42,565 bases of DNA. Source: a virus (taxonomy: Duplodnaviria > Heunggongvirae > Uroviricota > Caudoviricetes). Within the stretch, counting starts at the first letter, position 1; the number at the start of each line of letters is the position of its first letter. A program made the translations under genes and the position numbers. The stretch lies in the IMG/VR virus record IMGVR_UViG_2654588006_000002. One strand, given 5' to 3'. Below, piece after piece: positions 1 to 42,565 of the stretch. The notes below the pieces were generated by a model, which worked only from the letters and a program-made list of their open reading frames with translations, ran no database searches and was not told where the DNA came from.

Positions 1-798
1 TTAATGAACATTCGTCGCCGAAAACGAGTCTGTATCATTAGCGTGATGCAGTCTCTGCAAAGGATCTTGTTGATAAAATTGACAGAAACGTTGCCACAAT
101 GAAGGGAAACGAGGAGCAAAAAGTTCTGGGGCGCTAAAGAAATATTCAGAAAGTACGGCAAAACATTCAGCAGGATCACTGGCAGCATAAGCATCAATGC
201 TCGCTGCATTCTCACCAACTAATTCGATTTCTTCCTGAATGTTGTTCATTGCAGCATGAAGATCGTGTTCCCAGCCAGCAACCTCACGCAACGAAATAAA
301 GGGAACTCCGCTGGCGCGATCGCCGTTACGGGTGTCCAGCTTATGAGCGACTTCATGAATAATCAGGTTAAAACCAGATGCATCAAAAGAATCTTGTATA
401 TCCAACCAGTTCAAAACGATAGGCCCTTGCTGCCAGCTCTGACCTGACTGAACAATACGTTGGTTATGCACCAGACCGATATCGTCTTCCCATTCATCAT
501 CGACCACAAATGGCGCAGGATAAATTAAGACTTCATGAAAACCATCCAGCCATTCCAGTCCTAACTCCAGAACGGGTAGGCAAAATAGAAGTGCTATCCG
601 GCAGCTTCTTAATGAATCCAGTTCAAAGCCCTGTAAAGGAACAAGCCGCTTTTGCTGTAAAAAACGTTCGGCAAGAGTGACTAATTTGCTTTGTTCCTGT
701 TCCGTCAGACCCGTTAAAAGGGGGATCGATAGTGCTTCCTGCCAGGGAAGGGCAGTTTGATGTGCTGATTCTTGTACTTTCCAGGGCCACTTAATCAT
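1..798 (-). CDS. mtfA: Host Mlc titration factor A (MtfA) peptidase, 265 aa from internal Met MIKWPWK
   Basis: ORF 1..837 (-) contains [31 protein letters not shown] and a HEVAH zinc-peptidase motif, recognised as E. coli MtfA/YeeI; start set at Met14 of the ORF. Confidence 0.85.
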
Positions 799-891
799 CG
801 TTTTGCTCGCAAACTCGTCACTTGAACAAAATTGCACGGACAGGGACTGTTAAAATGCCAAATTTCCTGGCATCATGGCAACCATCTGAAC

Positions 892-981
892 GGAGAGATG
901 CCGGAGCGGCTGAACGGACCGGTCTCGAAAACCGGAGTGGGGGCAACTCCACCGGGGGTTCAAATCCCCCTCTCTCCGCCA
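892..981 (+). tRNA. serU: tRNA-Ser, anticodon CGA, long variable arm; prophage attachment tRNA
   Basis: GGAGAGATGCCGGAGCGG...CCGGTCTCGAAAACCGG...GGGGGTTCAAATCCCCCTCTCTCCGCCA: 7-bp acceptor stem, anticodon loop CT-CGA-AA, long extra arm, TPsiC GGTTCAAATCC, 3' CCA. Confidence 0.9.
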
Positions 982-1033
982 AAATTCAATCACTTACACA
1001 TCATTAAGTCAGTGACAAAAATCACACTTGGAA

Positions 1034-2059
1034 TTACTTGGAATATTTTCTTGGAATATTTTCAGGTAACGGGACATCAAGTGTCGGTGAAACTTTAACC
1101 TTCCTGTCATAGATTAGCACTTGCCCCTCGGTTTTGTGACCAGAGAAAAGTTGCTTATCCCGACTGCTTCCTTCATAGTCTGAAATTCCTTTCGCCTTCA
1201 GATCATGAAAGGTGAAGTCGGTTAAAATACCTGAAATTTTGCCTGCGCGATTTCTTGCTTCTACCCACATTTCGTTAAAGCCTTTGTACATATATCGGTT
1301 GCCGTATTGATTGCTGATTACATAGGCGGATGTTGGTAACTGTTTTGCTTTTTCGATCGCCGCCTGTAATCGTGGACTCCATGCTTTTATCTGTTTTTTT
1401 CCTGTTTTCCCTTGCTGGATAAAGATCCCGTCGTTTCCAATCTGCTCCCATTTCAGCGATAACACATCGGAAACCCTCGCTGCACACAGATAGGCAATTT
1501 CCATTGCGATAAAAACAGGAAGAGGTGCAACGCTTAATACTGCCTGGTATTCTTTGTCGGTTACATATCGTTCGCGGTTTTTGGCCTTGAATTTACTTAC
1601 ACCTGCACATGGGTTAGCCTTCACGTACCCTCGCTCATACCCCCAACTGTAAACACGGGACATACTGCTTTTTTCATGGTTGGCTTGCGTTTTACTCTGC
1701 TCCCCTCTTTTGTCCATGTATCGACGGATGTGTTCTGGTTTTATGGAATCCGCTGGTACCTTACCGAATACGGCAAGCAACTTTTTTTGATGTTGCAGAT
1801 AATCTTTTTGTGTTCTTGGACTAAGGTCACTGTAATAGGCGCTGGCGAGGAATTTTTCCCACAAGCGACCGAATGTCATTGCACGATCGCGATTATTTAC
1901 AGTTTCCTCATACTTTTTCCATAAAGCAGCTAAACCATCCTTGATGGCGGTTAGTGTGACAGATTCTCTGGATGTTGGTTTCCATACATAACTATATTTA
2001 TTTGGGTATACATTTGGAGGTAATTTTTCGTGTTCAGGATTTTTCCTTCGTCTTCCCAT
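1034..2059 (-). CDS. int: Phage integrase, tyrosine recombinase family
   Basis: 341-aa ORF adjacent to the tRNA; C-terminal region has the HDLK/LFSGHKTEGQVLIYDRK arrangement typical of the tyrosine recombinase catalytic domain. Confidence 0.9.
   Translation of the reverse strand: MGRRRKNPEHEKLPPNVYPNKYSYVWKPTSRESVTLTAIKDGLAALWKKYEETVNNRDRAMTFGRLWEKFLASAYYSDLSPRTQKDYLQHQKKLLAVFGKVPADSIKPEHIRRYMDKRGEQSKTQANHEKSSMSRVYSWGYERGYVKANPCAGVSKFKAKNRERYVTDKEYQAVLSVAPLPVFIAMEIAYLCAARVSDVLSLKWEQIGNDGIFIQQGKTGKKQIKAWSPRLQAAIEKAKQLPTSAYVISNQYGNRYMYKGFNEMWVEARNRAGKISGILTDFTFHDLKAKGISDYEGSSRDKQLFSGHKTEGQVLIYDRKVKVSPTLDVPLPENIPRKYSK
1038..1063. repeat. Perfect tandem direct repeat 2 x TTGGAATATTTTC, with a third partial copy at 1027-1036
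   Basis: Read directly from sequence; overlaps the 3' end of the integrase gene near attL; possible arm-type recombinase binding sites. Confidence 0.5.
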
Positions 2060-2262
2060 CAGATCGCACCAAAATTCGGCTCTACCTCGCGTGGTGGTAA
2101 AGTTTTATTGCAGGTAAATAGATCCCGGCTGACAATCGGTTTGCCACTACGATTGGTATAGAACGGAAGCCCGTTTTCCATTAACCATTTTCGCTGGTGG
2201 CTTGCATATTTGCAGCCCGTTAATATTAGCAATTCATCTTCGGTTAAAAATAAGCTGCTCAT
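2059..2262 (-). CDS. xis: Excisionase-like small protein (DUF4224-like)
   Basis: 67-aa ORF MSSLFLTEDELLILTGCKYASHQRKW... immediately upstream of int, overlapping its start; position and size typical of lambdoid Xis-like proteins. Confidence 0.55.
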   Translation of the reverse strand: MSSLFLTEDELLILTGCKYASHQRKWLMENGLPFYTNRSGKPIVSRDLFTCNKTLPPREVEPNFGAI

Positions 2263-2320
2263 AGCTATATCTCATAACCGCCGCTAACTATATACGGTTA
2301 GCGGCAATTAGGGTTGAACA

Positions 2321-4762
2321 TTAAAAATCAGCCTGACTCGGGATCAGTTTTTGCCAGATAGCTGAAACGTATTTTGCCTGGTAACGAGCGTCATCAAGTG
2401 CATTATGGCGCTCACCTTCGAATGGAATAGCCGTTCTGGCATCGAAGTCTATGGCTTTCCCCAGCTCAACGATTGTGCGTACATCGCGATCGTTGTAGTA
2501 ACGCCACGGGCAGGTGATCCCCTGCCGTTCGTATGAACGGCGCAAAATCGTGTTGTCGAAGTTGGCTCCATTTCCCCAGACCTGAACAAAAAATTCACCG
2601 GAGTTTTCGTCGATAAATTCCCGCAATTGTAACAGTGCATCATCTAACGGGATTTCATCGGTCATAATGGCAGATTGCGCTTCGCGTGATTGCTTAAGCC
2701 ACCATTTAATGGTGTCCCGATCAATGACTCCGCCAGCAGTTTCCAGATCGATAGTCTTACTAAATTCCGGTCCCACATCTCCGGTTTGCGGATCGAAAAA
2801 TATTGCACCTATTGAGATGATCGGGGCATCAGGATTTTTTCCCATGGTTTCAAGGTCGATCATTAGATGGTCACACGTCCTGCTGGTGGATGTGATTTCT
2901 TGATGACCGTTCACCTTAATTGAGTGATCTGCCGTCTCGCCAGTTTCATTATCGCTATCGTGATGCTGATTGCCGCCAGTGTTCTCCTTGTGTGGATGTT
3001 CAGCGCCTTCCATTTTCTCCGGATCATTTTCCTGAACTTCAACCTGATTCTCTTCATCGAATGTTTCCTGGTATGTTGCGTCGCCCATCACCGCGCCACA
3101 ATCAGGGCAGTTGCCGCCACCGCTCTGACCGCAGGCGGTGCTGACTTTTTCCGGTTCCTGTTGCGCTACTGGTTCGGATTGTTTCGTTTCTGGCTCGTTT
3201 TGTAACGCATTTGGGCTGTTTTGTTCCGCTTTTTGGTCGTTCCGTTCCGATTCATGCTGGTTCTGGTTCACAGAATCGCGAGTCTGGATCCCCTTAACCC
3301 ATTTCGGATCATTAGGGTCGCTAATCCCCTCAACAAATTCACCACGCGATACAGCAAGTAACTTATCGGCGTCAGGCTGGCTGATATTGGCTGCCTGCAT
3401 AATTTTGTTTACTTCGTCAGCGGTGACTTTTACTTGGTTAGCGGAACTCACCTGCGACTGAGCATCCAGCGACTGCGCGTTCTGGCCATGTTCAGTTGTA
3501 TCCGGTTCCATTGTTTCAGTTGTTGCCTGTTCACCTGCCATTGCGTCAGATGGTTGTGGTTTTTCTTCTTCTGTTTCACGCTCAGTAACCACCTCGCGGT
3601 TAATTTCTTCCAGGATATCTTTTTCCGGCGTATGCCGGGCAGCTGTGAGAGTTTCCTTGCTGGGGTTCTCGTGATCAGTTTCCGTCAAATAGGCGTTGAT
3701 ATACCCCTGAAGGCGTCCCGGGTAGTGATAAAATTCAGGGTGTGCGCTTCGGATAAGTGCAAAAATAGCGGCGCGGGAATAGTCCAGAATACCCGGGGTT
3801 GCACGAAGTGCTGCGGACCATTCTTTGAACGGACTTTCTTTGTTCAGGACTACTTCTTTTGCGCGACGATAAACGCTGCCCGGAATTTCATAAATATTAA
3901 AATCCATCGGAAGTGTGGCTGCTGCAATCTCCACATCCAGTGTGTCGAGGGTGTGTACTAAATTCGGATTGCGATCGGTTTTGTTCCCACCGCCAGCATT
4001 AGCACCGGAAGCCGTGCGGGTGATGCGTGAAACACGATTTCCTTTCATCCACTCTTTTGTCAGCAGACCCCGATCAGTGTAGTCAGCGTCCAGGTATGCT
4101 TCGAAAAAAGCAGTTATTAGTCCCAGGTCTGAATTACCAGGATTAGGGAAAACTTTGTCAGTGTCACGAACCAGTTTGTGGAGGTCGCGAATCTCCAGCG
4201 AGTCGAGCAGACTGGTTTTATGCGAAATAGCCAGGGCAGTAACAGCCGGTAGTTCTTCAGCCCGTGCAATGTGTAATGCCTGGAGTTCGTCGCGTGAAAC
4301 GTGCGTTACTGGTTTTTCGCTGCCGTGTTGAGCAAGCCAACGAATGGGCAGTTCCTGACCGGAGACAGGCAGAAGCATGCTCTCCTCAATCTCAGTCATG
4401 TCTTCACCGTTGATGTTGGTATTGTCAGTGCTGGCTGGTTTGTCCTGAACAGAGGGGGAAGGGCCGATAAATGTCATTGTGATGCCATCTTTCCCGCCTT
4501 TTTCATAGCGGTTGCAGAATTCAGTATCAAACACGCCTTCTGGCGGAAGGTCGTCAACAACGGGCAAATTGACGCGGACGGGTTTTTTAAAGTCGTCTTC
4601 ATCATAATCGTTGTCATCCATTGCGGTAATGCAGCGGGAGATTGCAACAGATAATTTTTTTGCTGTAGTCCAGTAAAAACCACCTTTAATTCCTAGGCGT
4701 TTTCTTACTTTGTCATTTTTTGCTTCGCAATATAGTGCAAATTCTTCTTTATCAGTGCTCAT
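2321..4762 (-). CDS. Large phage exonuclease with C-terminal DEDDh-type 3'-5' exonuclease domain
   Basis: 813-aa ORF; C-terminal motifs [32 protein letters not shown] fit a DnaQ-like exonuclease fold; central acidic low-complexity linker and a Cys cluster [13 protein letters not shown]. Confidence 0.75.
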
Positions 4763-4855
4763 TATTGGTAAACCTCATCACAGATTTAAGGGTGAACAAA
4801 TCTCTGCCATTGCTGACATATAAGAATGAAACTGGATATTTATTACGGTGCTGTT

Positions 4856-5047
4856 TTAAAATCCTGCCGGGATTTCGTTATTATCCTGGTGAATAACTTT
4901 ATCGACCGGATAACAGTTGCCTGGAATTTTCTGTTCGGTTGCTGCTGCCATACATTCCTGCATTGTTCTGTGAACACTGACTGCAATATCAACTGGCTCT
5001 CCGGAAACAAGAAAAACCGTCAGAATAAGTGCAAATACTGGATTCAT
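4856..5047 (-). CDS. YdfD-like small membrane protein, 63 aa, downstream of dicB
   Basis: MNPVFALILTVFLVSGEP... hydrophobic N-terminus; start overlaps the dicB stop; same size and position as ydfD of the Qin dicB operon. Confidence 0.5.
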   Translation of the reverse strand: MNPVFALILTVFLVSGEPVDIAVSVHRTMQECMAAATEQKIPGNCYPVDKVIHQDNNEIPAGF

Positions 5048-5232
5048 TGTGCACATCCTTTTGGCATCAGACGTAAACGGGCCAGCATTGAAACAATGCA
5101 TACTTTATTTAATAACTCCCGTTCGTGTTTTCTTTTGTTAATGGCATCTTCAGTAAATACAGGATTACTGATAGTGACACCAATTTCAAAACAACCTTCA
5201 GACGTATTAACGTTTGGTAATAACGTTTTCAT
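5044..5232 (-). CDS. dicB: Cell-division inhibitor DicB, 62 aa
   Basis: MKTLLPNVNTSEGCFEIGVTISNPVFTEDAINKRK...ARLRLMPKGCAQ from Met36 of ORF 5044..5337; GAGGG RBS; sits right downstream of DicF as in Qin. Confidence 0.75.
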   Translation of the reverse strand: MKTLLPNVNTSEGCFEIGVTISNPVFTEDAINKRKHERELLNKVCIVSMLARLRLMPKGCAQ

Positions 5233-5401
5233 TATCGCGCCCTCAACAATGAGTTTTGTGATGCGGTGCCTGGTGCCTCCAGGTGACGTTAACCAGTTAA
5301 CAATTAACGCCGGATACAGAGAATCCACCCATAACACTGTTTTTGGTTTTAACTGTTCCGCGTGCGCTTAGCCGCATTCACCGCATCACAAAATTCACTT
5401 T

Positions 5402-5459
5402 AAAAAGGGCGGCAGAGCAGTCACGGAGTAAAACTGATACCGCCAAACGTCACCAGAAA
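5402..5459 (-). ncRNA. dicF: DicF small RNA (ftsZ-targeting) with intrinsic terminator
   Basis: Minus strand reads TTTCTGGTGACGTTTGGCGGTATCAGTTTTACTCCGTGACTGCTCTGCCGCCCTTTTT, matching the DicF sequence recalled from memory, ending in a GGCGG/CCGCC hairpin plus U-run. Confidence 0.85.
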
Positions 5460-5799
5460 ATTGATAACAGAGGGCGTTGCAGCGGGGTTGTCACTTAAGC
5501 GTATGGTCAACCTGACAACCCGGTGTCCTCAACGGGGAAGGAATAACCCCGCCATACTTACCGCCGCGCCATTTCGCGGAGTGCCACAACCGGAAGCGCA
5601 CGGTCGACGAAAATTTAACGACAGGCTATCTATGAACCAGCTACCTCGCCGTGCGCTTTCGCGTTATGGTCTGACTTTTCATGGAAATATCCTTTCAGTA
5701 AACTGTCAGTGCCGGATGCTCACCCGTGTCCGGCGCACGCACTCCACCTCACCCGTGGAGAACTCCTTAATTACCAACCTTAGCTTCGTTGGTTAGCTA

Positions 5800-6018
5800 T
5801 TAACGCGGGTATGTAATCATTCTGGCAATGCTTAATGCCGCTGCTTTTTCCTGATTGGTGATATCCTGCTCCAGAGAGAACAGATTTTCAGCCTGCTTAG
5901 CCCTGGCTTCATTAGCCCATTTCAGATCCTGCGCTGCATTAATTTTCTGGCGCATCCACTCATAAAGTTCATCATCGGTATAGTCTGGCGCGATGATGAC
6001 AGGTTCTCGTTTCTGCAT
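5800..6018 (-). CDS. YdfC-like small protein, 72 aa
   Basis: From Met14 of ORF 5800..6057 (MQKREPVIIAPDYTDDELYEWMRQ...); AAGGAG RBS 7 nt upstream; position upstream of dicF in the operon. Confidence 0.5.
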   Translation of the reverse strand: MQKREPVIIAPDYTDDELYEWMRQKINAAQDLKWANEARAKQAENLFSLEQDITNQEKAAALSIARMITYPR

Positions 6019-6089
6019 GTCAGCTCCTTGTGGTTCGCATTGCCTGCTTTTAACCACGTCAGGCGAGGTGGTATCCTCTGAGGGGTCTG

Positions 6090-6446
6090 TTACTCGAGAG
6101 GAAATTGGTTATGAATACAATCAAGTTTTCTTGCCCAGAATGTGGTGGCGAAGTCTTTGACACATCCTTTAAGCCGCAGGGCTCTGACAGTTTCGCGGGA
6201 GCCATCTGCAAAAATTGTGGTCACCTTGTAACTGAAGATGAGTCCTCGCAGTTCGATGACGAAATCGTTGACAATATCTTCGGTGCACTCACCAGAGACT
6301 TTCTGAAATAAAGACGCATACCGCTTAGTTACCGCTCTGATAACTCTTACCTGTCCGGCAATGGCGCTGATGTCAATATAAAGCGCCATTGCTGCTTCTT
6401 TGCCGATCCCGTGATGCCTTCCATTCTGATGTTTGACTTCGCCCAC
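6090..6446 (-). CDS. Hypothetical protein in the dicB-operon orientation (mutually exclusive with 6105..6311 +)
   Basis: 118-aa ORF with GTG start and an AGAGGA RBS; co-oriented with the operon, but fully overlaps a zinc-ribbon ORF on the other strand. Confidence 0.3.
   Translation of the reverse strand: MGEVKHQNGRHHGIGKEAAMALYIDISAIAGQVRVIRAVTKRYASLFQKVSGECTEDIVNDFVIELRGLIFSYKVTTIFADGSRETVRALRLKGCVKDFATTFWARKLDCIHNQFPLE
6105..6311 (+). CDS. Hypothetical zinc-ribbon protein, CPECGG...CKNCGH (mutually exclusive with 6090..6446 -)
   Basis: 68-aa ORF with paired CxxC motifs about 21 aa apart and an upstream GAGAGG/AGGAAA RBS; antisense to the dicB operon. Confidence 0.3.
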   Translation: MVMNTIKFSCPECGGEVFDTSFKPQGSDSFAGAICKNCGHLVTEDESSQFDDEIVDNIFGALTRDFLK

Positions 6447-6564
6447 TGAGAAATCCTCTGTTTCCCCTTAACGCCGGGTAGCGGAACTGTTTGCTGAGAA
6501 CACCGTGCGGTGTCTTGATGGGTGGTAATTTAGTTTTCTCATGAATGTTGGTCAAGCGTTTTTA

Positions 6565-6579
6565 ATGAGAAAACTCAAT
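6565..6579. promoter_or_regulatory. Putative DicA operator, palindrome core TGAG-AAAA-CTCA, in the dicB-operon promoter region
   Basis: AATGAGAAAACTCAAT lies just downstream of the dicA stop in AT-rich DNA; a second copy at 7098-7111. Confidence 0.4.
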
Positions 6580-6639
6580 ATTTAATGCAAAATAAAGCCA
6601 ATACATTGAAATGTAAGGCTTTAAAATTTGTGAAGGGGG

Positions 6640-7047
6640 TTACTGATGTTTGTTACGTTTGCGAGCTTCTAGTAGCTCGGTGAATAGGCGATTAAAATTC
6701 TCAACGCGGGCACGGAGTTCGCTGATTTGTGCTTGCTGCTCTGATTTTGGAAGTGCGCGATACAATCGCAACATCTCCAACTCATCTTCCGATAAGTCTA
6801 AGGCGCTGTTGAGTGCAACTGGTGGATCTGGTGTTTTATCCTCGTCACCAAACAGTATCCAAGTTGGTGAACATTGCAATACCTCAGCCAGGCGATGCAA
6901 ATTTTGCCCGCGCGGGGCTGTATGGTCGCTTTCCCATAGTGAAATTGATGAGCCAGATACGCCAGCGGCTTTGCTTAAATCGTTTTGACTTAAACCAACC
7001 TGTTTGCGTCTTTCTCTAATTCGTTGACCTAAAGTTTTCTCGTTCAT
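6640..7047 (-). CDS. dicA: DicA-like HTH (XRE family) repressor, 135 aa
   Basis: HTH segment QRIRERRKQVGLSQNDLSKAAGVSGSSISLWE and LQCSPTWILFGDEDK closely resemble DicA; divergent from the cro-like gene. Confidence 0.85.
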   Translation of the reverse strand: MNEKTLGQRIRERRKQVGLSQNDLSKAAGVSGSSISLWESDHTAPRGQNLHRLAEVLQCSPTWILFGDEDKTPDPPVALNSALDLSEDELEMLRLYRALPKSEQQAQISELRARVENFNRLFTELLEARKRNKHQ

Positions 7048-7097
7048 ATTTAGATATCTTAATAACCCTTGACTTGAGATTCCTTGAGTGATTACTA

Positions 7098-7111
7098 TTG
7101 AGAAAACTCAA
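7098..7111. promoter_or_regulatory. Putative operator, perfect 14-bp palindrome TTGAGAAAACTCAA between dicA and dicC
   Basis: Perfect inverted repeat 14 nt upstream of the dicC RBS (GGAGGGG) in the divergent intergenic region. Confidence 0.45.
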
Positions 7112-7124
7112 CTTTGGAGGGGTG

Positions 7125-7352
7125 ATGTTTAAATCAGACGTAATTAATTTTTATGGGACGAAAGCCAAAGTAGCGAAAGCTGCTGGTGTTGATCCATCTG
7201 CTGTTTCTCAATGGGGGGAACTGGTTCCTGAAGGTCGCGCGATGCGCCTGCAAGAGGCATCCGGTGGGGAACTTCAGTACGACCCCAAAGTTTATGACGA
7301 ATATCGTAAGGCAAAGCGGGCGGGGCGGTTGAACAATGAAAATCACCCCTGA
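7125..7352 (+). CDS. dicC: DicC-like Cro-type regulator, 75 aa
   Basis: From Met10 of ORF 7098..7352 (MFKSDVINFYGTKAKVAKAAGV...); GGAGGGG RBS; divergent from the repressor. Confidence 0.75.
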   Translation: MFKSDVINFYGTKAKVAKAAGVDPSAVSQWGELVPEGRAMRLQEASGGELQYDPKVYDEYRKAKRAGRLNNENHP

Positions 7353-7887
7353 ACAGGTTTGTGAGGCTCTGGATGCCTGGGTATGTCGACCAGGAATGAC
7401 ACAGGAGCAGGCGACGATATTAATCACGGAAGCATTCTGGGCTCTGAAAGAACGCCCGAACATCGATGTTCAACGCGTCACGTTTAATGATGGCGAGGTT
7501 GATCAACGGGCGCTGGGCGTTAACCGGGTGAAGATATTCGAACGCTGGAAAGCTATCGACACCAGGGATAAGCGGGAAAAATTCACGGCGCTGATTCCGG
7601 CAATTATGGAGGCTATCCGGATCAGCGATTTCAGGTTGTATTGTGAAATTACTGACGGAAAAAGCATTACGTACATGATCGCCGGGTTAAACAAAGAATA
7701 TGGCGATGTGGTGGAGTCCGGGCTGCTTTTTGCGGATCCATCTGTTGTGGAACGTGAGACTGACGAGCTTATAGAAAAAGCTATTGCTTTCAAGCATGCG
7801 TATCGTCAGCAATATCAATATTACTTTGCAGATAAACAAATGTCTGCCAGGGGTTCGTATGAGTATCGATGCACTACGATGGGCTAA
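7336..7887 (+). CDS. YdaT-like protein (Rac toxin YdaT family)
   Basis: 183-aa ORF after the cro-like gene; REKFTALIPAIMEAIRISDFRLY resembles YdaT REKIQKLIPAILAILPRELRHRL, from memory. Confidence 0.55.
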   Translation: MKITPEQVCEALDAWVCRPGMTQEQATILITEAFWALKERPNIDVQRVTFNDGEVDQRALGVNRVKIFERWKAIDTRDKREKFTALIPAIMEAIRISDFRLYCEITDGKSITYMIAGLNKEYGDVVESGLLFADPSVVERETDELIEKAIAFKHAYRQQYQYYFADKQMSARGSYEYRCTTMG

Positions 7888-8896
7888 AAGGGTGAAAACC
7901 GGCAGTTCGTCCAGTAAGTCAGTATTGACCTGGCTTGCTGATATGTGCGGTGCCGATTTGTGTGCATACCCGTCTGTATCTGCACTGGCAGAAGTAACGG
8001 AACTGAACAAAAAGACTGTGCAGGACAGCTTACGACACCTGATGGAGATTGGGTTAATTGTTGATACCGGTGAGAGAAAAGGCCGAACAAAGCAAATCGT
8101 GGTGTACCGACTTATCGGTGTAGAAGAAAGCGTTGCCGAGCCTGAATACACCCAAAAACGGGAGTCTTTAAAGGTGGGTAAAATTGGTGCTGTTAATAAA
8201 AACAGTACCGAAAATGGTTGTGTTTCAGCACAAAACAGACCCAAAAACGGAACTCTTAGCTGCATGGAAAATAACCAAAGACACCCAAATTTTCCATCAA
8301 AGACACCCAAAAACGGATCACGGAACCCAAAGGAACCCAAAGATCTAAACCCCACACATAACGCACGCGAGAGTGCTCCGACCAGTGAGCAGGAAGTTTT
8401 GTCGTTACAGGCAGCACTCCCTGTATTCCTAGATGGCCTGAGCGAACCCATCGGAAAATTTCCGATGACCGATAGCTGGTATCCGTCACGGGATTTTCGA
8501 CGACGGGCTGCGTTGTGGGGGATGGCTTTGCCGGAGACAGAATTTACACCTGCTGAACTTGCCGCCTTCCGGGACTACTGGGCAGCGGAGGGGAAAGTGT
8601 TTACGCAGGTTCAGTGGGAGCAGAAATTCGCCCGTCACGTAAATCACGTCAGGGCGCAGGTTAAACCAGTCAGCAAGGGGGGGAGCCATGCAGCAGCAGG
8701 TGGCACCGCATCACGGGCAGTTCAGGAAATTCGGGCAGCACGTGAGCAGTGGGAACGTGAAAACGGATTTATCAGCGACGGAAACGGCGTGGAAGCTGTG
8801 GGAACTCATGGGGGATGTTTATTCGAACCGCTGGACCCAGAAGAACGGGGTCGCACCTTCGAAGCTCTGGATTGCACAGATTGGCGCGATGACTGA
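7859..8896 (+). CDS. Replication initiation protein, N-terminal HTH and C-terminal DnaT-like domain (O-like)
   Basis: ATG at 7859 with AGGGG RBS; MSIDALRWAKRVKTGSSSSKSVLTWLADMCG... is the HTH type common in lambdoid replication proteins; a DnaT-like segment near the C-terminus. Confidence 0.7.
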   Translation: MSIDALRWAKRVKTGSSSSKSVLTWLADMCGADLCAYPSVSALAEVTELNKKTVQDSLRHLMEIGLIVDTGERKGRTKQIVVYRLIGVEESVAEPEYTQKRESLKVGKIGAVNKNSTENGCVSAQNRPKNGTLSCMENNQRHPNFPSKTPKNGSRNPKEPKDLNPTHNARESAPTSEQEVLSLQAALPVFLDGLSEPIGKFPMTDSWYPSRDFRRRAALWGMALPETEFTPAELAAFRDYWAAEGKVFTQVQWEQKFARHVNHVRAQVKPVSKGGSHAAAGGTASRAVQEIRAAREQWERENGFISDGNGVEAVGTHGGCLFEPLDPEERGRTFEALDCTDWRDD

Positions 8897-9350
8897 GCAG
8901 CAAATCCGGCAGGTCTTCCGCCAGTGCATGGACCGCTGCCGGGCGGGTGAAACATGGCCTCCGGACCTGGCTGAGTTTGTGGCACTGATTTCGGAAAGCG
9001 GAGCCAATCCATTCGGTCTGACGGTGGATGCTGTGATGGAGGAGTACCGTCGCTGGCGCAATGAGTCCTGGCAATACGACGGAAGTGATAAGTACCCGTG
9101 GTCTCAGCCTGTGCTGTATCACATTTGCCTCGAGATGCGTTCAAAGGGGATTGAGCGCCAGATGACCGAAGGGGAATTAAAACGGCTTGCAGAACGGCAG
9201 CTGACGAAATGGGCAAAGCATGTTAGTAACGGCCTGAGCGTTCCGCCAGTCCGGCGACAACTGGCGGCACCCAAACGCCCGTCGGGGCCAACGCCAATTG
9301 AGTTGCTGAAACAGGAATATGAACGCCGGAAAGCGGCTGGTTTTGTTTGA
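8688..9350 (+). CDS. Replication protein P-like (helicase loader)
   Basis: C-terminal half aligns by eye with lambda P (DKYPWSQPVLYHICLEMRS vs lambda AESYPWKSNAHYWLVTNLY; EGELKRLAERQL vs DAELRRKAADEL); strong GGGGGAG RBS before ATG 8688; overlaps the O-like gene by 209 nt in another frame. Confidence 0.7.
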   Translation: MQQQVAPHHGQFRKFGQHVSSGNVKTDLSATETAWKLWELMGDVYSNRWTQKNGVAPSKLWIAQIGAMTEQQIRQVFRQCMDRCRAGETWPPDLAEFVALISESGANPFGLTVDAVMEEYRRWRNESWQYDGSDKYPWSQPVLYHICLEMRSKGIERQMTEGELKRLAERQLTKWAKHVSNGLSVPPVRRQLAAPKRPSGPTPIELLKQEYERRKAAGFV

Positions 9351-9385
9351 GTTGAGAAGTGATTTTTTACCGGGAGGAAATTTTA

Positions 9386-9652
9386 ATGGAGACTGTTTTT
9401 GACGCACTGAAAGCAATGAGAAAAGCCACATCCGTACAACTGGCTGCGCGACTTGGTATCAGTCGTGAAGAAGTGCTGAACGAACTGTGGGAACTGAAAA
9501 AGGCTGGTTTCGTTGATAAAGGTGTGTACACCTGGCATGTGGCTGCTAGCAATGTTCAGCAAGAAGAACCGGAACTACCGACAGTGAAGAAAGAACATTC
9601 ATTTCATCCTAAAGCCCCGGAAAGTGGAGTATGGGATGGTCGTGGTATTTGA
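9386..9652 (+). CDS. Hypothetical small protein, winged-helix-like
   Basis: From Met10 of ORF 9359..9652 with [52 protein letters not shown]. Confidence 0.5.
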
Positions 9653-10067
9653 GGCTATATACGTCAACCACTGAGAACTCAACTAGAACGGTAACCATGA
9701 CAGTTTGGAGAACGTTAGCGTCCGGCGTTTGATGTTCGCTTTGCGCCTGAGGCTGTCTTGGTAATAGGAGCATGTTGTCAAAAGATGTCTCTTGCAACTA
9801 TCACATCGGGGATTTTAAGTGTATGCACTTAACGTTACTTTATTTTGAATAGTATAAAAATTCTCTATAAAAACAATGCATTACAATTGTTAAAAAACCA
9901 CGTTGTAGACTTTTGGTGTTATGTGTGTTGTAGAAAAATACCTATATTAATCAAATGATTATGGTTTTTAGATGAGTGAGCCAAAAAAAATTATATATAA
10001 GTTTGTGATTTTTTCACACAAGCACTAGAATGTTCTGATGCAAGTTAAGTTGTTTATGGAGGTTAGG

Positions 10068-11381
10068 ATGTTTGTTCAATTTTCTTTTAAAAATTATTTG
10101 TCGTTTAAAGATGAATCAACTCTATCGATGCTTGCCGCGAAAATTAAGTCTAAAGATAAAGGTTTAGATAAACGCGCGGTGTTTAATGCTTTTCCTGATG
10201 TTGATCTTTTAAAAGCAGCCGTTATATATGGTGCAAATGGAAGTGGAAAAAGCAATATCTTTTCTGCTTTATCTTTCATGAAGAGAATGGTGATCAATTC
10301 TTCAAAAGAATCTCAAGCAGATGAAGATATAAATGTTCTTCCATTTAAGTTAAATCCAAGGTTTGAGGATGAGCCTTCGGCTTTTGAAATGATATTTATA
10401 ATTAATAACAAACTTTACGAGTATACGTTTGCTGCTGTTCGAAATAAAATCACATCAGAAACATTATCTGTAATCGAAAAGAACAGAGATGAAGTGATTT
10501 TGTTCGAGAGAAATATGAAAGAAATAAAGGTACACAAACAGTTCAAAGAAGGTATTGGTTTAGAAAAAAGAACCAGGAAAAATGCGTTGTTCTTATCTGT
10601 CTGTGCTAATTTTGATGGCGAGGTATCTAAATCGGTAATTAGATGGTTTAGAAAAATTAGAGTTATTCAAGGTATGAGTGACATAGGTTATCTGCCATTT
10701 ACTGTGAAACTTTTGGATGATGATAATAAACGTAAAAAAATAAAATCAATTATTGATATGTTCGATCTCGATATTGTCAATATATCTAAGAGCCAAATTC
10801 AGCAGACAGAGAAAAAAGAAAATGAGCTTTTAGATGCGATATTTTCAACTATAAAAAAAGATTCAAGATTTAAAAATGTGTCTTTACCTCAGTCTAATCC
10901 ACTAGGTATCTCAACTACCCATAACCGTTTCAATGACGAAGGTGTTTTTGTAGATACAATTAATTTTGAGTTAAATGAAAACGAATCTGAAGGAACAAAA
11001 AAGCTCATTGCATTGGCTGGCCCTTTAATGGATACCTTTGACAACTCATATATATTGTTTATCGATGAGTTTGATGCAAGGCTTCATCCTTTGATTACTA
11101 AACAAATTGTTAGGATGTTCAATAGTTTAGATATCAATAAAAATAATGCGCAATTGGTAGTCGCAACGCATGATACAAATCTTTTAGATAAAGATGAGTT
11201 ACGTAGAGATCAGATATGGTTTGCGGAAAAGGACTCATTGGGTGGGTCGCATTTAAAACAACTAGTTGAATATAAAGTTAGGAACGACGCATCTTATCGA
11301 AAAGGGTATTTTGAAGGCGATTTTGGCGCTATTCCTATGTTGGGTGAGCCAGATATAATTTTTGATTCAGAATTAAATTAA
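10068..11381 (+). CDS. AAA_21/ABC-type ATPase (AbiLi-like), 437 aa
   Basis: GGAGG RBS 5 nt before ATG 10068; Walker A GANGSGKSN; signature-like ESEGTKK; Walker B ILFIDEFDARLHP; H-loop VVATHD; strongly AT-rich coding sequence. Confidence 0.85.
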   Translation: MFVQFSFKNYLSFKDESTLSMLAAKIKSKDKGLDKRAVFNAFPDVDLLKAAVIYGANGSGKSNIFSALSFMKRMVINSSKESQADEDINVLPFKLNPRFEDEPSAFEMIFIINNKLYEYTFAAVRNKITSETLSVIEKNRDEVILFERNMKEIKVHKQFKEGIGLEKRTRKNALFLSVCANFDGEVSKSVIRWFRKIRVIQGMSDIGYLPFTVKLLDDDNKRKKIKSIIDMFDLDIVNISKSQIQQTEKKENELLDAIFSTIKKDSRFKNVSLPQSNPLGISTTHNRFNDEGVFVDTINFELNENESEGTKKLIALAGPLMDTFDNSYILFIDEFDARLHPLITKQIVRMFNSLDINKNNAQLVVATHDTNLLDKDELRRDQIWFAEKDSLGGSHLKQLVEYKVRNDASYRKGYFEGDFGAIPMLGEPDIIFDSELN

Positions 11382-11408
11382 TATTTATAATTTTTGCTGA
11401 GGTTAAAA

Positions 11409-11999
11409 ATGAAATTAAAACAAAGGAACGTTGGCAGCAAAGATATTGAGAAAAAAATTCTTATTGTTTGTGAGGGGGCACGAACAGAACCGTCATACTT
11501 TAAAAAGTTTAAAGCAAATGCAAAATGTGAGGTAGTGGGGGCTGGTTGTAATACTGTTAGTGTTGTTGAAAAAGCATTAGACATGTTCTCTACAGGGAAG
11601 TTTAAAGAAGCGTGGTGTGTTTTTGATAGAGATTCTTTCACTAAGGACAGAGTTAAGTCTGCGCTTGCATTAGCACGAAAAAACAATATAAATATAGCAT
11701 TTTCTAATGAGTCGTTTGAGTTGTGGTATGTTTTGCATTTTGCATATTTAGATACAAAAATTACTCGTGGAGATTATGTGAAGGCGCTAACTGGTTATTT
11801 GGGGAAACCGTACAAAAAGAATGATGATAATATGTATCAAATACTGCTTAAGAATCAGCACAAGGCTATAGAGAGAGCGAAACGTCTTTATAATGAAATG
11901 TTGCCTCCGGGAGCTTGTGAGTGCGACTCTTATCCTTATACTACTATTCATACATTAGTTGAAAGATTAAATAAGTTAGGGCGGGAAATCGGCTCTTAA
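11409..11999 (+). CDS. RloB-like protein (AbiLii-like partner of the ATPase), 196 aa
   Basis: ATG 11409 with GAGG RBS, 27 nt after the ATPase stop; N-terminal KILIVCEGARTEPSYFKKF matches the RloB-family signature as recalled; AT-rich. Confidence 0.7.
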   Translation: MKLKQRNVGSKDIEKKILIVCEGARTEPSYFKKFKANAKCEVVGAGCNTVSVVEKALDMFSTGKFKEAWCVFDRDSFTKDRVKSALALARKNNINIAFSNESFELWYVLHFAYLDTKITRGDYVKALTGYLGKPYKKNDDNMYQILLKNQHKAIERAKRLYNEMLPPGACECDSYPYTTIHTLVERLNKLGREIGS

Positions 12000-12783
12000 T
12001 TAAAACTTATTACTTGACTGTCATATTGACTTATAAGGGTGTAGATATTAAAGATCTATACCTTTTTAATTATGTGGCTTTTAATGGTGTGTTTAGCAGA
12101 TGAATAGTTTTTGCTGTTTTGAATGTAGTTTTATTGCAAAAGGTTCGTTGTGCTTAGGGGGTATTTAAAAGTATACAAGAATAATTTTGAGCTAGTAATA
12201 TAATTTGCTGTATCTCCGTTGTCACTTCCAGTTATTAAAAAATGGAAGCTGGAAATTTTCTTTTTTACAGATTGTTATATATTTACTTTTTGTTCGCAAT
12301 GGTCCTTTGGAACTGTGAGATGATTGGTTTGTTCTTAAAACGAATCCAGACTGCTTATTAACCTCATATCCAATTGTATGGATATATTTCGATACATTGA
12401 GGTTGTTACTGGGTAGTTTGAAAATAATTATGCAAAATATCAGTTTGAGTCTGGAGAGCACATTTAAATAAGTGCTAATGATGTCTGATAGTTGTGCTCC
12501 ATGCTTCACAGAAAAACCAGAGGAATAAATAGTTGCATTGAATCACTGACGAGACAGCCTCATATTTATCAGGAGTGGTGTACGTCCAATACAGGAGGTT
12601 GTCGTGCTGGTTCTCAAATGTGCGCTGGCTATTGCGGCTGTAATGGCAATTTATTGTCTTGCTGTTGTTCTTATGGATCGCTTTTCTGATTGCTTTTAAT
12701 TGGCGAGATGACGGGAGTTAAGTAGAATGGCTGTGGGTGCTTGAGGCTATCTGCCTCGGGCATGAACACCAATGGCAGATAGA

Positions 12784-12855
12784 GAAAAGCCCCAGTTAAC
12801 ATTACGCGTCCTGCAAGACGCTTAACATTAATCTGAGGCTCAATCTATGAACGGC
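12784..12855 (-). ncRNA. Putative Sok-like antisense RNA of the hok locus (approximate)
   Basis: Minus-strand promoter-like TTGCCT-17 nt-TAACCT overlapping the mok/hok translation-initiation region; minus-strand hairpin GCGTC-TTGCAG-GACGC (plus 12806-12821) then a U-rich run; by analogy with hok/sok loci. Confidence 0.3.
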
Positions 12856-12903
12856 AAATCTAGGTTAGCCTCTTACGTGCCGAAAGGCAAGGAGAAGCAG
12901 GCT

Positions 12904-13059
12904 ATGAAGCAGCAAAAGGCGATGTTAATCGCCCTGATCGTCATCTGTTTAACCGTCATAGTGACGGCACTGGTAACGAGGAAAGACCTCTGCGAGGTAC
13001 GAATCCGAACCGGCCAGACGGAGGTCGCTGTCTTCACAGCTTACGAATCTGAGGAGTAA
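12904..13059 (+). CDS. hok: Hok/Gef family type I toxin, 51 aa; in-frame mok-like upstream start at 12847
   Basis: MKQQKAMLIALIVICLTVIVTALVTRKDLCEVRIRTGQTEVAVFTAYESEE resembles Hok; AAGGAG RBS; leader has GCTTGAGGC...TCTGCCTC and AGCCTCTTAC elements resembling hok mRNA. Confidence 0.85.
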   Translation: MKQQKAMLIALIVICLTVIVTALVTRKDLCEVRIRTGQTEVAVFTAYESEE

Positions 13060-13128
13060 GAGACCCGGCGGGGGAGAAATCCCTCGCCACCTCTGATGTG
13101 TCAGGCATTCTCAACGCACCCGCATTTA

Positions 13129-13160
13129 ACCCGCTTCGGCGGGTTTTTGTTTTTATTTTC
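13129..13160 (+). terminator. Intrinsic terminator after hok
   Basis: CCCGC-TTCG-GCGGG hairpin followed by TTTTTGTTTTTATTTT. Confidence 0.6.
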
Positions 13161-13279
13161 AACGCGTTTGAAGTTCTGGGCGGTGCCGGAATAGAATCAA
13201 AAATACTTAAGTAGCGCGCAGGGATAAGAGGGATGGACCCCGAACAGGGGAGTGCTATTTATCTGGAAGGATTCTGTTG

Positions 13280-13540
13280 ATGAAAATCGAAGAATTACGT
13301 GAAATTTTTACTGAAGATGGCCTCTATACTGTGCGCGTTGAGAATGGTGCTATTGTCAGTCACTGCCGTATTAAATGTTTACAATCTAAACAAAGGAAGA
13401 GTGGAGCTGCGTTAATTTATTTTGTGGATGAACTTGTGACAGATGGTTTTATTTTGCGTGAAAATGAATTTGTCACATCATTGCAGTCTCTGAAAGAAGC
13501 TGGGCTTAAGGCTGGTTTTTCTGCTTTTGAAGATGAGTAA
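13280..13540 (+). CDS. Hypothetical protein
   Basis: 86-aa ORF with GGAAGG upstream of ATG 13280; no recognisable motif. Confidence 0.4.
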   Translation: MKIEELREIFTEDGLYTVRVENGAIVSHCRIKCLQSKQRKSGAALIYFVDELVTDGFILRENEFVTSLQSLKEAGLKAGFSAFEDE

Positions 13541-13606
13541 ATTCATCTACAATTCAGCACAGGGCTGAACCCCTGTTGAGTAACACTGTGCCACCGGAGA
13601 AAACCG

Positions 13607-13885
13607 ATGGCGCAAAATTCCAGACCACACAATTCTGATAATTCAGCCGTCTTTGCCAGCAGGCACGGGCGGCGTTCTCATGCATTCAAATATGACTGGT
13701 ACCAGCATGACCCATGCACTGAAGAACAGGCCGAATGGCTGATTCAGAACTACCGCAGGCGTGGGTATGAGTTTAGGAAAGCCCTCAGCCTCGATTATCG
13801 TCACTGGATAATCTACGTCAGGCTCCCTTATTCCGAACGCCCACCGCGTCCGTCCCGCACATTCCAGCAACGCATCTGGAGGTAA
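13607..13885 (+). CDS. Hypothetical phage protein
   Basis: 92-aa ORF with GGAGA RBS; stop 1 nt before the DUF968 gene start. Confidence 0.45.
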   Translation: MAQNSRPHNSDNSAVFASRHGRRSHAFKYDWYQHDPCTEEQAEWLIQNYRRRGYEFRKALSLDYRHWIIYVRLPYSERPPRPSRTFQQRIWR

Positions 13886-13886
13886 C

Positions 13887-14936
13887 GTGCGGATATTACT
13901 TCGACCTGTTCTGGTACCGGAACTTGGGCTGGTGGTCCTTAGGCCGGGCCGTGAATCCATGCAAGTATTTCATAACCCTCGAGTGCTGGTGGAGCCGGAA
14001 CCAAAAAGCATGCGCGGTCTGCCGTCCGGAGTCGTTCCTGCCGTTCGCCAGCCGCTGGCGGAGGATAAATCATTACTGCCATTTTTCAGCGATGAGCGGG
14101 TGATTCGTGCTGCTGGCGGCGCTGGTGCACTGTCTGACTGGCTGTTGCGTCATGTCAAATCCTGCCAGTGGCCTCATGGTGACTATCATCACAGTGAAAC
14201 CGTCATACATCGTTACGGTACCGGTGCGATGGTGTTGTGCTGGCACTGCGACAACCAGCTGCGTGACCAGACCTCTGAATCACTCGGGCAACTTGCTCAT
14301 CAAAACCTGTCAGCATGGATGATTGACGTCATACGCCATGCAATGAATGGCACACAGGAGCGGGAATTATCTCTGGCTGAATTATCCTGGTGGGCGGTCC
14401 GCAATCAGGTGGCGGACGCGCTACCGGAAGCTGTATTACGTCGTTCACTGGGGTTGCGTGCGGAAAAAATCCGCTCCTTGTACCGCGAAAGCGACATCGT
14501 ACCGGGAGAGCAGACCGCCACCAGCATACTGAAGCAGCGCACAAAAAATCTTGCGCCGTTGCTTCACACCCACCAGCCACAGAACCCAGCACAGGAAAAG
14601 GCGGTGGTCAGCATTACCGTTGATCCGGAGTCTCCGGAATCTTTCATGAGGCGACCTAAACGTCGCCGTTGGGTAAATGAGAAATATACGAGCTGGGTGA
14701 AGACACAGCCGTGTGCGTGTTGTGGTCAGCCAGCCGACGATCCCCATCACCTGATTGGTCACGGTCAGGGAGGGATGGGAACAAAGGCCCACGATATTTT
14801 CACGCTACCGCTGTGTCGGGAGCATCACAACGAGCTTCATGCGGATCCGCTGGCGTTCGAAGAAAAGCATGGTTCCCAGATTGATTTAATTTTTCGTTTT
14901 CTTGATCACGCCTTTGCAACCGGCGTGCTCGGGTAA
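13887..14936 (+). CDS. DUF968 (YdfU-like) protein with C-terminal HNH-like zinc-binding motif
   Basis: 349-aa ORF, GTG start with GGAGG RBS; C-terminus CACCGQPADDPHHLIGHG...LCREHHNELH; same size and nin-region position as Qin YdfU. Confidence 0.7.
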   Translation: MRILLRPVLVPELGLVVLRPGRESMQVFHNPRVLVEPEPKSMRGLPSGVVPAVRQPLAEDKSLLPFFSDERVIRAAGGAGALSDWLLRHVKSCQWPHGDYHHSETVIHRYGTGAMVLCWHCDNQLRDQTSESLGQLAHQNLSAWMIDVIRHAMNGTQERELSLAELSWWAVRNQVADALPEAVLRRSLGLRAEKIRSLYRESDIVPGEQTATSILKQRTKNLAPLLHTHQPQNPAQEKAVVSITVDPESPESFMRRPKRRRWVNEKYTSWVKTQPCACCGQPADDPHHLIGHGQGGMGTKAHDIFTLPLCREHHNELHADPLAFEEKHGSQIDLIFRFLDHAFATGVLG

Positions 14937-14948
14937 AAGAGGTTACTG

Positions 14949-15308
14949 ATGCGTATAGAGTTTGTTTTGCCTTACCCGCCAACGGTGAACACCTACTGGC
15001 GGCGTCGTGGCAGCACATATTTTGTATCAAAAGTCGGTGAGCGTTATCGCCGTGATGTGGCGCTTATTGTTCGCCAGCAGCAACTGAAATTAAACCTGTC
15101 CGGAAGGCTGGCGATAAAGATTATTGCAGAGCCACCGGATAAGCGCCGTCGTGACCTGGACAATATCCTGAAGGCACCACTGGATGCGCTGACGCATGCC
15201 GGACTACTTATAGACGACGAGCAGTTTGATGAAATCAATATTGTGCGCGGTCAGCTCGTTCCTGGTGGGCGGCTGGGGATAAAAATCACAGAACTGGAGT
15301 GCGCATGA
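14949..15308 (+). CDS. rusA: Holliday junction resolvase RusA
   Basis: MRIEFVLPYPPTVNTYWRRRG...RRDLDNILKAPLDALTHAGLLIDDEQ, classic RusA. Confidence 0.9.
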   Translation: MRIEFVLPYPPTVNTYWRRRGSTYFVSKVGERYRRDVALIVRQQQLKLNLSGRLAIKIIAEPPDKRRRDLDNILKAPLDALTHAGLLIDDEQFDEINIVRGQLVPGGRLGIKITELECA

Positions 15309-15994
15309 ATAACCAGTATTTACAGTTTGTGCGTGAGCAGCTCATTATCGCCACCGCTGATTTGAGTGGGGCAACAAAAGGTCAGCTTGAAGCCTGGCAG
15401 GAGAATGCCATGTTCGATACAGGGCGTTACAGGCGAAAAAAAATCCGGTACCGCGATGAAGTGACTGGAAAAATGATAACGCGGGATAATCCACCAATCC
15501 CGGGAAAACAATCACTGGCGAATGGCTCATCAATTGCCCTGGTCAGCCCGGTTGAGTTTTCGACATCATCATGGCGGCGGGCTTTGCTGTCTCTTGAAGA
15601 GCATCATAAAGCCTGGTTGTTGTGGTGTTACGGCGAGAGTATTTGTTGGGAATATCAGATCGCGATAACACAGTGGGCGTGGAATGAATTTAATACTCAA
15701 TCCGGTACCAGAAAAATTGCAGGGAAAACGCAGGAACGCCTGAAAAAATTAATCTGGCTGGCGGCGCAGGCAGTAAAAGCAGAACTTTTTGGTGGGGAAG
15801 GTTATGAATACCAGGAGCTGGCATTACTGGCGGGAGTGACAACTAAAAACTGGTCCAAAACATTTACTCGTCACTGGGTTGCAATGAAACACATTTTTCA
15901 ACGACTGGATAGTGAGGCTTTATTGTTTGTAATGAGAACACGTTCAAAACAAAAGGCGGCATTTTCAAAGCAAAGTGTTGCAAAAGTAGATTGA
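15305..15994 (+). CDS. Late-gene antitermination protein Q-like
   Basis: ATG overlaps the rusA stop (ATGA); directly upstream of the tR'-like terminator, tRNAs and lysis genes. Confidence 0.7.
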   Translation: MNNQYLQFVREQLIIATADLSGATKGQLEAWQENAMFDTGRYRRKKIRYRDEVTGKMITRDNPPIPGKQSLANGSSIALVSPVEFSTSSWRRALLSLEEHHKAWLLWCYGESICWEYQIAITQWAWNEFNTQSGTRKIAGKTQERLKKLIWLAAQAVKAELFGGEGYEYQELALLAGVTTKNWSKTFTRHWVAMKHIFQRLDSEALLFVMRTRSKQKAAFSKQSVAKVD

Positions 15995-16057
15995 AAGGCA
16001 TATATTTCATGCAAATCTGATATTTTGCCGATTTTGTACGTGATGGCAAAAGCAAAC

Positions 16058-16087
16058 AAAACCCGCCCACAAGCGGGTTTTTTTGTG
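16058..16087 (+). terminator. Intrinsic terminator about 65 nt after Q (tR'-like)
   Basis: CCCGC-CCACAA-GCGGG hairpin followed by TTTTTTTGTG. Confidence 0.6.
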
Positions 16088-16204
16088 CCACTTATCTCGG
16101 ATAGACATGGTGAATGCGCTGGTGGAGGAGCTAAGGGTGATTTTTAACCAGGTGATTTTTGAATGCTTGCAACATTGATTTCGTAACGTTATTATCCTGC
16201 GCCC

Positions 16205-16280
16205 GGCCCTTTAGCTCAGTGGTGAGAGCGAGCGACTCATAATCGCCAGGTCGCTGGTTCAAATCCAGCAAGGGCCACCA
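16205..16280 (+). tRNA. tRNA with CAU anticodon, tRNA-Ile2 (lysidine) type or Met
   Basis: GGCCCTTTAGCTCAGTGGTGAGAGCGAGCGACTCATAATCGCCAGGTCGCTGGTTCAAATCCAGCAAGGGCCACCA; 7-bp acceptor stem, U8, loop CTCATAA; resembles E. coli ileX-type tRNA from memory. Confidence 0.85.
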
Positions 16281-16281
16281 A

Positions 16282-16358
16282 CCGTCACCAGTTCATCAGG
16301 AAAGAGCGTCAACCCTTTAAGTTGAGTGTGCGAGGTTCGAGTCCCCGGTGGCGGTCCA
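16282..16358 (+). tRNA. Atypical tRNA-like gene (anticodon-loop CCTTTAA, UUU/Lys-like; C1, C8, C33), possibly a pseudo-tRNA
   Basis: Folds by eye as a cloverleaf (acceptor CCGTCAC/GTGGCGG with G-U, anticodon stem TCAAC/GTTGA, TPsiC GGTTCGAGTCC, 3' CCA) but lacks the near-invariant U8 and U33. Confidence 0.45.
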
Positions 16359-16360
16359 GT

Positions 16361-16436
<76 letters not shown>

Positions 16437-16439
16437 TAT

Positions 16440-16514
<75 letters not shown>

Positions 16515-16520
16515 GTTAGA

Positions 16521-16646
16521 GTCTTTCAGTCTGCGATGATGGGAAATCCCGGAGTGACTGAAAGACGTTTAAGTTATGAATGATCGCTTTTTTTTGCAAA
16601 ATTGCTGTGCAGAAATACTAACCTTCGGGCAGGCGATCATTCATAA
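16521..16646. repeat. Two consecutive perfect inverted repeats between the tRNA cluster and the holin gene
   Basis: 11-bp arms GTCTTTCAGTC/GACTGAAAGAC (16521-16531, 16556-16566); 14-bp arms TTATGAATGATCGC/GCGATCATTCATAA (16574-16587, 16633-16646). Confidence 0.6.
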
Positions 16647-16721
16647 GCACTCTGCTTTTATTCCGATTAACTGTGGGTGGTTTGTTGGATAGAGTGCTTT
16701 CCTTACTGTATATATTGTTTC

Positions 16722-16745
16722 GCCCGCTTTTGCGGGCTTTTCTTT
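16722..16745 (+). terminator. Intrinsic terminator-like hairpin upstream of the holin
   Basis: GCCCGC-TTTT-GCGGGC followed by TTTTCTTTT. Confidence 0.5.
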
Positions 16746-16806
16746 TCAAATCCCTTTCATTTCTCAGTGTAAAACTACGCCATCCGTTATTTGCGGAGGT
16801 GAGGCT

Positions 16807-17022
16807 ATGAAATCCATGGACAAAATTTCAACGGGCATTGCCTATGGCACCTCCGCAGGCAGTGCTGGCTACTGGTTTTTACAGTGGCTTGATCAGGTCA
16901 GTCCGTCACAGTGGGCTGCGATTGGTGTACTGGGGAGTCTGGTTCTGGGCTTCCTGACTTATCTGACAAATCTGTACTTCAAAATCAGAGAAGACAAGCG
17001 TAAGGCTGCACGGGGAGAGTAA
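16807..17022 (+). CDS. S: Phage-21-type pinholin/antiholin S21 (dual start MKSMDK)
   Basis: [71 protein letters not shown], near-identical to S21 as recalled. Confidence 0.9.
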
Positions 17023-17026
17023 TTCA

Positions 17027-17377
17027 ATGACTCAAAACTATGAACTGATTGTGAAAGGGATCCGCAATTTTGAGAATAAAGTTACGGTAACTTTAGCGTT
17101 ACGGGACAAAAAACGCTTTGACGGTGAAATTTTTGACCTGGACATCTCGCTGGACCGTGTTGAAGGTGCCGCGCTGGGGTTTTATGAGGCAGCAGCCAGA
17201 AGGAGCATCAGACAGGTCTTCCTGGATGTTGCTGCCGGGTTATGTGAAGGGGATGAGCAGTCGCCGGAAAAGCGCCCCGTAATTTTAGAGGCGCAGAATG
17301 TGTGGATAACCTACAAAGGAAAGCTACCAGGAAGAATTACTGGTTCTCTGAAGACTCCTCCGGAATCACAACCTTAA
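17027..17377 (+). CDS. Hypothetical soluble protein inserted between holin and endolysin
   Basis: 116-aa ORF, ATG 5 nt after the S stop with GGGGAGAG RBS; no TM segment; no recognisable motif. Confidence 0.5.
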   Translation: MTQNYELIVKGIRNFENKVTVTLALRDKKRFDGEIFDLDISLDRVEGAALGFYEAAARRSIRQVFLDVAAGLCEGDEQSPEKRPVILEAQNVWITYKGKLPGRITGSLKTPPESQP

Positions 17378-17440
17378 GTCACTGACCGGAACAGATAAAC
17401 CTGTCCGTGGGCAGAAACCGATAAATCCTGATAAATATCC

Positions 17441-17974
17441 ATGAACGCAAAAATCAGATACGGCCTGTCGGCTGCCGTTCTGGCACTGATTGCCGTCGGT
17501 GCGCCCGCGCCTGATATTCTCGACCAGTTTCTGGATGAAAAAGAAGGTAACCACACAACGGCATACCGCGATGGTTCCGGCATCTGGACCATCTGTCGGG
17601 GTGCCACGATGGTGGATGGAAAACCCGTTTTTCCCGGTATGAAACTGTCGAAGGAAAAATGCGACCAGGTCAACGCCATTGAGCGTGATAAGGCGCTGGC
17701 ATGGGTGGAGCGCAATATTAAAGTACCACTGACCGAACCACAAAAAGCGGGTATCGCGTCATTTTGTCCCTATAACATTGGCCCCGGTAAGTGTTTTCCA
17801 TCGACGTTTTATAAGCGGCTGAATGCTGGTGATCGTAAGGGCGCATGCGAGGCGATTCGCTGGTGGATAAAAGATGGTGGGCGCGATTGCCGCATACGTT
17901 CAAATAACTGCTATGGACAGGTTATTCGTCGTGACCAGGAAAGCGCATTAGCCTGTTGGGGAATAGATCAGTGA
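17441..17974 (+). CDS. R: SAR endolysin (lysozyme, phage-21 R type)
   Basis: N-terminal signal-anchor-release segment [18 protein letters not shown] followed by a lysozyme-like domain ([20 protein letters not shown]...). Confidence 0.85.
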
Positions 17975-18438
17975 GCAGAGTCGCCGCGATTATTTATGCT
18001 CTGGTTATCTGCATCATCGTCTGCCTGTCGTGGGCGGTCAATCATTACCGTGATAACGCCATCACCTACAAAGAACAGCGTGATAAAAAAGTCAGTGAGC
18101 TGAAGCAGCTGACCGCCACCATCGCTGACATGCAGCAGCGTCAGCGTGATGTTGCTGCGCTCGATGCAAAGTACTCGAGAGAATTAGCCAATGCGAAAGC
18201 TGAAAATGAAACTCTGCGCGCTGATGTTGCCGCTGGTCGTAAGCGCCTGCGGGTCAATGCCAGTTGCTCCGCAGCCGTGCGTGAAGCCACCGGACCCACC
18301 AGCGTGGATAATGCAACCAGCCCCAGACTGGCAGACACCGCTGAACGGGATTATTTCACCCTCAGAGAACGGTTGATGACGATGCAGAAGCAACTGGAAG
18401 GGGCACAGCTATACATTCGTGAGCAATGTCTCAGATAA
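17971..18438 (+). CDS. Rz: i-spanin Rz
   Basis: GTG start overlaps the R stop (GTGA); N-terminal TM segment [19 protein letters not shown] then coiled-coil-like sequence. Confidence 0.8.
18191..18376 (+). CDS. Rz1: o-spanin Rz1 lipoprotein embedded in Rz (+1 frame)
   Basis: [22 protein letters not shown] lipobox; proline-rich [32 protein letters not shown] resembles lambda Rz1. Confidence 0.8.
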
Positions 18439-18593
18439 AAACCGGCCAAGGATAATCCGCTAAAGATTCGCCGGTGGCGAAAGAGAGCCAAGGTGTCAAC
18501 CTACGCTATTACTTATGATAATGCAACAGACGAAGCGGGACATATTGGCGCATAACAAATCAGTGCAGGCTAACTGCAGGAAGAACTTAGGGC

Positions 18594-18860
18594 GTGAACG
18601 TAGAAAACCTAAGTAACGCACATTACATCTATAACGAGATGAAAGAGCTACAGCGACAGAAAGGTATACTGGAAAGTGGTGCAGGGCTTGGTGTGACAAT
18701 CCAGTCTGCCTATCAATATAGTGCTTTTCTTGAGGCCATACGCCCGCATGCAGTTGCTGAACTTAACAGCCGTATTGAGGAAAAGAAATCCGCGCTGGTT
18801 AATTTGGGTGCTTCCTTCTCTATATACGAGCATAATAAGGCGGGTTGGAAACCCGCCTAA
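18594..18860 (+). CDS. Hypothetical protein
   Basis: 88-aa ORF with GTG start and weak RBS; convergent with the YfbU-like gene. Confidence 0.3.
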   Translation: MNVENLSNAHYIYNEMKELQRQKGILESGAGLGVTIQSAYQYSAFLEAIRPHAVAELNSRIEEKKSALVNLGASFSIYEHNKAGWKPA

Positions 18861-18865
18861 AGCAC

Positions 18866-19405
18866 TTAGAAACTGCGTGGAGCTGTGGAAAGAATGGATG
18901 CCAGTTCTTCCTTCGATAAATCCCAGCTTCGATTTACAGCGTCAATTTTCTTAAACTCATCAAGCATTGCGTTATAGAGATGTTCTGTACGTGAATGAGT
19001 ATTGGCAATGGGCTGTTTCTGTTCGGGGAAGCGATCAATTTTCTGATATGCCTCAATGATACTGAAGTAATCGCATTCATTATTACCGTCGAAACCTGGG
19101 AGCTGAATTGCCCCATCATGTATTTTTAGATGATGGTCACGGACTAATTCTTTTTGCTCGTCATCACTAAGTTTCCTGAAAGCATTGGAAAGTCCGCGAT
19201 ACATATTCAAGACAGCAGTAACAAAATCACGATCTTCTTTACTTGGTTCGTCAACATCCAAATGTGAATATTCGGCCTTGATAACCCAATCATTACCAGA
19301 TGACACAGCATATTTAACAAGCTGTGGATCAATATCAGTTTCGATACCTAGGTGGATGGCAATGTCACATAACAAAATGGTATTGATTTTATCTTTAATA
19401 TCCAT
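18866..19405 (-). CDS. YfbU-like (UPF0304 family) protein, minus-strand moron
   Basis: 179-aa ORF; segments VTAVLNMYRGLSNAF, LPGFDGNNECDYF and WDLSKEELASILST align by eye with E. coli YfbU blocks (IIDIMEMYHALHVSW, FLGFDAATEARYLGY, YHLSANEINQIINA), from memory. Confidence 0.5.
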   Translation of the reverse strand: MDIKDKINTILLCDIAIHLGIETDIDPQLVKYAVSSGNDWVIKAEYSHLDVDEPSKEDRDFVTAVLNMYRGLSNAFRKLSDDEQKELVRDHHLKIHDGAIQLPGFDGNNECDYFSIIEAYQKIDRFPEQKQPIANTHSRTEHLYNAMLDEFKKIDAVNRSWDLSKEELASILSTAPRSF

Positions 19406-19543
19406 GAGTTAACCCTCTGAAGTAAAAAGTAATATCTACACCCGTTGGCTCATGAAGTCTATTGATCTGTCTCATATCAGCAGCAAATCTATTCCATGGA
19501 GATACTCAATGCAGGTCACCTTTGATTTATATAAGGGCGAAAC

Positions 19544-19894
19544 ATGCCAGCACTAATCCCACGCGCCTGCCGTAAGCGTGGATGTGCAGGTACAACCACA
19601 GACAGTTCTGGTTACTGCGATAAACATCGTGGCGAAGGATGGGTACAGCATCAACGCGGACTGAGCCGCCACCAGCGTGGCTATGGCTCGAAATGGGATG
19701 CCATACGTGCGCGCATACTGAAGCGTGATAATCATCTGTGTCAGAACTGCCTGCGCAATGGGAGAGCCGTTGAAGCCAGAACTGTGGACCACATCATTCC
19801 GAAAGCTCATGGTGGCACGGATGCAGACAGTAACCTGCAGAGTCTGTGCTGGCCCTGTCATAAAGCAAAAACAGCGCGCGAACGCATCAATTGA
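19544..19894 (+). CDS. HNH endonuclease (terminase-associated)
   Basis: CxxC...HxxxxC...DHIIPKAHGGTDADSNLQSLCWPCHKAK HNH motif; directly upstream of the terminase small subunit. Confidence 0.85.
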   Translation: MPALIPRACRKRGCAGTTTDSSGYCDKHRGEGWVQHQRGLSRHQRGYGSKWDAIRARILKRDNHLCQNCLRNGRAVEARTVDHIIPKAHGGTDADSNLQSLCWPCHKAKTARERIN

Positions 19895-20041
19895 TAACAG
19901 CTCCCATCTGCAGGGGAGGGGCGGGTCAAATCTCTGCAACCCTGGCTGTTCAGTACCGCCGCCTGACCCTTCCTCACATCGCCGCAGGTTCGAAAACTTT
20001 TTTTGGAAATGTGAACAAACGATTGATAGGTAAGACCGATT

Positions 20042-20524
20042 ATGTCAGGACCTCCGAAAACCCCGCCACGCCTGCATTTGATACGAGGCAACCCCTCAAA
20101 GCGCCCCGTTAAAGACTCAAAAAAAACCGCTAAAAAGGATGAAAAAGGTCTCCCTAAAATTCCGCAGCATTTAGGGGCACAGGGGAAGTACTGGTTCAGG
20201 CGAATGGCGGAAGAGCTGAATGCGGAAGGGATCATTTCTCAGCTTGATGCGCGTGCACTCGAGTTGCTGGTGGAAGCCTATACCGAATATCGGCATCACT
20301 GCGAAACACTCGATGTTGAGGGGTATACCTACCGCACGGAAACGCAGAGCGGTGATGTACTGATTAAGGCGCACCCCGCGGCGGCAATGAAAGCGGATGC
20401 CTGGAAGCGGATCCGGGCAATGCTTGCAGAGTTTGGTATGTCACCGGCAAGCCGGGCTAAAGTAAATATTGCCGGACCGGATGATGTTGATCCGCTGGCG
20501 GAGCTTTTAAAAGCGAGAGACTGA
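20042..20524 (+). CDS. Terminase small subunit
   Basis: 160-aa basic N-terminal protein immediately before, and overlapping, the large terminase gene. Confidence 0.75.
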   Translation: MSGPPKTPPRLHLIRGNPSKRPVKDSKKTAKKDEKGLPKIPQHLGAQGKYWFRRMAEELNAEGIISQLDARALELLVEAYTEYRHHCETLDVEGYTYRTETQSGDVLIKAHPAAAMKADAWKRIRAMLAEFGMSPASRAKVNIAGPDDVDPLAELLKARD

Positions 20525-22281
20525 TGGCAAAAGTGGCTGACGGGATCCGCTACGCCGAACGTGTTGTTGCAGGAGAAATTGTTGCTGGCGAATTTGTCCG
20601 CCTGGCCTGCCAGCGTTTTCTTGATGATCTAAAGTACGGCGAAGAGCGGGGGATTTATTTCAGTGAACCACGTGCGCAGCACATCCTGAATTTCTACAAA
20701 TTTGTGCCTCATGTAAAAGGGGCGCTGGCAGGCCAGCCTATTGAGTTGATGGACTGGCATGTATTTATCCTCATTAATATTTTTGGTTTTGTCATTCCGC
20801 TGGTCAATGAAGAGACCGGGGAAGTTGTCATGCGCAGCGATGGCAGCGGGCGCCCGGTGATGGTGCGCCGGTTCCGGACAGCATACAACGAAGTTGCCCG
20901 TAAAAACGCAAAATCAACCCTGTCATCGGGTATCGGTCTGTATATGACGGGGGCAGATGGTGAAGGCGGTGCTGAGGTGTATTCAGCCGCAACCACGCGT
21001 GACCAGGCCAGAATCGTGTTTGAAGACGCCAAAAATATGGTCAGAAAAGCCCGGTCGACACTCGGGCGGTTGTTTGATTTCAACAAGCTGGCGATTTACC
21101 AGGAGCAGAGCGCATCAAAATTTGAACCGCTTTCTTCGGATGCAAACAACCTGGATGGTCTGAACATCCACTGCGCCATTATTGATGAGCTGCATGCACA
21201 TAAAACCCGTGACGTGTGGGACGTTCTGGAAACGGCAACCGGTGCCCGTCTGCAGTCCCTTTTATTTGGTATCACCACGGCAGGGTTTAACAAGGAAGGG
21301 ATTTGTTACGAGCAGCGTGATTATGCCATCAAGGTATTGCGTGGCTATAACAGCGACGTGGAGGGCGCTGTAAAAGACGACTCCTACTTTGCGATTATTT
21401 ACACCCTCGATGAGGGAGATGATCCGTTTGATGAAACGGTCTGGCAGAAAGCGAATCCTGGCCTGGGCATCTGTAAACGCTGGGATGATCTGCGTCGTCT
21501 GGCGAAAAAAGCGAAAGAACAGGTCTCTGCGCGGGTGAATTTTTTTACCAAACACATGAATGTGTGGGTAACAGCAGAGTCTGCCTGGATGGACATGATT
21601 AAGTGGGAGAAGTGCGAATACATTGCCCCGCGACATGAGCTGAAAACGTATCCCATGTGGGTCGGCGTTGACCTTGCTCATAAGATTGATATCTGTGCGG
21701 CGGCAAAACTCTGGCGAACGGATAACGGGCATGTTCATGCCGATTTTAAATTCTGGCTCCCGGAAGGACGGCTGGAACGATGCTCGCGGCAGCAGGCAGA
21801 ACTTTACCGGAAGTGGGCGGAGATGGATAAGCTGATTCTGACGGATGGTGATGTTATCGATCATGCTCAGATAAAAAGTGACTTACTGGAATGGATTGGT
21901 GGTGAAAACCTCAGGGAACTGGGATTTGACCCGTGGAGCGCGATGCAGTTCAGCCTAGCACTGGCTGAAGAAGGGATACCGCTGGTGGAGGTTCCGCAGA
22001 CGGTTCGCAATCTGTCAGAGGCCATGAAGGAAACGGAATCACTGGTCTATGCCGGACGTTTCCATCACAGCAATCATCCGGTCATGAACTGGATGATGTC
22101 TAACGTTACGGTAAAACCGGACAAAAACGACAATATCTTCCCGAATAAATCCACGCTGGAAGCCAAAATCGACGGCCCTGTTGCGATGTTTACAGCAATG
22201 AGCCGGATGCTGGTCAATGGTGGTGAACCGGAGCCGGATCTGTCTGAACATCTGGTCAGCGTGGGCATCCGCTCGCTTTAA
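20524..22281 (+). CDS. Terminase large subunit
   Basis: 585-aa ORF with ATPase N-terminus and nuclease C-terminus layout; start overlaps terS stop (ATGA). Confidence 0.9.
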
Positions 22282-22292
22282 CCGAGGTCATT

Positions 22293-22475
22293 ATGTTTCT
22301 GATAATTCTCGCGCCACTGGTGGGCGTGCTGGGTGCGCTTTTGCTGGCGTATGGTGCCTGGCTGATTTATCCCCCGGCGGGTTTTGTTGTTGCCGGGGCG
22401 CTGTGCCTGTTCTGGTCGTGGCTGGTGGCGCGATATCTCGACCGTACACAGCCGTCTGTCGGCGGAGGTAAATAG
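22293..22475 (+). CDS. Small hydrophobic membrane protein
   Basis: 60-aa [48 protein letters not shown] with GAGGT RBS; two predicted TM segments. Confidence 0.5.
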
Positions 22476-23716
22476 TGTTCTTTTCGGGATTATTTCAACG
22501 AAAAAGTGACGCGCCGGTGACCACGCCAGCAGAGCTGGCGGATGCTATCGGGCTGTCATACGACACCTATACCGGAAAGCAGATCAGCAGCCAGCGGGCC
22601 ATGCGACTGACGGCGGTTTTTTCCTGCGTCAGGGTGCTGGCAGAGTCGGTCGGGATGTTGCCCTGCAATCTGTATCACCTGAACGGCAGCCTGAAACAGA
22701 GAGCCACCGGCGAACGTCTGCATAAGCTGATCTCCACGCATCCCAATGGATATATGACGCCGCAGGAGTTCTGGGAGCTGGTGGTCACCTGTCTGTGCCT
22801 GAGGGGAAACTTTTACGCCTACAAAGTGAAAGCATTTGGCGAAGTGGCTGAACTGCTGCCCGTCGATCCTGGCTGTGTGGTACCGAAGCTTAACAGTAGC
22901 TGGGAGCCGGTCTATCAGGTCACATTCCCGGACGGCTCCACGGATGTACTGAGCCAGGAGGATATCTGGCATGTGCGCACGCTGACGCTGGACGGACTGG
23001 TGGGGCTGAATCCCATCGCCTATGCCCGCGAGGCAATATCGCTGGCGGCAGCGACCGAAGAGCACGGGGCCAGACTGTTCAGCAATGGTGCGGTGACGTC
23101 CGGTGTGTTGCGTACAGAGCAGACGCTGTCAGATCAGGCTTACGAGCGCCTGAAGAAAGATTTTGAGGAGCGTCACACCGGGCTTGGCAATGCTCACCGC
23201 CCGATGATCCTTGAGATGGGGCTGGACTGGAAGTCGATGGCGCTGAACGCCGAGGACAGCCAGTTCCTGGAAACCCGCAAGTTTCAGCTTGAAGAAATCT
23301 GTCGTCTGTTTCGGGTGCCGTTGCACATGGTGCAGAACACCGATCGCGCCACCTTCAACAATATCGAAGAGCTGGGGCTGGGATTTATCAACTATTCACT
23401 GGTGCCGTATCTGACCCGCATTGAGCAGCGGATCAACACCGGACTGGTACGAAAAAGTAAGCAGGGCGTTTATTACGCCAAATTTAACGCCGGGGCGTTA
23501 CTGCGCGGGGATATGAAGTCCCGTTTTGAAGCCTACGCCACCGGGATCAACTGGGGAATTTACTCTCCTAATGACTGCCGCGACCTGGAAGATATGAATC
23601 CGCGTCCCGGTGGTGATGTCTATCTCACCCCGATGAACATGACCACGAAACCCTCCGATGGCAGTAAAGCCGGTAAGCAGAAGGATAACGCCAATGCAGA
23701 CGAAACAACGTCTTGA
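22475..23716 (+). CDS. Portal protein (HK97-like)
   Basis: 413-aa ORF after terminase, GTG start with GGAGG RBS. Confidence 0.9.
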   Translation: MFFSGLFQRKSDAPVTTPAELADAIGLSYDTYTGKQISSQRAMRLTAVFSCVRVLAESVGMLPCNLYHLNGSLKQRATGERLHKLISTHPNGYMTPQEFWELVVTCLCLRGNFYAYKVKAFGEVAELLPVDPGCVVPKLNSSWEPVYQVTFPDGSTDVLSQEDIWHVRTLTLDGLVGLNPIAYAREAISLAAATEEHGARLFSNGAVTSGVLRTEQTLSDQAYERLKKDFEERHTGLGNAHRPMILEMGLDWKSMALNAEDSQFLETRKFQLEEICRLFRVPLHMVQNTDRATFNNIEELGLGFINYSLVPYLTRIEQRINTGLVRKSKQGVYYAKFNAGALLRGDMKSRFEAYATGINWGIYSPNDCRDLEDMNPRPGGDVYLTPMNMTTKPSDGSKAGKQKDNANADETTS

Positions 23717-24344
23717 TGTACCGCTGAGTCTGAAATCTGTCAGTGACTCCGGTGAGTTTGAAGGGTATGGCTCCGTCTTTGGTGTAAAGGACAGCCACGA
23801 TGATGTGGTGATGTCCGGGGCATTTGCTGCTTCCCTGCGGGCGTGGAGTGACAGAAAAGCGTTACCTGCGCTGCTCTGGCAGCACCGCATGGATGAACCC
23901 ATCGGTGTTTACACCGAAATGAAGGAAGACGATGTCGGGCTTTACGTCAGGGGACGGTTGCTTATTGATGATGATCCCCTCGCAAAACGCGCACATGCAC
24001 ACATGAAGGCCGGTTCGTTAACCGGCCTTTCTATTGGGTACGTCCTGAAAGACTGGGAATACGACCGGAGCAAAGAAGCCTTTCTGCTGAAAGAAATCGA
24101 CCTCTGGGAAGTCAGCCTGGTGACGTTCCCGTCTAACGACGAGGCGCGGATCAGCGACGTCAAGAACGCACTGGCCCGCGGGGAAATCCCCGAACAGAAA
24201 AAAATCGAAAGAGTCCTGCGTGATGTCGGACTCTCCCGTACCCAGGCCAAAGCATTCATGGCCGGGGGCTATGGCGCACTGTCCCTGCGCGACGCTGAGG
24301 ATGTGGGCTCTGCACTGAATGCACTGAAAAATCTGAACTTCTAA
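23694..24344 (+). CDS. Prohead protease (HK97 family)
   Basis: From internal Met of ORF 23658..24344 with AAGGA RBS; between portal and major capsid. Confidence 0.8.
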   Translation: MQTKQRLDVPLSLKSVSDSGEFEGYGSVFGVKDSHDDVVMSGAFAASLRAWSDRKALPALLWQHRMDEPIGVYTEMKEDDVGLYVRGRLLIDDDPLAKRAHAHMKAGSLTGLSIGYVLKDWEYDRSKEAFLLKEIDLWEVSLVTFPSNDEARISDVKNALARGEIPEQKKIERVLRDVGLSRTQAKAFMAGGYGALSLRDAEDVGSALNALKNLNF

Positions 24345-24358
24345 TCAGGAGAAATACG

Positions 24359-25564
24359 ATGGCGGTTGATATTAAAGATGTCGAACAGGTCGCGCAGGAG
24401 CTGCAGCAGAAGTTTGACGACTTCAAAGCAAAGAACGACAAGCGCGTTGAGGCGATTGAGCAGGAAAAAGGCAAACTTGCCGGGCAGGTGGAAACCCTGA
24501 ACGGAAAACTCAGCGAGCTGGAAAATCTCAAAAGCGATCTTGAAAAAGAGCTGCTTGAGCTGAAACGTCCGGCAGGTGGTGCGCAAAATAAACTGGCCAC
24601 CGAGCATAAAGAAGCGTTTGTGGGCTTCCTGCGTAAAGGCCGTGAAGATGGTCTGCGCGATCTGGAGCGTAAGGCATTACAGGTGGGCACCGATGAAGAC
24701 GGCGGCTATGCCGTGCCGGAAGAACTGGATCGCAACATTCTCAATCTGCTGAAAGATGAAGTGGTGATGCGCCAGGAAGCCACGGTGATCACCGTTGGCG
24801 GTTCCGACTACAAAAAACTGGTGAATCTGGGCGGCACGGCTTCCGGATGGGTTGGCGAGACTGACGCGCGCTCCCAGACTGCCACCTCAAAACTGGGACT
24901 GATTGAACCTTTCATGGGGGAAATCTACGGTAACCCGCAGGCCACCCAGAAAATGCTGGATGATGCTTTCTTCAACGTGGAGGCCTGGATCAACAGCGAG
25001 CTGGCAACCGAATTTGCCGAACAGGAAGAAATTGCCTTTACCACCGGCGATGGTACCAAGAAGCCGAAAGGGTTCCTGGCGTATGAGTCCACTGATGAAA
25101 CCGACAAGGTCCGGGCGTTCGGCAAACTTCAGCATATTGTATCCGGCGAAGCGACGGCAGTGACCGCAGATGCCATTATCAAACTGATTTACACGCTGCG
25201 TAAGGCACACCGCACTGGCGCGAAGTTCATGATGAACAACAACAGCCTGTTTGCCATCCGTCTGCTTAAAGACAGCGAGGGTAACTATCTGTGGCGTCCG
25301 GGGCTGGAACTGGGGCAGCCGTCCTCTCTGGCGGGTTACGGTATCGCTGAAAACGAACAGATGCCGGATATCGCCGCTGATGCGAAAGCCATTGCATTTG
25401 GTAACTTCAAACGGGGTTACACCATCGTTGACCGTATCGGCACCCGCATTCTGCGTGACCCGTACACCAATAAACCGTTTGTCGGTTTTTATACCACCAA
25501 GCGCACCGGCGGGATGCTGGTCGATTCGCAGGCCATCAAACTGCTGAAGATTGCAGCAGCGTAA
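24359..25564 (+). CDS. Major capsid protein (HK97 fold) with N-terminal coiled-coil delta domain
   Basis: 401-aa ORF; N-terminal coiled coil (QELQQKFDDFKAKNDKRVEAIEQEKGKLAG...) then capsid domain; AGGAG RBS. Confidence 0.9.
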   Translation: MAVDIKDVEQVAQELQQKFDDFKAKNDKRVEAIEQEKGKLAGQVETLNGKLSELENLKSDLEKELLELKRPAGGAQNKLATEHKEAFVGFLRKGREDGLRDLERKALQVGTDEDGGYAVPEELDRNILNLLKDEVVMRQEATVITVGGSDYKKLVNLGGTASGWVGETDARSQTATSKLGLIEPFMGEIYGNPQATQKMLDDAFFNVEAWINSELATEFAEQEEIAFTTGDGTKKPKGFLAYESTDETDKVRAFGKLQHIVSGEATAVTADAIIKLIYTLRKAHRTGAKFMMNNNSLFAIRLLKDSEGNYLWRPGLELGQPSSLAGYGIAENEQMPDIAADAKAIAFGNFKRGYTIVDRIGTRILRDPYTNKPFVGFYTTKRTGGMLVDSQAIKLLKIAAA

Positions 25565-25614
25565 TCATTCAGGGGGCGCAGAAGTGCGCCCCTGTTCTGA
25601 CAGGTGAAAGAATC

Positions 25615-25803
25615 ATGATCCTGAAACAAGATCTGAAATGGTCACCGGACGGTATGCGTGTTGAGATTATTCGGGCCGGTGAGTATGAAGATAAAGAATT
25701 ACCCGAACGGGTACGCGAAATTGCCACTGCAGCTGGGATTGTCTCTGATAAGAGAACACCTGTTGCGCGGGGGGCTGATAAGTCTAAAAAACAGCATTCA
25801 TAG
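25615..25803 (+). CDS. Hypothetical small protein
   Basis: 62-aa ORF after a GGGGCGC-AGAAGT-GCGCCCC hairpin that follows the capsid gene. Confidence 0.4.
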   Translation: MILKQDLKWSPDGMRVEIIRAGEYEDKELPERVREIATAAGIVSDKRTPVARGADKSKKQHS

Positions 25804-25814
25804 AGGTTGCCCAA

Positions 25815-26120
25815 ATGATGCCCACTCTGGAAGAGCTTCGTGTTCAGTGCCGGATTGATGATGACAATGAACAGGAGAATTCTCTTCTTATGATGTATCT
25901 GGCTGCTGCCAGGGAAGAGGCTGAAAAGTTTTTAAACCGGACGCTTTACGATGAAACTGTTTCTGAGCAGGATACGACCGGGCTTGTAATAACACCTCTG
26001 ATAAAACTGCGTCTTATGCAACTGGTTGGCTACTGGTACGAGAACAGGGAAATGCAGGATGCAGTGCCTGATTTTTTCTATACCGGACTGCGGATGTATC
26101 GATTTCATCCCGGAACATAG
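25815..26120 (+). CDS. Head-tail connector (gp6-like)
   Basis: MMPTLEELRVQCRIDDDNEQENSLL... typical N-terminus of gp6-like proteins. Confidence 0.7.
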   Translation: MMPTLEELRVQCRIDDDNEQENSLLMMYLAAAREEAEKFLNRTLYDETVSEQDTTGLVITPLIKLRLMQLVGYWYENREMQDAVPDFFYTGLRMYRFHPGT

Positions 26121-26128
26121 GAGGATTC

Positions 26129-26467
26129 ATGCAGGCAGGAAGATTACGTGATCGTGTGGTTATTCTGAATGCCACCACCGTTCGGTCTCCGTCAGGGCAC
26201 CCTGTGGAAACAATGACGGAGGGGGCAACCATATGGGCAGAAGTTAAGGGGATCAGTGGCAGGGAGAGAATATCCGGAGGCGCAGAAACTGCTCAGGCTA
26301 CAGTGAGGGTCTGGATGAGATTCCGGCGAGATGTAACAGCAACTTCATGTCTGAAAGTGCTGACTGGTGCATTCAAAGGCGCGATTCTGAGTATAGACGG
26401 TCCGCCGATACCGGATGCTCGTGCCACACGGCTTGAGATACTCTGTTCTCAGAAGGGGAATGTGTGA
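26129..26467 (+). CDS. Head closure / head-tail adaptor protein
   Basis: 112-aa ORF in the conserved position of the head-tail joining genes. Confidence 0.65.
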   Translation: MQAGRLRDRVVILNATTVRSPSGHPVETMTEGATIWAEVKGISGRERISGGAETAQATVRVWMRFRRDVTATSCLKVLTGAFKGAILSIDGPPIPDARATRLEILCSQKGNV

Positions 26468-26913
26468 TGGATTTCAGTCTTGATTTTTCAGGTCTGGCGG
26501 ATATTGCACGGGATCTGGAGACGCTCAGCAGGGCAGAAAACAATAAGGTACTGCGCGATGCCACCCGTGCCGGTGCTGAAGTTATGCGGGATGCAGTTGT
26601 TGAACGTGCGCCGGAGCGAACCGGGAAACTGAAGAAAAATGTGGTTGTTCTCACTCAGCGTTCAAAGCGTCGGGGGGAAATTATCTCGGGTGTCCACATT
26701 CGTGGACGGAACCTGCGGACCGGAAACAGTGATAACAGCATGAAAGCCAGTGATCCCCGAAATGCGTTTTACTGGCGCTTTGTGGAGCTGGGAACGATAA
26801 ACATGCCCGCGCATCCGTTCATTCGCCCGGCTTTCGATACGACAGAGGAACTGGCAGCACAGATTGCCATACAGCGAATGAATCAGGCTATTGATGAGGT
26901 CTTAAGTAAATGA
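26464..26913 (+). CDS. HK97 gp10-family tail component
   Basis: 149-aa ORF with the AHPFIRPAFD motif typical of the HK97 gp10 family. Confidence 0.7.
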   Translation: MMDFSLDFSGLADIARDLETLSRAENNKVLRDATRAGAEVMRDAVVERAPERTGKLKKNVVVLTQRSKRRGEIISGVHIRGRNLRTGNSDNSMKASDPRNAFYWRFVELGTINMPAHPFIRPAFDTTEELAAQIAIQRMNQAIDEVLSK

Positions 26914-27254
26914 GAGAGACCACACTGTATTCCCTGCTGTCTCAACTGGCCGGAGGACAGGTTTATCCTTATGTGGTCCCGCTGACGGAGGGAAAGCCTG
27001 CGGTATCTCCGCCATGGCTGGTATTTTCTGTGGTGTCTGACACTGCGTCTGATGTGCTTGATGGTCAGGCTGAATCCAGAATTACCGTGCAGATCGATGT
27101 CTGGGCAACAGTACCTGATGACGCAGATGATATCCGTGAGCAGGCGCTTGATGCGGTAAGGCAACTTGCACCCTCCGTTATTTCTAAAACTCAGGGTTAT
27201 GATCCTGATTCCCGTCTGAGCAGAGCCACGCTTGAATTTCAGGTAATAGCCTGA
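26910..27254 (+). CDS. Tail completion/terminator-like protein (DUF3168-like)
   Basis: 114-aa ORF immediately before the major tail protein. Confidence 0.6.
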   Translation: MRETTLYSLLSQLAGGQVYPYVVPLTEGKPAVSPPWLVFSVVSDTASDVLDGQAESRITVQIDVWATVPDDADDIREQALDAVRQLAPSVISKTQGYDPDSRLSRATLEFQVIA

Positions 27255-27274
27255 GGTCGTTAATGATTTTACCC

Positions 27275-27300
27275 ACCCGCCGCTGGCGGGTTTTTTATTT
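27275..27300 (+). terminator. Intrinsic terminator-like hairpin before the major tail gene
   Basis: CCCGCC-GCT-GGCGGG followed by TTTTTTATTTT. Confidence 0.5.
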
Positions 27301-27313
27301 TCAGGAGACGAGT

Positions 27314-28018
27314 ATGTCCTCTAATTTTGAGCGTTCGCAACTGACGAAAATTATGATTTCGTCTGCACCGGTAACAGCAGAAACCCTGGATTCTGCCAGC
27401 TATCTTGGTCTGAGCTGTACAATCAAAGAGGTGCAGTTTACCGCAGGACAAAAGCAGGATATTGATGTCACCACGCTGTGTTCTGTTGAGCAGGAAAATA
27501 TTAACGGTCTTGGTGCCGCGTCAGAGATTTCCATGTCAGGCAACTTTTACCTCAATGCTGCCCAGAACGCGTTGCGCAGTGCCTATGACAATGACACCAC
27601 GTATGGCTTTAAAGTTATTTTTCCGTCAGGAAACGGATTTACCTTTATGGCAGAGGTGCGTCAGCATACCTGGTCTGCAGGAACCAATGGTGTTGTGGCT
27701 GCAACGTTTTCCCTGCGCCTGAAAGGTAAACCTGTGCTGACGACAGAGCCGCTGAAAGTGAAGGTCGATTTAAACAGCACGCTGCAGGTTTCTGCCGGAG
27801 CGAAACTCGAAATGGTGGTTGAGGCTGCCGGTGGTGTGCCGCCTTATTCTTATGTCTGGAAGAAAGGTAGTTCTCCTGTTTCCGGACAGACGGCGGCAAC
27901 ATTCAGTAAGGCATCAGCAGCATCAGGTGATGCCGGTGCGTATACCTGCGAGATTTCTGATTCAGCAAGCCCTGTTAACAAGGTGACCTCCACTTCCTGC
28001 ACTGTTACCGTCAGTTAA
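27314..28018 (+). CDS. Major tail protein with C-terminal Ig-like domain
   Basis: ATG 27314 with AGGAG RBS; C-terminal segment GGVPPYSYVWKKGSSPVSGQTAATFSKASAASGDAGAYTCEISD is Ig-like. Confidence 0.8.
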   Translation: MSSNFERSQLTKIMISSAPVTAETLDSASYLGLSCTIKEVQFTAGQKQDIDVTTLCSVEQENINGLGAASEISMSGNFYLNAAQNALRSAYDNDTTYGFKVIFPSGNGFTFMAEVRQHTWSAGTNGVVAATFSLRLKGKPVLTTEPLKVKVDLNSTLQVSAGAKLEMVVEAAGGVPPYSYVWKKGSSPVSGQTAATFSKASAASGDAGAYTCEISDSASPVNKVTSTSCTVTVS

Positions 28019-28404
28019 TGAGGATAGATGTGATGACTAAAAATATCCGCAATCTGGCACTGGCAACGATGTCGGGGTTTCGCCATAAAACTGTTGATGT
28101 GCCTGAATGGGAGGGAGCAACGGTTGTATTACGGGAACCTTCTGCAGAAGCCTGGTTGCGCTGGCAGGAGATCGTTAAAGCAAAAGATGATGAGACACCG
28201 TTATCCGTTGCGGAGCGCGCCCGCCGAAATCTGGAGGCAGATGTTGAACTGTTCATTGATGTTCTGTGTGATACCGGACTGCAACCTGTATTTTCAGAGG
28301 ATGATCGTGAACAGGTGATTGCCGTGTATGGTCCGGTGCATGCGCGGCTTCTTCGGCAGTCTCTGGAACTGATCAGTGATGCCGGCGAGGTTAAAAAAAA
28401 GTAG
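28018..28404 (+). CDS. Tail assembly chaperone G
   Basis: 128-aa ORF ending ...GEVKKK* at the slippery A AAA AAG. Confidence 0.75.
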   Translation: MRIDVMTKNIRNLALATMSGFRHKTVDVPEWEGATVVLREPSAEAWLRWQEIVKAKDDETPLSVAERARRNLEADVELFIDVLCDTGLQPVFSEDDREQVIAVYGPVHARLLRQSLELISDAGEVKKK

Positions 28405-28706
28405 CGCTTCCGGGGATGCGTTTTCTGATGATGCTGGCGCTCAGGATGGGGCGCACATTGTCAGAGTTACGCCGGGAAATGTCAGCATCAGAAATCATGA
28501 TGTGGGCAGAATTTGACAGGTTCAGTCCGCTGGGGGACGAACGGGCTGATATCCGGGCTGCCCAGATTGTTTCAGCTGTTTACGGTGCGCAGGGGGTCAA
28601 AGTGCCACTGAATGATGCGCTTCTTCAGTGGGAGAAGGAGCAGACAGAAGGCGTATCAGATCCATTTGCCGGACTGGAAAACGCGCTTTTAATAGTGTCT
28701 CAGTGA
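28018..28706 (+). CDS. Tail assembly chaperone G-T fusion via programmed -1 frameshift at A AAA AAG (28395-28401)
   Basis: Slippery heptamer at the end of G; the downstream ORF 28416..28706 is in the -1 frame with no good independent start context, as with lambda G/GT. Confidence 0.6.
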
Positions 28707-28746
28707 GTCAACATAACCGCTTCGGCGGTTTTTTTTCGTCCGGAGA

Positions 28747-31700
28747 ATGAGTGTGGCGACATTACGTGAACTGATTATTAAAATCTCGGCAAATTCCCGG
28801 TCATTCCAGTCAGAGATCTCCCGGGCTTCGCGTATGGGGCAGGATTACTACCGTACCATGCAGAACGGAGGCCGGCAGTCCGCTGCTGCATCCCGTGAAA
28901 TGCGGCGTGCACTGGCAGAAGTGACGGATCAGATAAATACAGCTAAATCTTCGGCACTGAATATGGCGGGGGCATTTGCCGGAGCTTTTGCTACCGGTCA
29001 TCTTATTTCTCTCGCCGATGAGTGGAATTCAGTAAATGCCCGTCTGAAGCAGGCTTCACAGTCCAGTGATGATTTTCAGGTATCACAACGTGAATTAATG
29101 GCAATCAGCCAGAGAACGGGAACGGCGTTTTCTGATAACGCCAGCCTTTTTGCCCGCTCTGCAGCTTCCATGCGGGAGTATGGCTACAGTTCTGAGGAGG
29201 TACTGAAAGTCACCGAGGCGATCTCCACGGGCCTGAAATTATCCGGTGCCAGTACAGCAGAAGCCAGTTCGGTGATCACGCAGTTCAGTCAGGCACTGGC
29301 GCAGGGAGTGCTGCGCGGTGAAGAATTTAACTCTGTGAATGAGAACGGCGATCGTGTTATTCGTGCGCTGGCTGCGGGAATGGGTGTTGCCCGTAAGGAT
29401 CTGAAGGCCATGGCGGATAACGGAAAACTGACCGCCGATAAGGTTGTTCCTGCACTGATTAGTCAGCTTGGGGCGTTGCGTGATGAATATGCAGCAATGC
29501 CTGATACTGTTTCATCCTCTGCAACCAAAGTTGAAAACGCCTTTATGGCCTGGGTTGGTGGTGCGAACGAGGCAAGCGGAGTGACAAAGACACTCACCGG
29601 GGTGTTGAATGGTGTTGCAGACAATATTGATACCGTGGCTGCTGCAGCTGGCGCACTGGTTGCCGTCGGGGTAGCCCGATATTTTGGCAATATGGCGTCG
29701 TCTGCTGGATCTGCAACTGCCGGATTAATTACTGCAGCCAGAAACGAAGTGGCTCTTGCTGAAGCGCAACTTCGGGGGACACAGATAGCAACCGCCAGGG
29801 CGCGTGCGGCGGTTTATCGTGCGCAACAGGCGGTTGTTGCTGCTCGCGGTACCGAAAGGCAGGCCGCAGCAGAAGCGAAGCTGACAGCTGCCCAGGCGTC
29901 ACTTACCCGTAATATTGCGGCCAGAACAGCTGCACAGACAACGCTGAATACTGTCACGTCAGTGGGGAGTCGTCTGTTAAGTGGTGCGCTGGGGTTGGTT
30001 GGTGGTGTGCCGGGACTCGTCATGCTGGGGGCGACGGCCTGGTACACGATGTATCAGAATCAGGAGCAGGCCAGAGAATCTGCACGCCAGTATGCCGCAA
30101 CAATCGACGAAATTCGCCAGAAAACGTCGGCAATGTCGCTTCCTGAAGCGTCAGATAATGAGGAAAAGACGCGGCAGGCACTTGATGAGCAAAACAGGTT
30201 AATTGACGAGCAGAAAAGTAAGATTAAATCCTTACAGGAAAAAATTGCTGGCTATCAGTATGTGCTGGCAAACCCGGGCTGGACAACCGATAACGGTTTT
30301 ATGATTAACCACATGACGTCGGTAAAAACTGTCACAGAAGGGCTTGCAGAAGCAACAAATCAACTGGCAGTTGAACAGTCCCGTCTCACACAAATGCAGG
30401 GCAAAGCGCAATCCATTCAGGATGTGCTTGCCGGGCTGGAGGAGCGACGGGTGGCGTTGATCCGTCAACAGGCCGCGGAACAAAACAAAGCGTATCAGTC
30501 CCTGTTGATCATGAATGGGCAGCATACCGAGTTTAATCGCCTTCTCGGGCTCGGTAATGAATTACTTCTGCAGCGACAGGGGCTGGTGAATGTACCGTTA
30601 CGGCTACCACAGGCAACCCTGGATGATAAACAGCAGACCGCACTGAATAACAGCGAGCGCGAACTGGCTCTGTCCCGCCTGAAGGGGGAAGCCCGTGAGC
30701 GTGCCCGCCTGGGTTATGCTGCGGATGATCTCGGCTTTGTGGGAGAGGCGTATCAGACAGCCAGACAGAATTATATCAATAACTCACTGGATGCCTGGCG
30801 AAATAACCAGGCAAATAAACCCAAAGCGTATAAAAAGACCGAAGCGGAAAAAACAGAAGATATTTATAAACGGCTGATTAAACAGCAAAAAGAACAAATA
30901 GCACTGGCAGGGCAGAATACTGAACTGGCTAAGATGAAATATCAGGTCAGTCAGGGCGAATTATCAACCCTGTCAGAAGCGCAGAAAAAAACGCTTTTGC
31001 AGAATGCAGCACTCATCGACCAGAAAAAGATTCGTGAGCAGCTTGCTGCGTATGAGAGCAGTCTGGCGGACAGTAATGCCAGTGCCCGGGCATCTGACGA
31101 AGCGCAGTTGCTGGGATATGGTGAAGGCTCACGGATGCGTGAACGACTCCAGGAAATGTGGAGTATCCGGCAGGCGTTTGAGCAGAAAAATAACGAGCTG
31201 CTGAGACAGTATCAGGCCGGAGAAATTGAAGAAGCCCTGTGGAAACAGGAGAAAGAACTGAATAAAAAATATCTGGAAGAGCGTCTCAGCGATCAGCAGG
31301 ATTATTATGCAAAGGCCGATGCTTTACGTAATAACTGGAATGCCGGACTCCAGGAGGGACTGACCAACTGGGCAGACAGTGCCACCGATTATGCTTCACA
31401 GGCGGCAGATGCTGTCGTTTCCACGATGGACGGGCTGGTATCAAATATTTCCGATGCACTGGCCGGGAATGTTGTGGACTGGAGGAACTGGGGGAGTTCA
31501 GTTCTCCGGGAAGTTTCAAAAATTCTGATGAATGCAGCCATTGTTAACGGACTGAAATCACTCTCCGGTGCCGGAGGGTGGCTTGGTACGGTCGGCGGAT
31601 GGATTTCGGGGGCAGTGGCAAACGCAAAAGGTGGTGTTTACACATCGGCAAATCTGAGTGCTTACAGTAACACTATTGTGGATACACCGACGTATTTTGC

Positions 31701-31980
31701 TTTTGCGAAAGGTGCCGGGTTGATGGGCGAGGCCGGGCCTGAAGCAATCATGCCACTGACACGGGCAGCGGACGGCTCTCTTGGGGTCAGGGCCATTGGA
31801 AATGTGAATGGTGGTGGTGGATTTGTTTATTCTCCCGTGTATCACATCAGCATTCAGAATCAAGGGAGCAATGGCGAGATAGATGCGCGCTCAGCCAGGG
31901 GACTGGTGGATCTGATCGACAGCAGGGTTGTGTCAATTATGCAGTCATCGCGTCGGGATGGAGGATTGTACAGTGCCTGA
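28747..31980 (+). CDS. Tail tape measure protein
   Basis: 1077-aa alpha-helical, Ala/Gln-rich ORF between the chaperone and the minor tail genes. Confidence 0.9.
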   Translation: MSVATLRELIIKISANSRSFQSEISRASRMGQDYYRTMQNGGRQSAAASREMRRALAEVTDQINTAKSSALNMAGAFAGAFATGHLISLADEWNSVNARLKQASQSSDDFQVSQRELMAISQRTGTAFSDNASLFARSAASMREYGYSSEEVLKVTEAISTGLKLSGASTAEASSVITQFSQALAQGVLRGEEFNSVNENGDRVIRALAAGMGVARKDLKAMADNGKLTADKVVPALISQLGALRDEYAAMPDTVSSSATKVENAFMAWVGGANEASGVTKTLTGVLNGVADNIDTVAAAAGALVAVGVARYFGNMASSAGSATAGLITAARNEVALAEAQLRGTQIATARARAAVYRAQQAVVAARGTERQAAAEAKLTAAQASLTRNIAARTAAQTTLNTVTSVGSRLLSGALGLVGGVPGLVMLGATAWYTMYQNQEQARESARQYAATIDEIRQKTSAMSLPEASDNEEKTRQALDEQNRLIDEQKSKIKSLQEKIAGYQYVLANPGWTTDNGFMINHMTSVKTVTEGLAEATNQLAVEQSRLTQMQGKAQSIQDVLAGLEERRVALIRQQAAEQNKAYQSLLIMNGQHTEFNRLLGLGNELLLQRQGLVNVPLRLPQATLDDKQQTALNNSERELALSRLKGEARERARLGYAADDLGFVGEAYQTARQNYINNSLDAWRNNQANKPKAYKKTEAEKTEDIYKRLIKQQKEQIALAGQNTELAKMKYQVSQGELSTLSEAQKKTLLQNAALIDQKKIREQLAAYESSLADSNASARASDEAQLLGYGEGSRMRERLQEMWSIRQAFEQKNNELLRQYQAGEIEEALWKQEKELNKKYLEERLSDQQDYYAKADALRNNWNAGLQEGLTNWADSATDYASQAADAVVSTMDGLVSNISDALAGNVVDWRNWGSSVLREVSKILMNAAIVNGLKSLSGAGGWLGTVGGWISGAVANAKGGVYTSANLSAYSNTIVDTPTYFAFAKGAGLMGEAGPEAIMPLTRAADGSLGVRAIGNVNGGGGFVYSPVYHISIQNQGSNGEIDARSARGLVDLIDSRVVSIMQSSRRDGGLYSA

Positions 31981-32314
31981 GCCTGAAGTTTTTAACTGGA
32001 TCCCCCGTGAGGGGATGGAGACGACACGAAAGCCATCAGTTATTACGGTAAAGTTTGGTGACGGATATGAACAGCGACGGGCTGGTGGTCTGAATGCGGA
32101 TCTGAAAACGTTTAAACCGGTATTTCGTGTCACAGATGAATATTCCCGTGCCGCGCTGGACAGTTTTTTATCCCGTCATGCCGGGATTCGTGCTTTTTTG
32201 TGGCGTCCGCCAAAACACAACAGGACTGTCCGGGTTGTCTGCAGGGAGTGGAGCATTTCGGATAATGCCATGTATACCGATTTTAACTGTACCTTTGAAG
32301 AGGTCACTCACTGA
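31973..32314 (+). CDS. Minor tail protein M
   Basis: KFGDGYEQRRAGGLNADLKTF...FLWRPP resembles lambda gpM (RFGDGYSQRAPAGLNANLKTY...FLWTPP); GTG start with GGAGG RBS, or ATG at 31958. Confidence 0.8.
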   Translation: MPEPEVFNWIPREGMETTRKPSVITVKFGDGYEQRRAGGLNADLKTFKPVFRVTDEYSRAALDSFLSRHAGIRAFLWRPPKHNRTVRVVCREWSISDNAMYTDFNCTFEEVTH

Positions 32315-33012
32315 TGCAGGATATACAGCAGGAAACACTCAATGAGTGCACTAAAACGGAGCAATCCGTGCTGGTCGTGCTCTGGGAAATTGATCTGACA
32401 GAGGTCGGCGGAGATCGTTATTTCTTCTGTAATGAGCAGAACGAAAAAGGTGAACCAGTCACCTGGCAGGGGCGGCAGTATCAGGCTTATCCCATTCAGG
32501 GAAGCGGATTTGAGATGAACGGCAAAGGAGCCAGTGCAAGGCCAACGCTTAAAGTCTCTAATCTGTACGGCATGGTCACCGGGATGGCGGAAGATCTGCA
32601 GAGTCTGGTCGGCGGAACGGTGGTCCGGCGTAAGGTTTACGCCCGTTTTCTGGATGCGGTGAACTTCGTCAACGGAAACAGTGACGCCGATCCGGAGCAG
32701 GAGGTGATCAGCCGCTGGCGCATCGAACAGTGCAGCGAACTGAGCGCGGTCAGTGCCTCTTTTGTGCTGTCCACACCGACGGAAACGGATGGCGCTGTTT
32801 TTCCGGGGCGCATCATGCTGGCCAACACCTGCACCTGGATCTACCGCGGCGATGAGTGCGGTTATGATGGCCCGGCGGTCGCGGATGAATATGACCAGCC
32901 AACGTCCGATATCACGAAGGATAAGTGCAGCAAATGCCTGAGTGGTTGCAAGTTCCGCAATAACGTCGGCAATTTTGGCGGCTACCTTTCCATTAACAAA
33001 CTTTCGCAGTAA
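32314..33012 (+). CDS. Minor tail protein L
   Basis: 232-aa ORF with Cys cluster near the C-terminus (CSKCLSGCKFRNNVGNFGG), lambda gpL-like. Confidence 0.85.
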   Translation: MQDIQQETLNECTKTEQSVLVVLWEIDLTEVGGDRYFFCNEQNEKGEPVTWQGRQYQAYPIQGSGFEMNGKGASARPTLKVSNLYGMVTGMAEDLQSLVGGTVVRRKVYARFLDAVNFVNGNSDADPEQEVISRWRIEQCSELSAVSASFVLSTPTETDGAVFPGRIMLANTCTWIYRGDECGYDGPAVADEYDQPTSDITKDKCSKCLSGCKFRNNVGNFGGYLSINKLSQ

Positions 33013-33016
33013 ACCC

Positions 33017-33760
33017 ATGACAGAGACAGAATCAGCGATTCTGGCGCACGCCCGGCGATGTGCGCCAGCGGAGTCGTGCGGCTTCGTGGTGAGAACGCCG
33101 GAGGGGGACAGATATTTTCCCTGCGTGAATATCTCCGGTGAGCCGGAGGCGTATTTCCGGATGTCGCCGGAGGACTGGCTGCGGGCAGAGATGCAGGGTG
33201 AGATTGTGGCGCTGGTCCACAGCCACCCCGGTGGTCTGCCCTGGCTGAGTGAGGCCGACCGGCGGCTGCAGGTGCAGAGTGATTTGCCGTGGTGGCTGGT
33301 CTGCCGTGGGGAGATTCATAAATTCCGCTGTGTGCCGTATCTCACCGGGCGGCGCTTTGAGCACGGGGTGACGGACTGTTACACGCTGTTCCGGGATGCT
33401 TACCATCTGGCGGGGATTGAGATGCCGGATTTTCATCGCGAGGATGACTGGTGGCGTCACGGTCAGAATCTCTATCTGGATAATCTGGAGGCCACAGGGC
33501 TGTATCAGGTGCCGTTGTCAGCGGCGCAGCCGGGCGATGTGCTGCTGTGCTGTTTTGGTTCATCGGTGCCGAATCATGCCGCCATTTACTGTGGTGACGG
33601 CGAGCTGCTGCACCATATTCCTGAACAACTGAGCAAACGAGAGAGGTACACCGACAAATGGCAGCGACGCACACACTCCCTCTGGCGTCACCAGGCATGG
33701 CACGCATCTGCCTTTACGGGGATTTACAACGATTTGTCCGCCGCATCGATCTGCGTGTGA
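33017..33760 (+). CDS. Tail assembly protein K (MPN/JAB plus NlpC/P60-like)
   Basis: From Met26 of ORF 32942..33760; HSHP motif (IVALVHSHPGG) and Cys/His peptidase-like segment, lambda gpK-like. Confidence 0.85.
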   Translation: MTETESAILAHARRCAPAESCGFVVRTPEGDRYFPCVNISGEPEAYFRMSPEDWLRAEMQGEIVALVHSHPGGLPWLSEADRRLQVQSDLPWWLVCRGEIHKFRCVPYLTGRRFEHGVTDCYTLFRDAYHLAGIEMPDFHREDDWWRHGQNLYLDNLEATGLYQVPLSAAQPGDVLLCCFGSSVPNHAAIYCGDGELLHHIPEQLSKRERYTDKWQRRTHSLWRHQAWHASAFTGIYNDLSAASICV

Positions 33761-34299
33761 AAACGGGGGCCGAAGCCATCCGGGCGCTGGCCATGCAGAT
33801 CCCGGCGTTTCGTCAGAAGCTGAGCGACGGCTGGTATCAGGTACGCATTGCCGGGCGTGATACAGGTGAAACGGAATTATCAGCCCGTCTTAATGAACCG
33901 CTGGCAAATGGTGCTGTGATCCATATCGTGCCGCGTCTGGCAGGAGCCAAAAGTGGCGGTGTGTTTCAGGCTGTGCTGGGGGCGGCTGTTATGGCGGTTG
34001 CTATATGGATGCCGGGGGTAGGAATTATGGCGAGTAATCTGCTGTTTTCTCTCGGTGCCAGTATGACGCTTGGCGGTGTTGCACAGATGCTGGCCCCTAA
34101 ACCCAAAACCCCCCGCACACAGACAACGGATAACGGCAAACAGAACACCTATTTTTCTTCACTGGATAATATGGTTGCCCAGGGCAATGTTCTGCCCGTT
34201 CTGTACGGTGAAATGCGCGTGGGGTCGCGGGTGGTCTCTCAGGAGATCAGCACGGCAGACGAAGGGGATGGTGGTCAGGTTGTGGTGATTGGTCGCTGA
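33658..34299 (+). CDS. Tail assembly protein I
   Basis: 213-aa ORF overlapping the K 3' end, as lambda K/I do; C-terminal hydrophobic segment. Confidence 0.8.
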   Translation: MAATHTLPLASPGMARICLYGDLQRFVRRIDLRVKTGAEAIRALAMQIPAFRQKLSDGWYQVRIAGRDTGETELSARLNEPLANGAVIHIVPRLAGAKSGGVFQAVLGAAVMAVAIWMPGVGIMASNLLFSLGASMTLGGVAQMLAPKPKTPRTQTTDNGKQNTYFSSLDNMVAQGNVLPVLYGEMRVGSRVVSQEISTADEGDGGQVVVIGR

Positions 34300-34359
34300 T
34301 GCAAAACATTTTATGTGAAACCGCCTGCGGGCGGTTTTGTCGTTTATGGAGCGTGACGA

Positions 34360-37300
34360 ATGGGTAAAGGCAGCAGTAAGGGGCATACCCCGCGCGAAGC
34401 GAAGGACAACCTGAAGTCCACGCAGCTGCTGAGTGTGATCGATGTCATCAGCGAAGGGCCGATTGAAGGTCCGGTGGATGGATTAAAAAGCGTGCTGCTG
34501 AACAGTACGCCGGTGCTGGACAGTGAGGGGAATACCAATATCTCCGGCGTCACGGTGGTGTTCCGGGCAGGTGAGCAGGAGCAGACGCTGCCGGAGGGCT
34601 TTGAATCCTCCGGTTCCGAGACGGTGCTGGGTACGGAAGTAAAATACGACACGCCGATTACCCGGACCATCACGTCTGCAAACATCGACCGTCTGCGCTT
34701 TACCTTCGGTGTGCAGGCACTGGTGGAAACCACCTCAAAGGGGGACCGGAATCCGTCGGAAGTCCGCCTGCTGGTTCAGATACAACGTAACGGTGGCTGG
34801 GTGACGGAAAAAGACATCACCATTAAAGGCAAAACCACCTCACAGTATCTGGCATCGGTGGTGGTGGGTAACCTGCCGCCGCGCCCGTTCAATATCCGGA
34901 TGCGCAGGATGACGCCGGACAGCACCACAGATCAGCTGCAGAACAAAACGCTCTGGTCGTCATACACCGAAATCATCGATGTGAAACAGTGCTACCCGAA
35001 CACGGCACTGGTCGGCGTACAGGTGGATTCGGAGCAGTTCGGCAGCCAGCAGGTGAGCCGTAATTATCATCTGCGCGGGCGTATTCTGCAGGTGCCGTCG
35101 AACTATAACCCGCAGACGCGGCAATACAGCGGTATCTGGGACGGAACGTTTAAGCCAGCATACAGCAATAACATGGCCTGGTGTCTGTGGGATATGCTGA
35201 CCCATCCACGCTACGGCATGGGGAAACGTCTTGGTGCGGCGGATGTGGACAAATGGGCGCTGTATGTCATCGGCCAGTACTGCGACCAGTCAGTGCCGGA
35301 CGGCTTTGGCGGCACGGAGCCGCGCATCACCTGTAATGCGTACCTGACCACACAACGTAAGGCGTGGGATGTGCTCAGTGATTTCTGCTCGGCGATGCGC
35401 TGTATGCCGGTATGGAACGGGCAGACGCTGACGTTCGTGCAGGACCGACCGTCGGATAAGGCGTGGACCTATAACCGCAGTAATGTGGTGATGCCGGATG
35501 ATGGCGCGCCGTTCCGCTACAGCTTCAGCGCCCTGAAAGACCGCCATAATGCCGTTGAGGTGAACTGGATTGACCCGAACAACGGCTGGGAGACGGCGAC
35601 AGAGCTTGTTGAAGATACGCAGGCCATTGCCCGTTACGGTCGTAATGTTACGAAGATGGATGCCTTTGGCTGTACCAGCCGGGGGCAGGCACACCGCGCC
35701 GGGCTGTGGCTGATTAAAACGGAGCTGCTGGAGACGCAGACCGTGGATTTCAGCGTCGGCGCAGAAGGGCTTCGCCATGTACCGGGCGATGTTATTGAAA
35801 TCTGCGATGATGACTATGCCGGTATCAGCACCGGTGGTCGTGTGCTGGCGGTGAACAGCCAGACCCGGACGCTGACGCTCGACCGTGAAATCACGCTGCC
35901 ATCCTCCGGTACCACGCTGATAAGCCTGGTTGACGGAAGTGGCAATCCGGTCAGCGTGGAGGTTCAGTCCGTCACCGACGGCGTGAAGGTAAAAGTGAGC
36001 CGTGTTCCTGAGGGTGTTGCTGAATACAGCGTATGGGGGCTGAAGCTGCCGACGCTGCGCCAGCGCCTGTTCCGCTGCGTGAGTATCCGTGAGAACGACG
36101 ACGGCACGTATGCCATCACCGCCGTGCAGCATGTGCCGGAAAAAGAGGCCATCGTGGATAACGGGGCGCACTTTGACGGCGAACAGAGTGGCACGGTGAA
36201 TGGTGTCACGCCGCCAGCGGTGCAGCACCTGACCGCAGAAGTCACTGCAGACAGCGGGGAATATCAGGTGCTGGCGCGATGGGACACACCGAAGGTGGTG
36301 AAGGGCGTGAGCTTTATGCTTCGCCTGACCGTGGCAGCGGACGACGGCAGTGAGCGGCTGGTCAGCACGGCCCGGACGACAGAAACCACATACCGCTTCA
36401 GGCAGCTGGCGCTGGGGAACTACAGGCTGACAGTCCGGGCGGTAAATGCGTGGGGGCAGCAGGGCGATCCGGCATCGGTATCGTTCCGGATTGCCGCACC
36501 TGCAGTGCCGTCGCGGATTGAGCTGACGCCGGGCTATTTTCAGATAACCGCCACGCCGCATCTTGCCGTTTATGACCCGACGGTACAGTTTGAGTTCTGG
36601 TTCTCGGAAAAGCGGATTACCGATATCAGGCAGGTTGAAACCACAGCCCGCTATCTTGGCACGGCGCTGTACTGGATAGCCGCCAGTATCAATATCAAAC
36701 CGGGCCATGATTATTATTTTTACGTTCGCAGTGTGAACACCGTTGGCAAATCGGCATTCGTGGAGGCTGTTGGTCAGCCGAGTGATGATGCATCCGGCTA
36801 TCTGGATTTTTTCAAAGGCGAGATAGGGAAAACCCATCTGGCTCAGGAGCTGTGGACGCAGATTGATAACGGTCAGCTTGCGCCTGACCTGGCTGAAATC
36901 AGGACGTCCATTACGGATGTCAGCAATGAAATCACGCAGACCGTCAATAAGAAACTGGAAGACCAGAGTGCAGCGATCCAGCAGATACAGAAGGTTCAGG
37001 TTGATACAAATAATAACCTGAACAGCATGTGGGCAGTGAAGCTGCAGCAGATGCAGGACGGACGCCTTTATATTGCGGGTATCGGTGCCGGTATTGAGAA
37101 CACCCCTGACGGCATGCAGAGTCAGGTGCTGCTGGCAGCAGACAGGATTGCGATGATTAATCCTGCGAATGGCAACACAAAGCCGATGTTTGTTGGTCAG
37201 GGCGATCAGATATTCATGAATGAAGTGTTCCTGAAACGCCTGACGGCCCCCACCATTACCAGCGGCGGTAATCCTCCGGCATTTTCCCTGACATCAGACG

Positions 37301-37839
37301 GGAGACTGACGGCGAAAAATGCCGATATCAGCGGTAACGTGAATGCGAACTCCGGGACGCTCAACAACGTCACGATTAACGAGAACTGTCGGGTTCTGGG
37401 AAAACTGTCCGCGAACCAGATTGAAGGCGATCTCGTTAAAACAGTGGGCAAAGCTTTCCCCCGGGACTCCCGTGCACCGGAACGGTGGCCATCAGGGACC
37501 ATTACCGTCAGGGTTTATGACGATCAGCCGTTTGACCGGCAGATTGTTATTCCTGCGGTGGCATTCAGCGGCGCTAAACATGAGAGAGAGCATACTGATA
37601 TTTACTCCTCATGCCGTCTGATAGTGCGGAAAAACGGTGCTGAAATTTATAACCGTACCGCGCTGGATAATACGCTGATTTACAGTGGCGTTATTGATAT
37701 GCCTGCCGGTCACGGTCACATGACGCTGGAGTTTTCGGTGTCAGCATGGCTGGTAAATGACTGGTATCCCACAGCAAGTATCAGCGATTTGCTGGTTGTG
37801 GTGATGAAGAAAGCCACCGCAGGCATCAGTATCAGCTGA
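34360..37839 (+). CDS. Tail tip host-specificity protein J
   Basis: 1159-aa ORF, lambda gpJ-like, ending before lom. Confidence 0.9.
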
Positions 37840-37857
37840 ATTTTATAACCCATATAC

Positions 37858-37885
37858 GGGCGCCAGAAATGGCGCCTTTTTTATT
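37858..37885 (+). terminator. Intrinsic terminator after J
   Basis: GGGCGCC-AGAAAT-GGCGCC followed by TTTTTTATT. Confidence 0.55.
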
Positions 37886-37906
37886 GCAGAAAAGCGAGAG
37901 GTAATT

Positions 37907-38506
37907 ATGCGTAAAGTTTGTGCAGCCATTTTGTCCGCAGCCATCTGTCTGTCCGTATCCGGTGCGCCTGCATGGGCATCTGAACATCAGTCCACGCTGA
38001 GCGCGGGCTATCTTCATGCCTCGACGAACGTTCCCGGCAGCGATGATCTTAACGGGATTAACGTGAAATACCGTTATGAGTTTACGGACACACTGGGGCT
38101 GGTGACGTCATTCAGCTATGCAGGAGACAAGAATCGCCAGCTTACCCGTTACAGCGATACCCGCTGGCATGAAGATTCCGTGCGTAACCGCTGGTTCAGC
38201 GTGATGGCGGGGCCCTCTGTGCGCGTGAATGAATGGTTCAGTGCGTATGCGATGGCGGGCGTGGCTTACAGCCGTGTGTCGACTTTTTCCGGGGATTATC
38301 TCCGCGTAACTGACAACAAGGGGAAAACGCATGATGTGCTGACCGGAAGTGATGACGGTCGCCACAGCAACACGTCTCTGGCGTGGGGAGCTGGCGTGCA
38401 GTTTAACCCGACCGAATCCGTGGCCATTGATGTCGCTTATGAAGGCTCCGGTAGTGGCGACTGGCGCACTGACGGGTTCATCGTGGGTGTTGGTTATAAA
38501 TTCTGA
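37907..38506 (+). CDS. lom: Outer-membrane beta-barrel protein Lom (Ail/Lom family)
   Basis: Signal peptide [24 protein letters not shown]; ends in aromatic VGVGYKF typical of OM beta-barrels; lambda lom position. Confidence 0.85.
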
Positions 38507-38533
38507 TTAGCCAGGTAACACAGTGTTATGACA

Positions 38534-38560
38534 GCCCGCCGGCTCAGGCGGGCTTTTTTG
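38534..38560 (+). terminator. Intrinsic terminator after lom
   Basis: GCCCGCC-GGCTCA-GGCGGGC followed by TTTTTTG. Confidence 0.55.
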
Positions 38561-38570
38561 TGGGGTGAAT

Positions 38571-41500
38571 ATGGCAGTAAAGATTTCAGGTGTACTGAAA
38601 GACGGCACAGGAAAACCGGTACAGAACTGCACAATCCAGCTGAAAGCAAAACGTAACAGCACCAGGGTGGTGGTGAACACGCTGGCCTCAGAAAATCCGG
38701 ATGAAGCCGGGCGTTACAGCATGGACGTTGAGTACGGTCAGTACAGCGTTATTCTGTTGGTGGAGGGATTCCCGCCGTCACATGCCGGGACCATCACCGT
38801 GTATGAAGATTCTCAACCCGGTACGCTGAATGATTTTCTCGGTGCCATGACGGAGGATGATGCCCGTCCGGAGGCACTGCGCCGTTTTGAACTGATGGTG
38901 GAAGAGGTGGCGCGTAACGCGTCCGCGGTGGCACAGAACACGGCAGCCGCGAAGAAGTCAGCCAGCGATGCCGGCACATCAGCCCGTGAGGCGGCAACCC
39001 ATGCGACTGATGCTGCAGGCTCAGCACGTGCAGCCAGCACATCAGCCGGGCAGGCCGCGACGTCGGCTCAGTCAGCGTCTTCCAGCGCAGGAACGGCATC
39101 AACAAAGGCTACTGAAGCATCAAAAAGTGCTGCCGCTGCAGAGTCCTCAAAAAGCGCGGCGGCTACCAGTGCCGGTGCGGCGAAAAAGTCAGAAACGAAT
39201 GCCGCAGCGTCACAACAATCAGCAGCCACTTCTGCATCCACCGCGACTACGAAAGCGTCAGAAGCTGCCACCTCAGCCCGGGATGCGGCGGCCTCAAAAG
39301 AAGCAGCGAAATCATCAGAAACGAACGCATCCTCGAGCGTCAGTAGCGCAGCTTCCTCGGCAACGGCGGCAGCAAATTCCGCGAAGGCGGCAAAAACGTC
39401 CGAGACGAACGCCAGGTCTTCTGAGACGGCAGCGGGACAGAGCGCCTCAGCTGCGGCAGGCTCAAAAACAGCGGCTGCGTCGTCTGCCAGTACCGCGTCA
39501 ACAAGTGCCGGGCAGGCCTCAGCCAGTGCCACCGCCGCCGGAAAATCGGCAGAAAGTGCCGCATCGTCTGCTTCAACAGCCACAACGAAGGCTGGCGAAG
39601 CCACTGAACAGGCCAACGCAGCAGCGAGGTCAGCTTCCGCAGCGAAGACATCCGAAACGAACGCGAAAGCGTCGGAAACCAGCGCAGAATCCTCAAAAAC
39701 GGCTGCCGCATCGTCCGCCAGTTCGGCGGCGTCATCGGCCTCATCGGCGTCTGCTTCAAAAGATGAGGCGACCAGACAGGCATCAGCAGCGAAAGGCAGC
39801 GCCACGACGGCATCCACGAAGGCAACAGAGGCTGCTGGCAGTGCGACGGCGGCAGCACAGAGCAAGAATACGGCAGAATCCGCAGCAACGCGCGCCGAGA
39901 CAGCAGCTAAACGGGCAGAGGATATTGCATCCGCCGTGGCGCTTGAGGATGCAAGTACGACGAAAAAGGGGATAGTACAGCTCAGCAGTGCGACCAACAG
40001 TTTGTCTGAAACGCTGGCGGCAACGCCAAAGGCAGTAAAATCAGCCTATGACAATGCAGAGAAACGTCTGCAGAAAGACCAGAACGGCGCTGATATACCC
40101 GATAAGGGACGCTTCCTGAACAACATTGACGCGGTCAGTAAAACAGACTTTGCTGATAAGCGTGGTATGCGTTATGTGCGGGTTAACGCTCCTGCAGGTG
40201 CAATATCTGGAAAATATTACCCTGTTGTTGTTATGCGTTCTGCTGGCTCAGTAAGCGAACTGGCATCAAGGGTCATTATCACCACGGCAACGCGAACCGC
40301 AGGCGATCCGATGAATAACTGCGAGTTTAACGGATTTGTTATGCCTGGTGGCTGGACTGACAGGGGGCGTTATGCTTATGGAATGTTCTGGCAATATCAA
40401 AACAATGAACGAGCCATCCACTCAATAATGATGAGTAATAAGGGCGATGATTTGCGCTCTGTGTTCTATGTTGATGGCGCTGCTTTCCCTGTTTTTGCGT
40501 TTATCGAAGATGGCCTGTCAATATCCGCACCTGGTGCTGATCTCGTTGTTAATGATACGACCTATAAGTTTGGGGCAACAAATCCGGCGACTGAATGTAT
40601 CGCGGCGGACGTTATCCTTGATTTTAAGAGTGGGCGTGGTTTTTATGAGTCTCATTCGTTAATTGTTAACGATAACTTGTCGTGCAAAAAACTTTTTGCC
40701 ACAGACGAAATTGTAGCGCGTGGTGGTAATCAGATTCGAATGATAGGTGGGGAGTATGGTGCATTATGGCGTAATGATGGCGCTAAAACTTACCTGCTGC
40801 TTACCAATCGAGGTGATGTTTATGGTGGCTGGAATACATTAAGACCGTTTGCTATTGATAACGCAACCGGCGAACTGGTTATTGGAACCAAACTGTCCGC
40901 AAGTCTGAACGGTAATGCATTAACAGCAACAAAGCTGCAAACGCCAAGACTGGTTTCTGGTGTTGAGTTTGATGGTTCCAAAGATATTACTTTAACCGCC
41001 GCGCATGTGGCTGCTTTTGCCAGAAGGGCAACGGATACATATGCCGATGCGGATGGTGGCGTTCCCTGGAATGCCGAATCAGGCGCTTACAATGTCACCC
41101 GCTCTGGCGACAGCTATATTCTGGTTAACTTCTATACCGGAGTCGGAAGTTGCCGGACCCTGCAGATGAAGGCGCATTACAGAAATGGTGGTCTGTTCTA
41201 CCGTTCTTCAAGAGATGGCTATGGTTTTGAGGAAGACTGGGCAGAAGTTTATACCTCGAAAAATCTTCCACCAGAAAGCTACCCAGTCGGCGCACCAATC
41301 CCGTGGCCATCAGATACCGTTCCGTCTGGTTATGCCCTGATGCAGGGGCAGACTTTTGACAAATCTGCCTACCCGAAACTTGCAGCCGCTTATCCGTCAG
41401 GCGTGATCCCTGATATGCGTGGCTGGACGATTAAGGGCAAGCCCACCAGTGGTCGTGCCGTATTGTCTCAGGAACAGGATGGCATTAAATCGCATACCCA

Positions 41501-41984
41501 CAGCGCCAGCGCATCCAGTACGGATTTGGGGACGAAAACCACATCGTCGTTTGATTACGGCACTAAATCCACGAATAACACCGGGGCGCATACGCACAGT
41601 CTGAGTGGCTCTACGGGGTCTGCCGGTGCTCATACTCATGGTAATGGTATTCGTTGGCCAGGAGGCGGCGGTTCTGCGTTAGCATTTTATGATGGCGGTG
41701 GGTTCACTTATGTCCAGGATTCACAGTATCAAGTAAGCCCGGGGACTTCTTCCAGTAGATCGTATTATCAACGTATTCAGACACAGTCAGCAGGTGCTCA
41801 TACCCACTCGCTGTCTGGTACTGCAGCAAGTTCTGGCGCACATGCACATACTGTAGGTATTGGTGCGCATACGCACTCGGTTGCGATTGGCTCACATGGA
41901 CACACCATCACCGTTAACGCTGCTGGTAACGCGGAAAACACCGTCAAAAACATCGCATTTAACTATATTGTGAGGCTTGCATAA
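38571..41984 (+). CDS. stf: Side tail fibre protein Stf with long Ala/Ser-rich repeat region and C-terminal GAHTHS repeats
   Basis: N-terminus [24 protein letters not shown]... lambda Stf-like; about 300 aa of repeated SETNA/AAxSA units; C-terminal repeats [11 protein letters not shown]. Confidence 0.85.
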
Positions 41985-42565
41985 TGGCATTCAGAATGAG
42001 TGAACAAGCACGGACCATAAAAATTTATAATCTGTTGTCCGGAACTAATGAATTTATTGGTGACGGTGACGCATATATTCCACCTCATACAGGTCTGCCT
42101 GCAAACAGTACCTATATTGCACCGCCAGATATTCCGGCTGGTTTCGTGGCTGTTTTCAACAGTGATGAGTCATCGTGGCATCTCGTTGAAGATCATCGGG
42201 GTAAAACGGTTTATGACGTGGCTTCCGGCGACGCGTTATTTATTTCTGAACTCGGCTCATTACCGGAAAATGTCACCTGGTTATCCCCGGAAGGGGAGTT
42301 TCAGAAGTGGAACGGCACAGCCTGGGTGAAGGATACGGAAGCAGAAAAACTGTTCCGGATCCGGGAGGCGGAAGAAACAAAAAACAGCCTGATGCAGGTA
42401 GCCAGTGAGCATATAGCGCCACTTCAGGATGCTGTAGATCTGGAGATCGCAACGGAGGAAGAAATCTCGTTGCTGGAAGCATGGAAAAAGTATCGGGTAT
42501 TGCTGAACCGTGTTGATACGTCAACTGCACAGGATATTGAATGGCCAGTAGCACCTATAGGGTAA
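41984..42565 (+). CDS. tfa: Tail fibre assembly protein Tfa
   Basis: [51 protein letters not shown]... near-identical to lambda Tfa as recalled; ATG overlaps the stf stop (TAATG). Confidence 0.85.

Follow-up and report, generated by a model that had tools for sequence, protein, structure and literature searches.

The window analysed here is the whole stretch of 42,565 nucleotides of the IMG/VR virus record IMGVR_UViG_2654588006_000002 (Caudoviricetes), and it contains two neighbouring genes, for an ABC ATPase and an RloB protein, which are located within an AT-rich island of a lambdoid (Qin/Rac-like) Escherichia coli prophage. The features of this locus are listed below in the numbering of the window.

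9386–9565, plus strand: 5' remnant of a DUF1627 gene, cut by the island and annotated in RefSeq as "incomplete, missing C-terminus"; context lying outside the system
9566–12457, no strand: AT-rich cargo island of 2.9 kb, which takes the place of the 3' part of the Ren-position gene (DUF1627) and stops 5' of hokD/sok
9874–12073, plus strand: conserved mobile unit comprising both genes with their promoter region and terminator, delimited by nucleotide identity to other genera
10003–10031, plus strand: predicted sigma-70-like promoter, TTGTGA-17 nt-TAGAAT, from a promoter scan
10004–10018, plus strand: palindrome TGTGA-TTTTT-TCACA of 15 bp, conserved in relatives, candidate operator
10068–11381, plus strand: gene 1, AbiLi-like ABC (Rad50/SMC-type, AAA_21) ATPase of 437 aa, from the ORF and profile matches
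Gene 1 residues: Walker A G55–S62, signature E306/S307/G309, Walker B D333/E334, H-loop H368
11409–11999, plus strand: gene 2, RloB/AbiLii-like protein of 196 aa, putative TOPRIM metal-dependent nuclease, from the ORF and profile matches
12035–12070, plus strand: intrinsic terminator, a hairpin (AAGGGTGTAGAT...ATCTATACCTT) with a T run after it, from a terminator scan

The two genes lie on the same strand with a gap of 27 nt and possess one ribosome-binding site each: gene 1 starts from an ATG with GGAGG at 10058 just 5' of it, the start being identical in RefSeq, and gene 2 is preceded by GAGG placed 8 nt 5' of its ATG. This layout agrees with the earlier sequence-only reading, which had described two co-oriented genes with good ribosome-binding sites in DNA far more AT-rich than its surroundings; GC content over 9500–12500 is 0.31–0.36 versus about 0.45–0.59 in the flanks. 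In RefSeq the products are named "AAA family ATPase" and "RloB family protein".

The P-loop, Walker B and H-loop of gene 1, which had been noticed in the same reading, are found as GANGSGKSN (aa 55–63), ILFIDEFD (aa 329–336), and ATHD (aa 366–369), and the ATPase motif residues show no variation among 36 homologues. The profile searches proposed at that time gave a match to Pfam AAA_21 with E 4.5e-39, and among 64 PADLOC ATPase models the best was AbiLi (PDLC02335; E 4.5e-91, 303 bits), followed by AriA/AAA_21 at 8.4e-36. Similarity to the AbiLi-like protein of a lactococcal prophage extends over the full length (30% identity, E 2e-51), and in structure AriA is more distant from gene 1 than are retron ATPases and PtuA; against the NCBIfam PtuA model gene 1 scored 28.8 bits, far under the family cut-off of 500. 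The label "putative AbiEii toxin, Type IV TA" attached to Pfam AAA_21 was set aside as a legacy name, since resemblance to AbiE is absent here.

The opening of gene 2, recognised from the letters alone as an RloB-family signature, is indeed present as KILIVCEGARTEPSYFKKF (aa 16–34), and its motif residues are invariant in 43 homologues. The Pfam RloB model was matched over positions 1–195 of 195 with E 5.9e-43 and 147.8 bits, far over the cut-off of 31.5, and PADLOC AbiLii with E 2.9e-29, while the RloB profile aligned to the lactococcal partner protein with an hhalign probability of 99% (E 4e-18). Invariant residues are E22, E27, D73, D75, E104, H110, and K137, of which the five acidic ones are unchanged in 43/43 homologues. 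In the AF2 model of gene 2 (pLDDT 87) a strand at 16–21 is followed by E22, and further strands lie at 40–44, at 65–73, leading into D73-R-D75, and at 95–99, so that the order b1-a-b2-a-b3-a-b4 of the TOPRIM core with Glu after b1 and DxD after b3 is present in the model. The predicted topology is thus TOPRIM-like and the protein is a putative nuclease, whose five invariant acidic residues may be seen, by analogy, as counterparts of the metal site in AriB, the nuclease of PARIS. No match of gene 2 to PDB sequences was obtained with phmmer or with an HMM of 43 sequences, Foldseek against PDB returned nothing significant, and hhalign found no match to P2 Old. No Toprim_OLD or DUF4435 sequence or profile similarity was detected either, the Pfam search of the 43 members at E <= 10 giving RloB only. 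The C-terminal 220 aa of P2 Old used as homologue query yielded 3 proteins only, too few for a proper profile-profile comparison.

The ATPase homologue was found directly 5' of the RloB homologue on the same strand in 36/38 loci and, in a second set covering many phyla, in 77/80 genome loci, which bears out the expectation that the two genes co-occur in other genomes; with one exception, the loci deviating from this arrangement were contig ends. The same order is seen in seven annotated contexts, and the protein identities of the ATPase and RloB homologues vary in step across loci. The pairing is essentially obligate and co-inherited. Also kept in relatives are the stop codon, the 27-nt spacer and the second ribosome-binding site between the genes. 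Relative to the Enterobacter and Morganella copies dN/dS of both genes is 0.05–0.10, and, as judged from these coding sequences, gene 1 and gene 2 are under strong purifying selection; the five copies within E. coli are 99.8–100% identical over the island, too alike for selection to be judged among them.

These data place the pair in a known family. AbiL of Lactococcus lactis plasmid pND861, recognised by PADLOC and DefenseFinder, likewise pairs an ABC ATPase (~430 aa) with a downstream RloB protein (~190 aa) and is also carried on a mobile element, and a lactococcal prophage pair annotated as "abortive phage resistance protein" is similar to the cassette from end to end. However, the lactococcal proteins are only ~25–30% identical to those of E. 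coli, and AbiL resides there on a plasmid, whereas the present cassette lies in a Gram-negative lambdoid prophage, and its phage resistance is a prediction. Apart from the conserved palindrome described below, the cassette is an ordinary new member of the AbiL family, and the suggestion of a possibly uncharacterised subtype is not upheld, as standard tools already call the pair AbiL.

AbiL is classed with the ABC ATPase plus TOPRIM defence systems (PMC11464382, PMC13064643, PMC12409363), and according to Deep et al. (PMC10802264) the predicted structures of AbiL and RloAB differ from PARIS. The PARIS effector AriB is a DUF4435 TOPRIM protein of ~300 aa (about 35 kDa), unlike the RloB protein of 196 aa encoded by gene 2, which has no PADLOC AriB match, and gene 1 does not qualify as the PARIS sensor AriA. 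In P2 Old, GajA and OLD class 1 the ATPase and TOPRIM parts are fused, while the cassette has two separate genes with their own ribosome-binding sites and no detectable sequence-level similarity to P2 Old or OLD-family nucleases. Gabija possesses the UvrD-like GajB and the retron-associated OLD a reverse-transcriptase partner; in its annotated context the cassette has no adjacent helicase gene, nor does it have a partner of the latter type. Septu (PtuA/PtuB) and the retron Ec78/Ec83/Eco7 modules use an HNH nuclease effector, whereas gene 2 gave no HNH match. The restriction-linked ORFs RloA/RloB of Campylobacter jejuni, the namesake of Pfam RloB, also combine an ATPase with an RloB protein, but they sit in type I restriction-modification loci, and the 27 kb annotated context of the cassette contains prophage genes only and no hsd.

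The placement of the cassette between the replication and nin/Q modules is confirmed by its neighbours, i.e., the DnaT-like/P replication module to the left and hokD, DUF968, RusA, and Q to the right. With about 2100 further prophage copies in E. coli, homology breaks at 9565 and is back at ~12457. The DUF1627 gene, intact (735 nt) in a related prophage, is here reduced to a remnant with PHROG matches limited to the N-terminal part; it occupies the lambda ren position and weakly matches a Ren-like exclusion family (E 0.0028). The whole island block is present in 5/5426 complete E. coli genomes, several of the strains being O78 or avian. Only short, chance-level matches were seen in the search for insertion-marking repeats flanking the island, no Rfam family lies inside it (the sole real match, sok, is outside), and no recognisable function was found in the ~690 bp at 9566–9873 and 12074–12457. 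A minus-strand ORF at 12222–12509 (95 aa) was not accepted as a gene and is probably spurious, because it has no PHROG match and spans the island junction.

Within the island, 9874–12067 is 85.5% identical in nucleotides to Enterobacter asburiae and Klebsiella aerogenes islands and 9949–12073 is 84% identical to a Morganella prophage end, where the copy is integrase-adjacent. The closest relatives stand at the ends of AlpA/Bro-N/D5-primase islands, and others are found at chromosomal sites in cyanobacteria. A Klebsiella P2-like phage carries an AbiL-type pair between replication genes and the portal gene, a site which, by analogy of map position, may resemble the old/tin position of P2. In several genera the cassette unit has moved among prophages, integrase-linked islands, and islands of satellite-like type.

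This unit is self-contained, with its own promoter region and terminator. The block 10001–10067, which contains the predicted promoter, is invariant at 54/67 positions in six Enterobacterales copies, compared with 19–29% further upstream. An alternative -10 element (TATATA/TATAAG, about 9993–10001) lies just 5' of the palindrome in a layout conserved across phyla; the count of promoter patterns in the region was no higher than chance (12 found versus 13.3 expected). At the other end the terminator hairpin folds with -21.7 kcal/mol (z -4.35), and its stem recurs in the copies of Enterobacter, Klebsiella, and Morganella, where A-U replaces G-U at a single pair.

What is new in this analysis is the conservation of the promoter palindrome across phyla. 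TGTGA-N5-TCACA stands about 45–70 nt, usually 50–62, 5' of the ATPase start codon in relatives from Proteobacteria, Cyanobacteria, Chloroflexi, and Spirochaetes. It is exact in all checked relatives with >=51% ATPase identity (Enterobacterales, Pseudomonas, Burkholderia), and among 68 distant genome loci it was exact in 10 and present with one mismatch in 15, where 0.005 and 0.33 were expected. The window holds a single exact copy. Copies were seen only in the subfamily that shares roughly >=39% ATPase identity with gene 1; none was detected in the lactococcal locus. When viral contigs were scanned for the 16-mer TGTGAAAAAATCACAA, at least 120 matches in AT-rich DNA came up, and because an AbiL pair adjoins just one of the 80 listed, the motif alone is unspecific. 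A CRP or FNR site was considered and rejected: the half-sites are CRP-like, but the spacer is 5 nt instead of 6.

According to its position and conservation the palindrome is probably an operator that keeps the expression of a toxic pair in check. It may even be, and this is put forward tentatively as a somewhat doubtful proposal, that AbiL-type cassettes are self-regulating: as a host regulator common to all these phyla is lacking, the binder of the palindrome would be one of the two cassette proteins or their complex, and the ATPase-nuclease complex would act as a sequence-specific DNA-binding autorepressor. If true, this property would be one so far undescribed for AbiL, PARIS or OLD systems and would provide an experimental handle on complex assembly and on its release upon infection.

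The strong profile matches and the invariant motifs exceed what chance would give. The cassette is likely a two-gene anti-phage module of the AbiL family, borne as accessory cargo by the lambdoid (Qin/Rac-like) E. coli prophage. In the proposed mechanism the ATPase would sense a cue of phage infection and control the RloB protein, a putative small two-metal nuclease of TOPRIM type, which once activated would cut nucleic acid, abort the infection and so protect the lysogen population. Judged from AriB of PARIS and from P2 Old, the target would most likely be tRNA, and DNA is also possible; the PARIS-like sequestration model is for the AbiL cassette only an analogy, against which stand the predicted structural difference from PARIS and the failure of Fusobacterium AbiLi to neutralise AbiLii (PMC3985639). 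The literature search turned up no case of phage defence by an enterobacterial AbiL.

It is unlikely that addiction (toxin-antitoxin) is the main role of the pair, in which the ATPase would restrain the RloB toxin and thereby stabilise the carrier prophage or island, the anti-phage effect being secondary. Such a role would suit the promoter-proximal palindrome, which is typical of autoregulated toxin-antitoxin operons, and the location on mobile elements beside hokD/sok, another addiction module; however, the cassette and its relatives occupy sites known to receive defence cargo in phages and satellite-like islands. In the NetFlax study toxin-antitoxin behaviour with neutralisation was seen in E. 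coli for AAA ATPase and TOPRIM_OLD pairs, and the RloB nodes were tied to the same ATPase node as TOPRIM_OLD (PMC10440598). Fusobacterium AbiLii was toxic in E. coli, but Fusobacterium AbiLi failed to neutralise it and lactococcal AbiLii showed no toxicity (PMC3985639). Moreover, phage resistance was the trait that defined the lactococcal system (Deng 1999, cited in PMC13064643), and PARIS combines toxin-antitoxin behaviour with defence, the two being compatible (PMC11464382).

It is highly improbable that the cassette serves the phage lytic programme instead of lysogen protection, being expressed by pR read-through after induction and degrading host or competitor nucleic acid or excluding satellites. 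Its place after the P-like replication gene and before the hokD/nin/Q region, its orientation along the early rightward operon, and the ren position and weak Ren-like match of the interrupted gene would fit such a role, but a conserved terminator closes the unit, and the same promoter block and terminator recur at an integrase-side prophage end, in satellite-like islands and at cyanobacterial chromosomal sites; these varied contexts therefore favour autonomous expression over a lambdoid timing circuit. That the cassette is silent or inert baggage, gained recently by horizontal transfer and either H-NS-silenced or deprived of its trigger or partner in E. coli, is hardly credible. DNA of 31–36% GC is of the kind silenced by H-NS in E. 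coli, so the cassette may be poorly expressed, and the few near-identical copies in E. coli together with the functionally blank parts of the island point in the same direction; against this stand two intact ORFs with all catalytic motifs, the low dN/dS and the intact promoter block and terminator.

The finding of the cassette is modest in itself because existing tools label the pair already. Known since 1999 and included in surveys of defence systems, AbiL still has an unsolved mechanism, and an E. coli copy that fits into 2.2 kb together with a promoter and terminator of its own is a convenient AbiL model. It allows one to ask whether TOPRIM proteins of the RloB type cut tRNA or DNA, to what cue the ATPase responds, and whether split ATPase-plus-TOPRIM systems all act like PARIS; for regulation, the promoter palindrome is a concrete and cheap lead.

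The prophage also has a tRNA cluster (Met/Ile2-Lys-Thr-Gly, 16205–16514), and self-immunity of the prophage against a tRNA-cutting cassette was considered; a specific link was rejected because the cluster is present in 600 and the cassette in 5 of 5426 genomes. In a related prophage the slot between the truncated DUF1627 gene and hokD is filled by a fimbrial pseudogene and the paa adhesin gene, in accordance with the view of the cassette as accessory cargo, and this site is thus added as a documented cargo slot for Qin/Rac-like prophages.

The ABC ATPase and the RloB protein are shown to form an intact, selected and obligately paired couple within an autonomous mobile unit. The two reading frames are co-oriented and 27 nt apart, as stated by the sequence-only reading, with starts identical to those in RefSeq. 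The unit includes the following features:

10003-10031, plus strand: sigma-70-like promoter (TTGTGA-17 nt-TAGAAT), lying with the ribosome-binding site within a conserved block
10004-10018, plus strand: 15-bp palindrome TGTGA-TTTTT-TCACA inside the promoter block
10068-11381, plus strand: gene 1, ATPase of 437 aa, GGAGG at 10058 preceding the ATG
11409-11999, plus strand: gene 2, RloB protein of 196 aa, GAGG 8 nt 5' of the ATG
12035-12070, plus strand: conserved terminator hairpin and T run 3' of gene 2 (-21.7 kcal/mol, z -4.35)

In seven annotated loci from Morganella, P. aeruginosa, B. cenocepacia, Calothrix, Enterobacter asburiae and Klebsiella aerogenes an AAA_21 ATPase gene (429-449 aa) directly precedes the co-oriented RloB gene without exception (7/7). 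The co-conservation proposed as a check was found in a set of 38 loci including 27 viral contigs, where 36 have the ATPase directly upstream of RloB and the remaining 2 are cut by a contig end, and likewise among 80 genome loci from Cyanobacteria, Chloroflexi, Firmicutes, Spirochaetes, Desulfobacterales, Omnitrophota and others (77 paired, 2 cut, 1 unpaired). Measured against the E. coli pair, both proteins lose identity in step, from 100/100 to about 27/27%, and comparison with the Enterobacter and Morganella copies gives dN/dS values of 0.05-0.07 (gene 1) and 0.08-0.10 (gene 2). The sole unpaired locus (L180, Fischerella muscicola PCC 7414) has no detectable ATPase homologue in the approximately 3 kb upstream of its RloB homologue.

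Gene 1 carries the quoted motifs GANGSGKSN, ILFIDEFD and ATHD and is matched by Pfam AAA_21 (E 4.5e-39), while among 64 ATPase models the PADLOC AbiLi model is the top one by a wide margin (4.5e-91 versus 8.4e-36 for AriA/AAA_21). In a 36-homologue alignment the Walker A residues G55-K61, the Walker B residues D333 and E334, the H-loop histidine H368 and a signature-like ESxG (E306, S307, G309) are invariant, and the AlphaFold2 model (pLDDT 83) predicts a Rad50/SMC-type ABC head. The C-terminal tail is variable: the Enterobacter and Klebsiella copies end with a GATTCA repeat encoding (Asp-Ser)n (L012 ~9299-9350 and L013 ~9293-9344, compared with window 11330-11381), which the E. coli copy does not possess, and residues 420-437 of the latter are modelled with low confidence.

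The assignment of gene 2 was equally borne out. Its signature KILIVCEGARTEPSYFKKF is present, Pfam RloB matches across the entire model (5.9e-43; 147.8 bits, cut-off 31.5), and the proposed AbiLii kinship is reflected in the PADLOC AbiLii match (2.9e-29). The RloB family comprises 10,748 representatives of 50%-identity clusters at E <= 0.001, almost all of them stand-alone proteins of about 200 aa. Among 43 homologues of 39-90% identity the residues E22, E27, D73, D75, S99, N100, E104, H110 and K137 are invariant. The AlphaFold2 model (pLDDT 87) places strands in the TOPRIM order (16-21 followed by E22; 40-44; 65-73 ending in D73-R-D75; 95-99), after which the C-terminal half is helical, and the arrangement of acidic residues resembles that of the AriB two-metal site in PARIS (E26, D30, D88, E90, E122; PMC11464382). 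Foldseek gave no significant match for the model, and a sequence-level link to solved structures or Toprim families was not reproduced in sequence and profile searches; the fold search by itself is no proof of the assignment. The TOPRIM assignment of gene 2, a putative nuclease, is well supported by the modelled topology together with the invariant residues and by analyses in the literature (PMC10440598, PMC13064643, PMC11464382).

The AbiL-type reading of the pair was supported by the AbiLi and AbiLii matches. Moreover, a pair from the Lactococcus prophage proPhi7, annotated "abortive phage resistance protein" and itself matching AbiLi and AbiLii, is homologous end to end to both proteins (ATPase 30% identity, E 2e-51; RloB profile alignment 99% probability). 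PARIS was ruled out by the lack of a DUF4435 effector, Septu by the lack of HNH, Gabija and class 1 OLD by unfused genes and the lack of a helicase, and the Campylobacter RloAB arrangement by the lack of hsd genes. On every criterion that is computationally testable the pair is a member of AbiL as PADLOC and DefenseFinder define it, and, since E. coli defence surveys already count AbiL (bioRxiv 10.1101/2022.08.21.504612), it is regarded as another member, of putative function, of a known family. Its value is that of a compact E. coli model for the mechanistically unsolved AbiL family, together with an operator lead, rather than that of a new kind of system.

The cassette is carried by an E. 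coli prophage of the lambdoid, Qin/Rac-like kind beside tRNA-Ser and mtfA. The integrase gene (1034-2059, minus strand) adjoins tRNA-Ser (892-981) and is frameshifted in strain 64EVA according to RefSeq, so that at least some carriers may have a defective prophage. The proposed siting between the replication and Q modules holds, with the gene order exonuclease, dicB, ydfC, repressor/Cro, YdaT, DnaT-like, P, island, hokD, DUF968, RusA, Q, tRNAs, lysis, terminase, as does the AT-richness (GC 0.31-0.36 over 9500-12500 versus ~0.45-0.59 either side). Homology to approximately 2100 other E. coli genomes ends at 9565 within a DUF1627 gene, truncated by the island to a remnant (9386-9565) of the intact 735-nt gene of related prophages, and resumes at ~12457. 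This gene occupies the position of lambda ren and gives a weak Ren-like PHROG match. In a related prophage (E. coli 2015C-3101, L010 7585-9037) the DUF1627-hokD slot holds an intact DUF1627 gene together with a fimbrial pseudogene and paa (AcfC-family adhesin), so the slot is a cargo position, a hotspot exchanging virulence and defence genes. Directly right of the island is the hokD/sok type I toxin-antitoxin locus (12735-13059; Rfam sok 108 bits; hokD 12904-13059), followed by a weak isrK-like match under the family threshold (13068-13149).

Of the 5426 complete E. coli genomes just 5 contain the cassette with the remaining island, in copies 99.8-100% identical, several of the strains being O78 or avian isolates. 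About 690 bp of island DNA (9566-9873 and 12074-12457), confined within E. coli to the same five genomes, is absent from the Enterobacter, Klebsiella and Morganella cassette copies and gave no signal in searches for Rfam families, PHROGs and repeats. Nucleotide homology to these nearest relatives covers 9874-12067 (85.5%, Enterobacter and Klebsiella) and 9949-12073 (84%, Morganella). The Enterobacter/Klebsiella unit stands at the end of islands encoding AlpA, Bro-N, an integrase-like protein and a D5-type primase, which from this gene content are read as satellite-like; the Morganella unit adjoins a prophage integrase, and the P. aeruginosa unit directly follows an island integrase. The P2-like Klebsiella phage ST13-OXA48phi12.1 has a more distantly related ATPase-RloB pair (L042 3644-5630) flanked by its replication genes and its portal gene, a site resembling the P2 old/tin position. 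Only 5 of 50,697 deposited phage genomes have an RloB homologue.

Upstream of gene 1, 54 of the 67 positions of 10001-10067 are invariant in six Enterobacterales copies versus 19-29% farther upstream, for comparison with a synonymous divergence in the genes of dS 0.6-0.9; in the terminator stem one pair switched from G-U to A-U among copies. The palindrome has no second exact copy in the 42.6-kb window. In P. aeruginosa, P. palleroniana, B. cenocepacia and a metagenomic copy (70% ATPase identity) the identical 15-mer, in either orientation, precedes the ATPase start by 44-70 nt, and Calothrix and another metagenome have versions with one mismatch. Besides the window, the motif occurs in comparison loci L005, L008, L009, L012-L014, L044 and L045 and in 25 of 68 distant genome loci whose upstream sequence was long enough (among L168-L247), TGTGA-N5-TCACA being exact in 10 and with one mismatch in 15, against 0.005 and 0.33 in shuffled controls. 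It is kept across Proteobacteria, Cyanobacteria, Chloroflexi and Spirochaetes, mostly 50-62 nt from the start codon. The consensus of 33 instances aligned on the motif, tatataTT-TGTGA-(A/T-rich 5)-TCACA-aAtat, thus indicates a widely conserved layout with a TATA-like -10 box just upstream and the palindrome near the transcription start. The ST13-OXA48phi12.1 pair has another upstream palindrome, GTTGC-TTTT-GCAAC, and no TGTGA-N5-TCACA.

The palindrome is interpreted as a candidate operator. Its half-sites are similar to those of a CRP site, but the spacer of 5 nt instead of 6 is wrong for CRP, and the 16-mer alone, frequent in AT-rich viral DNA, is not diagnostic. Because the palindrome accompanies the cassette from phylum to phylum, a putative binder encoded by the cassette appears more plausible than a host factor. 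No description of this cross-phylum promoter palindrome was found among the retrieved papers on AbiL, AbiLi, AbiLii and RloB.

Judged by its family and by related systems, the pair would work through an ATPase that acts as sensor or switch, with the RloB protein as a metal-dependent nuclease effector, the activation of which would abort infection. In PARIS the AriA hexamer holds AriB sequestered until a phage protein binds, and the freed AriB cleaves tRNA (PMC11464382, PMC12409363), and P2 Old was recently reported to be an abortive tRNase (bioRxiv 10.64898/2026.07.10.737580). Since both act on tRNA, tRNA is perhaps the first-guess target of the RloB protein, though a tentative one, with DNA as the alternative. 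The PARIS model is to be applied with care: structural predictions set AbiL and RloAB apart from PARIS (PMC10802264), and the present ATPase is structurally farther from AriA than from PtuA and retron ATPases. A further caution is that Fusobacterium AbiLii is toxic and is not neutralised by its AbiLi (PMC3985639). The lactococcal AbiL prototype works after phage transcription (PMC13064643).

A four-tRNA cluster lies 3' of Q (16205-16514: Met/Ile2 (CAT), Lys (TTT), Thr (TGT), Gly (TCC)); 600 of 5426 E. coli genomes have it, so that a specific link with the cassette is rejected. It is nevertheless worth remembering that a prophage possibly encoding a tRNA-cutting nuclease also has a tRNA-Lys(UUU) gene.

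Follow-up and report, generated by a model that had tools for sequence, protein, structure and literature searches.

Genes and RNA elements of the locus

The window analysed here is the whole stretch of 42,565 nucleotides of IMG/VR record IMGVR_UViG_2654588006_000002, a virus of the Caudoviricetes, read on one strand. At positions 12904-13059 it carries a 51-aa toxin gene of the Hok family, which is preceded by an upstream start in the same reading frame and embedded in the sequence elements of a hok-type mRNA. On the opposite strand lies a predicted antisense RNA. The features are given below in the coordinates of the window.

12700-12728, + strand: sigma-70-like promoter of the hok/mok mRNA, TTGGCG-17 nt-TAGAAT, from a promoter scan
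12735-13153, + strand: predicted full-length hok mRNA of about 419 nt, with the 5' end taken from homology (RF01794 position 1) and the 3' end from the terminator
12735-12746, + strand: tac (translational activator) element, GGGUGCUUGAGG, which pairs with fbi, ucb or the leader depending on the fold state
12787-12793, + strand: ucb or anti-Shine-Dalgarno (anti-SD) box, AAGCCCC, which pairs with the mok SD region or with tac
12795-12832, + strand: hairpin in the hok leader that Sok would target, complementary to the terminator hairpin of Sok
12835-12838, + strand: mok Shine-Dalgarno, GAGG, 8 nt before the mok ATG
12847-13059, + strand: mok reading frame, 70 aa, in frame with hok
12867-12872, + strand: dcb (downstream complementary box), AGCCUC, which pairs with 12835-12840 in the truncated fold
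12889-12894, + strand: hok Shine-Dalgarno, AAGGAG, 9 nt before the hok ATG and conserved in the family alignment
12904-13059, + strand: hok toxin gene, 51 aa, MKQQKAMLIALIVICLTVIVTALVTRKDLCEVRIRTGQTEVAVFTAYESEE; HOK_GEF, PHROG 251
13042-13045, + strand: UACG motif, formed by the Tyr47 codon and the G of the Glu48 codon; candidate TadA A-to-I site
13109-13121, + strand: fbi (fold-back inhibitory) element, UCUCAACGCACCC, with 12 pairs and one bulge with tac
13128-13155, + strand: intrinsic terminator of the hok mRNA, AACCCGC-TTCG-GCGGGTT and a T run, with the hairpin at 13128-13145
12862-12890, - strand: putative Sok promoter, assigned by homology, with -35 TTGCCT at 12890-12885, a 17-nt spacer and -10 TAACCT at 12867-12862
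12855 to 12779, - strand: predicted Sok RNA of about 77 nt, with ends set by alignment to the annotated K-12 sokC (hokC and hokB loci compared)
12839-12862, no strand assigned: hypervariable patch, comprising the mok start codon and codons 2-5 and corresponding to the 5' single-stranded tail of Sok

The 51-aa protein matches the full Pfam model PF01848 HOK_GEF (positions 1-42) with 82.9 bits against a cut-off of 22 (E 1.2e-23), and PHROG 251, 'MokW-like host killing', with an E-value of 6e-33. It shares 50 of 51 residues with K-12 HokD and 48 of 51 with HokW, and HokD peptides were found to be toxic in a recent survey (bioRxiv 10.1101/2025.08.07.668861). Both the exact 51-aa and the exact 70-aa proteins are already present in public collections as Hok family or HokD, and the 70-aa mok product was found on 149 contigs of a protein collection. 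The mok start at 12847 lies 57 nt (19 codons) upstream of the hok ATG, and because the two are in frame, mok encodes an N-terminally extended Hok. The frame and Shine-Dalgarno that translational coupling requires are present in the sequence, and by analogy with known loci, translation of hok would depend on that of mok. TadA editing at the candidate UACG site would recode Tyr to Cys; HokA and HokB carry TGC (Cys) at the alignment column of window Tyr47, and both the UACG motif and the Tyr/Cys recoding have been described for the Hok family (bioRxiv 10.1101/2025.08.07.668861).

At the RNA level, a scan of the whole window with Rfam RF01794 'sok' returned a single match, at 12735-12909 on the + strand, covering the full model (1-157) with 108 bits (gathering score 59) and an E-value of 9e-24. 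The 3' end of the model aligns with the Shine-Dalgarno and start codon of hok. As this match is on the hok-sense strand, the model recognises the leader of the hok mRNA and not the antisense Sok gene.

The original prediction had described a prophage-borne hok/mok/sok-type locus with a 51-aa Hok-family toxin behind an in-frame mok-like start at 12847, hok-mRNA-like leader elements (GCTTGAGGC...TCTGCCTC, placed here at 12740-12757, and AGCCTCTTAC, at 12867-12876), a strong terminator (found here as a hairpin at 13128-13145 with 5 G-C pairs in its 7-bp stem and a loop of 4 nt, then TTTGTTTTTA) and, on the minus strand, a promoter-like element with a hairpin (here TTGCCT-17-TAACCT, a long hairpin and a GGGGCUUUUCUCU tail). 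The RNA and protein model matches and the lambdoid prophage context agree with this description, and the tac, fbi and ucb elements named in the proposed check are all present. The interval assigned to the locus, 12784-13160, needs correction, since its left edge falls about 50-85 nt too late: the mRNA starts at 12735 and its promoter at 12700. With an edge at 12784 the promoter is lost along with 49 nt at the 5' end of the mRNA, so that the first of the quoted motifs lies outside the interval. The RefSeq records examined mark only the 51-aa hokD ORF and leave mok, Sok and the mRNA elements unannotated, which makes the exact coordinates useful for annotation.

Folding of the hok mRNA and covariation of its pairing elements

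The hok promoter ends 7 nt upstream of the start that the Rfam model shares with all homologues (GGGTGCTTGAGG). Folding of the 419-nt hok mRNA gave a minimum free energy (MFE) of -168.6 kcal/mol, with a z-score of -5.94 against dinucleotide shuffles, none of which was as low. In the full-length MFE fold (12735-13153), 12735-12746 pairs with 13109-13121, a pairing also seen in the centroid, and 12788-12793 pairs with 12835-12840. In the fold truncated at 13105, 12735-12742 pairs with 12787-12793, and 12835-12840 with 12867-12872, while the leader-only fold pairs 12737-12747 with 12753-12763 to form the metastable hairpin. As laid out in PMC9841398, the published three-state model comprises a nascent metastable hairpin, a closed form with tac/fbi and ucb/SD pairing, and an open form with tac/ucb and SD/dcb pairing. 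The MFE folds of the full-length, truncated and leader-only RNAs thus recover all three conformations of the Gerdes model. Because the truncated MFE fold pairs the mok SD with dcb, it is on the R1 model, and not on the fold, that the accessibility of this form to ribosomes is based. Compared with the Rfam consensus and with hokB and hokC, the Sok-target hairpin is longer by an insertion of 16 nt, and this insertion is common to hokW, mEp460 and the plasmid hokD-like loci.

The conservation of these pairings was followed in a covariation set of 53 related loci (one genome per species) together with phage, plasmid and K-12 loci, which is biased toward hokC/hokD-like loci because a single window protein served as the search query. 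A tac box could be recognised in 45 loci, and in 40 of these its 13 nt had their best partner 45-56 nt after the hok stop codon; the tac/fbi loci span Escherichia, Shigella, Kluyvera, Citrobacter, Pantoea and Photorhabdus. The energy of the tac/fbi duplex was reached by only 2 of 300 shuffles of the 3' region. A version of the duplex test with long windows (105 nt upstream versus 125 nt downstream) was discarded, as duplexes spread over everything and the z-scores were uninformative; the 13-nt tac box gave a clean result.

Within tac/fbi, GGGUGC/GCACCC is replaced by GGGCGC/GCGCCC in Photorhabdus and Pantoea, a change from U-A to C-G. In the same pairing, GAGG/CCUC becomes GAGA/UCUC in Kluyvera, Photorhabdus and hokB (G-C to A-U). 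The hairpin of mok SD and dcb forms in all 36 of 36 sequence alleles, and over more than 40 related loci both this hairpin and tac/fbi covary. Such compensatory changes, which preserve the pairings in different genera, imply that the RNA mechanism is under selection. In the tac/fbi duplex of the window, a T at position 13109 leaves a G.U in place of the G-C of its nearest relatives, and the tac motif has been lost from one of the surveyed loci, L017.

The predicted antisense Sok gene

The Sok promoter was not reported by a simple promoter scan, in which it fell below threshold because its -10 hexamer matches the consensus at 3 of 6 positions. It is identical to that of the sokW region of Stx2 phage I and Sakai prophage 5, and the same stretch matches the oligonucleotides YO-597 (a probe) and YO-421 (a mutation) of PMC8621323. 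In that study, which also used a northern blot, mutation of the sokW promoter abolished protection and Sok supplied in trans partly restored it.

The predicted 5' end of Sok lies nine bases into mok, exactly as that of sokC does relative to mokC. The predicted RNA begins with an unpaired 5' tail, continues in a long hairpin and ends in a GGGGCUUUUCUCU tail, and its fold has an MFE of -33 kcal/mol (z -5.8), with 0 of 200 dinucleotide shuffles as good. The arrangement points to a putative antisense Sok gene, encoded in cis across the translation start of mok.

A separate and mildly new observation concerns the hypervariable patch that would form the 5' tail of Sok. Related loci carry 36 distinct alleles of it, and the flanking GAGGC/GCCUC stem is always kept. 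The patch differs even among loci with an identical Hok protein. The allele of the window is found in 1631 E. coli genomes, and at an identity of at least 99% in 1589.

Prophage context and distribution

A prophage of E. coli O78 strain 3, inserted next to tRNA-Ser and mtfA, matches the window at 99.7% identity over 27 kb. The left part of the gene order comprises the integrase, exonuclease, dicB/DicF, repressor/Cro, YdaT, a DnaT-like protein, P, an AAA ATPase, RloB and hok. After hok follow a Rem-family ORF, DUF968, RusA, Q, four tRNAs, the lysis genes and head genes of the HK97 type. The 87-aa downstream ORF gave no local Pfam match, and its precomputed annotation is PF27490 Rem. We compared ten contexts of the identical Hok, picked for their differing neighbourhoods, and in all ten it has the replication module on one side and the Q region of a lambdoid prophage on the other.

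Of 5426 complete E. coli genomes searched by megablast with 12700-13170, 4723 contain similar DNA (median 2, maximum 9 copies per genome), and all 25 of the E. coli matches listed were annotated as hokD. Modules of this type occupy a constant place in the lambda-like prophages of most E. coli genomes. The locus is also matched by 102 phage records, annotated as MokW, HokD or 'host killer', and by hokD-like plasmid loci at about 87% identity. A recent survey places Hok in almost 80% of Enterobacteriaceae genomes, with enrichment in prophages (bioRxiv 10.1101/2025.08.07.668861). A literature search under the names sokD and mokD found nothing relevant.

Proposed mechanism and biological role

We consider it highly probable (roughly 0.9), on the strength of the sequence and its homologues, that 12700-13155 forms a complete type I toxin-antitoxin locus of the hok/mok/sok family, belonging to the hokD/hokW subtype and positioned in the early-right region of a lambdoid prophage. 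As such it is an already known module, and its anatomy does not depart from the published model. Every RNA element of the canonical R1 model was found in the window, and it is from this model that the following mechanism is drawn.

The weak constitutive promoter at 12700-12728 would produce a stable hok mRNA of about 419 nt, whose 5' end would be held in the metastable hairpin during transcription. In the completed mRNA, tac at 12735-12746 would pair with fbi at 13109-13121 and ucb would cover the mok Shine-Dalgarno, so that ribosomes and Sok would both be excluded. Slow trimming of the 3' end would then remove fbi, upon which tac would pair with ucb and the mok SD region would enter the hairpin with dcb. 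It is this trimmed mRNA that, in the R1 model, can be translated and bound by Sok. In living lysogens, the short-lived Sok would pair across the mok start and block translation of mok, and hence of the coupled hok, and the duplex of Sok and hok mRNA would be cut by RNase III. Should Sok synthesis stop, through loss of the element, shut-off of transcription by an infecting phage or induction of the prophage, the pool of stable hok mRNA would mature, and the 51-aa Hok peptide would insert into the inner membrane and depolarise or lyse the cell. By analogy, the locus would be expected to have an unstable Sok, a stable 3'-processed hok mRNA, cleavage by RNase III and killing when Sok is missing, properties that have been partly shown for the 94%-identical hokW-sokW (PMC8621323).

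The molecular mechanism can be assigned to the window locus with high confidence; its biological role cannot be assigned at that level. The analysis established the presence, arrangement, folding and covariation of all elements and their near-identity to experimentally tested loci, and from these we infer transcription, processing, toxicity and biological role. Structural intactness is not proof of activity.

For its role, we extrapolate from a single homologue study. In hokW-sokW of Sp5, Sok is lost upon RecA-dependent induction, Hok is located in the membrane and aids lysis, and phage release is doubled (PMC8621323). The R1 hok/sok locus acts in post-segregational killing and causes a modest drop in T4 plating, as cited in PMC8621323. 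By analogy with these systems, we would place help with induction-linked lysis first among the roles of the window locus, followed by prophage addiction and phage exclusion, neither of which is ahead of the other.

Alternative readings and the neighbouring AbiL pair

The main rival explanation is that of a structurally complete but functionally silent locus, a selfish or decaying passenger that is kept by its linkage to the prophage and makes no natural Hok, as do none of the K-12 chromosomal loci under this account. In favour of this, all five K-12 copies are damaged, with IS150 in the leader of hokA, IS186 just after hokC and hokE, and the leader of hokD replaced by relBE, and one survey locus, described above, lacks tac. 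In addition, neither post-segregational killing nor a rifampicin response was reported for intact chromosomal hokA, hokB and hokC, as summarised in bioRxiv 10.1101/2025.08.07.668861. The G.U in tac/fbi and the weak Sok -10 hexamer of the window also count in favour of this reading. Against this, every regulatory element of the window locus is intact and in register, the compensatory changes across genera preserve its pairings, and about 1600 genomes share exactly the same allele of the Sok tail. Activity and a measurable phenotype have been shown for the near-identical hokW-sokW, and the validated sokW has the same TAACCT (PMC8621323). We therefore regard a silent copy as unlikely and keep to the reading of a complete locus with the mechanism set out above.

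A second alternative arises from the genes upstream. PADLOC identified AbiLi (10068-11381, E 4.5e-91) and AbiLii (11409-11999, E 2.9e-29), and Pfam assigned AAA_21 and RloB to the ATPase/RloB pair. Going by these HMM matches, the pair is probably an AbiL abortive-infection system that is a neighbour, and not a part, of the hok locus. The original prediction had the locus abut the ATPase/RloB island and saw in this a cluster of two toxic or abortive modules. The AbiL genes do adjoin hok on the same strand, but some 700 bp separate the hok promoter from the end of the RloB ORF at 11999, and the pairing is not conserved: the segment across the junction of RloB and hok was present with at least 80% query coverage in only 4 of the 5426 genomes, as against 4723 for hok.

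The alternative that hok/sok and AbiL (ATPase and RloB) form one co-selected two-module abortive-infection island could draw on their proximity and common orientation, on the lowered T4 plating reported for R1 hok/sok and on the occasional presence of other defence candidates in the same slot. In the relatives sampled, these were a PD-T7-1 homologue (phage mEp460, E 4e-157) and a PDC-S15/FRG protein. The slot in further prophages holds methyltransferase genes, a solute-binding-like protein or small ORFs only, and the identical Hok is found beside unrelated cargo or none. Moreover, the AbiL cassette is a separate low-GC insert, with about 30% GC over roughly 9750-12460 as opposed to about 49-54% in the hok locus, and a published genome-wide survey saw no enrichment of hok near defence systems (12% versus 9.4% expected). 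Given a junction seen in four genomes, the varied content of the slot and this lack of enrichment, we treat the adjacency as coincidental cargo and not as a coupled two-toxin module, and judge a co-selected island to be very unlikely.

The slot itself, a variable and partly defence-filled cargo site upstream of hok, is a mildly new observation. So is a conserved but unannotated small hydrophobic ORF at 12604-12699, directly upstream of the hok promoter, which would encode 27-44 aa behind a strong Shine-Dalgarno. The small upstream ORFs had no PHROG match, and the one tested against Pfam had none there either. Among close relatives, synonymous and non-synonymous changes stood at 4:4 in this ORF, small counts for judging whether it is coding. 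The cargo slot, the small upstream ORF and the hypervariable Sok tail are modest leads and not discoveries. One could speculate that the hokD-type locus serves as the fixed right-hand border of the cargo slot, with a small membrane protein upstream and a diversifying Sok tail that insulates the 2-9 co-resident copies from one another, a picture that we find rather unlikely. A partnership between Hok and the small protein, or a true defence hot spot at this site with hok/sok as its anchor, would be new if borne out.

Finally, a chance resemblance or a mis-called small ORF without any toxin-antitoxin locus has a negligible probability, as the only caution, that the Rfam 'sok' family matches the hok-sense and not the antisense strand, is outweighed by the RNA model (E 9e-24), the protein model (E 1e-23), the thousands of closely matching loci that carry the hokD annotation and folding z-scores of about -6, and the matches to RF01794, HOK_GEF and the E. 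coli genomes refute it.

Comparison with known systems

The closest experimentally studied relative of the window locus, read as a complete hok/mok/sok module, is hokW-sokW of Sakai prophage 5 and the Stx2 phages 933W and Stx2 phage I (Takada et al. 2021, PMC8621323), which is of the same subtype and likewise carried by lambdoid prophages. The DNA of the two is 93.9% identical over 409 nt, their Hok proteins agree at 48 of 51 residues, and mok is in frame in both. The 5' end of the leader, the Sok promoter, the extended target hairpin with its 16 additional nt and the fbi core are identical. They differ around the mok start and Sok 5' tail (CTATGAACGGCAAATCTAGG in the window versus CCATGCTGAACACATGTAGG in hokW), in three residues at the C-terminus of Hok (TAYESEE versus VDYESEK), in the 3' end and terminator after fbi, and in the upstream flank. 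Their positions are also distinct: in Stx2 phage I (933W type) the locus is about 3 kb from the annotated attachment site, beside EaA-like and other ORFs of the early-left type, whereas in the window it stands between the replication genes and the Q antiterminator.

The R1 hok/sok locus (parB) has the same architecture and toxin family, with tac, fbi, ucb, dcb, the metastable hairpin and the mok Shine-Dalgarno in common, and in both loci the Sok promoter overlaps the hok Shine-Dalgarno region. The two Hok proteins are 41% identical. In R1, as read from an R1-type sequence, mok is out of frame with hok, unlike in the window; since IS150 interrupts the leader of the R1-type plasmid locus in our set, the comparison with it was confined to mok/hok and the 3' parts. 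R1 Sok is about 64 nt long, and the predicted Sok of the window reaches about 77 nt because of the 16-nt hairpin extension. The R1 locus is carried by a conjugative plasmid and its proven role is post-segregational killing, whereas the carrier here is a prophage.

In hokC/mokC/sokC (gef) of K-12, mok is in frame and shares its stop codon with hok, and the toxin is 84% identical to that of the window. The annotated sokC aligns base for base with the predicted start of the window Sok. In contrast to the window, hokC has no 16-nt hairpin insertion and is a locus of the core chromosome, and IS186 within about 20 nt downstream has removed its native 3' end, including fbi.

K-12 hokD (relF), in the Qin cryptic prophage, has a toxin that differs from that of the window by one residue (S49P). 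It shares with the window the 3' UTR, fbi, the terminator and the downstream rem gene, and both elements carry DicF/dicB. The homology starts only about 15 nt before the ATG, at relBE, so the leader elements are missing from K-12: promoter, tac, ucb, Sok target, mok and the Sok gene, all of which the window has. The narrow-sense K-12 hokD arrangement, with relBE directly upstream and no mok/sok, does not describe the window, which is without relBE. Thus the RefSeq label 'hokD' covers the toxin only, and the K-12 'hokD' is a truncated remnant of the complete form seen in the window.

Variation at the mok start

The hok/mok/sok locus contains a short hypervariable patch covering the start of mok, the reading frame that opens upstream of hok, and the 5' end of Sok, the predicted minus-strand antitoxin RNA.

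12839-12862: hypervariable patch; the mok start and codons 2-5, corresponding to the single-stranded 5' tail of Sok

Across related loci we found 36 alleles of this patch, with at least six even among loci encoding an identical Hok protein, while the SD/dcb stem that flanks it is constant. The window shares its allele with 1631 E. coli genomes, 1589 of which match at 99% identity or higher, and between two and nine hok/sok copies reside together in a genome. A variable Sok tail beside a constant stem fits the pattern of insulation between co-resident hok/sok copies.

Two further sites of interest lie in the toxin codons and in the 3' pairing element of the mRNA.

13042-13045, plus strand: UACG motif formed by the Tyr47 codon UAC and the following G; candidate site of A-to-I editing by TadA
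13109, plus strand: fbi variant, UUCUC in the window and UCCUC in its closest relatives

Judged from the motif, editing by TadA at the first site would recode Tyr to Cys. Such Tyr-to-Cys recoding has been reported in the Hok family (bioRxiv 10.1101/2025.08.07.668861), and HokA and HokB carry a genomically encoded Cys in the Tyr47 column. The fbi variant turns one G-C pair of the tac/fbi duplex into G.U (-19.4 versus -21.5 kcal/mol), and is shared by the related loci L068, L070 and L071.

Reading frames flanking hok

Upstream of the hok promoter lies a small unannotated reading frame.

12604-12699, plus strand: hydrophobic ORF of 31 aa, peptide MLVLKCALAIAAVMAIYCLAVVLMDRFSDCF

It begins with GTG, preceded by a strong SD (AGGAGG, 4 nt upstream), and stops one base ahead of the hok -35 hexamer. 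Other prophages have homologous ORFs of 29-34 aa at the equivalent position; one of these ORFs, MSDDISLAMEGALAVIAVVGVYCLVVFLMDRLGN, is about 50% identical in protein and about 72% in DNA, and the hokW lineage of Stx2 phage I has a hydrophobic 27-44-aa ORF (MTWPEAF..VYSICRW..) at the same place. None of three small upstream-ORF peptides tested matched PHROG, nor did the 31-aa peptide of the window match Pfam. Substitutions among close relatives (four synonymous to four non-synonymous) are too few to settle coding status.

Immediately past the hok terminator, a promoter-like site is followed by a longer ORF.

13168-13197, plus strand: promoter-like site, TTGAAG-18-TAGAAT
13277-13540, plus strand: ORF of 87 aa

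The ORF matches PHROG 340 (unknown function) and is assigned to PF27490 (Rem) in the precomputed annotation of identical contexts; it had no match in the local Pfam copy.

A variable cargo slot upstream of hok

Lambdoid prophages carry variable cargo in a slot that separates hok from the replication genes, and in the window a low-GC cassette (about 9750-12460) precedes hok.

10068-11999, plus strand: AAA ATPase and RloB-family pair, matching the AbiL abortive-infection system
L005 1112-2461 and L013 749-2083, both minus strand, with L012, L014 and L068-L077: the slot in related prophage contexts

The ATPase/RloB pair (AbiLi, E 4.5e-91; AbiLii, E 2.9e-29) sits within this insert of about 30% GC. 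Of 5426 E. coli genomes, only 4 contain the junction between the insert and the hok flank. The slot of phage mEp460 holds a PD-T7-1 homologue (E 4e-157); elsewhere the slot contains a PDC-S15/FRG protein, a hypothetical protein of about 1210 aa, methyltransferases, a solute-binding-like protein, or small ORFs alone.

Other RNA genes and comparison with known prophages

5407-5458, minus strand: DicF sRNA (76.7 bits)
42327-42525, plus strand: IS009 RNA (222 bits)
16205-16514, plus strand: block of four prophage tRNAs preceding the lysis genes, identified by ARAGORN as Met(CAT), Lys, Thr and Gly
892-978, plus strand: fifth tRNA, adjoining the integrase gene; tRNA-Ser in the matching RefSeq record
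1034-2059, minus strand: integrase, uninterrupted ORF of 341 aa
13887-14936, plus strand: DUF968 gene, uninterrupted ORF of 349 aa

Rfam gave only three of the four tRNAs in the block, the first of which is tRNA-Ile in RefSeq rather than ARAGORN's Met(CAT). In the 99.7% identical E. coli O78 prophage, the integrase and DUF968 genes are annotated as frameshifted pseudogenes; because both are uninterrupted in the window, its prophage copy may be less decayed.

The Qin prophage of E. coli K-12 offers a further comparison.

L006 1620-2373: truncated hokD region of the Qin prophage

The K-12 hokD locus derives by truncation from the type found in the window: relBE abuts it some 15 nt before the ATG of hokD and stands where the promoter, tac, ucb, mok and sok would be.

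Follow-up and report, generated by a model that had tools for sequence, protein, structure and literature searches.

A YdfR-family (DUF1327) gene between the pinholin and SAR endolysin genes of a lambdoid lysis cassette

The 116-amino-acid open reading frame (ORF) that separates the pinholin gene (S) from the SAR endolysin gene (R) in the phage DNA analyzed here is, as judged from its sequence, almost certainly a member of the YdfR/DUF1327 family. With moderate confidence, we consider it best explained overall as a dispensable accessory gene of the late operon whose product acts in the cytoplasm. The window, by which we mean the whole 42,565-nucleotide stretch of DNA that was analyzed, is a lambdoid prophage integrated beside tRNA-Ser/mtfA, with a Q antiterminator, HK97-type head genes and lambda-type tail genes. 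The ORF begins with an ATG and is followed by R and by the spanin genes Rz and Rz1 (Table 1).

Table 1. Coordinates of the lysis cassette and flanking features in the window
Feature	Position	Strand	Evidence and remarks
Q-family gene	15299-15994		Antitermination protein Q in the matching RefSeq locus
Terminator-like hairpin, strong, intrinsic	16722..16737	+	GCCCGCTTTTGCGGGC followed by a T-run; 6 G-C pairs; ~70 nt upstream of S
S, S21-type class II holin (pinholin), 71 aa	16807..17022	+	PF04971, E 1.4e-35; PHROG category holin
Shine-Dalgarno sequence GGGGAGAG	17012..17019	+	Within the 3' end of S; serves ydfR here and R in phage 933W
ydfR-family gene (DUF1327), 116 aa	17027..17377	+	PF07041, phrog_406, phrog_2091, RefSeq; ORF list and sequence of the window
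Conserved core domain, codons 1-74	17027..17248	+	AF2 model, alignments, identity to K-12 YdfR
Variable C-terminal region, codons 75-116	17249..17374	+	Alignment; low pLDDT (38-45); mosaic DNA matches
63-nt spacer without a Shine-Dalgarno sequence	17378..17440	+	3' end ...GATAAATATCC-ATG
R, RrrQ-type SAR lysozyme, 177 aa	17441..17974	+	PF00959; 94% identity to K-12 RrrQ
Rz, i-spanin gene	17971..18438	+	GTG start overlaps R stop; PF03245, E 1.6e-49; RefSeq 'lysis protein' coordinates of the matching locus
Rz1, o-spanin ORF inside Rz	18191-18376	+	ORF list

A sequence-only reading of this DNA had left the ORF unrecognized, and homology searches now place it securely. The product matches Pfam PF07041 (DUF1327) over residues 1–112 with 141.6 bits (E 9.2e-42; curated gathering score 25), and it matches PHROGs 406 and 2091, both annotated as of unknown function, with E values of about 1e-67. 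K-12 YdfR (b1555, P76160), which is encoded by the Qin cryptic prophage and belongs to the same family by HMM, is identical at 59 of 74 positions (80%) over residues 1–74 (E 1e-45), and its C-terminus is not alignable with that of the window ORF. Many complete E. coli genomes have loci with 99.9% identity to the 1.8-kb cassette of the window, annotated by RefSeq in the order class II holin, YdfR family protein, lysozyme and lysis protein, and a 99.7% identical cassette in phage vB_EcoS-689R5 carries the gene under the label 'putative YdfR family protein'. Pfam, PHROGs, RefSeq and the K-12 annotation already record this gene, the name of its family and its place between holin and endolysin.

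Beyond this family, similarity searches returned little. A match to a known lysis accessory protein, which the earlier reading had allowed for, was found in none of Pfam, PHROGs, NCBIfam and PADLOC, and neither the NCBIfam models nor the PADLOC defence models matched the ORF. A sequence-profile search of the PDB brought up CENP-P at chance level (E 0.33), which was rejected as a relative, and a BFVD search found nothing. Because an exhaustive HMM search of 1.84 billion representatives recovered only 85 relatives, DUF1327 could not be linked to a characterized superfamily. In a scan of GTDB species genomes, close relatives were confined to Escherichia/Shigella, apart from two metagenome-assembled (MAG) contigs labelled Veillonella and Bacillota that are probably mis-binned.

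The ORF is present exactly as first described, and it is evidently not a chance reading frame, because it has the Pfam DUF1327 match, hundreds of homologues and a dN/dS of 0.23–0.30. The claim of a genuine extra gene co-oriented with S and R is borne out. Constraint on ydfR is weaker than on its neighbors: dN/dS is 0.23–0.30 for the core in well-diverged pairs and spans 0.23–0.6 overall, compared with 0.05–0.11 for S and R, and the protein is under moderate purifying selection (omega about 0.25). The start codon lies four nucleotides (TTCA) after the S stop codon (TAA, 17020–17022), so that the spacing first given as 5 nt counts to the fifth base after the stop. The good ribosome-binding site claimed for the ORF corresponds to GGGGAGAG, 7–9 nt before the ATG, and the 63-nt gap with its weak ribosome-binding site for R is likewise as described, the gap being devoid of a Shine-Dalgarno sequence. 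The product is soluble by prediction, as had been proposed: hydropathy peaks at 0.69 (Kyte-Doolittle, 19-residue window), a signal peptide is absent, and by the same Kyte-Doolittle scan there is no transmembrane segment. It would thus be a small, soluble, cytoplasmic protein, of a family found in enterobacterial lambdoid (siphovirus-type) prophages.

The surroundings of the ORF are those of a conventional lysis cassette. S carries the MKSM dual-start motif (ORF list of the window), which in phage 21 gives rise to antiholin and holin forms, and the N-terminus of R is Gly/Ala-rich and weakly hydrophobic (maximum Kyte-Doolittle 1.87, residues 9–27), as is typical of SAR endolysins. The hairpin upstream of S is probably a late-operon terminator that would be read through by Q antitermination. 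A scan of the window found no promoter-like or terminator-like site flanking 17027–17377, and the G+C content of the ORF (0.46–0.50) is similar to that of the adjoining genes. Because of its position, its lack of a promoter or terminator of its own and its neighbor-like G+C, ydfR would be transcribed together with S, R and Rz/Rz1 in a Q-dependent late operon, and it would be translated efficiently from the Shine-Dalgarno sequence within the end of S.

Structure prediction, which had been suggested as a check on the ORF, divides the protein into a confident core and a C-terminal stretch of low confidence. An AF2 model of residues 1–76, built on a deeper alignment with distant homologues (mean pLDDT 89, pTM 0.76), consists of three antiparallel strands (5–14, 18–27 and 34–43) and a 25-residue helix (50–74), giving a beta3-alpha fold. 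A full-length model from a shallow alignment was poor, with a pLDDT of 38–45 over the C-terminal 42 residues. In the alignments, Tyr53-Glu54 at the start of the helix is near-invariant, including in homologues that consist of the core alone. The C-terminal region of the window allele is shared with O157-type YdfR proteins, with which it has the 'SPEKRPVILEAQNVWITYKGKLPGRITGSLKTPPESQP' module in common, whereas the C-terminal 40 residues of K-12 YdfR are unrelated to it. In other alleles this region is replaced or extended (lengths elsewhere are 103, 104, 161, 176, 183, 206 and 287 aa), and across the family the C-terminus varies greatly, with truncations and fusions common. DNA matches within ydfR are mosaic, covering query bases 1–206, 124–336, 1–252 or 1–340. 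Together, the mosaic matches and the variable C-termini indicate that recombination shuffles a conserved N-terminal core with variable tails. The conserved part is therefore a beta3-alpha domain of 72–74 residues, and the C-terminus is a swappable appendage.

To see how widely the arrangement is shared, we turn to distant BLAST searches with DNA queries against 5426 complete E. coli genomes. These located ydfR-like DNA at 8614 places in 4348 genomes, S21-type holin DNA at 16886 places in 5165 genomes, and RrrQ-type lysozyme (R177-like) DNA at 11109 places in 4428 genomes. Because roughly half of the S21-type loci (8614 versus 16886 places) and about three quarters of the RrrQ-type lysozyme loci (8614 versus 11109 places) carry ydfR, the S-ydfR-R order is, across these genomes, one standard architecture and no oddity. 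The rarity or novelty implied by the sequence-only reading does not survive these counts, K-12 Qin being among the carriers and RefSeq as well as several phage records naming the gene. As in Qin, the window ORF is flanked by genes for a class II holin and a lysozyme within a lambdoid prophage. Qin has the order essQ, 4 nt, ydfR, rrrQ, rzpQ/rzoQ, and the window shares both this order and the 4-nt spacing; its S is 82% identical to EssQ at the amino acid level, and its R is 94% identical to RrrQ. The two cassettes differ in that K-12 ydfR overlaps rrrQ (ATGA), whereas the window has the 63-nt gap.

Whether related cassettes carry the insert has a mixed answer: ydfR is present in K-12 Qin and many other strains, and is missing from phage 933W, DLP12 and an Stx2f prophage. 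Co-occurrence with a holin or endolysin partner is not obligatory, since S21-type loci outnumber ydfR about 2:1. Phage 21/DLP12 (essD-rrrD), the Stx2f prophage and 933W have, like the window, a homologous S21-type dual-start pinholin, a SAR lysozyme and Rz/Rz1, but no gene intervenes between S and R, the start of R overlapping the S stop in the rrrD type and following it by 4 nt in 933W. In DLP12, essD overlaps rrrD directly. Phage 933W has the same RrrQ-type 177-aa R as the window and, unlike the window, an ant gene between R and Rz; in the junction alignment its S stop is followed by 4 nt and then by R177, which uses the same S-embedded GGGGAGAG and fills exactly the slot held by ydfR in the window. 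Between the tRNA genes and the final base of the S stop codon, the Stx2f prophage matches the window at 97% identity; an overlapping RrrD-type R165, only 34% identical to the window R, then stands in place of ydfR and R177, and identity to the window returns, at 94%, at Rz. The presence or absence of ydfR is thus a polymorphism, with homology to the Stx2f prophage breaking at the S stop and resuming at Rz, and with a comparable junction in 933W.

Because the cassettes of 933W, the Stx2f prophage and DLP12 have no ydfR, S, R and spanins of this kind do not need the gene in order to work. We consider it likely that ydfR is a dispensable accessory gene and not a core lysis component. It would then be an optional, moron-like insertion without transcription signals of its own, standing apart from the pinholin, SAR-endolysin and spanin machinery. 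The earlier suggestion of a late-expressed moron is reasonable and comes near to the comparative picture: the gene is optional and polymorphic for presence, but a promoter or terminator of its own and a deviant G+C content are absent. Since it has no flanking promoter or terminator and a G+C content like that of its neighbors, ydfR is an accessory gene embedded in the operon and no classic moron.

The presence of ydfR goes together with a different leader for R. In every ydfR-containing variant aligned, the 3' part of the spacer (GATAAATATCC) is kept before R and the leader is an A/T-rich ATAAATATC(C/T)ATG without a Shine-Dalgarno sequence, and the spacer segment is missing from the ydfR-less 933W. 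As a side effect in cis, the displacement of R from the S-embedded Shine-Dalgarno sequence to a leader without one would probably lower or change endolysin translation. Such an effect could in principle be the whole point of the insertion: the ORF would capture the Shine-Dalgarno sequence of R and thereby set the endolysin dosage (in K-12, R would be coupled to ydfR translation), or ydfR would be a selfish, hitch-hiking passenger, and in either case the protein itself would have little function in lysis or host takeover. The 933W arrangement, where R sits in the place of ydfR and uses GGGGAGAG, and the constancy of the A/T-rich leader among ydfR-containing variants are consistent with this view, as are the weaker constraint on ydfR than on S and R (omega 0.23–0.6 versus 0.05–0.11) and the highly variable, frequently truncated or fused C-termini. 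However, purifying selection on the core is clear in diverged pairs (omega about 0.25), and the core persists on its own across genera and positions, as a pure spacer would not. A regulatory RNA structure in the 63-nt gap was also considered and rejected, as the predicted fold is no different from that of shuffled sequences (z = -0.69), and a cis effect thus has no significant structure in the gap RNA to draw on. Taken together, these observations make an explanation by cis effect or passenger status very unlikely, and we return to the reading of ydfR as an accessory gene with a cytoplasmic product.

A different view of the cassette takes its gene order at face value. The sequence-only reading proposed from the position of the ORF that its product might modulate the timing of lysis, and small proteins of that kind exist: T4 RIII, P1 LydB and Mu gp25 releasin are soluble or accessory lysis regulators of other phages, and T4 RIII acts on the holin T. 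By analogy, YdfR would be a cytoplasmic timing regulator of the pinholin/SAR-endolysin pair, for example by binding the charged cytoplasmic C-tail of S21 or by tuning the accumulation or release of the RrrQ-type endolysin. The resemblance to those systems lies in the small extra gene in or beside the lysis cassette and, for P1 and Mu, in the SAR endolysin (PMC9239132; PMC9025707). Proteins of the LydB/releasin type are membrane proteins, however, whereas YdfR has no membrane segment, and unlike these regulators the ORF shows no sequence or profile similarity to any lysis-category family and has homologues outside lysis cassettes as well.

The genomic association with lysis genes is nonetheless close. 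In Escherichia/Shigella loci ydfR keeps strictly to its place between S and R, in a tight translational context (4 nt after S, and in K-12 an ATGA overlap with rrrQ); the genomes that have ydfR-like DNA nearly coincide with those that have RrrQ-type R (4348 versus 4428 genomes; 8614 versus 11109 places); and ydfR and R177 are exchanged as a block for R165. In addition, the Keio ydfR deletion scored among the hits of a CPRG screen for envelope leakiness (PMC3879167 supplements). Yet 933W, a complete phage genome according to its record, combines the same kind of S and R177 without ydfR, as about half of the S21-type loci also do without it. In other genera the core lies near tail or terminase genes and beside unrelated types of holin and endolysin, and recombination breakpoints fall inside ydfR, so that the gene is not cleanly co-inherited with S. 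Moreover, S encodes its own antiholin through the dual start, YdfR lacks both a membrane segment and a lysis-category HMM match, and overproduction of K-12 YdfR is not toxic and causes no growth defect (PMC13232886). The Keio phenotype may itself reflect polarity of the kan cassette on the lysozyme gene rrrQ, a simple alternative because the Keio ydfR allele lies directly upstream of rrrQ. We therefore regard a lysis-timing role as quite unlikely, and position in a lysis cassette alone gives no ground for calling ydfR a lysis protein. The accessory reading has a difficulty of its own, in that the Escherichia gene has the holin on one side and an RrrQ-type lysozyme on the other in essentially all cases and is often translationally coupled, which a lysis-linked function would equally predict.

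Homologues outside the lysis cassette favor the accessory reading over a lysis factor. Among the weak profile hits are stand-alone proteins of 72–86 aa that align over residues 1–72 only. The corresponding DUF1327 gene directly follows the tape-measure gene in Citrobacter freundii, lies just upstream of tail gene L in Sodalis ligni, and falls between L and K in a metagenomic phage. In Cronobacter and several metagenomic phages it is found between glycosyltransferase and HNH/terminase genes, with an unrelated holin/GH19/Rz cassette about 2.7 kb upstream of it, and on one contig it comes after an entire S21-R165-spanin cassette. Throughout, its orientation is that of the late genes, and a place between holin and lysozyme is confined to the Escherichia-type clade and to close relatives located behind an HP1-type holin. 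The stand-alone genes thus lie outside lysis cassettes, and the pattern of gene order fits a small accessory gene that would insert between late-operon genes, and not a factor co-evolved with holin or endolysin.

Several of these genes have a small neighbor on the opposite strand. A convergent gene of 94–95 aa (phrog_10490) lies within 4–14 nt after the DUF1327 gene in Citrobacter, Cronobacter and metagenomic phages; its products are 68% identical between genera, and the pair shifts position between genomes. A 197-aa gene that follows the Citrobacter pair was rejected as part of a module, being a distal tail protein. In some E. coli cassettes, small and unrelated ORFs on the minus strand (phrog_2411 and phrog_2572) lie between ydfR and R, where the spacer is the site of an indel of about 270 bp; in strain 1943 the segment of that length that the window lacks carries a 90-aa minus-strand ORF (phrog_2411). 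The wider neighborhood of DUF1327 genes includes glycosyltransferases labelled 'moron/host takeover' and, about 3 kb away, an Acb2/Tad1-hairpin gene.

These neighbors could mean that YdfR is one of the two parts of a small accessory module, serving anti-defence or exclusion or acting with the opposite-strand gene, and that it belongs with the anti-defence and moron islands of late regions and not with RNA decay. The mobile pairing with phrog_10490, the minus-strand ORFs of the E. coli cassettes, and the glycosyltransferase and Acb2/Tad1-hairpin neighbors all point in this direction. Against it, the window has no such partner, the ~270-bp indel removing it, and PADLOC gave no match; the three kinds of minus-strand neighbor show no detectable relationship when compared with one another, a pattern more in keeping with an insertion hot spot than with a functional pair; and K-12 ydfR is not expressed in lysogens (PMC13232886). 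We judge a module of this kind highly improbable and continue with ydfR as a single accessory gene.

What such a gene might do is suggested by its K-12 homologue. Phages are known to encode modulators of host RNase E, among them the T7 gp0.7 kinase, T4 Srd and phiKZ Dip, and the host itself has the adaptor RapZ. The first 72 codons of K-12 ydfR turned up three times in a genomic two-hybrid screen (Göpel et al., RNA Biol 2026; PMC13232886). In bacterial two-hybrid assays both YdfR residues 1–72 and full-length YdfR interact with Rne(1-597), the full-length protein scoring with just one Rne construct, and Rne(1-598) with a chromosomal FLAG tag elutes together with Strep-YdfR (PMC13232886). YdfR thus binds the N-terminal half of RNase E as RapZ does (the 'group II' binders), and Strep-YdfR eluates contain large amounts of DNase-resistant nucleic acid, for which the authors do not rule out a contaminant as the RNA binder (PMC13232886). 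Overproduction of K-12 YdfR alters few transcripts and leaves growth unimpaired, and the gene is silent in the lysogen (PMC13232886). K-12 YdfR therefore resembles RapZ in binding the N-terminal half of RNase E (PMC13232886) and, like T7 gp0.7, T4 Srd and phiKZ Dip, is phage-borne; it is a small protein and has no sequence relationship to any of the four, and whereas T7 gp0.7 and T4 Srd are expressed early, ydfR would by its position be expressed late.

The segment that interacts with Rne is exactly the conserved core, in which the window allele is 80% identical to K-12 YdfR. By analogy with the K-12 protein, YdfR would bind the catalytic N-terminal half of host RNase E, RNA, or both, and so would act on RNA metabolism late in infection. 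That RNase E or RNA is the physiological target is a tentative proposal, which we hold possible but doubtful; the interactions come from a single study, concern a homologue and were obtained under overproduction (PMC13232886). A still more speculative and unlikely extension is that the DUF1327 core is a minimal dsRBD-like module for binding RNA or RNase E, expressed from the late operon to readjust RNA decay in the host, for instance through protection of the ~25-kb late transcript or redirection of RNase E. A dsRBD has the order alpha-beta-beta-beta-alpha, of which the YdfR core lacks the N-terminal helix alpha1, and the ORF product has no Pfam dsrm match. If the idea were correct, ydfR, which occurs in about 80% of E. 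coli genomes, Stx phages included, would be a host-takeover factor of very wide distribution, overlooked as lysis-cassette filler.

Most E. coli genomes and many Shiga-toxin phages in any case have the gene, which lies within the operon that controls toxin release and lysis. Its dispensability for S and R, its mobile 72-aa core, and its beta3-alpha fold together with the report on RNase E and RNA narrow the range of useful experiments. In a literature search, functional work on the Qin lysis cassette or on ydfR was limited to PMC13232886 and the hit lists of screens. Apart from the CPRG screen, these lists include a streptomycin screen of overexpressed ORFs, in which ydfR is among the hits (PMC12924614).

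Nucleotide identity between the window and the Stx2f prophage L033 is 97% up to the stop codon of the S21-type pinholin gene S, and 94% onward from the start of Rz. Between these points, ydfR and the RrrQ-type SAR lysozyme gene R177 of the window (17024-17968) are replaced in L033 (2218-2707) by the RrrD-type lysozyme gene R165, whose product shares only 34% protein identity with the window R. The module boundary is sharp. The ydfR-R junction itself varies by an indel of ~270 bp (window 17367-17440 versus 2811-3188 of L027, the locus of E. coli strain 1943), and strain 1943 carries between ydfR and R a 90-aa minus-strand ORF (phrog_2411) that is absent from the window. At the same site, the L021 cassette holds an 86-aa minus-strand ORF (phrog_2572) unrelated to the phrog_2411 ORF, so that this site resembles a hot spot for insertions.

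In Citrobacter, Cronobacter and metagenomic phages, stand-alone genes for the DUF1327 core of YdfR are followed after 4-14 nt by a convergent gene of 94-95 aa (phrog_10490), whose products retain 68% identity between genera. The late-operon site of this pair varies from phage to phage, which suggests that DUF1327 and phrog_10490 form a mobile two-gene unit. In two of these phages (L030 and L032), an anti-CBASS/anti-Thoeris sponge gene of the Acb2/Tad1-hairpin type lies ~3 kb upstream of the pair, in the interval between lysis and terminase genes, which makes this interval an island of accessory or anti-defence genes.

Features flanking the lysis cassette and loci of the DUF1327/phrog_10490 pair
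Feature	Locus	Coordinates	Strand	Details
Four closely packed tRNA genes	Window	16205-16514		Met-CAT, Lys-TTT, Thr-TGT, Gly-TCC; between Q gene and S; ARAGORN
Perfect 6-bp G-C hairpin with T-run	Window	16722-16737		~70 nt upstream of S, downstream of tRNA cluster
88-aa ORF (phrog_5415)	Window	in 18594-19405	+	Downstream of Rz
179-aa ORF (phrog_6084)	Window	in 18594-19405	minus	Downstream of Rz; RefSeq 'YfbU family protein'
DUF1327 + phrog_10490	L010	4001-4553
DUF1327 + phrog_10490	L019	4001-4517
DUF1327 + phrog_10490	L023	4001-4526
DUF1327 + phrog_10490	L025	4001-4529
DUF1327 + phrog_10490	L030	3501-4017
DUF1327 + phrog_10490	L032	3501-4029
Acb2/Tad1-hairpin gene	L030	314-595
Acb2/Tad1-hairpin gene	L032	243-527

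The tRNA set upstream of S differs among otherwise similar prophages. Because the near-identical RefSeq cassette of strain 2009C-3133 has only two tRNA genes, annotated Ile and Thr, the CAT tRNA of the window may be a lysidine-type tRNA-Ile. The hairpin that follows the cluster is a candidate late-operon terminator overridden by Q. Downstream of Rz, G+C content is low (0.36-0.43) across the region holding the two ORFs, and this region, placed between lysis and packaging genes, has the look of a classic opposite-strand moron.

Two proteins of 170-176 aa from the representative library (P0186 and P0192) each contain two tandem DUF1327-like cores, and the core is also internally duplicated in E. 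coli P0074 and P0099. The Keio ydfR deletion is among the hits of a CPRG envelope screen (PMC3879167 supplements). Since the lysozyme gene rrrQ begins within K-12 ydfR (7055-7366 of the Qin locus L001), transcription running out of the kan cassette into rrrQ could account for this leakiness with no function of YdfR involved. YdfR loci also occur in two MAGs (L006 and L008) that bear the names Veillonella parvula and 'Bacillota bacterium', and one NCBI protein (P0071) is labelled Enterococcus faecalis; all of these almost certainly come from E. coli contigs that were mis-binned or present as contaminants.

Follow-up and report, generated by a model that had tools for sequence, protein, structure and literature searches.

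What is a gene read against the late operon doing between the lysis and packaging genes of an E. coli prophage, and did it arrive there alone or as half of a pair? This question is raised by the stretch of 42,565 nucleotides analysed here (the window), a lambdoid E. coli prophage whose integration site adjoins tRNA-Ser and mtfA. Both open reading frames of the original prediction, one on the plus strand (18594..18860, referred to here as ORF88) and one of 179 aa on the minus strand (18866..19405), are present, with their stop codons 5 nt apart. The minus-strand gene was said to run opposite to the late genes around it, and this is the case on both sides, as the holin, YdfR, lysozyme and Rz/Rz1 genes on the left and the HNH, TerS and TerL genes on the right are all on the plus strand (Table 1). 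Strain CE10 and phage vB_EcoS-611R1 match the region 18594-19405 at 100% identity, and 223 of 5,426 complete E. coli genomes (4%) contain the whole of the 1.2-kb segment. No Rfam family was found within 18300-19700. The same prophage also carries AbiL, which lies in its nin region.

Table 1. Features of the window from the holin to the large terminase subunit (positions in nucleotides from the first letter of the window).
Feature	Position	Strand	Remarks
Holin	16807	+	Left of Rz/Rz1
YdfR/DUF1327	17027	+	
Lysozyme	17441	+	
Rz (i-spanin), with embedded Rz1 (18191..18376)	17956..18438	+	Left flank of the variable gap
3' remnant of the o-spanin of a GH19-type cassette	18525..18616	+	Mosaic joint; contains a 33-aa ORF (18515..18616)
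ORF88 (WP_001100260.1, PHROG 5415)	18594..18860	+	88 aa, GTG start
Terminator-like hairpin	18838..18858	-	9-bp stem, after the YfbU-fold gene
YfbU-fold gene (WP_000351660.1)	18866..19405	-	179 aa, ATG start; moron cargo
Upstream region of the YfbU-fold gene	19406..19543	-	138 bp; SD and weak promoter-like element
Short ORF, MQVTFDLYKGETCQH and stop	19509..19556	+	Possible 5' remnant of a divergent gene
HNH endonuclease	19544..19894	+	Pfam HNH, E 1.9e-16; right flank of the variable gap
TerS	20042..20524	+	
TerL	20524..22281	+	

The proposed similarity of the 179-aa protein to the YfbU/UPF0304 family was borne out by an HMM search, in which Pfam family PF03887 matched residues 46-172 with an E-value of 6.5e-12 (46.3 bits, gathering score 25). 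The protein also matches PHROG 6084 (E 8e-83), and its RefSeq label is already "YfbU family protein". It fails the NCBIfam equivalog of the chromosomal YfbU (NF003936; 34.8 bits, cut-off 90) and is 21% identical to the YfbU of K-12 (E 0.044). Comparison of the gene with a 95.6%-identical allele gives a dN/dS of 0.07, and in comparison with an 83% homologue, where the synonymous sites are saturated, pN is 0.10 and pS 0.79; this is a real gene under strong purifying selection. Since it passes the Pfam model, fails the equivalog, is so distant from the K-12 protein and is under purifying selection, it is a genuine and conserved protein, which is a divergent paralogue of YfbU and no orthologue.

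The AlphaFold model of the 179-aa protein (pLDDT 90, from an input alignment of 30 homologues) has the two-domain, all-helical architecture of YfbU, and the protein is a true YfbU-family, YfbU-fold protein. The residues that are invariant in its clade are C12, W39, G103-F-D-G-N-N-E109, H136 and Y143, numbered here from an alignment row without Met1, so that the native numbers are higher by one. A lipoprotein reading of the invariant Cys12 was considered and rejected, as the N-terminus (MDIKDKINTILLCD) is charged and is predicted to form helix 2-18 of the bundle, which aligns with the N-terminal helix of YfbU; the test for a bor/iss-type lipoprotein likewise found no signal peptide with a lipobox in this protein. 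Also rejected was a restriction endonuclease of the Cfr10I/Bse634I type, for which the Pfam score was 18.4 bits with a cut-off of 27, the fold being all-helical.

Comparison with two sister prophages (L006 and L007), which are 95-97% identical to the window in the lysozyme-Rz and HNH-TerS flanks, identifies the YfbU-fold gene as an insertion, in agreement with its description as a moron. The same gap between Rz and the HNH gene is empty in L006 (42 bp), and in L007 it carries iss, a gene of the bor type, on the minus strand. Homology of these prophages to the window has its left end at 18408-18437 and resumes exactly at the ATG of the HNH gene (19544). In 566 genomes, the gap is of the iss type. 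The original prediction had placed cargo after the lysis cassette and proposed a survey of what other prophages encode there; this survey recovers the classic bor/iss slot after Rz. The GC content is 35-42% across 18900-19500, compared with 50-58% in the flanks.

On the minus strand, a GC-rich hairpin lies 7 nt past the stop codon of the YfbU-fold gene (stem AGGCGGGUU/AACCCGCCU, loop UCC, tail UAUUAUG). The RNA fold of 18815-18880 on this strand has an energy of -20.1 kcal/mol (z -2.9), and a consensus terminator scan did not call the hairpin, which is a putative terminator. Upstream of the ATG lie a Shine-Dalgarno sequence, GAGGG (19417-19413), rated as good, and a weak promoter-like element on the minus strand, TAGACT (19461-19456) and GATATT (19436-19431) with a 19-nt spacer. 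The position of this element is conserved in the window and in the related loci L008, L009 and L051, and L053 has TGGACT-N18-AAGAAT. A scan of the minus strand for the sigma-70 consensus gave no site of at least 9/12, the TAGACT-N19-GATATT element falling below this threshold; we consider it a putative promoter of the YfbU-fold gene.

The plus-strand gene, ORF88, which is annotated in RefSeq and matches PHROG 5415 with an E-value of 2e-38, has another origin. The locus had been described as a "convergent moron pair", and this holds for the minus-strand gene only: ORF88 is a late-strand gene left from a GH19-type lysis cassette. Its homologues in Citrobacter phage Chris1 and Klebsiella phage ST101-KPC2phi6.3 lie on the late strand directly 3' of the spanins of GH19-type cassettes, and neither of these phages has a YfbU gene. 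In an E. coli relative (L008), ORF88 also follows GH19-type spanins. The nucleotide homology of L008 to the window begins at 18525, and the translation of 18525..18616 (MIMQQTKRDILAHNKSVQANCRK...) matches the C-terminus of a 68-aa lipobox-bearing gene in L008 (2886-3092) and that of 3386-3523 in Chris1 (L003). The dN/dS of ORF88 against Chris1 is 0.32. Homology to Chris1 ends at 18820, which corresponds to codon 76 of ORF88 and to the length of the PHROG 5415 profile; hence, the last 12 codons of ORF88 (18822-18857) derive from the terminator region of the moron.

The two genes could nevertheless form a module of the toxin-antitoxin or sensor-effector type, given that they are adjacent with nearly touching stop codons, that they co-occur in the 223 E. 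coli genomes, and that they have moved jointly into a second lysis-cassette background, that of L008. However, ORF88 is a pseudogene with an internal stop in L008 and the YfbU gene is intact there, ORF88 homologues exist without any YfbU gene, and convergent transcription is atypical of toxin-antitoxin operons. Nine further prophage contexts (L009, L011/12, L015-18, L047 and L051-53; 50-83% identity) also have a YfbU homologue and no ORF88, and the small converging ORFs that were translated there are unrelated to ORF88 or are the o-spanin itself. A tblastn search with ORF88 against loci L001-L018 gave matches in L001, L003, L004 and L008 only, and its absence from later loci was read from the called genes; a conserved co-occurrence of ORF88 with YfbU genes was not found among these loci. 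A single ancestral insertion beside ORF88 accounts for the co-occurrence that is seen. We therefore regard a joint module as essentially refuted and give it a very small probability; the "pair" is a single moron that landed beside the late-strand gene ORF88 and rewrote its tail.

Taken together, the stop in ORF88 homology, the hairpin, the gene, its upstream region and the low GC content delimit the added unit as a one-gene cassette. The real unit is thus a single-gene moron of about 18821..19543, made up of the terminator-like hairpin, the gene and the 138-bp upstream region. Three of the five features in the classical definition of a moron, as taken from the literature, are wholly or partly present, namely the insertion polymorphism, the deviant GC content and the terminator-like hairpin. 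At the right edge of the cassette, the short ORF listed in Table 1 may be a 5' remnant (RBS and the first 5-6 codons) of a gene like the 485-aa gene at 2444-3901(-) of L053, which is divergent from the YfbU homologue and starts with MQVTID; the block AGTGACCTGCAT is common to L052 and L053.

The place and orientation of the gene are conserved among its relatives. In the nine further contexts, the YfbU homologue always lies between the lysis genes and the small terminase subunit, on the strand opposite to the late genes, and this position is kept despite differing lysis cassettes (GH19, phage lysozyme or other) and terminases (HNH with a P27 TerS, or Nu1/GpA). The hosts are other Enterobacterales, as read from the source names of the proteins, two of which name Enterobacter and Providencia. 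A 32%-identical relative is also antisense and lies upstream of the holin in another lambdoid prophage. Two of the gaps hold additional genes: in L052, the YfbU homologue is accompanied by a TIR protein (PADLOC PDC-S66, E 1e-113; ThsB-like), and in L053 by a Ser/Thr kinase (PD-T4-6/mad6/Stk2 models) with a PP2C phosphatase.

Relatives are found well beyond the lambdoid slot. On a small Acinetobacter plasmid, AbiD adjoins the YfbU homologue, and on a Xanthomonas plasmid, a distant relative lies near RelE/ParE; Enterococcus plasmids carry relatives on 269 records, a P2-like Yersinia phage has one after its tail-fibre genes, and a distant homologue (P0044) is situated among ordinary chromosomal genes. 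No conserved neighbour gene of the YfbU homologues was found across the homologous loci examined. A ToxN/AbiQ-like nature was considered for the 186-aa protein encoded beside the Enterococcus homologue and set aside, as this protein has no PADLOC or Pfam match. A profile of the prophage clade collects 2,119 representatives (50% clustering, E<=1e-3), and nearly all of these stand alone, with lengths of 170-200 aa. Of the 150 closest representatives, about 15% have an N-terminal extension of ~55 aa, and in four of the ten that were scanned, as well as in the Xanthomonas protein, this extension comes near to, and just under, the threshold for a CopG ribbon-helix-helix domain. An extension of the CopG type would suit the tight self-regulation of a harmful protein.

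A YfbU-domain protein with a demonstrated anti-phage activity was described in 2024. Kamadhenu (pUCCL624_130) is a 180-aa YfbU-domain protein that constitutes a single-gene abortive-infection system on Lactococcus plasmids; it leaves phage DNA replication, transcription and translation unaffected, phages escape it by a point mutation in a Sak-like single-strand annealing protein (SSAP) at residue G22, and its plasmid carries other co-localised defence systems according to the authors (Grafakou et al. 2024, PMC11381338; Mosterd et al. 2025, PMC12184496). The window gene resembles it in having a YfbU domain, in being a single gene on a mobile element and in the size of its product (179 aa), the link between the two consisting of the shared Pfam family, fold, size and architecture rather than of a direct alignment. 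They differ in that Kamadhenu resides on a Gram-positive plasmid and the window gene in a Gram-negative prophage, and in that the anti-phage, abortive-infection and SSAP-escape phenotypes are known for Kamadhenu alone. No Lactococcus member was present among the plasmid records listed by tblastn with the window protein and its Raoultella and Enterococcus homologues, a search that listed 60 of 356 records, nor was one retrieved when the Enterococcus protein served as the query of a protein search or by a genome scan with the alignment of the Lactobacillales clade. PADLOC v2 (2023), a release that predates Kamadhenu, gave no match for the window protein.

The plasmid-borne YfbU clade of the Lactobacillales, mostly from Enterococcus, can serve as a proxy for Kamadhenu. 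In profile-profile comparison, the prophage clade aligns with it over the full length (probability 99.2, E 2.6e-19), and with the chromosomal YfbU over the C-terminal half only (probability 96, E 4.7e-9). The mobile clades share the motifs GFD-x-N-[ND]..E and N-[ST]-H, the former reading GFDGNNE in the proteobacterial mobile clades and GFDYND-PKE in the Enterococcus plasmid clade, whereas the chromosomal YfbU has GFDAATE and NAQ. By profile-profile comparison, the prophage clade is thus closer to the Lactobacillales plasmid clade than to the chromosomal YfbU, with the window protein being 24% identical to its nearest retrieved Lactobacillales plasmid relatives (22% over the profile-profile alignment).

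The chromosomal YfbU of E. coli (UPF0304; PDB 1WPB, 4LR3) shares with the window protein the Pfam family, the overall fold and the GFD...E, N and Y positions. It differs in being only 15-21% identical and profile-alignable only in its C-terminal half, in having Q for H136 and AAT for GNN, and in its fixed housekeeping locus, hxpA-yfbU-yfbV, in contrast to the mobile element that carries the window gene. To our knowledge, the chromosomal yfbU is a conserved, housekeeping-type gene for which no biochemical function is known. Its sole reported phenotype, from a single report, is that its deletion reduces mazEF-dependent death after DNA damage, and the protein of 1WPB is described as forming a large complex. 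The bor gene of lambda and the iss gene of E. coli are alike to the window gene in other respects: they occupy the same slot between Rz and the packaging genes, are antisense, and show the same presence/absence polymorphism among sister prophages. Their product, however, is an outer-membrane serum-resistance lipoprotein, and the YfbU-fold protein is predicted to be soluble and helical, without the context of a signal peptide or lipobox.

What, then, might the moron do for the prophage? By analogy with Kamadhenu, we tentatively propose that the 179-aa gene provides a lysogen-expressed, single-protein anti-phage function, our favoured reading, to which we assign a chance slightly short of an even one. 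The gene would be transcribed against the late operon from its own weak promoter, and the product could thereby appear in the lysogen at a time when the late genes are off. This product, a cytoplasmic protein with the all-helical YfbU fold in two domains, would then protect the lysogen from superinfecting phages in the manner of Kamadhenu, by abortive infection or exclusion. If the analogy extends to the trigger, the E. coli protein may sense a recombination or replication protein of the incoming phage, or an intermediate, and respond by blocking a late step or by killing the cell. The clade-invariant polar cluster GFDGNNE...N-T-H...Y is a candidate for the functional site. Among the elements of this proposal, the fold and family, the anatomy of the moron, the conserved slot and orientation, the purifying selection, the lack of a conserved partner and the company of defence genes are directly supported. 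This company speaks for the defence reading and consists of the TIR and kinase neighbours in the gap, the AbiD neighbour on the Acinetobacter plasmid and AbiL in the same prophage. Against it stand the lack of a strong sigma-70 promoter upstream of the gene, the absence of a PADLOC match, the housekeeping character of the chromosomal YfbU, the setting of P0044 among ordinary chromosomal genes, and the fact that the slot also carries the non-defence gene iss/bor; since this gene encodes a serum-resistance lipoprotein, the position alone does not imply defence.

Two other functions have to be weighed against a role in defence, and both are judged unlikely. The gene could be a lysogenic-conversion factor, whose product mimics or interferes with the host YfbU complex and so tunes cell fate under SOS or stress, with consequences for the survival of the lysogen or the yield upon induction. 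The two proteins have the same fold, mixed oligomers are conceivable given the large complex of 1WPB, and DNA damage, the sole condition under which the host yfbU was scored as a "death gene", is also the inducing signal of lambdoid prophages; moreover, the slot is also used by the host-fitness gene iss/bor. However, the low identity of the two proteins, the N-terminal domain that cannot be aligned by sequence and the differing motif (GFDGNNE/NTH in the prophage protein, GFDAATE/NAQ in the host protein) make hetero-oligomers with the host YfbU improbable. Relatives also occur on plasmids of bacteria without a demonstrated chromosomal YfbU, such as Enterococcus and Actinobacteria, and the mazEF death phenotype comes from that one report, so that we hold conversion through the host YfbU to be an unlikely explanation.

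Still somewhat less likely, in our estimate, is a benefit to the phage in its own lytic cycle or induction, in which the product would, for instance, counteract defence systems or modulate recombination or packaging, and the gene would be antisense beside the packaging genes by chance. The constant linkage to the lysis-terminase junction in the nine further contexts is compatible with such a role, as is the fact that the region also houses small late genes without a known function, ORF88 among them, and the genetic interaction of Kamadhenu with a phage recombination protein means that the fold may bind SSAP-type proteins elsewhere. Contrary to this, an antisense position in a Q-antiterminated late operon is poor for a late lytic role and typical of lysogen-expressed morons, the gene is dispensable, as seen from the empty site in a sister prophage, and plasmids, on which YfbU homologues are common, lack a lytic cycle.

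Returning to the proposed Kamadhenu-like defence function, the YfbU-family annotation in RefSeq and the existence of a YfbU-domain defence system are already known, and no paper was found in the literature on prophage-borne YfbU-fold genes or on the slot between Rz and the terminase as their home. A structure of YfbU has been in the PDB since 2004, with its function unassigned. In its widest form, the proposal would make YfbU-fold proteins widespread single-protein immune sensor-effectors, on prophages and plasmids and in Gram-negative and Gram-positive bacteria, with GFDGNNE/N-T-H/Y as a new catalytic or trigger-binding site and the chromosomal YfbU, the orphan "death gene", as a domesticated relative; we consider this generalisation possible but doubtful. 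The lambdoid gap between Rz and the terminase emerges as an exchangeable cargo slot for iss/bor, TIR, kinase and YfbU-fold genes. The mechanism of Kamadhenu is unsolved, and Lactococcus is harder to work in than E. coli and its phages. With the gene being present in 4% of complete E. coli genomes and in a well-understood lambdoid slot, the question of defence can be addressed with standard coliphage panels and genetics. If the proposal is true, a YfbU-fold immune family would become accessible to study through its E. coli prophage clade, which may also offer a route to the function of this long-orphan fold.

Directly past the lambda-type Rz/Rz1, the truncated o-spanin remnant marks a recombination joint (coordinates of this and the other features are collected in the table). 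On the other flank of the moron, the single-gene insert carrying the YfbU-fold gene, the short ORF MQVTFDLYKGETCQH* may be a 5′ remnant that was brought in with the moron; the same RBS and opening codons are found in a 485-aa gene of L053, a related prophage, where this gene, judged by eye only to be glycosyltransferase-like, and the YfbU homologue are divergent.

Features of the window prophage and of loci with YfbU homologues (L052 and L053, related prophages)
Feature	Location	Strand	Remark
Integrase ORF, 341 aa	1034..2059	-	
"Exonuclease", 813 aa	2321..4762	-	Exonuc_VIII and Rv2179c-like domains
AbiL, two-gene abortive-infection system	10068..11381 and 11409..11999	+	nin region
hokD-type type I toxin gene	~12904..13059	+	From annotation of the 99.7%-identical HN68 prophage
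Antiterminator Q	~15304..15993		
Four-tRNA gene array	16205..16514	+	Between antiterminator Q and holin
o-spanin gene, truncated 3′ remnant	18515..18616	+	Origin: GH19-type lysis cassette
Short ORF MQVTFDLYKGETCQH*	19509..19556	+	RBS and first 5-6 codons common with L053 gene
TIR protein	L052:1397-2275	+	PADLOC PDC-S66, ThsB-like
Ser/Thr kinase (PD-T4-6/mad6-like) and PP2C phosphatase	L053:5721-6488 and 4990-5724	-	
YfbU-fold gene, 32% identical	L005:3956-4534		Yersinia phage vB_YenM_324
YfbU-domain protein with N-terminal extension	L021:5737-6459		Xanthomonas plasmid pXcaw58

In the P2-like Yersinia phage, the YfbU-fold gene follows the tail-fibre genes and is surrounded by hypothetical genes near the record end; this is possibly the Z/fun-type cargo position. 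YfbU-domain proteins repeatedly carry an N-terminal extension some 55 aa long, as in the plasmid protein and the family representatives P0101, P0105, P0136 and P0143; among the 150 closest representatives of the family, about 15% do so. In these five proteins, the extension falls just short of the CopG ribbon-helix-helix cut-off of 20.5 bits, scoring 16.9-20.4 bits.

Elsewhere in the window prophage, the "exonuclease" combines a RecE-like Exonuc_VIII N-terminal region with a C-terminal Rv2179c-like 3′-5′ exoribonuclease domain (E 6.7e-68), and no RecT-type gene adjoins it in the annotation. The counterpart of the integrase gene is flagged as frameshifted in HN68, and hence excision of the window prophage may be defective. 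The tRNA array comprises a CAT-anticodon Met/Ile2, Lys-UUU, Thr-UGU and Gly-UCC. The window prophage carries both the YfbU-fold moron and the AbiL system, whose genes match AbiLi (E 4.5e-91) and AbiLii (E 2.9e-29) and are named "AAA family ATPase" and "RloB family protein" in RefSeq.

In the related prophages, the segment equivalent to that holding the moron, the variable gap between the lysis and terminase genes, additionally houses the TIR protein (L052) or the kinase and PP2C phosphatase (L053), so that this gap behaves as a cargo or defence hotspot.
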